Virus genome (UHGV): UHGV-1793687 | Length of the DNA: 11,083 nucleotides | Strand: one strand, 5' to 3' | DNA from: a virus | Part shown: one piece after another, positions 1-11,083 of the stretch | How the letters are laid out: every line of letters begins with the position of its first letter | Position numbering within the stretch: position 1 is the stretch's first letter | The notes under the pieces: generated by a model | Databases searched by the model: none | What the model saw: only the letters and a program-made list of their open reading frames with translations | Told to the model about the DNA's origin: nothing | Position numbers and translations under genes: made by a program

Positions 1-111
1 AAGTGATGCCATCACAAAAGCCATTCCCTACAGAGTGGCTTTGATAATGGCTTATACCCTACACGGGATAACTTAACTGATATCCCTTTTAACGGATAAA
101 CGGAGCCAATA

Positions 112-609
112 ATGGCAAAGCTCACAGACAAACAAGAGCTGTTTGCCCATCCGGATGATGTGTATGTCGGAGAGTGTGTGATTTATACCGGCTACATAAA
201 TAAGCGAGGGTATGGGCAGAAGCACATTTCACGAAAGCCGCACTACGCACATCGAATCGCATACTGCGAAGCTAACGGAATTTCGCTAGATAGCATCAAG
301 GACCTGGTTGTTAGGCATAAATGTGATAATCCATCATGCGTGAATCCTGACCATCTGATTATAGGTACTGTCGCTGACAATAATCGTGACAGGTCAAGGC
401 GAGGCAGAAACTCATACCCTGACCGTTCAGGTGAAAAGAACGGAATGGCGAAATTAAAAGAGTGCGATGTCATCTGCATTCGACGTGAATATGTCCGCGG
501 GAGCATTGGTAGGGGGCTTAGATCCTTATCAGAGAAATATGGCGTATCGACGACCATGATTGCTGACATCGTTAATTATAGAAATTGGAGCAACGTTTCG
601 GGGGTGTGA
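112..609 (+). CDS. HNH homing-type endonuclease (HNH_3-like), probably terminase-associated
   Basis: 165-aa ORF with ATG at 112 and GGAG about 8 nt upstream. Translation has an HNH-like core (…VRHKCDNPSCVNPDHLIIGT…NNRDR…) with conserved His/Asn/His spacing, plus a C-terminal basic helix-turn-helix-like segment. Sits directly upstream of the terminase small subunit. Confidence 0.85.
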   Translation: MAKLTDKQELFAHPDDVYVGECVIYTGYINKRGYGQKHISRKPHYAHRIAYCEANGISLDSIKDLVVRHKCDNPSCVNPDHLIIGTVADNNRDRSRRGRNSYPDRSGEKNGMAKLKECDVICIRREYVRGSIGRGLRSLSEKYGVSTTMIADIVNYRNWSNVSGV

Positions 610-610
610 T

Positions 611-1165
611 TTGAAACAGCTCACACCTAAGCAGGAACTGTTCTGCCGGGAATATTTAAAAGATTTAAACGCCACTCAGGCAGCTATCAGGGCGGGTTAC
701 AGCGAGAAAACTGCTCGCGCCACTGGTAGCGAGAACCTGTCAAAACCTGACATAGCAGATCGCATTGCTGAGCTAAAGGCTGAACGCAATGAAGAGGTAG
801 GTATAGACGCTGCCTATGTATTGCGACGGCTGACTGAAATCGATCAGATGGACGTGCTTGACATTCTGCTTGCCAATGGCGAACTGAAGCCCATTAAAGA
901 CTGGCCTAAGGTATGGCGCACAACGCTATCAGGAATGGATGTCGTCGAGATGGCATCAGCAGATAGCGCCGCACTTCTGAAGAAAATCAAATGGCCTGAC
1001 AAGGTTAAAAACCTCGAACTTCTTGGTAAGCATGTTTCTGTTCAGGCGTTTAAAGAGCAAACATCTACAGAAATAACTGGCGCTGATGGAGGACCAGTCA
1101 GAACAGAAATTACCAACTTAACGCCGGAGCAGGCTGCAGAGGCGTATAGAAAAATGATGGGCTAA
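611..1165 (+). CDS. terS: Terminase small subunit (Terminase_2-like)
   Basis: The track ORF begins at TTG 560, but the frame has no ATG until far inside. TTG at 611 sits 1 nt after the HNH stop (607-609) with GGGGTG upstream and gives [31 protein letters not shown]…, a typical small-terminase N-terminus. Stop at 1163-1165 is 2 nt before the large subunit ATG. The start codon is uncertain (560 or 611). Confidence 0.8.
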
Positions 1166-1167
1166 GT

Positions 1168-2790
1168 ATGCCGTTACCATTCCCCTTCGATTTTAAACAT
1201 CCTGATTACCAGATGGTTTTTGAATGGCGGATGGAACGCCTACAGCGCATTCGCCAGAATCCTGAAATATTGCCTGCACTAAAACAGTTTTACCGAACCA
1301 ATCCGGCTCAGTTCATCATCGACTGGGGCATGACAACGGACCCGCGTAATATTGATTATGGCCTGCCGGTGACCATTCCGTTTTTACTCTTCCCTAAGCA
1401 GGAGGAGTGGATCCACTGGATTATGGAACGCTGGAGCAATCGGGAGAATGGTATTACCGAAAAATCCCGTGAAATGGGGCTCAGTTGGACCGCGATCGGA
1501 ATGGCATGCTCGCTTTGTCTCTTCAACAAAGAAATGGTTATCGGTTTCGGCTCCCGTAAAGAGGAATACGTCGACAGCACTGGTGACCCGAAAGCATTGT
1601 TCTGGAAGGCACGCAAGTTCGTGGAAACGCTACCTGTAGAGTTTCGCGGTTCGTGGAGCGAGAAGAAGCACGCGCCATATATGCGTGTTGAGTTTCCCGA
1701 TACTGGTGCCGTTATCAAAGGCGAGGCTGGCGACAATATCGGTCGTGGTGACCGTACCACGCTCTACCTGGTGGATGAGGCTGCATTCCTCCAGCGTCCT
1801 CTGCTGATTGATGCGGCGCTGTCGCAAACCACCCGCTGCCGTATCGACCTGAGTTCGGTTAACGGCATGGCGAACCCGTTCGCGCAGAAGCGTCACGGCG
1901 GGAAGATACCGGTATTCACATTCCACTGGCGGGATGATCCTCGCAAGGATGAAGAGTGGTATCGCAGGGAATGCGAGAAAATCGATAATCCGGTGGTGGT
2001 GGCGCAGGAGCTTGACCTGAACTACAGCGCATCTGCGGAAGGCGTCCTGATCCCGTCCGACTGGGTACAGGCTGCCGTCGACGCGCATATCAAGCTGGGC
2101 ATCCAGCCAACGGGCAAACGCCTGGGCGCGATGGACGTCGCCGACGAAGGCCGGGACAAAAACGCCTTTTCGACCCGTCACGGCTTCTTCCTGGAGAACG
2201 TGCGGGAATGGTCCGGCGTGGGCAGCGACATTTACCAGTCCGTTGAGAAGGTCTTCGGCTTTTGCGAACAGGACAACCTCGAAGAGTTTCGCTTCGACGA
2301 GGACGGTCTGGGCGCTGGCGTTCGCGGCGATGCACGCGCTATCAACGAACTGCGTAACGCTGCGCGCCGACCGTCAATACTCGCCACACCGTTTCGAGGT
2401 AGTGGCGCGGTATTTGATCCGGATGATGAAGCTGTTCGCGGGGACAACGGGCAAGCCGCCCGCCTGAACAAGGACTTCTTCGCTAACGCCAAGGCCCAGA
2501 GCTGGTGGCGTTTACGCAAGCTTTTCCAGAATACTTATCGCGCCGTGGTTGAGGGCATGGCCTACAACCCGGACGAAATCATCTCAATCAGCAGCGCCAT
2601 GGCGAGCAAAGACAAACTCATCATCGAGCTGTCGCAGCCGACCTACTCCATTAACGGCGTGGGGAAAATCGTTGTTGATAAACAGCCTGACGGCACCAAG
2701 TCGCCGAACCTCGCCGACTCGGTGATGATCAGCTACGCGCCAATGAATTCAGCCCTGAACATCTGGGAGCTGCTAGGGAGACAGGCCTGA
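1168..2790 (+). CDS. terL: Terminase large subunit
   Basis: 540-aa ORF immediately after terS. Contains a Walker-B-like hydrophobic run ending in DE ([11 protein letters not shown]) and an acidic C-terminal nuclease-like half. Its TGA stop overlaps the portal ATG (…cTGATGg…). Confidence 0.9.
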
Positions 2791-4259
2791 TGGCACGAAA
2801 CAAGCAAGCCTCTCAGCGAACGGCGCAGGCCACCGCTGATGGCTACGAGAACTTTGTCGCCCGCGTGGGGATGCAGACGCCTAACCAGCATTCAGCATCG
2901 ACCTACCGGGCGAACTTCACCAGCCGCAACCGCATGCTGGTGGAATGGTCCTATCGTTCGTCCTGGATCATCGGCGAAGCGGTCGACGCTATCCCGGATG
3001 ATATGACCCGCAAAGGCATTCGCATTACTTCGGAAATTGATGCAAAAGATCGCGGCATTCTCGAATCACAACTTGATGAGTTGCAGATCTGGGATGCGCT
3101 GAACGACGTGCTGAAATGGTCTCGCCTCTACGGCGGCGCGGTCGGCTTCATCATGATCGAGGGGCAGGCACCAATGACCCCGCTGCGGCTCGAAACCATT
3201 GGAGAAGGCAAGTTTAAGGGCATTCTCCCGCTCGACCGCTGGATGATTAACCCGGTGCTGACCCGCCGCATTAAAGAGATGGGGCCGGATCTCGGCAAAC
3301 CTGAGTTTTACGACGTGGTGACCACTGCAACGGGCATCCCGGCCTGGCGCATCCATCACAGCCGCCTGATTCGCTTCGATGGCGTCACGCTGCCATTCCA
3401 GCAGAAGATGACCGAAAACGAATGGGGAATGTCGGTTGTAGAGCGTATCTGGGATCGGCTTACTGCGTTCGACAGCGCCACTGTCGGCGCGGCTCAGCTG
3501 GTCTACAAAGCGCATCTGCGCACCTACAGCGTGGAGAAGCTGCGCGAGCTTATCGCGCTTGGAGGCCCGGCGTTCGAAGCGCTGCTGAAGAACATCGACC
3601 TGATCCGCCAGTTCCAGAGCAATGAAGGCATGACGCTTATGGACTCGCGGGATAAGTTCGAAACCCACCAGTACAGCTTTAGTGGTCTGGATGACATTCT
3701 TTCGCAGTTTGCTGAGCAGATCAGCGGTGCCGTTGGTATCCCGCTGGTACGCCTGTTCGGTCAATCCCCGAAAGGCTTCTCTACTGGTGATGCAGACCTC
3801 GCCAACTATTACGACCGGGTGAGCTCATTGCAGGAGCGCCGCTTACGGCTGCCGATGCGCCGGATACTGGACATTATGCACCGCTCGGAACTAGGTAAGC
3901 CGCTGCCGGACGATTTCACGTTTGAGTTTAACCCGCTATGGCAAATGTCTGACGTTGACCGCTCAACGGTGGCCGTAAACACCACCACTGCGATCAGCAC
4001 CGCGCTGGCTGATGGATTGATGACGCGTAAGGCGGCAATGACCGACCTGCGCGAAAACTCTGACGTCACTGGTATCGGAGCATCCATTACCGACGAGGAT
4101 ATCGAGAATGCCGAAGACGAAGCGCCGCCAGGCATCGGCGAACTTGGCGACAAACCGCCAGAGTCGCCAGGCGGAGATCCGATATCGAACGAGCCTACGG
4201 CAGATAGCGCGGGCGGTCGGGGATATCGTAAATGGGCGCTACGATGGTTCAAACGATAG
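2790..4259 (+). CDS. Portal protein (DUF1073 / HI1409-like phage portal family)
   Basis: 489-aa ORF whose start overlaps the terL stop by 1 nt. Size and position after terL fit a portal, and the N-terminal sequence resembles DUF1073-type portals as I recall them. The C-terminus is an acidic, Pro/Gly-rich, probably disordered tail. Confidence 0.8.
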   Translation: MARNKQASQRTAQATADGYENFVARVGMQTPNQHSASTYRANFTSRNRMLVEWSYRSSWIIGEAVDAIPDDMTRKGIRITSEIDAKDRGILESQLDELQIWDALNDVLKWSRLYGGAVGFIMIEGQAPMTPLRLETIGEGKFKGILPLDRWMINPVLTRRIKEMGPDLGKPEFYDVVTTATGIPAWRIHHSRLIRFDGVTLPFQQKMTENEWGMSVVERIWDRLTAFDSATVGAAQLVYKAHLRTYSVEKLRELIALGGPAFEALLKNIDLIRQFQSNEGMTLMDSRDKFETHQYSFSGLDDILSQFAEQISGAVGIPLVRLFGQSPKGFSTGDADLANYYDRVSSLQERRLRLPMRRILDIMHRSELGKPLPDDFTFEFNPLWQMSDVDRSTVAVNTTTAISTALADGLMTRKAAMTDLRENSDVTGIGASITDEDIENAEDEAPPGIGELGDKPPESPGGDPISNEPTADSAGGRGYRKWALRWFKR

Positions 4260-4881
4260 CGTCACCGAAATCATGGATGCGCTGGAGCGCTACAGCGAAA
4301 TCATCACCCCCTGGGCGACGAAGGTAGCTGAGAACTTCACCGCAGACATAGCGCGCCAGAATGAAAAGCAGTGGCGTCAACACAGCCGGAACATCAGCGC
4401 AGAGCTGCGCAACATGGTTGACCGCGCCCCGGTAGGCCAGGTGATGAAATCCATCGTCGCCGAGCAAATTAAGTACATCAAATCTCTGCCTCTTGAGGCC
4501 GCCGATCGGGTGTATGACATTCAGAACAAGGCCATCGAGGCTGTAGTAACTGGTGGCCGCGCTGAGCCATTCGCGAAAGAGATAGCTGCTTCCGGTGACG
4601 TGTCACGCTCACGAGCGAACCTTATCGCCCGGACTGAGCTTGGGCGCGCAACCGGTGCACTGGATCAGGCGCGTGCGCTGTCAATCGGCTCGAATGGTTA
4701 TATCTGGCGTACAGCCGAAGATGGCGACGTCCGGCATTCTCATCGAGAGATGGAAGGGAAGTTTGTCGAATGGGGCAAACCTCCAACGCTTGACGGCATG
4801 ACCGGTCACGCTGGCGAGCTCCCGAACTGCCGCTGTTACAAAGAGATCGTCTTCCCCAACCCTCATTCTTATCTCGCCTGA
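4108..4881 (+). CDS. Head morphogenesis protein, Phage_Mu_F / SPP1 gp7-like
   Basis: 257-aa ORF in the +1 frame relative to the portal. The C-terminal region (…ARTELGRATGALDQARALSIGSNGYIWRTAEDGDVRHSHREMEGKFVEW…) matches the Mu-F minor head protein motif. ATG 4108 has GAGGAT about 8 nt upstream but overlaps the portal 3' end by 152 nt; an alternative in-frame ATG at 4273 has a weak RBS. Confidence 0.75.
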   Translation: MPKTKRRQASANLATNRQSRQAEIRYRTSLRQIARAVGDIVNGRYDGSNDSVTEIMDALERYSEIITPWATKVAENFTADIARQNEKQWRQHSRNISAELRNMVDRAPVGQVMKSIVAEQIKYIKSLPLEAADRVYDIQNKAIEAVVTGGRAEPFAKEIAASGDVSRSRANLIARTELGRATGALDQARALSIGSNGYIWRTAEDGDVRHSHREMEGKFVEWGKPPTLDGMTGHAGELPNCRCYKEIVFPNPHSYLA

Positions 4882-4895
4882 ATCGCAGGTAAACC

Positions 4896-6116
4896 ATGAA
4901 ATATTTTTTCAATACCCGACTGGGGGAAACCCGCTATCAGCTTGCTGACGGCTCGTTGCTGTGCAGAGACGTGCCGATAGGACGAACAGGTAAGCAGCTC
5001 TATGGTGCTGATGACCTGCCAAAACTGAAACCCGACAAGCTCGGTGAGATAGTCGTCACGCGCTCTCCTGAGCAGGTATTCCATCCCGCCACACTTGCCT
5101 CATTCGAAGGAATGAGTATCACGGTGTTGCATCCCGAGGATGAAAACGGGGATGTGCGGCTGGTGAATCCAGAGAACTGGAAAGAGCTTGCTGTCGGGCA
5201 TCTTCAGAATGTGCGGCGCGGGACTGGTGACCAGTCTGATTTGATGCTGGCTGACCTTATCGTCAAAGACGAAAACGCTATTCAGCTTATCGAAGATGGC
5301 CTGCGTGAAGTGTCGTGCGGCTATGACGCGGAGTACGAGCAGACCGAGCCCGGAAAAGCCGAGCAGGTCGATATTACCGGAAACCATGTGGCTCTTGTCC
5401 CTAAAGGCAGAGCCGGAAATCGTTGTGCAATTGGAGACAGAGACACAATGGCAAATCAAAAGAAAAGCTGGTGGACCCGCATGCGCACGGCCATCAAAAC
5501 GGGTGACGCTGACACCATGAACGAACTGCTGGACTCTGCGCCAGCGGCGGTAACGGGTGATGAAGGGGATCTGCCGAGCGGCGTTAACCTCAACATTAAC
5601 CTTTCACCGCAGCAACCATTGCCGGACAAAAAGCCGGAAATGGGCGGAGAGCCAACCGGCGACGGCGAGGACGATATCAAAACCTTGCTCAAAGCCCTGC
5701 TGGCTAAGCTGGAAGGAAATGCGACGGGCGATAACGACAATAAGCCTGACGATAATCCGACCGGTGACGGCGAGGACGATGAAGAGGAAACCACGATTAC
5801 TGGTGACTCAGCCTGGCGTGCCGAGGTTATCGTCCCAGGTATCGATCTGAGCCGTAAGGTGAAACCGACCGCGTTCAAACGTGATGTGCTGGCTTCCGCT
5901 GACAAAACGCTGGTTCGCCAGATAGTCGGCGATGCGGATATCCGCAAATTGCCGAAACAATCGGTCAACATGGCGTTTAATGCCGTGTCAGAGATTGCCA
6001 AAGGGCGAAACACCCGCAGCACCACGGGCGATGCACAACGTCCAAATATGGGCATGACCAGCATCGCTTCCCTGAACAAACAAAACGCCGACTTCTGGTC
6101 TAACCGCAAAGGATAA
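4896..6116 (+). CDS. Putative capsid scaffold / maturation protease-like protein (DUF2213-like) with acidic repetitive C-terminal region
   Basis: 406-aa ORF with ATG 4896 and AGGT upstream. The N-terminal ~190 aa is globular; the C-terminal half is low-complexity and acidic, with repeated TGD and PTGDGEDD motifs. It sits between the Mu-F-like gene and the capsid gene, where a scaffold or protease is expected. Confidence 0.7.
   Translation: MKYFFNTRLGETRYQLADGSLLCRDVPIGRTGKQLYGADDLPKLKPDKLGEIVVTRSPEQVFHPATLASFEGMSITVLHPEDENGDVRLVNPENWKELAVGHLQNVRRGTGDQSDLMLADLIVKDENAIQLIEDGLREVSCGYDAEYEQTEPGKAEQVDITGNHVALVPKGRAGNRCAIGDRDTMANQKKSWWTRMRTAIKTGDADTMNELLDSAPAAVTGDEGDLPSGVNLNINLSPQQPLPDKKPEMGGEPTGDGEDDIKTLLKALLAKLEGNATGDNDNKPDDNPTGDGEDDEEETTITGDSAWRAEVIVPGIDLSRKVKPTAFKRDVLASADKTLVRQIVGDADIRKLPKQSVNMAFNAVSEIAKGRNTRSTTGDAQRPNMGMTSIASLNKQNADFWSNRKG
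5652..5780 (+). repeat. Imperfect direct repeat inside the scaffold-like CDS (two ~24-nt copies encoding PTGDGEDD)
   Basis: ccaaccggcgacggcgaggacgat at 5652-5675 and ccgaccggtgacggcgaggacgat at 5757-5780 match at 22 of 24 positions and are 105 nt apart, in frame. Confidence 0.6.
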
Positions 6117-6120
6117 TCCA

Positions 6121-6624
6121 ATGACTGCATATCTGTACCGGATGCCTGTTGGCATTGCCGGGGCTATCTCTCGCCCGCAGGACTTAACCGTCGAACCGGT
6201 GGTCCTTAAATCCGATAACGCCTTTGCTGCCTATGGGCTGGCTGGTAAATACGATGATGACGGTTTTTTCGTGCCGCTGGAGGACGGTGACACCGCCGAC
6301 AAGGTGAAGGGGATCTACGTTCGTCCGTATCCGACCACATCGCAGCCAGACATGGTTCGCCAGGTGGGGACGGATAAGAATTTCCCGGGCGACGCCATGA
6401 AACGTGGCTACATGACCGTTAACCTTGGATCTGGCTTCGATGCCAGCACCATCAAAAAAGGTGATCCTGTCTACGTGGTCGTTTCGCTCGATTCAACCAT
6501 TGACGTGCCGCTGGGCGGCTTCATGTCCACGTCCGTCAGTGGCAAAAACGTGGCGCTGACCAACGCCGAATTCACAGGGGCCGGTGACGCTAACGGCAAT
6601 GCAGAAATCTCCTGGAAGATTTAA
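6121..6624 (+). CDS. Hypothetical phage structural protein (position suggests head decoration or accessory capsid protein)
   Basis: 167-aa ORF with ATG 6121 and AAAGGA 7 nt upstream. It is tightly coupled between the scaffold-like gene and the major capsid gene. I do not recognise a family from the sequence. Confidence 0.65.
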   Translation: MTAYLYRMPVGIAGAISRPQDLTVEPVVLKSDNAFAAYGLAGKYDDDGFFVPLEDGDTADKVKGIYVRPYPTTSQPDMVRQVGTDKNFPGDAMKRGYMTVNLGSGFDASTIKKGDPVYVVVSLDSTIDVPLGGFMSTSVSGKNVALTNAEFTGAGDANGNAEISWKI

Positions 6625-6635
6625 GGAACAGACGA

Positions 6636-7577
6636 ATGATTACTTTTGATCAGGCAACCGTTGATAGCTCTGGTGCCTTTCTCATCGGGGAGCTGGAGCG
6701 ACTCGACCAGACGCTGAACCTGCCGCTGGTGGGTTACACCTGGACCCGCGATATTCAGTTGCGTGAAGACGTTTCTATCGCAGATGACATTTCCAGCTGG
6801 ACTAACACCAGCTTTGGCGCTGCGGGTACTGGCGCAAATCCGAACGGTAAAAACTGGGTAGGCAAAGACTCAACCGCTATTGCTGGCGTGAACGTGGATA
6901 TCGGCAAATCCGGTAACCCGCTGAACCTGTGGGGGATGGAACTTGGCTGGACCGTTGTAGAGCTGGCAGCAGCTCAGCAGGTAGGTCGCCCGATTGACAC
7001 CCAGAAGTACGACGGGATGCAGCTCAAATGGCAGATGGACAACGACGAGCAGGTGTATGTTGGCGATTCCGCATTAAACCTGAAAGGCCTTGTTACCCTG
7101 AACGGTGTTCCTGTCAACAACGCTGCCAAAACGTGGGCAACCTCAACACCGGACGAAATCCGCGCAAGCATTAACCAGGTGCTGTCTGATGCGTGGGCCG
7201 CTTCTGGTTACTCTGTGGTTCCGCGTGATTTGCTGATCCCGCCAGAGCAGTTTGCTCTGTTGTCCAGCATCATCGTTTCATCTGCGGGTAACCAGTCCCT
7301 GTTGACGTACCTTCAGACTAACACCATCAGCTATCACCAGAACGGTGTTCCGCTGAATATCCGCGCGGTTAAATGGCTGAAAGGCCGTGGTGTGGGGAAT
7401 AAGGATCGCATGGTTGCGTACACCAACGATAAAAAATACGTCCGCTATCCGCTGGTGCCGTTGCAGAGCGTTCCTATCCAGTATCGCGGTCTGTACCAGA
7501 TTGCGACCTACTACGGCAAGCTCGGTGCGGTTGAGCCAGTGTACAAAGAAACCCTGTCCTACGTGGACGGTATCTGA
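6636..7577 (+). CDS. Major capsid protein (DUF2184-like, HK97-fold predicted)
   Basis: 313-aa ORF with ATG 6636 and AAGGA overlapping the upstream stop. Size, position after the scaffold-like gene, and a strong hairpin immediately downstream fit a highly expressed capsid gene. The family call is from memory of DUF2184-type capsid proteins. Confidence 0.7.
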   Translation: MITFDQATVDSSGAFLIGELERLDQTLNLPLVGYTWTRDIQLREDVSIADDISSWTNTSFGAAGTGANPNGKNWVGKDSTAIAGVNVDIGKSGNPLNLWGMELGWTVVELAAAQQVGRPIDTQKYDGMQLKWQMDNDEQVYVGDSALNLKGLVTLNGVPVNNAAKTWATSTPDEIRASINQVLSDAWAASGYSVVPRDLLIPPEQFALLSSIIVSSAGNQSLLTYLQTNTISYHQNGVPLNIRAVKWLKGRGVGNKDRMVAYTNDKKYVRYPLVPLQSVPIQYRGLYQIATYYGKLGAVEPVYKETLSYVDGI

Positions 7578-7587
7578 TAACCAGAAC

Positions 7588-7603
7588 GGCCCCGAAAGGG
7601 GCC
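7588..7603 (+). terminator. GC-rich stem-loop (GGCCCC-GAAA-GGGGCC) 3' of the capsid gene; likely mRNA-stabilising or partial terminator hairpin
   Basis: Perfect 6-bp G/C stem with a GNRA (GAAA) tetraloop, 11 nt after the capsid stop. No U-tract follows; an AAGGA RBS and the next ATG (7619) come directly after. Confidence 0.4.
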
Positions 7604-7618
7604 AGAAGGAAACTGAAA

Positions 7619-7903
7619 ATGGCAAAAGAAAAGCTGGTTACCATCCATGTTCACACCCCGTTTACGCTGACGCTCGGCGATCAGTCAAAACAGGAGTTTG
7701 GCCGGGGACGGCATAACGTGCCGGAAGAGGTCGCGTCTCACTGGTTCACCCAGGCGCACTCTGAGCTTTCCGAAAGCGTGATTAGCGACACCAATGATCT
7801 GCAACCCGTTATCGACAGCCTGCAAGCGCAGATTGCTGCCGCCCAGACTGGCGGTAATGGGGCGAAAGATGCCAAAGAATCAAAGTCTGCCAGCGGTAAG
7901 TGA
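7619..7903 (+). CDS. Hypothetical small phage protein (94 aa)
   Basis: ATG 7619 with AAGGAA about 8 nt upstream, directly after the hairpin. The C-terminus is low-complexity and Lys/Ala-rich (…[25 protein letters not shown]). No family recognised. Confidence 0.55.
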
Positions 7904-8276
7904 TTTTCGCCGCGACTTCCCGCAGTTTGCTGACCCTGCCAAATATCCCGAAGCGCAAATCCAGTTTCGTCTGAATCTGGCCGATGTGCTGCTGAGCGAA
8001 AACGTCACCGGCAAAGAGTTGTTTCCGTATTTTGCCGAGTTGTTCGTGGCTCACTACATGACGCTATGGGCGGCAGATAGCCGGGCAATGCTGGTTGGCG
8101 GCCCGGGCGGTTCAACCAATGGTGTTCAATCCTCCAAGTCCGTTGACAAGGTAAGCGTCAGCTATGACACCAGCGCGACGCTAAACCCTGACGCAGGCTT
8201 CTGGAATAACACCCGATATGGCGCTGAATTTTATCAGCTGATCACGATGTTCGGTGCGGGCGGTCGCCAGCTATGA
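7869..8276 (+). CDS. Hypothetical phage protein, DUF4054-like (putative head–tail connector component)
   Basis: The track ORF runs 7794-8276. In-frame ATGs at 7857 and 7869 both overlap the 3' end of the previous ORF. The …[55 protein letters not shown]… region resembles DUF4054 proteins found next to capsid genes. Start is uncertain. Confidence 0.6.
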
Positions 8277-8860
8277 GTTCCAAAAGCGGTGTAACAACGA
8301 GGGTGGATAACGCTAAGGCCATTCTGGATGCACTCAGGTCGCTAACCAAAAAGGATGTGCTGGTCGGCATTCCTGAAGAAGACAGCGAGCGTGAGGATGT
8401 TCCGTTTGGTAATGCCGGGATCGGCTATGTCAACGAATACGGCTCACCAGCGCAAAACATCCCCCCACGCCCGCACCTGATCCCCGGCGTTAAATCGGTA
8501 GAAGAACAGACAGTGCCGCAGCTCAAAGCAGCGGCGCAGGCTGCGCTTGATGGTAATGCGGCGGGTGCGGAAAGAGCGCTCAACCGCGCCGGAACGCTGG
8601 CCGCTAATGGCGTCAGGCGTTACATGACTATTACCGGCTTTACACCGCTTGCTGATAGCACCGTTGAAGCCCGCGCACGTCGAGGGCGCAAAGGGGCGAA
8701 AGCTGAGTTAGCACGCAGATCGGCAGACGGAAAGCTTAATGCTATCAACCCAGATTCTGGTCAATTGATAAGCAATGAGAATGTAAGGCCGTTGATTGAT
8801 ACCGGACAGTACCGCAGAGCCATTACCCATGTTGTGAGGGATAAAGATGCCGACTCTTGA
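8273..8860 (+). CDS. Hypothetical phage protein (possible HK97 gp10-like head-tail joining / neck protein)
   Basis: 195-aa ORF with ATGA start/stop overlap with the upstream gene. The C-terminal …[16 protein letters not shown]… is reminiscent of the gp10-family DTGxLRxSI motif. Function is inferred mainly from position. Confidence 0.6.
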
Positions 8861-9236
8861 TGTAACAGACGTGCTTTTCGACCCCGATTTTTGCGACTTC
8901 AACCTGTGGGTAACGCGTCGCTCGCAAACGGTTGACGATGACGGGATCGGCAGTGACAGCGAAGTTAAAACGCAGTTTGCCGGGGTTGTTACTGTTGACC
9001 GCTCCCTGGAAAACCGCCGCATGCAGGCCGGGCAGGTTATCAGCGGCGCGATTCTTATCGTGACAACTGAGCGGCTGACGCAGGGGCAGACTGGCCGTGA
9101 TGCCGATATCGTGACGTATCAGAACCGTGATTATCGCGTGACATTCGTCGACCCGTATACGGCTTACGGTGCTGGCTTCGTCCAGGCTCATTGTGAATTA
9201 CTGCCGTTTGATGGGGGAACGCCCATTGAGCAATAA
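8847..9236 (+). CDS. Hypothetical phage protein (neck / tail-completion candidate)
   Basis: 129-aa ORF with ATG 8847, GAGGG upstream, and a 14-nt overlap with the upstream gene. No family recognised. Confidence 0.6.
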   Translation: MPTLDVTDVLFDPDFCDFNLWVTRRSQTVDDDGIGSDSEVKTQFAGVVTVDRSLENRRMQAGQVISGAILIVTTERLTQGQTGRDADIVTYQNRDYRVTFVDPYTAYGAGFVQAHCELLPFDGGTPIEQ

Positions 9237-9774
9237 CACCAGCACAGAGCGCGGCTGGCTGACACCCACCAGCGGCGATCCGGATTATGACGAATCGCTC
9301 GACAGGCTGTTAAGCCAGTGGATGCGCAACGTTTCCGGCTTGCCGGCTGGGATGGTTCGCCCGCGCTGGCAGAAAGACCAACCGCCATTGCTACCCATTG
9401 AAACGAACTGGTGCGCGTTTGGCGTTACCGGGTTGCTCATTGATAACAACCCTGCATTCACCGGGCAGACTGAAGAGGGCGCTCAGCTCTGGAGGCATGA
9501 AACGTTCGAGTGCATGGCGTCGTTCTATGGTCCGGCTGGTATGTCTTATGCGTCCCGTTTTCGCGATGGTATATCTGTCCCGCAAAACAATGCTGAGCTG
9601 AACGCGCTTGGTTTATCCCTTGGCGACTATACCGCTCTGACCCCTTTCCCCGAACTTATCAACCAGCAATGGGTTCGCCGTTACGACATGACGGTGCGAC
9701 TGCGCCGGAAGGTTGTCCGCGAGTATGGCATCAAATCGCTGGTGGAAGTGCCAGTCACCTTTTTTGGAGAATAA
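9211..9774 (+). CDS. Hypothetical phage protein (neck / tail-terminator candidate)
   Basis: The track ORF starts at 9169. ATG 9211 and TTG 9226 both overlap or abut the upstream stop at 9234-9236. It ends 3 nt before the sheath gene. No family recognised. Confidence 0.6.
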   Translation: MGERPLSNNTSTERGWLTPTSGDPDYDESLDRLLSQWMRNVSGLPAGMVRPRWQKDQPPLLPIETNWCAFGVTGLLIDNNPAFTGQTEEGAQLWRHETFECMASFYGPAGMSYASRFRDGISVPQNNAELNALGLSLGDYTALTPFPELINQQWVRRYDMTVRLRRKVVREYGIKSLVEVPVTFFGE

Positions 9775-9777
9775 ACT

Positions 9778-10938
9778 ATGACGCAGGGCTTACCTGTATC
9801 CAACGTTGTAAACGTTGATGTGATCATCTCGCCGAAAGCGGCTACTGGTCGTAACTTCGGCGCATTGCTAATCCTTGGCTCTTCCACTGTCATTCCGGTG
9901 ACAGAACGCATTCGCCTTTATGCGTCCGTTGAGGACATTGGCGAGGACTTCGGAGTCGACAGCCCGGAATATGAAGCGGCGCAGGTTTTCTTCAGCCAGT
10001 CGCCGAAGCCGACGCAGGTTTATGTTGGCCGCTGGGCGAAGACGCTGACCTCTTCCGAAGGTGGAAGCGTGGAAACCATCGTGCAAGCTGTTAATGCCTG
10101 CCTGCAATATACCAACTGGTATGGGCTGGTTGTCGCTGATGATGTTGCTGATGGCGGCGATGTGCTTGATGCTGATGACGTGATTGAGGTTGCTAAACTC
10201 ATCGAAGCGTCCAGCCTGAGCCGCATTTTCGGGGTAACATCTGCCGACGCCGATATTATCAGCACGACTTCGACGACCGATGTTGCGTCGAAATTAAAGG
10301 CTGGCAAGTATTCCCGTACCTTTGTTCAGTATTCCACCAGCAGCCCTTATGCGGCTGTTTCAGCTTTCGGTCGCGCGTTTACTGTCAATTTCAACGGCAG
10401 CAATACAACCATTACCCTGAAATTCAAACAGGAACCGAGCGTAACCTACGAAACGCTGACGGTAGGACAGGCGGCGGCTGTGGATGCGAAGAATGCGAAC
10501 GTGTTCGTGTACTACGCCAACGACACGGCGATCCTGCAACAGGGCGTCATGGCGAACGGTGACTTCTTCGACGAGCGCCACGGGCTCGACTGGTTGCAGA
10601 ACTACGTTCAGACCAATCTCTATAACCTGCTTTACACCAGCACCACCAAAATTCCGCAGACTGACGCCGGTGTGACCCGTCTGCTTTCCAACGTTGAACA
10701 GTCCATGGATCAGTCCGTCACGAACGGTCTGGTAGCGGCTGGCGTGTGGAATGGTGGCCCTATCGGACAGCTGAATTCCGGCGATACGCTGACCAAAGGC
10801 TATTACGTCTATGCACAGCCGCTGGTGCAACAGGCGCAGGCCGAACGCGAAGCGCGCAAAGCACCGTTAATTCAGGTGGCCTGTAAGCTGGCTGGCGCAG
10901 TTCATTATGCCGATGTGCAGATCAACGTGGTTCGCTAA
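9778..10938 (+). CDS. Tail sheath protein (DUF3383-like)
   Basis: 386-aa ORF with GGAGA upstream, immediately followed by a gene whose N-terminus matches the DUF3277 tail-tube family. The sheath-then-tube order is the canonical contractile-tail arrangement. The family call is from memory. Confidence 0.7.
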
Positions 10939-10948
10939 GGAGCGATAA

Positions 10949-11083
10949 ATGGCAACTTATTCTTTTCTCGATGTAACCGCGTCGCTCACCGGGCCGACCG
11001 GCGTTATCGATCTTGGTCAGGGTTCTGCCAACTCTGAGGAAGGTATCACCCAGACCATGGGCGGCAACAAGAACACCATGACC
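10949..11083 (+). CDS. Tail tube protein (DUF3277-like), 5' partial; continues beyond the window
   Basis: ATG 10949 with AAGGAG 7-8 nt upstream. N-terminus MATYSFLDVTASLTGPTGVIDLGQGSANSEEGITQTMGGNKNTMT matches the conserved start of DUF3277 tube proteins as I remember them. The ORF is still open at the window end. Confidence 0.7.
   Translation, partial: MATYSFLDVTASLTGPTGVIDLGQGSANSEEGITQTMGGNKNTMT

What the first reader, a model, noticed from the sequence alone, without database searches (positions are those of the whole stretch)
2790..11083. Poorly characterised DUF-type head plus contractile-tail structural cassette
The set DUF1073 portal, Mu-F, DUF2213, DUF2184 capsid, DUF4054, DUF3383 sheath and DUF3277 tube forms a recurring structural module whose components are mostly named only as domains of unknown function. 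Here it is intact and colinear with a terminase, so this is probably a functional myovirus-like prophage rather than a tailocin or a remnant.
Basis: partly seen in the sequence, partly recalled or inferred. Interest (0 to 1): 0.45.

Follow-up and report, generated by a model that had tools for sequence, protein, structure and literature searches.

The report
Ordinary SEN34-like temperate myovirus structural genes
This is the packaging, head, neck and first tail genes of a common, already sequenced type of temperate contractile-tailed phage of E. coli and its relatives; the genes look intact, but the window is a whole short metagenome contig, so whether the phage is complete or integrated cannot be seen.

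Summary
Most of those families now carry functional names.

The cassette is known. It is 94% identical to Citrobacter phage Omnitron and 87% to Salmonella phage SEN34, an inducible myovirus confirmed by electron microscopy. It is 97% identical to a complete 42-kb lambdoid prophage in E. coli I3. 394 of 5426 complete E. coli genomes match it.

Cryo-EM atlases of Pam3, E217, Pa193 and XM1 assign roles to nearly every protein, so "poorly characterised" is out of date.

All complete genes are full length with dN/dS of 0.02-0.4. That argues against decay, and the head genes exclude a tailocin.

The window is an entire 11,083-bp metagenome contig at 3.6x coverage. It ends 45 codons into the tube gene. 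It has no tape measure, baseplate, lysis genes, integrase or att sites. "Intact" and "prophage" therefore rest on relatives.

Side findings:
- The MuF gene probably starts at 4108, overlapping the portal gene by 152 nt.
- The HNH gene upstream of TerS is optional in this family.
- A conserved hairpin follows the capsid gene.

Interest is low.

The parts
2..76 (+). 3' end (24 codons plus stop) of a DUF2560-family late gene, like Sf6 gene 67, that runs off the left contig end
   Evidence: Window 1-117 is 97-99% identical to HK544, Sf6, mEpX1 and others. RefSeq annotates the region there as a DUF2560 family protein. The frame-2 translation ends at 74-76.
112..609 (+). Free-standing HNH endonuclease (165 aa). 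Optional in this phage family.
   Evidence: PF13392 HNH_3, E = 1.6e-9. PHROG 59, E = 8e-34. Absent upstream of the near-identical (about 93% nt) TerS in E. coli YZ22PE106. No counterpart was found in the SEN34, Omnitron, yong1 or 689R2 loci.
611..1165 (+). Terminase small subunit (184 aa, TTG start)
   Evidence: PF03592 Terminase_2, E = 1e-40. PHROG 51, E = 6e-54. Start as called.
1168..2790 (+). Terminase large subunit (540 aa), related to P22/Sf6 TerL
   Evidence: No Pfam or NCBIfam hit. PHROG 2, E = 1e-32. PDB sequence hits to Sf6 gp2 (4idh, E = 8e-28) and the P22 gp2 nuclease domain (5c12, E = 1e-26). KSREMGLS at residue 99, LYLVDEAAF at residue 199 and AMDVAD at residue 321.
2790..4259 (+). 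Portal protein (489 aa; old DUF1073)
   Evidence: PF06381, E = 3e-105. PHROG 146, E = 2e-174. PDB hits to the Pam3 portal (8hds, E = 7e-35) and to the E217 and Pa193 gp19 portals.
4108..4881 (+). Mu-F/SPP1 gp7-like minor head (head morphogenesis) protein. Probable 257-aa form that overlaps the portal gene by 152 nt. Gene callers start it at 4273 (202 aa).
   Evidence: PF04233, E = 5e-18. PHROG 324 scores 303.9 bits from 4108 against 284.4 bits from 4273. The upstream frame and its ATG are conserved in the four relatives examined, and 689R2 lacks the 4273 ATG. The wobble pattern in the overlap follows the MuF frame.
4896..6116 (+). DUF2213 / Pa193_gp24-family protein (406 aa): conserved N-domain, acidic TGD-rich linker, helical C-terminal part. 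Putative scaffold, possibly with a protease domain.
   Evidence: PF09979, E = 5e-42. PHROG 1961, E = 7e-197, and PHROGs annotated as head maturation protease. Pa193 gp24 was assigned as a putative scaffolding protein. Residues 201-300 hold 26 D/E against 7 K/R.
6121..6624 (+). Capsid cement/decoration protein (167 aa)
   Evidence: PF23982 XM1_gp53_minor_capsid, E = 1e-30. PF22758 Phage_cement (E217 gp24 / Pam3 gp6), E = 5e-22.
6636..7577 (+). Major capsid protein (313 aa; old DUF2184)
   Evidence: PF09950, E = 5e-86. PHROG 264, E = 2e-97. PDB hit to the Pam3 major capsid (8hdt, E = 2.5e-18).
7587..7604 (+). GC-rich hairpin GGCCCC-GAAA-GGGGCC, 10 nt after the capsid stop, with no T-run
   Evidence: The 56-nt stretch 7570-7625 that contains it folds at -18.2 kcal/mol, z = -3.1. 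The stem is kept in relatives with a different loop.
7619..7903 (+). Small STY1053-family protein (94 aa), a variable allele
   Evidence: NF047914, E = 4e-22. PHROG 2619. The otherwise closest relatives have a 73-aa allele. It is 95% aa identical to Omnitron but 63% to E. coli I3.
7869..8276 (+). Head-to-tail adaptor (135 aa; DUF4054 / E217_gp27)
   Evidence: PF13262, E = 4e-27. E217 gp27 is the dodecameric head-to-tail adaptor.
8273..8860 (+). Neck1-like / tail-completion-like protein (195 aa). Role least certain.
   Evidence: PHROG 222, E = 2e-48. No Pfam, NCBIfam or PDB sequence match. AF2 model pLDDT 60 with no fold match. Its position corresponds to Pam3 gp10.
8847..9236 (+). Connector/collar-like neck protein (129 aa)
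   Evidence: PHROG 939, E = 1e-43. PGAP names it 'head-tail adaptor' in E. coli I3. Its size and position match Pam3 gp11 and E217 gp28. This is an inference.
9226..9774 (+). Neck/tail terminator, 'gateway' (182 aa from TTG 9226; Prodigal calls GTG 9193)
   Evidence: PF23961 Phage_tail_terminator_9, E = 3e-35. PHROG 1973 matches from residue 22 of the 9169 ORF. Weak PDB hit to the Pam3 terminator. PGAP start in I3.
9778..10938 (+). Contractile tail sheath (386 aa; DUF3383 / E217_gp31_N)
   Evidence: PF11863, E = 7e-102. PHROG 205, E = 6e-128. PDB hits to the XM1 sheath (7kh1, E = 4e-35) and, end to end, to the Pam3 sheath (8hdr, E = 6e-27).
10949..11083 (+). Tail tube protein, first 45 codons only; cut by the contig end (old DUF3277)
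   Evidence: PF11681 KPP10_Orf10, E = 2e-12, on profile positions 1-45 of 144. Homologues are 441 nt long.

Best explanation
The window is a fragment of the late operon of a SEN34-like temperate myovirus of Enterobacteriaceae. This phage type joins a Pam3/E217-type structural module to a lambdoid-type late and regulatory backbone.

Inferred order of action:
1. TerS recognises the phage DNA. The P22/Sf6-related TerL then cuts it and pumps it through the dodecameric portal, probably by headful packaging.
2. The procapsid is built from the PF09950 major capsid protein around the DUF2213 scaffold-like protein, with the Mu-F protein as a portal-associated minor head protein.
3. After expansion, trimers of the cement protein lock the capsomer junctions.
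4. The DUF4054 adaptor (12-mer), a connector (6-mer) and the terminator close the head and dock a separately assembled tail. That tail is a DUF3383 sheath around a DUF3277 tube, and sheath contraction drives the tube through the envelope.

Shown here: family assignments, gene order, intactness, purifying selection and near-identity to isolated phages and to a complete prophage.

Inferred: stoichiometries, T = 7 capsid geometry, the packaging mode, and that the rest of the phage exists beyond the contig ends.
For: - Family assignments come from Pfam, PHROGs and NCBIfam.
- There are sequence matches to solved virion components. These are the Pam3 portal, capsid and sheath, weakly the Pam3 terminator, the E217/Pa193 portal, the XM1 sheath and Sf6/P22 TerL.
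- The gene order is colinear with Pam3 gp3-gp14 and with the E217 assignments.
- The window is 94% nt identical to Citrobacter phage Omnitron, about 90% to four vB_EcoM phages, 87% to SEN34 and 81% to Hafnia phage yong1.
- SEN34 is mitomycin-inducible, encodes an integrase and has a contractile tail by EM.
- The window is 97% identical to a 42-kb prophage in E. coli I3. That prophage has int, N, cI-like repressor, cII, Q, holin, endolysin, tape measure, baseplate, fibre and gtrABC genes between sbcB and dacD.
- All 14 complete genes are full length, with omega of 0.02-0.4 against five relatives.
- The left end carries a 97-99% identical piece of the lambdoid/P22-like late region.
- No internal promoter or terminator excess was found, which fits one long late transcript.
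Against: - The contig has no flanks. Integrase, att sites, lysis genes, tape measure, baseplate and fibres are unseen.
- Coverage is 3.6x, so single-base assembly errors are possible.
- The same cassette also occurs with a non-lambdoid early region in vB_EcoM-689R2, which has a DNA polymerase, a helicase and a TIR-like gene. The backbone here is therefore not certain.
- Degraded copies of this family exist in E. coli.
- The roles of the 195-aa neck gene and of DUF2213 rest on family annotation and position only. Structure prediction failed for both.
Confidence: 0.88

Rival explanations
1. The contig comes from a defective prophage remnant. The part seen is still intact, but essential tail, lysis or regulatory genes beyond the contig ends are deleted or disrupted, so no infectious particle is made.
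For: Remnants of this family exist. E. coli INSC1002 has int, xis, TerS, TerL and a portal pseudogene cut after about 750 nt, joined to a tail fibre assembly gene. Some E. coli matches cover only small parts of the cassette. The contig ends inside a gene.
Against: No pseudogene, frameshift or truncation occurs in 11 kb, and omega is far below 1 in every gene. 333 of the 394 E. coli genomes with a match hold at least 80% of the cassette. A contig end at 3.6x coverage is most simply an assembly break.
Confidence: 0.08
2. The DNA is from a free or replicating phage genome, or from a relative with a different non-lambdoid backbone such as vB_EcoM-689R2, rather than from an integrated prophage.
For: The same structural cassette is joined to a DNA-polymerase and helicase early region in 689R2. 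Circular 42-45 kb 'non-mobilizable plasmid' records from Salmonella, and a 41.7-kb one from Shigella, carry the cassette and look like circular phage genomes. Nothing in the window is bacterial.
Against: The left end is 97-99% identical to the late region of lambdoid and P22-like phages. The best match overall is an integrated lambdoid prophage. This rival changes only the physical state or the backbone, not what the cassette is.
Confidence: 0.3
3. The cassette encodes a tailocin or other headless contractile injection system.
For: The sheath and tube families are distantly related to those of contractile injection systems (discussion; notes similarity of sheath domains to R2 pyocin).
Against: TerS, TerL, portal, scaffold-like protein, cement, major capsid and head-to-tail adaptor genes are all present and conserved. 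Tailocins lack these.
Confidence: 0.01

Closest known systems
Salmonella phage SEN34 (genus Brunovirus) and unclassified relatives: Citrobacter phage Omnitron, Escherichia phages vB_EcoM-689R2, -611R5, -683R1 and -606R2, and Hafnia phage yong1
   Same: The structural genes and their order are the same from TerL to the tube. Nucleotide identity is 81-94%. Amino-acid identity is 66-100% for the genes from TerL to the tube, apart from the variable STY1053 gene. SEN34 is temperate, mitomycin-inducible and a myovirus by EM, with lambda-like regulation genes.
   Different: TerS is a different allele. No counterpart was found in SEN34, Omnitron or yong1, and it is 65% aa identical to 689R2. The HNH gene was not found in any of them. 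The sheath is only 66% identical to SEN34. Genus membership needs whole-genome identity, which an 11-kb contig cannot give.
Prophage of E. coli strain I3 (NZ_CP195969.1, between sbcB and dacD) and similar prophages in about 6-7% of complete E. coli genomes
   Same: It is 97% nt identical over window 33-11083, with identical HNH and TerS proteins. It shows what the complete element looks like: about 42 kb with integrase, lambdoid immunity, replication and Q genes, lysis genes, the full tail and gtrABC.
   Different: The STY1053 gene is a different allele (73 aa against 94 aa; 63% identity). A Rha-family gene, not the DUF2560 gene, lies upstream of the HNH gene.
Cyanophage Pam3, the 'minimal myophage' (cryo-EM, PDB 8hdr/8hds/8hdt)
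   Same: The gene order is colinear: portal, two genes, cement, capsid, small gene, adaptor, one gene, connector, terminator, sheath, tube. There are direct sequence matches for the portal, capsid and sheath, and a weak one for the terminator. The sheath is of the same short length, 386 aa against 384 aa.
   Different: The relationship is distant (E = 1e-18 to 1e-35). Pam3 infects a cyanobacterium and has a 54.5-kb genome. The baseplate and fibres cannot be compared.
Pseudomonas Pbunaviruses E217 and Pa193, and Vibrio phage XM1 (cryo-EM atlases)
   Same: They share the Pfam families now named after them: E217_gp27 adaptor, E217_gp31_N sheath, Phage_cement (E217 gp24), Pa193_gp24 (DUF2213) and XM1_gp53.
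   Different: They are virulent phages with larger genomes. E217 has a T = 9 capsid and a 504-residue sheath with an extra domain, where the protein here has 386 aa.

Membership tests
Pam3/E217/XM1-type myovirus structural module | PF06381 portal, PF04233 Mu-F, PF09979, PF22758/PF23982 cement, PF09950 capsid, PF13262 adaptor, PF23961 terminator, PF11863 sheath and PF11681 tube, each above the gathering score | tested here: met
   All nine families are above their curated cut-offs. The tube is matched only on profile positions 1-45.
Pam3/E217/XM1-type myovirus structural module | Gene order colinear with structurally assigned virion components | tested here: met
   The order matches Pam3 gp3-gp14 and E217 gp19-gp32 as described.
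Pam3/E217/XM1-type myovirus structural module | Tape measure, baseplate hub and wedge, and tail fibre genes downstream of the tube | not testable with these tools
   The contig ends at 11083 inside the tube gene. These genes are present in relatives.
SEN34-like temperate phages (genus Brunovirus) | Whole-genome nucleotide similarity at genus level. The ICTV convention of about 70% over the full genome is from my own knowledge. | not testable with these tools
   Only 11 kb is available. Identity to SEN34 is 87% over 76% of the window.
SEN34-like temperate phages (genus Brunovirus) | Integrase and lambda-like regulatory region | not testable with these tools
   Neither is in the window. The only trace is a 97-99% identical lambdoid/P22-like late-region fragment at 1-117. 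Both are present in SEN34 and in E. coli I3.
Defective prophage remnant | Truncated or frameshifted genes, or relaxed selection | tested here: not met
   All 14 complete genes align end to end with phage orthologues, with omega of 0.02-0.4. Compare the true remnant. This holds only within the contig.
R-type tailocin / headless contractile injection system | Absence of terminase, portal and capsid genes | tested here: not met
   TerS, TerL, portal, capsid, cement and adaptor genes are all present.
P22/Sf6-type headful (pac) terminase | TerL sequence relationship to Sf6 gp2 / P22 gp2 | tested here: met
   4idh, E = 8e-28, over residues 249-522. 5c12, E = 1e-26.
P22/Sf6-type headful (pac) terminase | pac site, terminal redundancy and circular permutation | not tested
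   This needs virion DNA ends or read-start analysis. The SEN34 authors could not identify packaging sequences.
HK97-type HNH-assisted cos packaging | An HNH gene conserved next to the terminase genes across the family | tested here: not met
   The HNH gene is missing upstream of the near-identical TerS in E. coli YZ22PE106, and no counterpart was found in the four phage relatives. It belongs to the HNH_3 homing-endonuclease-type family.

The most novel reading that the evidence does not exclude
The portal gene and the Mu-F gene share a conserved 152-nt dual-coding overlap (4108-4259). Gene callers, both Prodigal and PGAP, consistently miss it and annotate a Mu-F protein shortened by 55 residues across this phage family. 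If real, the overlap could couple Mu-F translation to the end of portal translation and so help set the ratio of the two portal-vertex proteins.
Probability: 0.65. Interest if true: 0.2.

Novelty: already known. Interest (0 to 1): 0.1.

Why it matters
It matters little as a discovery. The cassette is already in GenBank phages and in hundreds of E. coli genomes, and cryo-EM work on distant relatives has assigned roles to nearly all of its proteins.

It has three practical uses:
- The old DUF names can be mapped onto current functional names for this very common enterobacterial prophage type.
- The Mu-F start codon probably needs correcting throughout the family.
- An 11-kb contig cannot support claims about prophage completeness.

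Tried and rejected
- **AlphaFold2, 195-aa neck protein (8273-8860).** With a 24-sequence alignment the model reached only pLDDT 60. Foldseek against the PDB found nothing at E <= 0.001. Its role therefore stays at PHROG and position level.
- **AlphaFold2, DUF2213 protein.** With 16 homologues the model failed (pLDDT 41; N-domain 20-40). No fold search was run on it. A profile of the same alignment found no solved structure, so the protease idea is untested.
- **PDB sequence searches.** The 195-aa and 129-aa neck proteins gave nothing meaningful.
- **NCBIfam.** It named only four proteins.
- **RNA and signal scans.** Rfam and tRNA scans were empty. The promoter and terminator scan was below the shuffled expectation.
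- **N-terminal 55 aa of long Mu-F alone.** It gave no PHROG hit. Support for the long form rests on the score gain, conservation and codon-position pattern.
- **Flank look-up.** Searches by exact protein showed that the window is the whole contig.
- **Literature.** Searches for vB_EcoM-689R2 and Hafnia phage yong1 found no usable papers.
- **HNH as part of the packaging machine.** Considered and rejected, because it is optional in the family.
- **PGAP label 'anti-CBASS protein Acb1 family' on a portal fragment.** Rejected as a functional lead, because the protein matches solved portals only.


Full report
**What is in the window**

The window carries one uninterrupted set of + strand genes. 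Looking up two of its proteins by exact sequence showed what the window is. It is an entire metagenome contig, ENA ERZ773198 NODE_2151, 11,083 bp at 3.6x coverage. No flanks exist, and the right end cuts the last gene after 45 codons.

**Check of the observation**

| Coordinates | Protein | Pfam | E-value |
|---|---|---|---|
| 2790-4259 | portal (old DUF1073) | PF06381 | 3e-105 |
| ORF 4108-4881 | Mu-F | PF04233 | 5e-18 |
| 4896-6116 | DUF2213 | PF09979 | 5e-42 |
| 6636-7577 | major capsid (old DUF2184) | PF09950 | 5e-86 |
| 7869-8276 | DUF4054 | PF13262 | 4e-27 |
| 9778-10938 | sheath (DUF3383) | PF11863 | 7e-102 |
| 10949-11083 | tube (old DUF3277), first 45 codons | PF11681 | 2e-12 |

PHROGs agrees throughout. 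TerS (611-1165, PF03592) and TerL (1168-2790) are directly upstream. TerL has no Pfam or NCBIfam hit. It matches PHROG 2 and the solved Sf6 gp2 and P22 gp2 terminases, and it has recognisable ATPase-like motifs.

- a cement protein, 6121-6624
- a small STY1053-family gene, 7619-7903
- three further neck genes: 8273-8860, 8847-9236, and the PF23961 terminator at 9226-9774
- an HNH endonuclease gene, 112-609

**How well characterised the module is**

The precomputed Pfam labels attached to this contig already read Pa193_gp24, E217_gp27 and E217_gp31_N. The local Pfam copy names the others Phage_portal_3, Major_capside, Phage_cement, XM1_gp53_minor_capsid, Phage_tail_terminator_9 and KPP10_Orf10.

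Three cryo-EM papers give the roles:
- **E217.** The portal is gp19 and gp24 is a trimeric beta-tulip cement. Gp25 is the capsid protein and gp27 a dodecameric head-to-tail adaptor. Gp28 is the collar and gp29 the gateway. Gp31 is the sheath and gp32 the tube.
- **Pam3.** The order is gp3 portal, gp6 cement, gp7 capsid, gp9 adaptor, gp11 connector, gp12 terminator, gp13 sheath and gp14 tube. That order is colinear with this window.
- **Pa193.** Its DUF2213-family protein gp24 is assigned as a putative scaffolding protein, part of which stays under the capsid five-fold vertices.

Sequence searches of the PDB link four of the window's proteins directly to Pam3. These are the portal (E = 7e-35), the capsid (E = 2.5e-18), the sheath (E = 6e-27, end to end) and, weakly, the terminator. 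Others link to E217, Pa193 and XM1. "Poorly characterised" was fair some years ago and is no longer.

**Which phage type it belongs to**

Nucleotide identity to isolated phages:
- 94% to Citrobacter phage Omnitron
- about 90% to four vB_EcoM phages
- 87% to Salmonella phage SEN34 (genus Brunovirus)
- 81% to Hafnia phage yong1

SEN34 was induced with mitomycin C and forms plaques. It encodes an integrase and has lambda-like regulation genes. By electron microscopy it has an icosahedral head and a long contractile tail.

In complete E. coli genomes, the cassette 2790-11083 matches 394 of 5426 genomes. 333 of these hold at least 80% of it, always on the chromosome.

The best match is E. coli I3, at 97% identity. 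It is a complete element of about 42 kb between sbcB and dacD. It carries:
- an integrase
- N, a cI-like repressor, cII, replication genes, nin genes and Q
- holin, endolysin and Rz1
- the same HNH and TerS
- the whole cassette
- tail chaperones, tape measure, baseplate and fibre genes
- gtrABC

These are listed. Homologues of the DUF2213 and neck proteins are found in these genera:
- Salmonella
- Citrobacter
- Enterobacter
- Klebsiella
- Hafnia
- Serratia
- Yersinia
- Erwinia
- Pantoea
- Edwardsiella
- Cronobacter

**Intactness**

I aligned each window gene to its counterpart in E. coli I3, a second gut contig, SEN34, 689R2, Omnitron and yong1. Every complete gene aligns over its full length. 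dN/dS is 0.02-0.4 wherever dS is measurable. There are no frameshifts or internal stops.

A real remnant of this family looks different. E. coli INSC1002 keeps int, xis, TerS and TerL. Its portal is a pseudogene cut after about 750 nt and joined to a tail fibre assembly gene.

The part that can be seen is therefore intact and under selection, and the head genes exclude a tailocin. The window cannot show whether the tail, lysis and lysogeny modules follow. It also cannot show whether the DNA was integrated. The only hint of the backbone is at the left end. Bases 1-117 are 97-99% identical to the region of HK544, Sf6 and many other lambdoid and P22-like phages that holds the end of a DUF2560 gene (Sf6 gene 67).

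The cassette can also sit on another backbone. vB_EcoM-689R2 joins it to an early region with a DNA polymerase, a helicase and a TIR-like gene.

**Mechanism**

The steps given under the best explanation follow from the family assignments and the published structures. Inferred and not tested here:
- headful packaging, from the TerL relationship alone
- a T = 7 capsid with cement trimers, by analogy with Pam3 and the 40-43 kb genomes of relatives
- the roles of the 195-aa and 129-aa neck proteins
- whether the conserved N-domain of the DUF2213 protein is a protease, as some PHROG annotations say, in addition to a scaffold

Structure prediction failed for the two proteins where it would have helped.

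**Side findings**

1. **The Mu-F gene probably starts at 4108, not at 4273.**
   - The upstream frame is open and has a conserved ATG in the four relatives examined.
   - 689R2 has ATT where the others have the 4273 ATG.
   - The long form gains about 20 bits against PHROG 324 and reaches 59 profile positions further.
   - Within 4108-4259 the third positions of the portal frame are invariant in 40 of 51 columns, against 10 of 53 just upstream. The most variable positions are the third positions of the Mu-F frame.
2. **The HNH gene is optional.** A near-identical TerS is preceded by other small genes in E. coli YZ22PE106.
3. **TerS is exchanged independently of TerL**.
4. **The small gene after the capsid gene is a swapped allele**.
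5. **A GC-rich hairpin follows the capsid stop codon.** Its stem is kept in relatives with another loop.

**Verdict**

This is a correct observation of an ordinary, already known phage structural module. It overreaches on "intact", "prophage" and "poorly characterised".

Noticed in passing
window 4108-4273: The Mu-F gene appears to start at ATG 4108 and to overlap the 3' end of the portal gene by 152 nt in another frame. Prodigal and PGAP both start it at 4273. The extension is conserved in all relatives examined. In 689R2 the 4273 ATG is ATT, and the annotators there chose an even later start.
   Followed up: yes
window 112-609: An HNH_3-type endonuclease gene sits between the lambdoid late region and TerS. 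It is 100% aa identical in E. coli I3. It is absent upstream of the near-identical TerS in E. coli YZ22PE106 (L008), and no counterpart was found in the SEN34, Omnitron, yong1 or 689R2 loci. It looks like a mobile, homing-type insertion rather than a packaging component.
   Followed up: partly
window 1-117: The left contig end is 97-99% identical to HK544, Sf6, mEpX1, IME10 and more than 100 other lambdoid and P22-like phages. It holds the last 24 codons of a DUF2560-family gene (Sf6 gene 67) plus the spacer after it. A sharp mosaic joint lies at about 117.
   Followed up: partly
window 7587-7604: A GC-rich hairpin, GGCCCC-GAAA-GGGGCC, lies 10 nt after the major capsid stop codon and has no T-run. 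The 56-nt stretch that contains it folds at -18.2 kcal/mol (z = -3.1). Relatives keep the stem with a different loop. It may be an mRNA stabiliser or a partial terminator that raises capsid expression.
   Followed up: partly
window 7619-7903: The STY1053-family small gene is a swapped allele. It is 94 aa here, 95% identical to Omnitron and 86% to SEN34. It is only 63% identical to the 73-aa version in E. coli I3 and in the gut contig L003, although the flanking genes there are 98-100% identical to the window's.
   Followed up: partly
window 611-1186: TerS is exchanged independently of TerL. TerL is at least 95% aa identical in all five relatives. TerS is identical only in E. coli I3 and 65% identical in 689R2, and no counterpart was found in SEN34, Omnitron or yong1. 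G+C is 45-48% in 1-1500 and 53-62% afterwards.
   Followed up: partly
L005 (vB_EcoM-689R2) 1-15000: The same structural cassette is attached to a non-lambdoid early region. That region has a family-A-like DNA polymerase, a helicase, a TIR-like domain protein, a repressor and Q. The structural module therefore moves between backbones.
   Followed up: no
L009 (E. coli INSC1002) 322-7665: A degraded prophage of this family lies between ybhC and ybhB. The portal is a pseudogene cut after about 750 nt, and PGAP labels it 'anti-CBASS protein Acb1 family protein'. The intact window protein matches only solved portal proteins, so the label looks like a naming artefact.
   Followed up: partly
plasmid records OX345036.1, OX345446.1, NZ_CP012733.1: Circular, 'non-mobilizable plasmid' records of 42-45 kb from Salmonella, and one of 41.7 kb from Shigella, carry 56-82% of the cassette at 86-90% identity. 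They are probably circular phage genomes deposited as plasmids.
   Followed up: no
proteins P0002, P0004, P0012: Some DUF2213 homologues have a tandem duplication of about 43 aa in the acidic TGD-rich linker (P0002, 449 aa). Two 576-aa entries fuse DUF2213 with the downstream cement protein. The fusions are probably read-through or sequencing errors.
   Followed up: no

What the first reader, a model, noticed from the sequence alone, without database searches (positions are those of the whole stretch)
5460..5830. Acidic TGD / PTGDGEDD repeat domain at the C-terminus of the scaffold-like protein
The C-terminal half of the 4896-6116 protein is strongly acidic and low-complexity, with a near-perfect 24-nt direct repeat (5652-5675 and 5757-5780) flanking a short predicted helix (IKTLLKALLAKLEG). 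Such domains often act as scaffolding or delivery segments that are cleaved or expelled on capsid maturation. Repeats of this kind are also hotspots for length variation between related phages.
Basis: partly seen in the sequence, partly recalled or inferred. Interest (0 to 1): 0.45.

Follow-up and report, generated by a model that had tools for sequence, protein, structure and literature searches.

The report
Self-cleavage sites in phage protease-scaffold linker
The acidic repeat region is the flexible middle of a phage head-assembly protein that joins a capsid-maturation protease to a scaffold, and its recurring Thr-Gly-Asp motif is most likely where that protease cuts; this suggests a cleavage rule for a very large uncharacterised protein family (DUF2213).

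Summary
The 24-nt repeat (5652-5675 / 5757-5780) matches at 22/24 positions, is in frame, both differences are synonymous, and it encodes PTGDGEDD twice. No codon shuffle exceeded 20/24. It sits in an acidic, low-confidence linker around a short amphipathic helix. The segment is central, not C-terminal: the last 106 residues are basic and folded.

TGD occurs 8 times (0.25 expected). Family-wide, T-x-D is the strongest of all 400 X-x-Z patterns in scaffold halves (z = 37) and marks a fixed position at the capsid protein N-terminus (61/63). Other clades use K-x-D, F-x-D or A-x-D, each matching an experimentally observed capsid N-terminal boundary (TLS Edman; XM1, Pa193 and E217 cryo-EM). I infer cleavage after Asp, with a clade-specific P3 residue.

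Indels concentrate in this segment (26 of 37 events). A nested scaffold-only start at Met185 is likely.

The parts
4896..6116 (+). Gene for the 406-aa protease-scaffold protein (DUF2213 family). It lies between the MuF-like head morphogenesis gene and the cement and major capsid genes.
   Evidence: ORF. Pfam PF09979, E 4.8e-42, residues 16-181. phrog_1961 matches the full length; phrog_530 and phrog_12864 are annotated 'head maturation protease'. Neighbouring genes identified.
4896..5438 (+). N-terminal domain (residues 1-181) with the capsid-maturation (assemblin / T4 gp21) protease fold. Candidate catalytic residues are H79, S140 and H164.
5433..5450 (+). Possible internal in-frame start: GGAG (5433-5436), 11 nt of spacer, then ATG (5448-5450, Met185). 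It would give a 222-aa scaffold-only product (5448-6116).
   Evidence: 120 of 132 family members have a Met within 14 aa after invariant D181, against 27% expected. 30 of 33 distinct DNA contexts have an SD-like element of at least 4 nt upstream of that ATG, and 17 of 33 are in the top 15% of positions in their own gene. BcepNY3 annotates a nested gene13' inside its homologue.
5586..5795 (+). Acidic, largely disordered linker (residues 231-300, net charge -13). It is the indel hotspot.
   Evidence: Charge. Low pLDDT. 26 of 37 distinct indel events among 118 close homologues fall here. In 62 distant representatives the whole linker between the protease and the C-terminal domain, which contains the equivalent of this segment, is acidic in 100% of cases and 106-206 aa long.
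5652..5675 (+). Repeat copy 1, encoding P253-TGDGEDD-260: a TGD site plus an acidic turn immediately before the helix.
   Evidence: Aligns with the Pa193 gp24 acidic turn EMSGE.
5757..5780 (+). Repeat copy 2, encoding P288-TGDGEDD-295.
   Evidence: The duplication in P0002 equals the unit between the two copies.
5649..5723 (+). Acidic turn plus amphipathic helix (residues 252-276, EPTGDGEDDIKTLLKALLAKLEGNA). It is homologous to Pa193 gp24 301-326, the turn and 'interior helix' that form a pentameric plug under the capsid five-fold vertex.
   Evidence: Local alignment score 51; reached by 0 of 5000 target shuffles and 2 of 5000 query shuffles; it lands exactly on gp24 301-326. Structure described in PMC11456595. 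105 of 118 close homologues keep the helix core LLKA[LI] and the other 13 carry variant helix sequences, despite flanking indels.
5499..5507 (+). T202-G-D204, predicted cleavage site between helices 192-202 and 205-213.
5553..5561 (+). T220-G-D222, predicted cleavage site.
5655..5663 (+). T254-G-D256, predicted cleavage site, inside repeat copy 1.
5724..5732 (+). T277-G-D279, predicted cleavage site just after the helix. Together with D256 it would release the 23-aa peptide GEDDIKTLLKALLAKLEGNATGD.
5760..5768 (+). T289-G-D291, predicted cleavage site, inside repeat copy 2.
5799..5807 (+). T302-G-D304, predicted cleavage site at the start of the C-terminal domain. D304 is at least 90% conserved in the family.
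6024..6032 (+). T377-G-D379, predicted cleavage site after the long helix 354-377.
5223..5231 (+). T110-G-D112, a TGD inside the folded protease domain (loop between strands 101-108 and 116-123). Whether it is used, for example for self-inactivation, is unknown.
5796..6113 (+). Basic C-terminal helical domain (residues 301-406, net charge +8), conserved in the family. Probably the coat- or portal-binding or oligomerising part of the scaffold.
6657..6665 (+). T8-V9-D10 of the major capsid protein (gene 6636-7577). Predicted maturation cleavage site, giving mature N-terminus S11 (SSGAFLIGELERLD...).
   Evidence: T-x-D sits at this fixed position in 61 of 63 capsid proteins and the Asp is invariant. 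T-x-D density is 9.2 per 100 aa before the first conserved helix and 0.7 after it.

Best explanation
The 4896-6116 gene encodes a two-part head-assembly protein.

Protease part. Residues 1-181 are a capsid-maturation serine protease of the T4 gp21 / herpesvirus assemblin fold. The predicted catalytic residues are H79, S140 and H164.

Scaffold part. The rest of the protein is an internal scaffold, and it is probably also made on its own from an internal start at Met185. The flagged segment is the scaffold's flexible acidic linker, which does two things:
- It carries an acidic turn plus a short amphipathic helix (residues 252-276). This is homologous to the piece of Pa193 gp24 that forms a five-helix plug against the inner face of capsid pentons, so it is a coat-binding and pentamer-organising element.
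- It is studded with T-G-D motifs, which are the protease's own recognition sites (P3 Thr, P1 Asp, cut after Asp).

Proposed sequence of events. After the procapsid assembles, the protease cuts the scaffold at these sites into pieces of roughly 12-75 residues. It also trims the capsid protein N-terminus at T-V-D10|S11. The interior is thereby cleared for DNA, while the helix peptide may stay bound under the vertices.

The DNA repeat. The 24-nt repeat is two copies of 'site plus acidic turn' (PTGDGEDD). As a direct repeat in an unstructured spacer, it allows unequal recombination, which is why length varies here.

Shown: the fold, the family membership, the homology to gp24, the motif statistics, the capsid N-terminal motif and the indel hotspot.
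Inferred: catalytic activity, cleavage at TGD, the fate of the fragments and the use of the internal start.

For: Scaffold. The family profile hits PDB 9b40_G, Pa193 gp24 'scaffolding protein', at E 3e-12; hhalign probability is 97.8%. The turn+helix alignment lands on gp24 301-326 and is reached by at most 2 of 5000 shuffles. The structure and contacts of that fragment are described in PMC11456595.

Motif in this protein. TGD occurs 8 times against 0.25 expected.

Motif across the family:
- T.D is the top outlier among all 400 X.Z patterns in the scaffold halves of 137 representatives: 732 observed, 205 expected, z 36.9. S.D (ratio 0.95), T.E (0.65) and S.E (0.84) are not enriched.
- Density is 2.3-3.0 per 100 aa in the scaffold part against 0.3-0.7 in the protease domain, cement, portal, MuF-like and other ORFs. 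The flanks prefer K or P at P4 and A or S at P1'.

Substrate. 61 of 63 capsid proteins have T-x-D at one fixed N-terminal position with an invariant Asp. Longer N-terminal extensions add a further T-R-D upstream of the conserved T-F-D and T-[IV]-D.

Co-variation with physical data:
- TLS: the Edman N-terminus ASDMGIW (PMC11447400) follows K30-N31-D32, and K.D is the top scaffold pattern, 10 against 2.7 expected.
- XM1: the first 30 capsid residues are absent from the map (PMC10457771). The sequence reads F28-K29-D30|E31, and F.D is the top scaffold pattern, 9 against 1.1.
- Pa193 and E217: the capsid protein is visible from residue 66. The sequence reads A62-M63-D64|S65, and A.D occurs 8 times against 3.2 expected.
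- Blind test on 15 phages: 11 have their scaffold's top X.D pattern in the capsid N-terminus against 5.8 expected. All 9 with a strong motif do.

Analogy. T4 gp21, the best structural match, also recognises a P3-x-acidic motif (LPE; catalytic H85/S140; PMC12991175).

Hotspot. Nested start.
Against: - There are no proteolysis, mass-spectrometry or N-terminal sequence data for this phage or its close relatives.
- The protease domain has no detectable sequence similarity to T4 gp21 and no Pfam peptidase hit. Foldseek against the PDB found nothing significant.
- In Pa193 the aligned acidic turn is intact inside the fragment seen in mature virions, so not every such turn is cut. The TGD at 254-256 lies in that turn.
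- T110-G-D112 lies inside the folded protease domain.
- Conservation of T-x-D at the capsid N-terminus could be structural. A weak alignment with the Pa193 capsid protein (17% identity) places the Pa193 boundary opposite D24 rather than D10.
- Four of 15 clades (K198, pAh6-C, PhiXhv-18, RHph_Y3_43) show no strong X.D motif and no capsid match.
- The SD-like element in this window is only GGAG, with a rather long 11-nt spacer, and GGAG here also encodes the conserved Gly-Asp.
Confidence: 0.68

Rival explanations
1. T-x-D motifs are not cleavage sites. They are coat-binding acidic turns or helix-start motifs of the scaffold, and several copies give multivalent, reversible electrostatic binding to the basic inner capsid surface. 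The scaffold leaves intact or is cut elsewhere.
For: The TGD at 254-256 aligns with the Pa193 gp24 turn E-M-S-G-E, whose Ser303 and Glu301 contact the capsid protein and which is uncleaved in the mature virion. T202-G-D and T302-G-D immediately precede predicted helices 205-213 and 304-312.
Against: Helix capping or a generic acidic turn would tolerate Ser for Thr and Glu for Asp, yet S.D, T.E and S.E are not enriched (ratios 0.95, 0.65, 0.84) while T.D is enriched 3.6-fold. Other TGDs follow helices (377) or lie in disordered stretches (220, 277, 289). The same motif sits at the capsid protein's own N-terminus. In TLS the clade's motif (K-x-D) directly precedes the Edman-determined mature N-terminus.
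Confidence: 0.15
2. The segment is a functionless low-complexity spacer. The TGD copies and the 24-nt repeat are leftovers of slippage or duplication in a tolerant linker and have no sequence-specific role.
For: The region is the indel hotspot and tolerates 39-40 aa duplications and 12-16 aa deletions. Its identity to the query among close homologues is the lowest of the four regions, 0.82 against 0.84-0.88. pLDDT is low.
Against: T-x-D enrichment persists in relatives of 33-59% identity, where the surrounding sequence is unrelated. D304 of T302-G-D304 is at least 90% conserved. The helix is kept in homologues despite flanking indels. The turn+helix is significantly similar to the structurally resolved part of Pa193 gp24. 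Motif identity co-varies with capsid boundaries across clades.
Confidence: 0.07
3. The DUF2213 domain is a catalytically dead, protease-derived structural module, so the protein is only a scaffold, as the Pa193 depositors named it. Capsid and scaffold processing would be done by another enzyme, either a host protease or another phage protein such as the MuF-like product.
For: The structural papers on relatives do not call it a protease: Pa193 names it 'scaffolding protein', and the XM1 authors proposed a different gene, gp46. There is no sequence match to peptidase families. The MuF-like neighbour hits a PHROG labelled 'head maturation protease' (phrog_595, E 1e-19).
Against: His, Ser and His are invariant across 132 diverse sequences and are retained in Pa193, TLS and Rogue1, which is not expected for a dead enzyme. 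No other protease-fold gene lies in the head module. The cleavage motif co-varies with the DUF2213 protein's own sequence, as expected if enzyme and substrate are the same polypeptide.
Confidence: 0.1

Closest known systems
Pseudomonas phage Pa193 gp24 'putative scaffolding protein' (PDB 9B40; PMC11456595)
   Same: Same Pfam family, DUF2213 (2.4e-33). Same gene position, upstream of the cement and capsid genes. Same layout: N-terminal domain, then acidic linker, then helix. The acidic turn plus amphipathic helix aligns with gp24 301-326, with 4 of the 6 pentamer-core positions hydrophobic and both salt-bridge acids conserved.
   Different: Only distantly related, and only the N-domain aligns by profile. 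Pa193 has no T-x-D at all and A-x-D is enriched instead. The window protein has a proline-rich stretch where Pa193 has the 'exterior helix'. The Pa193 authors did not recognise a protease domain and left cleavage open.
T4 gp21 prohead protease (PDB 5JBL) and herpesvirus assemblins (MEROPS S77 and S21; my recollection of the MEROPS codes)
   Different: No detectable sequence similarity. Inferred P1 is Asp rather than Glu (T4) or Ala (herpesviruses; from my own knowledge). The enzyme is fused to its scaffold substrate. P3 differs between clades (T, K, F, A).
Protease-scaffold fusions with nested scaffold genes: lambda C/Nu3, Mu I/Z, P2 gpO (from established phage biology, my own knowledge)
   Same: An N-terminal protease and a C-terminal scaffold in one reading frame. 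A probable internal in-frame start giving scaffold-only protein. Gene position between the portal/MuF genes and the capsid gene, as in Mu.
   Different: Different protease sequence family. No experimental evidence here for the nested product. The dense array of a single tripeptide motif in the linker is not a described feature of those proteins, as far as I know.
P22 gp8 scaffolding protein coat-binding helix-turn-helix (PDB 2GP8)
   Same: A short helical element with a charged turn that binds the inner capsid surface electrostatically, as compared by the Pa193 authors.
   Different: P22 scaffold has a basic turn, is not cleaved and is recycled (my own knowledge). Here the turn is acidic, the protein carries its own protease, and no sequence or fold match to P22 gp8 was found.

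Membership tests
Pfam DUF2213 (PF09979) | Match to the family HMM above the curated gathering score | tested here: met
   144.2 bits against a cut-off of 22, E 4.8e-42, residues 16-181 covering profile positions 4-166 of 167.
Capsid-maturation serine proteases of the assemblin / T4 gp21 fold | Assemblin-type beta-rich fold | tested here: met
Capsid-maturation serine proteases of the assemblin / T4 gp21 fold | Conserved catalytic Ser and His (plus a third residue) at structurally equivalent positions | tested here: inconclusive
   H79, S140 and H164 are invariant in 132 sequences. S140 and H164 lie on neighbouring hairpin strands. Equivalence with gp21 H85/S140 could not be checked: no coordinates were available and no sequence alignment was obtained.
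Capsid-maturation serine proteases of the assemblin / T4 gp21 fold | Proteolytic processing of scaffold and capsid protein | not testable with these tools
   Only indirect evidence: motif enrichment and agreement with the TLS Edman N-terminus and the XM1, Pa193 and E217 map boundaries.
Capsid-maturation serine proteases of the assemblin / T4 gp21 fold | Encoded in the head module next to the scaffold and capsid genes | tested here: met
   Gene order is TerS, TerL, portal, MuF-like, this gene, cement, major capsid.
Pa193 gp24-type internal scaffold | Sequence homology to gp24 | tested here: met
   The A1 profile hits 9b40_G at E 3.1e-12. hhalign probability 97.8%, covering the N-domain only.
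Pa193 gp24-type internal scaffold | Acidic turn plus amphipathic helix that forms the penton plug | tested here: met
   Residues 252-276 align to gp24 301-326 with score 51, reached by at most 2 of 5000 shuffles. The upstream 'exterior helix' has no clear counterpart.
Pa193 gp24-type internal scaffold | Physical presence inside the procapsid or capsid, bound at the five-fold vertices | not testable with these tools
   Needs cryo-EM or proteomics of this phage.
Nested protease/scaffold gene pairs (lambda C/Nu3 type) | Conserved internal in-frame start codon with a ribosome-binding site at the domain boundary | tested here: inconclusive
   A Met within 14 aa of D181 in 120 of 132 sequences, against 27% expected. 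An SD-like element of at least 4 nt in 30 of 33 contexts, with 17 of 33 in the top 15% of their own gene. BcepNY3 annotates gene13'. In this window the element is only GGAG with an 11-nt spacer, and there are no expression data.

The most novel reading that the evidence does not exclude
DUF2213 proteins are a very large family (6,424 representative clusters at 50% identity with E <= 0.001) of self-processing protease-scaffold fusions. Their protease cuts strictly after Asp, and its P3 preference (Thr, Lys, Phe, Ala...) has co-evolved, clade by clade, with cleavage-site arrays in its own scaffold half and with the capsid protein propeptide boundary. One excised product, the acidic turn plus helix, stays in the virion as a pentameric plug under each vertex. 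This would assign function and specificity to an uncharacterised Pfam family. It would identify the 'missing' protease and scaffold of XM1, recast Pa193 gp24 as a protease-scaffold, and correct the cleavage site inferred for TLS.
Probability: 0.5. Interest if true: 0.65.

Novelty: new variant of a known kind. Interest (0 to 1): 0.55.

Why it matters
Protease-scaffold fusions and scaffold degradation are textbook phage biology, so the kind of element is known.

What is not described in the literature I could search is any function or specificity for the DUF2213 family. It is present in several hundred sequenced phages, including the therapeutic Pbunaviruses and T1-like phages, and in about 6% of complete E. 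coli genomes.

A simple rule, cut after Asp of a clade-specific X-x-Asp motif, would have several uses:
- Annotators could predict the mature capsid N-terminus and the scaffold fragments directly from sequence.
- It would explain unassigned or missing density in several recent cryo-EM structures (Pa193, E217, XM1).
- It would give a tractable system for studying how a protease and its substrate sites co-evolve within one polypeptide.
- It may matter for bacterial defences that sense prohead protease activity, such as CBASS (PMC12991175).

Tried and rejected
- phmmer of the protein, and of its C-terminal 176 aa, against PDB sequences: only designed helical repeats at E above 0.01.
- hhalign of the family profile against T4 gp21: no similarity, probability 0.2%. 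The catalytic residues therefore could not be mapped by sequence.
- Pfam at E <= 10 on each half, and NCBIfam: nothing beyond DUF2213.
- tblastn with a 44-aa Pa193 linker peptide: no match, probably because of the low-complexity filter. Solved by querying with the N-domain instead.
- Helix N-cap explanation of T-x-D: rejected as the main cause because S.D, T.E and S.E are not enriched and the TGDs flank helices on both sides or lie in coil.
- A-x-E as the T1-like motif, suggested by the TLS paper's 'AYE' inference: not enriched in Rogue1. Locating the Edman sequence in the TLS protein showed the true preceding triplet is K-N-D.
- Conservation of the Pa193 capsid contact residues (Y291, P292, K293, R295) in the window's capsid protein: the alignment is too weak (17% identity, with an insertion) to say.
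- Papers on E217, Pam3 and T1 structures: no direct processing data beyond 'first 65 residues not visible' for E217. PMC11239291 is not held.
- The 224-aa ORF on the minus strand (5456-6130) was not pursued. The plus frame carries the Pfam and PHROG matches, and both repeat differences are synonymous in it.
Full report
**Context.** The window is the head and proximal tail module of a temperate enterobacterial myovirus. The gene order is HNH endonuclease (112-609), small terminase (560-1165), large terminase (1168-2790), portal (2790-4259, PF06381), MuF-like head morphogenesis protein (4108-4881), the gene in question (4896-6116, PF09979 DUF2213), cement/decoration protein (6121-6624, PF23982/PF22758), major capsid protein (6636-7577, PF09950), then DUF4054 and tail genes. 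The gene is 86-94% identical in DNA to genes of Citrobacter phage Omnitron, four vB_EcoM phages, Salmonella phage SEN34 and Hafnia phage yong1. It occurs as a chromosomal prophage gene in 339 of 5426 complete E. coli genomes.

**The observation.**
The copies match at 22/24 positions, are 105 nt apart and in frame, and both differences are synonymous. Each copy encodes PTGDGEDD.
- Codon shuffles of the whole gene (300) or of the acidic segment alone (1000) never gave more than 20/24.
- Residues 186-300 have net charge -15. AlphaFold2 gives this stretch low confidence, apart from a helix at 260-272.
- Two corrections are needed. First, the acidic part is central, and the last 106 residues are basic (+8) and fold into a confidently predicted helical domain. 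Second, the dominant signal is the tripeptide TGD: 8 copies against 0.25 expected, with 0 of 20000 shuffles reaching 8, and at most one copy in any other ORF of the window.

**What the protein is.**
- I built an alignment of 132 diverse relatives (33-59% identity) from a search that found 6424 representative clusters with E <= 0.001.
- Predicted viral structures that match are annotated prohead serine protease, capsid maturation protease, peptidase U9 or scaffolding protein.
- H79, S140 and H164 are invariant, and S140 and H164 sit on adjacent strands of a hairpin. That fits a Ser/His(/His) active site.
- I could not superpose coordinates, and there is no sequence similarity to gp21, so the catalytic assignment is an inference.

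**The scaffold half and the helix.**
- The family profile hits one solved structure, 9b40 chain G, the 'scaffolding protein' gp24 of Pseudomonas phage Pa193 (E 3e-12; hhalign 97.8%). All of Pa193 gp24, XM1 gp52 and the Rogue1 homologue pass the Pfam DUF2213 threshold.
- In Pa193, cryo-EM resolved only residues 286-326 of gp24. This is a helix-turn-helix whose acidic turn (EMSGE, 301-305) salt-bridges to the capsid A-domain. Its 'interior helix' forms a pentameric bundle that plugs each five-fold vertex from inside, in the mature virion (PMC11456595).
- Our EPTGDGE-DDIKTLLKALLAKLEGNA (252-276) aligns with gp24 EMSGEGEVAELISQVKAILARLEGTA (301-326). The score is 51 against shuffle means of 25-26, reached by 0 of 5000 and 2 of 5000 shuffles.
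- Both salt-bridge acids and four of the six pentamer-core positions are conserved.
- So the 'short predicted helix' flanked by the repeat is the counterpart of the only structurally visualised part of this scaffold family. Repeat copy 1 encodes the turn that faces the capsid.

**The TGD motif.**
- TGD itself is clade-specific, but T-x-D is family-wide: 7.2 per protein against 2.3 expected, and 86 of 137 representatives have shuffle p <= 0.01.
- In an unbiased scan of all 400 X-x-Z patterns in the scaffold halves, T.D is by far the strongest: 732 observed, 205 expected, z 36.9. S.D, T.E and S.E are at or below expectation. This argues against a generic helix-cap or compositional origin.
- Density is 2.3-3.0 per 100 aa in scaffold halves, against 0.3-0.7 in protease domains, cement, portal, MuF-like and all other ORFs of 80 related loci. 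The flanks prefer K or P at P4 and A or S at P1'.
- In the model the TGDs lie between helices or in low-confidence stretches, so they would be accessible to a protease.

**The capsid protein carries the same motif.**
- In 63 capsid proteins from those loci, T-x-D density is 9.2 per 100 aa ahead of the first conserved helix (FL[IV]GELERLD) and 0.7 after it.
- 61 of 63 have T-x-D at one fixed position, followed by S, G, A or N. The Asp is invariant.
- Distant members carry a 10-40 residue N-terminal extension with a further T-R-D site upstream of the conserved T-F-D and T-[IV]-D sites (...RARTRD-xx-MTFD-xx-TID|STGAFL). The window's capsid protein starts MITFDQATVD|SSGAFL.

**Co-variation with physical data in other clades.**
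1. TLS (T1-like). Edman sequencing gave the mature capsid N-terminus ASDMGIW (PMC11447400). In the TLS protein this string starts at residue 33, directly after K30-N31-D32. K.D is the top over-represented pattern in the scaffold part of the TLS DUF2213 protein: 10 against 2.7 expected, p below 3e-4. Rogue1 behaves the same way, with K.D at 10 against 3.1 and capsid ...DKAD|AAGIW. The paper's inferred 'AYE' site does not fit its own Edman sequence.
2. XM1. The first 30 capsid residues are absent from the 3.2 A map (PMC10457771). The sequence reads ...T-F28-K29-D30|E31. In XM1 gp52, F.D is the top pattern, 9 against 1.1 expected. The XM1 authors stated that the scaffold gene was unidentified and guessed another gene for the protease.
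3. Pa193 and E217. The capsid protein is visible only from residue 66. The sequence reads ...A62-M63-D64|S65. gp24 has no T.D, but A.D occurs 8 times against 3.2 expected, p 0.009. BT-1011 (ISIAMD|AGITQPVTTPS) and BcepNY3 (EYAMD|AADL) share this site and have A.D as their top scaffold pattern.
4. Blind test on 15 phages from different clades. The scaffold's top X.D pattern occurs in the capsid N-terminal 70 residues in 11, against 5.8 expected. It occurs in all 9 whose scaffold motif is strongly enriched (joint chance about 3e-4, or about 1.6e-3 for seven independent clades). Four clades show no clear signal.

From this I infer cleavage after Asp (P1), with a clade-specific P3 residue. This is analogous to the P3-x-Glu rule of T4 gp21, which recognises an LPE motif and uses catalytic H85/S140 (PMC12991175).

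**Consequences for this protein.** If every scaffold TGD is used, the products are 1-204, 205-222, 223-256, 257-279 (the helix peptide GEDDIKTLLKALLAKLEGNATGD), 280-291, 292-304, 305-379 and 380-406. The acidic linker would then be reduced to 12-34 residue peptides, small enough to leave a procapsid. In Pa193 the visible fragment 286-326 is itself bracketed by D284 and D331, which is compatible with excision of the plug peptide. This last step is speculative.

**Length variation.**
- Close homologues range from 390 to 449 aa.
- Of 37 distinct indel events among 118 of them, 26 lie in residues 231-300 (17% of the length), mostly at 275-294. One lies in the protease domain and is a start-site artefact.
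- P0002 carries a 39-aa duplication equal to the unit between the two PTGDGEDD copies, giving three sites and two helices. P0001 has a different 40-aa duplication. P0009, P0016 and P0115 have 12-16 aa deletions between TGD-coding stretches.
- The helix itself is retained: 105 of 118 homologues keep the LLKA[LI] core and the other 13 have variant helix sequences.
- In 62 distant representatives the linker is 106-206 aa long and always acidic (-7 to -39), and the C-terminal domain is always net positive.

**A probable nested gene.**
- Met185 sits at the domain boundary, preceded by GGAG (5433-5436) with 11 nt of spacer.
- 120 of 132 family members have a Met within 14 residues after invariant D181 (27% expected), at drifting positions.
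- 30 of 33 distinct DNA contexts have an SD-like element upstream of that ATG, and 17 rank in the top 15% of positions in their own gene.
- The BcepNY3 record annotates exactly such a nested gene13'.
- This resembles lambda C/Nu3 and Mu I/Z, and it would supply scaffold in excess over protease.

**Comparison with what is known, and novelty.**
- The kind of system, a capsid maturation protease fused to a scaffold that it degrades, is well known. PHROG-derived annotations already call many DUF2213 genes 'head maturation protease'.
- Pfam still lists the family as uncharacterised. NCBIfam has no model.
- The seven papers that mention DUF2213 say nothing about function.
- None of my searches found a description of its cleavage specificity.
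- The structural papers on Pa193, E217 and XM1 did not connect the protein to a protease.
- I therefore rate this a new variant of a known kind.

**Verdict.** The flagged segment is real and non-random, and it is functionally interpretable as the cleavable, coat-contacting linker of a protease-scaffold protein. The main uncertainty is that cleavage at TGD is inferred from comparative evidence and has not been observed for this phage.

Noticed in passing
window 5433-5450 (and 5448-6116): Likely internal in-frame start (GGAG, 11 nt, ATG Met185) giving a 222-aa scaffold-only protein. A Met at this boundary is conserved in 120 of 132 relatives, and SD-like sequences precede it in 30 of 33 contexts. 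BcepNY3 annotates the equivalent nested gene13'.
   Followed up: partly
L085 (phage TLS) 15072-16061, residues 30-39: The published Edman N-terminus of the TLS capsid protein (ASDMGIW) lies at residue 33, right after K-N-D. It does not lie after the 'AYE' triplet (residues 51-53) from which the paper inferred removal of 45 residues. The published cleavage site therefore appears to be misplaced.
   Followed up: yes
L084 (Vibrio phage XM1) 3832-5289: XM1 gp52, unannotated and directly upstream of the decoration gene gp53, is a DUF2213 protein (E 1.8e-12) with an extra N-terminal extension of about 120 aa. It is the obvious candidate for the scaffold and protease that the XM1 structure paper said was unidentified (that paper proposed gp46).
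   Followed up: partly
window 6636-6710 (capsid protein residues 1-25): The capsid N-terminus has tandem T-F-D5 and T-V-D10, then the highly conserved helix GAFLIGELERLD24. A weak alignment with Pa193 puts the Pa193 visible N-terminus opposite D24|Q25, so the mature N-terminus could be S11 or Q25.
   Followed up: partly
proteins P0004 and P0012 (576 aa): Two database entries fuse the DUF2213 protein to the downstream cement protein (Pfam PF09979 + PF22758/PF23982). In the window the two genes are separated by a stop codon plus 4 nt and are in different frames, so these are probably frameshift or assembly errors. A programmed fusion was not excluded.
   Followed up: no
window 4108-4881 vs 2790-4259, and 7794-8276 vs 7619-7903: As listed from the first possible start codon, the MuF-like ORF overlaps the portal gene by 152 nt and the DUF4054 ORF overlaps the preceding ORF by 110 nt. 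The real starts are probably further downstream; the PHROG and Pfam matches begin at residues 5 and 38 respectively.
   Followed up: no
window 3783-3791 (portal residue 332, FSTGDADL): The portal protein carries one TGD, in a context (S-T-G-D-A-D) very like the scaffold site K-T-G-D-A-D-T at 202. I did not examine whether the portal is also processed.
   Followed up: no
window 112-609: An HNH endonuclease gene lies immediately upstream of, and overlaps, the small terminase gene. This arrangement is typical of HNH-assisted cos-type packaging modules.
   Followed up: no
window 5456-6130, minus strand: A 224-aa antisense ORF spans the acidic region. It is Ser/Pro-rich, as expected for the reverse complement of GA-rich acidic codons, and has no support. 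It was treated as spurious.
   Followed up: no

Follow-up and report, generated by a model that had tools for sequence, protein, structure and literature searches.

A GC-rich hairpin without a U-tract after the major capsid gene of an E. coli-type prophage: a candidate post-transcriptional boundary for head-gene mRNA

Terminator-type hairpins located right after major capsid genes are already familiar. In T7, the leaky terminator T-phi follows gene 10, which encodes the major capsid protein, and raises the level of capsid message relative to that of the downstream tail genes, while its 3′ hairpin stabilises the mRNA. Intercistronic hairpins that stabilise mRNA are likewise known, for example the REP sequence between malE and malF and the hairpin of the Rhodobacter puf operon, both of which are devoid of terminator activity, lie 3′ of the more-needed cistron and serve as a barrier to 3′ exonucleases. 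Closer in genome type is the P22-like phage L, for which a putative terminator has been reported where the procapsid gene module ends, within the Q-driven late operon (bioRxiv 10.1101/2020.10.05.325894). According to the same authors, terminators inside operons occur commonly, in roles that are not known (10.1101/2020.10.05.325894). Beyond this remark, literature searches yielded no functional study of post-capsid hairpins in lambdoid phages and no transcript mapping for the prophage family considered here.

The hairpin described in this work lies in a window of 11,083 nt, by which we mean the whole stretch of DNA that was analysed (UHGV virus genome UHGV-1793687). It shares with phage L the placement of a terminator-type hairpin right after the coat or procapsid genes, within what relatives indicate to be one late operon under Q-type antitermination. 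The phage L elements are, however, predicted to be full rho-independent terminators, whereas the window hairpin is not followed by a U-tract, and the capsid family also differs from that of P22-like phages, being of the DUF2184 type and associated with a myovirus tail. Canonical terminators occupy the equivalent site in remote members of this same capsid family (24–27% identity), namely Klebsiella phage vB_KpnM_KpV79 (Jedunavirus) and the Vibrio phages CP-T1 and 1.278.O; in KpV79 a rho-independent terminator with a G-C stem and a UUCG tetraloop is annotated after the major head gene. In all three, unlike in the window, a proper T-tract is present and the next gene lies further away, and KpV79 does not have a Q-type lambdoid genome. 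The T7 element resembles the window hairpin as a stable hairpin immediately after the capsid gene, but T-phi terminates T7 RNA polymerase, possesses a U-run and a much longer stem, and is not homologous. With respect to the malE–malF and puf hairpins, the resemblance lies in a stable stem-loop positioned 3′ of a cistron needed in larger amounts, although REP elements occur in many genomic copies with longer imperfect stems, whereas the window hairpin is 6 bp long and present in a single copy both in the window and in a related prophage of 35 kb.

The window covers the late (structural) region of a temperate phage and corresponds to an E. coli-type prophage. All of its genes lie on the + strand, in the order HNH endonuclease, small and large terminase subunits, portal, head-morphogenesis protein, DUF2213 scaffold/protease-like protein, cement protein, major capsid protein, neck genes and tail sheath. 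The HNH endonuclease gene (112–609) is found directly 5′ of the small terminase gene (560–1165), in the usual HNH-plus-terminase packaging layout; the small-terminase reading frame of the program-made list overlaps the HNH gene, and the start chosen by PGAP is later, at the equivalent of about position 611. The gap between the capsid gene and the next gene is 41 nt and coincides exactly with the range given in the preliminary description (7578–7618). None of the other gaps between the approximately 15 tightly packed genes is longer than 15 nt, which makes it the largest of the window; the remaining junctions overlap or span 1–14 nt when starts are taken as annotated in a prophage with 97% DNA identity. 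Downstream of the gap, the phrog_2619 gene opens the head-completion/neck block. Two in-frame stops stand in tandem at the end of the capsid gene, TGA (see the Table) and TAA (7578–7580).

Table. Features of the capsid gene 3′ junction, in coordinates of the window
Feature	Position	Strand	Basis and remarks
Major capsid protein gene, 313 aa, DUF2184 / PF09950 type	6636..7577	+	ORF list; PHROG phrog_264 major head protein, E 2e-97; Pfam PF09950, E 5e-86
Capsid stop codon TGA	7575-7577	+	Sequence
Spacer from capsid stop to hairpin, 10 nt (UAACCAGAAC)	7578..7587	+	Sequence; varies in relatives (sequence; length 0-13 nt)
Hairpin 5′ arm GGCCCC	7588..7593	+	Sequence, fold; paired in each relative having the hairpin
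GAAA tetraloop (GNRA class), C-G closing pair	7594..7597	+	Sequence, fold
Hairpin 3′ arm GGGGCC	7598..7603	+	Sequence, fold
Shine-Dalgarno (SD) core AAGGA of the next gene	7606..7610	+	Starts 3 nt past the stem (7604-7605 between); ends 8 nt before ATG 7619
Downstream gene, 94 aa, phrog_2619 (function unknown)	7619..7903	+	PGAP name 'STY1053 family phage-associated protein'

The junction reads ATC TGA TAA CCAGAAC GGCCCC GAAA GGGGCC AGAAGGAAACTGAAA ATG. The preliminary description had placed GGCCCC-GAAA-GGGGCC 11 nt after the capsid stop and before the next SD, and both sequence and folding bear this out, given that the first stem base is the 11th nucleotide after the stop, with 10 nt between. 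On RNA folding, the minimum-energy and centroid structures alike contained the six-pair hairpin. Taken alone, the hairpin has a folding energy of −13.3 kcal/mol, with all six pairs being G-C. No other perfect hairpin of at least 6 bp in the window is as stable (the next reaches −9.5), and none of the others lies outside a coding region. A scan of the whole window against Rfam with E values up to 10 gave no match at 7578–7618. In the minimum-energy fold, a tentative outer helix also joins 7578–7584 (UAACCAG) to 7634–7640 (CUGGUUA, codons 6–8 of the next gene); the hairpin, the SD and the AUG would all lie within it. We did not adopt this helix, as it is predicted solely in the subclade of the window, has its 3′ arm in coding sequence and offers no covariation.

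Efficient intrinsic termination by E. coli RNA polymerase needs a U-tract, and the junction contains the G+C-rich stem-loop of an intrinsic terminator while lacking the U-tract of about 7–8 nt directly after the stem. Specifically, the tail following the stem is AGAAGGAAACUG, with one U in 12 nt, and a terminator scan made no call at the hairpin on the + strand; the hairpin was called on the minus strand only, with the tail TTCTGGTTAT. The earlier observation that a poly-U run is missing is thus correct, and the view that the element is unlikely to be a strong intrinsic terminator is supported.

The stability of the hairpin does not by itself exceed chance. When the 11 kb window was shuffled 300 times with dinucleotides preserved, an equally stable small hairpin arose somewhere in 121 cases, for which reason we rejected any claim of significance drawn from the window alone. 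What does exceed chance is the position of the hairpin in the 41-nt gap together with its recurrence in relatives. A hairpin of ≤−10 kcal/mol was present within 60 nt of the capsid stop in 21 of 23 dereplicated genomic relatives, as compared to 58 of 1449 equally sized control windows; the nominal p-value of 3e-26 for this comparison overstates independence because the 23 loci are related.

We collected 273 loci with capsid relatives (53–100% identity) from GTDB genomes, IMG/VR and GenBank phages, representing 131 distinct sequences downstream of the capsid stop. These comprise a close clade, with capsids at least 69% identical to that of the window, and a distant clade at 53–59%. A GC-rich hairpin starting 0–13 nt after the capsid stop was observed in roughly 90% of the distinct sequences (80 of 91 in the close clade and 37 of 40 in the distant clade), and the flanks on both sides of it diverge freely. 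When RNAalifold was applied to 28 close-clade sequences picked by position relative to the stop alone, the post-capsid hairpin was the sole consensus structure. Within this same set, 16 sequences have G-C and 11 have A-U as the pair at the base of the stem. In the close clade the four core C-G pairs are invariant, and as such neither support nor oppose pairing; a sequence-specific site would also fit them.

Stems found in the close clade include GGCCCC/GGGGCC, AGCCCC/GGGGCU, GCCCC/GGGGC, GGCCCCC/GGGGGCC and AUGGCCCC/GGGGCCAU, and those of the distant clade include GGCGGG/CCCGCC, GGCGAGG/CCUCGCC and CGGGGGC/GUCCCCG. Between the clades all six pairs differ on both sides, according to a loop-anchored count made on hairpins that had been preselected as best hairpins. 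A figure of 341 paired out of 342 from the loop-anchored set is circular, as these hairpins had been selected as hairpins in the first place. Alignment of loop-centred 20-mers from both clades with MAFFT matched up G-runs and not structure, and pairs were therefore counted by a script anchored on the loop. Taken together, relatives retain the hairpin, exchange G-C for A-U at the pair at the stem base and replace the stem outright between clades. This is the compensatory change that marks a conserved structured RNA, and with it the conservation check proposed in the preliminary description has been passed.

The composition of the loops is also informative. GNRA loops (GAAA, GCAA, GUAA, GCGA and GGAA) are found in 79 of 117 distinct sequences and UNCG loops (UUCG and UCCG) in a further 4, such that one or the other is present in 83 of the 117; CUGGC, UGGC and ACAU are among the remainder. 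GNRA and UNCG loops are stable classes when read on the + strand only. In addition, among the 41 distinct hairpins whose two strands are not tied in stability, the + strand RNA surpasses its complement in 33. The loop classes and the higher stability of the + strand therefore indicate a role at the RNA level on the coding strand, that is, for a hairpin in the sense transcript.

In contrast to the hairpin itself, the T-tract is labile. No more than two T residues occur in the 8 nt after the stem in 73 of 80 close-clade sequences, whereas at least five are found in 25 of 37 distant-clade sequences, which gives these the full shape of an intrinsic terminator; exceptions exist in each clade. Since the T-tract comes and goes while the hairpin is constant, termination as such is not the conserved property. 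In these sequence comparisons, it is the hairpin that is conserved across the capsid family, with the U-tract being optional. This is the one finding that goes slightly past the textbook picture; the element is otherwise ordinary and of a familiar kind.

The position of the hairpin is fixed with respect to the capsid gene. Its distance from the capsid stop remains 0–13 nt, whereas in distant relatives the next gene follows at varying distances, an arrangement that anchors the hairpin to the capsid cistron at its 3′ end. Nearly all close relatives have an SD (AAGGA or CAGGAG) within a few nucleotides after the hairpin. A minority of lineages do without the hairpin, namely Xenorhabdus loci and Yersinia phage YP3, in which the capsid stop and the next start overlap (TAAATG). 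Loci of this type, with no gap and no hairpin, are L019, L021, L033, L210, L211, L213 (TGATG), L258, L261 and L283 (Yersinia phage YP3, 12640–12650), and a gap without a hairpin is rare (L242, L247, L030 and L123). The capsid family consequently alternates between a hairpin-filled gap and direct stop/start coupling, and because some members use the overlap without a hairpin, the hairpin is dispensable.

A second allele of the junction, AUGGCCCC-CUGGC-GGGGCCAU, was observed about 10–30 nt after the capsid stop in L036, L042, L051, L052, L056 and similar IMG/VR loci. It is linked to a shorter downstream gene and is the commoner allele among the closest E. coli relatives collected (capsid 97–100% identical). 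The C-run and G-run of this allele vary in length (from 4 to 9 C), which could reflect either slippage or assembly error, and for the 9-C variant (L052) a scan of loops of 3–8 nt found no hairpin of ≤−8 kcal/mol. The exact hairpin allele of the window is present in about 100 complete E. coli genomes, among them those of O19:H7 730V1 (NZ_CP061764) and MINF_1D (NZ_LR890198), and strains suitable for a direct test therefore exist.

With respect to transcription of the late genes, the window itself extends over neither an early region nor a Q region, and its Q context is inferred from relatives, which are lambdoid mosaics. In Salmonella phage SEN34 (88% capsid identity), a Q-like gene is followed by two tR′-like terminator hairpins, the lysis genes and a strong terminator, and then by the genes for terminase and head proteins. 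The prophage of E. coli I3, with 97% DNA identity over the window, contains Q, a promoter-like site and, about 35 nt further, a 13-pair terminator, with at least two more canonical terminators 5′ of the terminase genes. E. coli O19:H7 730V1 combines the exact hairpin allele with a Q-like protein (phrog_753), and has a promoter-like site where the Q-like gene ends and, about 80 nt further downstream, a strong terminator. Late transcription in these relatives thus has to pass several canonical terminators on its way to the head genes, implying that the polymerase is terminator-resistant. Given Q-type antitermination and these upstream terminators, termination at the hairpin during lytic growth is unlikely. 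We also considered a coupling between loss of the T-tract and Q-type late control; this was not supported, as Yersinia phage YP3, the single annotated distant-clade genome compared, has a Q gene yet no hairpin.

These observations lead us to propose that the hairpin most likely works after transcription and not by stopping RNA polymerase. Our preferred explanation, which we advance tentatively, is that a terminator-derived hairpin without a U-tract marks the 3′ boundary of the head-gene block in a lambdoid late operon and serves as a post-transcriptional barrier that shields head-gene mRNA from 3′ exonucleases. According to this model, a Q-modified, terminator-resistant polymerase would transcribe straight past the hairpin, and endonucleases would then cleave the long late mRNA. 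Enzymes that degrade in the 3′-to-5′ direction (PNPase and RNase II) would trim the resulting pieces until the hairpin is met, such that fragments ending at the hairpin, containing the capsid cistron and perhaps the upstream cement and scaffold cistrons, would outlive the neck and tail RNA. The longer-lived capsid message might then help to supply the several hundred capsid subunits required per virion. In lineages that bear a T-tract, the hairpin could double as a leaky terminator for unmodified polymerase. The gene immediately 5′ of the capsid gene (6121–6624) has matches to the cement/minor capsid families PF22758 and PF23982, and for this reason the segment under the putative protection of the hairpin probably carries two high-copy head proteins.

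The barrier model fits the conservation of the hairpin without its U-tract, its anchoring in distant relatives to the capsid stop and not to the next start, and the selection of extra-stable tetraloops. In both position and structure the junction has the attributes of an intercistronic stabiliser, with a stable stem-loop 3′ of the more-needed cistron in a polycistronic message. Some points count against this model. The hairpin is dispensed with in the Xenorhabdus loci and in Yersinia phage YP3, the latter possessing a Q gene, and the length of the stem is also marginal. Spickler and Mackie are reported to have found in 2000 that PNPase and RNase II were unblocked in vitro by 5 G-C pairs and blocked by 7. 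On that scale, a stem of six pairs, all of them G-C, falls between the non-blocking and the blocking lengths and would be a borderline exonuclease block.

The preliminary description had suggested protection of the capsid mRNA 3′ end or reduced read-through into the downstream genes, and the missing U-tract and the Q context make reduced read-through the weaker half of that proposal. In its general form this alternative holds that the hairpin is a weak intrinsic terminator or attenuator at which a fraction of the polymerases is stopped or paused, with the consequence either of lowering neck and tail transcription in lytic growth or of blocking spurious, Q-less transcription in the lysogen. We consider it unlikely, though it has real points in its favor: the stem has the shape of a terminator, full T-tracts are found at the equivalent position in L016, L197 and most of the distant clade, the capsid relatives at 24–27% identity have canonical terminators there (annotated as such in KpV79), and partial termination and a block to spurious transcription are both named as possible roles in the phage L paper (10.1101/2020.10.05.325894). 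Set against these are the U-poor tail of the window and the absence of a + strand call in the terminator scan, the retention of the hairpin without a T-tract in nearly all of the close clade, and the requirement that the late polymerase of relatives pass several canonical terminators before it reaches the head genes. A role at the level of translation appears less probable again. In this case the hairpin would prevent ribosomes that have completed the heavily translated capsid gene from scanning onward or re-initiating, and so insulate the next gene, which is weakly needed; alternatively it would leave the SD accessible or become a 5′ protective hairpin following cleavage in the spacer. The proximity of the SD in the close clade (1–5 nt past the stem), a gap that holds the hairpin and the SD and nothing else, the existence of two family states (overlap without hairpin or gap with hairpin) with few gaps lacking a hairpin, and the possible outer helix between the spacer and codons 6–8 of the downstream gene are all in keeping with this idea. 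It is less easily reconciled with distant relatives, which keep the hairpin by the capsid stop while the next start drifts to 20–50 nt and in which the T-tract intervenes between hairpin and SD; moreover, the outer helix is predicted in one subclade only and shows no covariation. Still more doubtful, in our estimation, is a dedicated translational insulator or operator that is not a terminator relic and that, from its place between the most heavily translated late gene and the SD of a low-copy head-completion gene, sets the ratio of capsid to neck protein, whether by blocking ribosome scanning and re-initiation or by binding a late phage protein. If it were true, the hairpin-filled gap and the stop/start overlap would be two solutions to one stoichiometry problem.

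The remaining possibilities are less probable than any of these. That the hairpin is a minus-strand terminator, or a functionless palindrome that is vestigial or arose by chance, is very improbable. The minus-strand call of the terminator scan and the 40% of shuffled windows that contain an equally stable hairpin speak for such a reading; however, every gene lies on the + strand, the T-rich minus-strand tail exists in one subclade only (flanks in other lineages are, for example, CCAATCC and CTTCACAC), the loops belong to stable classes on the + strand only, and conservation at one position amid fully diverged flanks speaks against a neutral relic. The minus-strand terminator was rejected on account of the subclade-specific T-rich flank and the + strand loop classes. 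We assign the lowest probability of all, close to negligible, to a sequence-specific protein-binding site in RNA or DNA, such as a boxB/nut-like hairpin or an MS2-type coat-protein operator. Lambda boxB has the sequence GCCCU-GAAAA-AGGGC, and it resembles GCCCC-GAAA-GGGGC in its short G-C-rich stem and in its loop, which is rich in purines and adopts a GNRA-like fold; invariance of the GCCCC/GGGGC core in the close clade also accords with protein recognition. Nonetheless, the window hairpin has a tetraloop and not a pentaloop, the interior of a late operon is the wrong location for a nut site, and the pattern of loop and stem conservation is unfit for a protein site, with loops in relatives including UUCG, UCCG, CUGGC and ACAU and with stems replaced outright in the distant clade. 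A search for boxA (CGCUCUUUA-like) gave no + strand match within 90 nt of the hairpin and fewer total matches than expected by chance; the nearest + strand match has 2 mismatches and lies 93 nt upstream, inside the capsid gene. On these grounds the boxB/nut assignment was rejected. A stimulator of frameshifting or read-through that would extend the capsid was likewise rejected, as there is no slippery site, the capsid gene ends in tandem stops (TGA TAA), and the frame relation is not conserved, with a stop-to-next-ATG offset of 44 nt in the window versus 43 nt in the L058-type allele. A REP-like repeat was rejected because one copy of the element occurs in the window and a search of the related 35-kb prophage L115 gave no match to GCCCCGNRAGGGGC.

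The exonuclease-barrier model, if true, would provide a mutable handle on an old question, the very unequal output of structural proteins from one late transcript driven by Q. The model would also bear on the presence of 'terminators' inside antiterminated late operons, the point on which the phage L paper calls the role unknown.

The junction also has consequences for annotation. Because the U-tract is optional in this capsid family, terminator predictors that require one miss the element, and annotators sometimes extend the start of the next gene through the hairpin. An example is gene 8 of SEN34 (L114, NC_028699, 7057–7458), for which the annotated ATG arises from a C-to-T change in the hairpin flank (AATGGCCCC) and the annotated coding sequence passes through the hairpin; the conserved SD and ATG past the hairpin, which PGAP chooses in E. 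coli, are the likelier start. Similarly, in Vibrio phage CP-T1 (L278, 1337 onward) the downstream gene is annotated from 12 nt after the capsid stop, so that its coding sequence runs through the terminator hairpin. In Yersinia phage YP3 (L283, 12138–12644) the downstream gene abuts the capsid stop and there is no hairpin at that position. Elsewhere in the window, a terminator-like sequence, GCUGGUG-GAAG-UGCCAGU followed by CACCUUUUUU, was observed on the + strand at 9738–9765, within the last codons of a neck gene whose reading frame ends at 9774, with the ATG of the sheath gene at 9778. The equivalent site in the E. coli I3 prophage (L115, 21645–21662) has an altered loop and 3′ arm and pairs better.

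Follow-up and report, generated by a model that had tools for sequence, protein, structure and literature searches.

What is the small open reading frame that lies between the major capsid protein gene and the DUF4054 head-to-tail adaptor gene of this virus, and is its product made and used in its own right? The frame occupies 7619-7903 on the plus strand of an 11,083-nucleotide stretch of the virus genome UHGV-1793687 (the window), where the listing of open reading frames gives it an ATG start, a TGA stop and a product of 94 amino acids. An earlier note on this DNA had proposed a small head-completion or decoration protein or an unannotated accessory gene, and had raised the possibility of a fusion with the downstream gene that it overlaps. 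The window spans the entire head/neck module of a temperate myovirus, with the following genes.

112-609: HNH endonuclease gene
560-1165: small terminase gene
1168-2790: probable large terminase gene, assigned by position only, with no Pfam match at 1e-3
2790-4259: portal gene
4108-4881: Mu-F-like gene
4896-6116: DUF2213 protease/scaffold gene
6121-6624: cement protein gene, upstream of the capsid gene
6636-7577, plus strand: major capsid protein (MCP) gene, PF09950, the constant upstream neighbour of the STY1053-family gene
7619-7903, plus strand: STY1053-family gene, a short allele with a very probable in-frame deletion (NF047914, PHROG 2619, pN/pS)
7869-8276, plus strand: DUF4054 head-to-tail adaptor gene, 135 amino acids (Pfam PF13262, E 3.7e-27; PHROG 302; annotated starts of relatives)
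8273-8860: Neck1 gene
8847-9236: head-tail adaptor gene
to 9774: tail terminator gene
9778-10938: DUF3383 sheath gene

The 94-residue protein matched the NCBIfam profile NF047914 (STY1053 family phage-associated protein) with 78 bits against a cutoff of 40 and an E value of 4.3e-22, residues 8-49 aligning with profile positions 1-42 of 42. Two PHROG profiles matched as well, PHROG 2619 over residues 3-76 (E 1.2e-30) and PHROG 6497 over residues 1-57 (E 2.4e-22). A search of 5.8 billion proteins found homologues in 130 protein clusters, the only identical sequence being the window's own record, and a profile of the N-terminal domain recovered 457 representatives at 50% identity from 1.84 billion proteins. 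By megablast, the locus was matched in 339 of 5,426 complete E. coli genomes (about 6%), and among the E. coli matches listed the RefSeq/PGAP label on the gene is "STY1053 family phage-associated protein". Given that label, the term "unannotated" does not apply. The STY1053-family gene is already catalogued and routinely annotated, and is neither an unannotated gene nor a recoding event.

Pooled pN/pS was 0.29 in the frame of the gene, as against 1.9 and 2.1 in the remaining two frames, and when the 43 N-terminal-domain codons that align without gaps were compared pairwise with relatives, dN/dS lay between 0.09 and 0.22. Conservation of the frame in homologous prophage cassettes had been suggested as a check, and the intact relatives do keep it open; interrupted copies are few and are isolated broken copies (L009, P0104 and P0110). 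The homologue clusters, the HMM scores and the frame-specific pN/pS together place the frame far beyond chance, and we regard it as almost certainly a genuine gene under purifying selection and a member of the STY1053 family (NF047914, PHROG 2619).

The gene also has a constant place in the genome. In a search with the 901 nucleotides from 7400 to 8300, the nearest isolated phages were the Citrobacter phage Omnitron (96% nucleotide identity) and the Salmonella phage SEN34 (93%). The order MCP, STY1053 gene, DUF4054 is kept in SEN34, vB_EcoM-689R2, Hafnia yong1, Acinetobacter Ab105-1phi and Burkholderia BgManors32, and it was found in all 41 of the genome loci recovered, which were drawn from contigs of one genome per species. 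These loci range over the Enterobacterales, Xenorhabdus, Arsenophonus, Cupriavidus, Ralstonia, Pseudomonas, Acinetobacter, Rhodanobacter and a Bryobacteraceae metagenome-assembled genome of the Acidobacteria. SEN34 gp8 (YP_009191614), Hafnia yong1 gp54 and the vB_EcoM-689R2 protein URC08853 agree with the window gene in family, N-terminal domain, gene position and a 35-nucleotide overlap with the adaptor gene. The STY1053 gene is the small gene between MCP and DUF4054 in the temperate-myovirus head module of the SEN34 / Ab105-1phi type, and the constant synteny makes it a core gene of that module and not an insertion. The gene is thus conserved and independent, and belongs with the genes for head/neck morphogenesis.

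In an AlphaFold2 model, the protein has four beta-strands (residues 6-35), a helix at residues 36-48 (pLDDT 80-87), a further helix at residues 62-77 and a disordered tail. The parts of the protein map onto the DNA as follows.

7634-7762, plus strand: family-defining N-terminal domain, residues 6-48, four beta-strands and one helix, with the motifs VHTPF, G30 and HWFxxAH (AlphaFold2, NF047914, conserved columns)
7763-7801, plus strand: acidic disordered linker, residues 49-61 (pLDDT below 50 at residues 51-58)
7802-7849, plus strand: residual heptad helix, residues 62-77 (AlphaFold2 helix; alignments with long alleles)
7850-7900, plus strand: Gly/Lys-rich C-terminal tail, residues 78-94, the last residue being Lys (alignments)

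The window protein has the expected residue at every invariant column of the family alignments, namely H12, T13, P14, F15, G30, A39, H41, W42, F43 and H47. The N-terminus had been described earlier as hydrophobic and beta-like; the four predicted strands agree with the second term, and the segment is not notably hydrophobic. The low-complexity basic C-terminus noticed at the same time corresponds to the Gly/Lys-rich tail, which is disordered in the model. Both the linker and the tail have counterparts across the family. The linker is acidic family-wide. In a set of 119 distant representatives its mean charge is -6; 92 of them have a positive charge over the C-terminal 15 residues, and 68 have Lys as the final residue. 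Relatives in which the gene does not overlap its neighbour also have basic tails, rich in Lys, Ala and Pro.

The arrangement of these parts is not fixed. In distant members the N-terminal domain is sometimes tandemly duplicated, or is located C-terminal to a basic disordered arm. Two distant members have a HeH-like motif at the C-terminus, detected with a regular expression and not with an HMM, and one member has RTX repeats in a Pfam scan of 18 close and 141 distant members. The same scans otherwise gave only weak matches to coiled-coil families (SlyX, DivIC, ATG16, Phage_scaffold) and no informative fused domain.

Close homologues differ in length, with products of 73/74, 94, 122, 129, 136, 143 or 150 amino acids in steps of whole heptads. 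The commonest forms in the family are those of 122-129 residues. Among the alleles, a 7-residue unit, IVDKDQL, is present in one to three copies and a 28-residue unit in zero, one or two copies, while the motif DSLQAQI, which is encoded by the 23-nucleotide repeat described below, occurs three times in the 150-residue alleles. Position a of the heptads is occupied by Ile or Asn and position d by Leu, a pattern that would be in keeping with a parallel dimer. The helix at residues 62-77 is the remnant of the coiled coil of the 122-150-residue alleles, and the DNA around it has one further feature.

7814-7836, plus strand: single copy of the 23-nucleotide repeat GACAGCCTGCAAGCGCAGATTGC, the deletion junction (DNA alignment with SEN34, L008 and L010)

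The long alleles have two copies of GACAGCCTGCAAGCGCAGATTGC around a core of 84-105 nucleotides, and the window has one copy with nothing between. We therefore consider it nearly certain from the alignment that, relative to the commonest forms, the 94-residue allele is an in-frame deletion that arose by recombination or slippage between 23-nucleotide direct repeats, with loss of 28-35 residues of the coiled-coil core. The 94-residue form makes up 15 of the 120 clusters listed. It occurs on at least three linker backgrounds, each of which is also found with 122/129-residue forms, which indicates that the deletion arose or spread repeatedly. A 73-residue form without any coil is found in isolated phages of the vB_EcoM-689R2 type, and its existence in isolated phages shows that the coiled coil is dispensable.

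The gene has diverged out of step with its neighbours. Identity between vB_EcoM-689R2 and the window is 97.1% for the MCP and 96.3% for the adaptor, but only 63% for the STY1053 protein; for Hafnia yong1 the corresponding values are 88.8%, 90.4% and 48%. The megablast matches show a gap at the STY1053 gene. To judge from these comparisons, the gene is a divergence hot spot, evolving much faster than the capsid and adaptor genes. One relative, L008, has an N-terminal domain identical to that of the window protein, together with an adaptor that is 96% and an MCP that is 88% identical.

At its 3' end, the STY1053 gene shares 35 nucleotides with the adaptor gene, which is read in the +1 frame. The DUF4054 frame has in-frame ATG codons at 7857 and 7869, both of which had been put forward as likely starts, and it is open upstream to 7782. 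The annotated starts in SEN34, vB_EcoM-689R2 and Hafnia yong1 all correspond to 7869, giving the 135-residue product and the 35-nucleotide overlap. The DUF4054 starts of the relatives are not further upstream, so the STY1053 gene stands as independent of its neighbour. Throughout the Enterobacterales, including Xenorhabdus and Arsenophonus, the overlap measures 14-50 nucleotides with the adaptor always in the +1 frame, the sizes of 35, 32 and 20 nucleotides being found in 12, 7 and 7 loci, respectively. The overlapping lineages, and exactly those, have an N-terminal extension of about 10 residues on the adaptor, MPKNQSLP[AT]V. No such extension is present on the adaptors of Cupriavidus, Acinetobacter, Pseudomonas and Rhodanobacter, which start at xxFRxDFPxF. 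Outside the Enterobacterales there is either a gap of up to 39 nucleotides or a 1-nucleotide overlap, and the relative frame is 0, 1 or 2. There is little doubt in our minds that the overlap is real and conserved. The overlapping segment contains a probable translation signal.

7859-7862, plus strand: G-run GGGG in GGNG codons, probable Shine-Dalgarno sequence for the DUF4054 gene, 6 nucleotides before the ATG at 7869

In overlapping relatives, the GGxG codons read GGGG, GGAGG, GGGGG or GGTGGTGA just before the adaptor ATG, and this placement of G-rich runs implies that the Gly-rich segment of the tail doubles as the Shine-Dalgarno sequence of the adaptor gene. The arrangement indicates that the two genes are probably translationally coupled and that their products are separate. 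The Lys and Gly content of the tail in the Enterobacterales appears to be partly forced by dual coding with the adaptor. We also considered the Lys-rich tail as a mere by-product of the overlap, and rejected this as a full explanation because the tails of non-overlapping relatives are likewise basic and end in Lys.

Because the DUF4054 frame is open from 7782, a +1 shift at any point of 7782-7903 would bring the two frames together, and the STY1053 frame could then be the first part of a fusion with the DUF4054 protein made by programmed frameshifting. However, the segment 7850-7903, in which the earlier note had recommended a search for a slippery motif, contains neither an X XXY YYZ heptamer nor a prfB-like CUU UGA motif, and AAG, the last sense codon, cannot re-pair in the +1 frame. 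A +1 shift would be needed, whereas -1 shifts are the common kind. The adaptor has an ATG and a G-rich Shine-Dalgarno sequence of its own, both kept in relatives; the +1 relation is not kept outside the Enterobacterales, where any relative frame and gaps of 1-39 nucleotides are found; and all annotations have two separate genes. A fusion is, on this evidence, scarcely credible.

Upstream of the gene, the MCP reading frame terminates with TGATAA at 7575-7580, and two features follow before the start codon.

7588-7603, plus strand: 6-bp GC-rich hairpin GGCCCC-GAAA-GGGGCC between the MCP stops and the STY1053 frame (RNAfold, -14.8 kcal/mol)
7606-7610, plus strand: Shine-Dalgarno sequence AAGGA, 8 nucleotides before the ATG at 7619

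The strong ribosome-binding site directly after a hairpin, as described in the earlier note, was thus found again, and relatives keep AAGGA or GAGGA at an equal distance from the start. On the plus strand the hairpin has no U-tract, and a consensus scan called it terminator-like on the minus strand only. Relatives in the Enterobacterales have a hairpin at the equivalent place with different stem and loop sequences, and in several of them a T-run directly follows. In Xenorhabdus, the MCP stop and the STY1053 start overlap as TAATG. With a hairpin in the Enterobacterales and TAATG coupling in Xenorhabdus, the level of expression cannot be inferred reliably.

Homology searches gave little guidance on function. 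Pfam gave no match to PF14000, the family of lambda gpFI, even at E values up to 10, and searches of PDB sequences with full-length and N-terminal domain profiles returned coiled-coil or chance matches only. No significant match was obtained among solved or predicted structures, and there was no sequence or fold match to the known capsid decoration or cement proteins (PF22758, PF23982, phi29 gp8.5). In PADLOC, the window protein had 0 matches, and the long alleles matched only the coiled-coil parts of SMC-like models, with E values above 1e-4. In the literature on STY1053, on DUF4054 with cryo-EM and on the carrier phages (SEN34, AbTJ / Ab105-1phi), we found no functional or proteomic data, and the XM1 and MMNM papers do not resolve the slot.

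The position of the gene was compared with that of small genes in better known head operons. In lambda, the gene order is E - FI - FII, and the STY1053 gene is in the slot of FI. The FI product, gpFI, has a bridging role and stimulates the docking of prohead, terminase and DNA (PMC13595911), and it is not part of the virion. An alignment by hhalign of the STY1053-domain profile, built from 153 sequences, with 120 gpFI homologues had a probability of 0.08%. In gpFI (PF14000; PDB 2LSM) the folded domain is C-terminal, the reverse of the STY1053 order, and the arm is acidic, in contrast to the basic STY1053 tail. YqbF of the Bacillus subtilis skin prophage (PF21488 and PF14553; PDB 2HJQ) has neither a coiled coil nor a Lys-rich tail; its comparison, against 45 homologues, gave a probability of 0.14%, and the STY1053 protein has no PF21488 or PF14553 match. 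The likeness to gpFI and YqbF would therefore be one of position and architecture (a small folded docking domain with a flexible arm), and homology is not supported.

The slot between capsid and adaptor genes is also filled in E217 (gp26) and Pam3 (gp8), two phages with a related head module whose structures have been solved. Their head modules have in common with the window a cement protein, a PF09950-type capsid, an adaptor and a DUF3383-type sheath, and the published virion models of E217 and Pam3 do not include the gp26 and gp8 products. E217 gp26 was tried as a relative of the STY1053 protein and was set aside, there being no similarity detectable by hhalign.

Our preferred reading, to which we give a probability of about 0.38, is that the STY1053 protein may be a tether under low constraint that acts during head assembly or DNA packaging, much as gpFI does in lambda from the corresponding gene slot. 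In such a protein, the N-terminal domain would dock on a component of the head or portal vertex, be it the capsid protein, the portal or the adaptor, while DNA or an acidic surface would be the partner of the basic tail. The coiled coil would only dimerise the protein and space its two ends, which would explain why its length varies freely and why it can be lost. The length of the spacer would be reset repeatedly by repeat-mediated gain or loss of whole heptads, and the protein would not be a stoichiometric building block of the shell. The modular design, the permutable order of the parts, the fast evolution and a slot that is never lost fit a tether or helper better than an integral component of the shell. 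Consistent with this reading, distant members retain the acidic linker and the basic tail, two members have HeH-like ends, and the N-terminal domain can be duplicated or placed C-terminal to a basic N-terminal arm. The dispensability of the coil in the 73-residue alleles, as in vB_EcoM-689R2, and the much faster divergence of the gene than of its neighbours point the same way, as do the virion models of E217 and Pam3, in which the products of the corresponding slot, gp26 and gp8, are missing. On the other hand, no relationship to E217 gp26 could be detected, and little can be concluded for the STY1053 family from a virion model that lacks it. The preferred reading is further weakened by the lack of profile homology to gpFI or YqbF and of a PF14000 match, by the acidic character of the N-terminal arm of gpFI, and by the partial forcing of the tail composition in the Enterobacterales. 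The broader proposal, that the STY1053 family is an unrecognised, widespread class of head-assembly or packaging tethers that would act as functional analogues of gpFI in PF09950/DUF4054 temperate myoviruses, is more doubtful still.

The same observations could also be caused by other functions. In phi29, the gene directly after the capsid gene encodes the head fibre gp8.5, a dispensable protein that binds the capsid through an N-terminal base and has an alpha-helical stalk. By analogy, the STY1053 protein could decorate the virion without being essential, as a fibre on the head or a whisker on the neck, anchored on the capsid or neck by its N-terminal domain, with a dimeric or trimeric stalk that projects the Lys-rich tail. 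Variation of the coil by whole heptads and 28-residue units is like that of exposed fibres, and rapid divergence between conserved structural neighbours is as expected of an exposed or weakly constrained protein. Tandem N-terminal domains in some relatives and the translational coupling to the adaptor gene, to which TAATG adds coupling to the MCP gene in Xenorhabdus, also agree with a decoration. The stalk, however, is missing from the 73-residue alleles and almost gone from the 94-residue alleles, forms that persist in several species, and there is no globular distal domain. By comparison, gp8.5 is much larger and trimeric and has a distal domain, whereas the window allele is almost stalk-less; there was no sequence match to gp8.5, and no gp8.5 chain was among the fold matches listed. 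In addition, a hairpin or terminator separates the STY1053 gene from the highly expressed capsid gene in the Enterobacterales, and the true cement gene is upstream of the capsid gene. On balance, we rate a decoration as almost as probable as the tether.

A dedicated chaperone of the DUF4054 adaptor is clearly less probable. Translational coupling would keep its synthesis in step with that of the adaptor, which it would keep monomeric or, once packaging is over, bring to the portal before departing itself. Such a chaperone would account for the adaptor gene being always adjacent and for the overlap throughout the Enterobacterales, and the homologous adaptor of E217 is reported to oligomerise only on the portal. 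In L008 the N-terminal domain is identical to that of the window protein and the adaptor, at 96%, is closer to its window counterpart than the MCP, at 88%, which is a weak hint of linkage to the downstream gene. Against tight co-adaptation, the adaptor of vB_EcoM-689R2 is 96% identical to that of the window, yet its STY1053 protein is coil-less and only 63% identical; moreover, the two genes are uncoupled outside the Enterobacterales, with a gap of 37-39 nucleotides in some relatives. Least probable among these functions, and by our estimate quite improbable, is an accessory or host-interaction gene (a moron, or a gene for anti-defence or superinfection functions) that happens to lie inside the head operon. 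The gene is small and forms a divergence hot spot between conserved genes, as such a gene might. However, its position in the head module is constant across Gammaproteobacteria, Betaproteobacteria and the Acidobacteria metagenome-assembled genome, it shares the strand of its neighbours, to which it is tightly coupled, and a consensus scan found no promoter of its own. The PADLOC matches amount to coiled-coil noise. The accessory role suggested in the earlier note thus fits poorly with the constant synteny of the head module.

With a presence in about 6% of complete E. coli genomes, the STY1053 gene ranks as a very common prophage gene, and its place is one of the classic "mystery slots" of head operons. 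It offers three experimental handles, namely the alleles that differ by heptad steps or lack the coil, the fast evolution, and a tail that doubles as the ribosome-binding region of the adaptor gene. To our knowledge, the gpFI type of packaging-helper mechanism is known essentially only from lambda. If the STY1053 protein is indeed a gpFI-like packaging helper, that mechanism would be extended from lambda to a large group of myoviruses.

The STY1053 gene (window 7619-7903) is a hot spot of divergence or mosaicism. Between the window and the related phage vB_EcoM-689R2 (L003), protein identity is 97% for the major capsid protein (MCP) and 96% for the DUF4054 adaptor, and 63% for the STY1053 protein; with Hafnia phage yong1 (L006) the corresponding values are 89%, 90% and 48%. 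Such low identity between conserved MCP and DUF4054 flanks suggests that the gene is subject to cassette exchange or to much weaker constraint. In a few relatives the gene is frameshifted or truncated (L009 from Apirhabdus apintestini, at 2501-2845, and the homologous proteins P0104, P0110 and P0112); the C-terminus is then out of frame and the family-defining N-terminal domain is intact. Presumably these copies belong to decaying prophages or reflect sequencing errors within the repeat region.

The deep search showed that the domain arrangement varies among distant members of the family. Some (P0128, P0129, P0134 and P0252) have a tandem pair of STY1053 domains, and in others (P0157, P0177, P0181, P0221, P0247 and P0255) the domain is C-terminal, following a basic disordered N-terminal arm.

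The DUF4054 adaptors of the Enterobacterales (window 7869-7900; related loci L008-L047) have an N-terminal extension of approximately 10 amino acids, MPKNQSLP[AT]V, which is absent from the homologues of Betaproteobacteria, Acinetobacter and Pseudomonas. Overlap of the STY1053 and DUF4054 genes is confined to lineages with this extension. Two other overlaps in the window involve uncertain start codons. For the Mu-F-like head morphogenesis gene, the longest ORF starts at 4108 and shares about 150 nt with the portal gene's 3' end (4108-4259); since its Pfam match begins no earlier than residue 137, the gene may in fact begin at a later codon. From its listed GTG start at 9169, the tail-terminator ORF shares 68 nt with the gene before it (9169-9236), and its PHROG and Pfam matches, from residues 22 and 43, make a later start likely. 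The annotation of the related Salmonella phage SEN34 gives the equivalent genes an 11-nt overlap.

Two features lie in the terminase region:

112-609, HNH_3 / His-Me finger endonuclease gene, directly 5' of the small terminase gene and overlapping it
1168-2790, 540-aa ORF in the large-terminase position

The HK97 HNH protein gp74 helps cos cleavage, and the HNH gene adjoins the small terminase gene here in the same arrangement. No Pfam match at E <= 1e-3 was found for the 540-aa ORF.

One further feature follows the capsid gene:

7588-7603, GC hairpin

Comparison of the window hairpin with equivalent intergenic regions across the Enterobacterales (L001, L003, L006, L008-L015, L022, L028 and L032-L048) showed that the structure is kept and that the stem and loop sequences differ. 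In several relatives a T-run 3' of the hairpin makes it a true intrinsic terminator. The window hairpin lacks a T-run on the plus strand and is flagged as resembling a terminator only on the minus strand. It probably sets the ratio of capsid to neck expression, either as an attenuator or by stabilising the mRNA.
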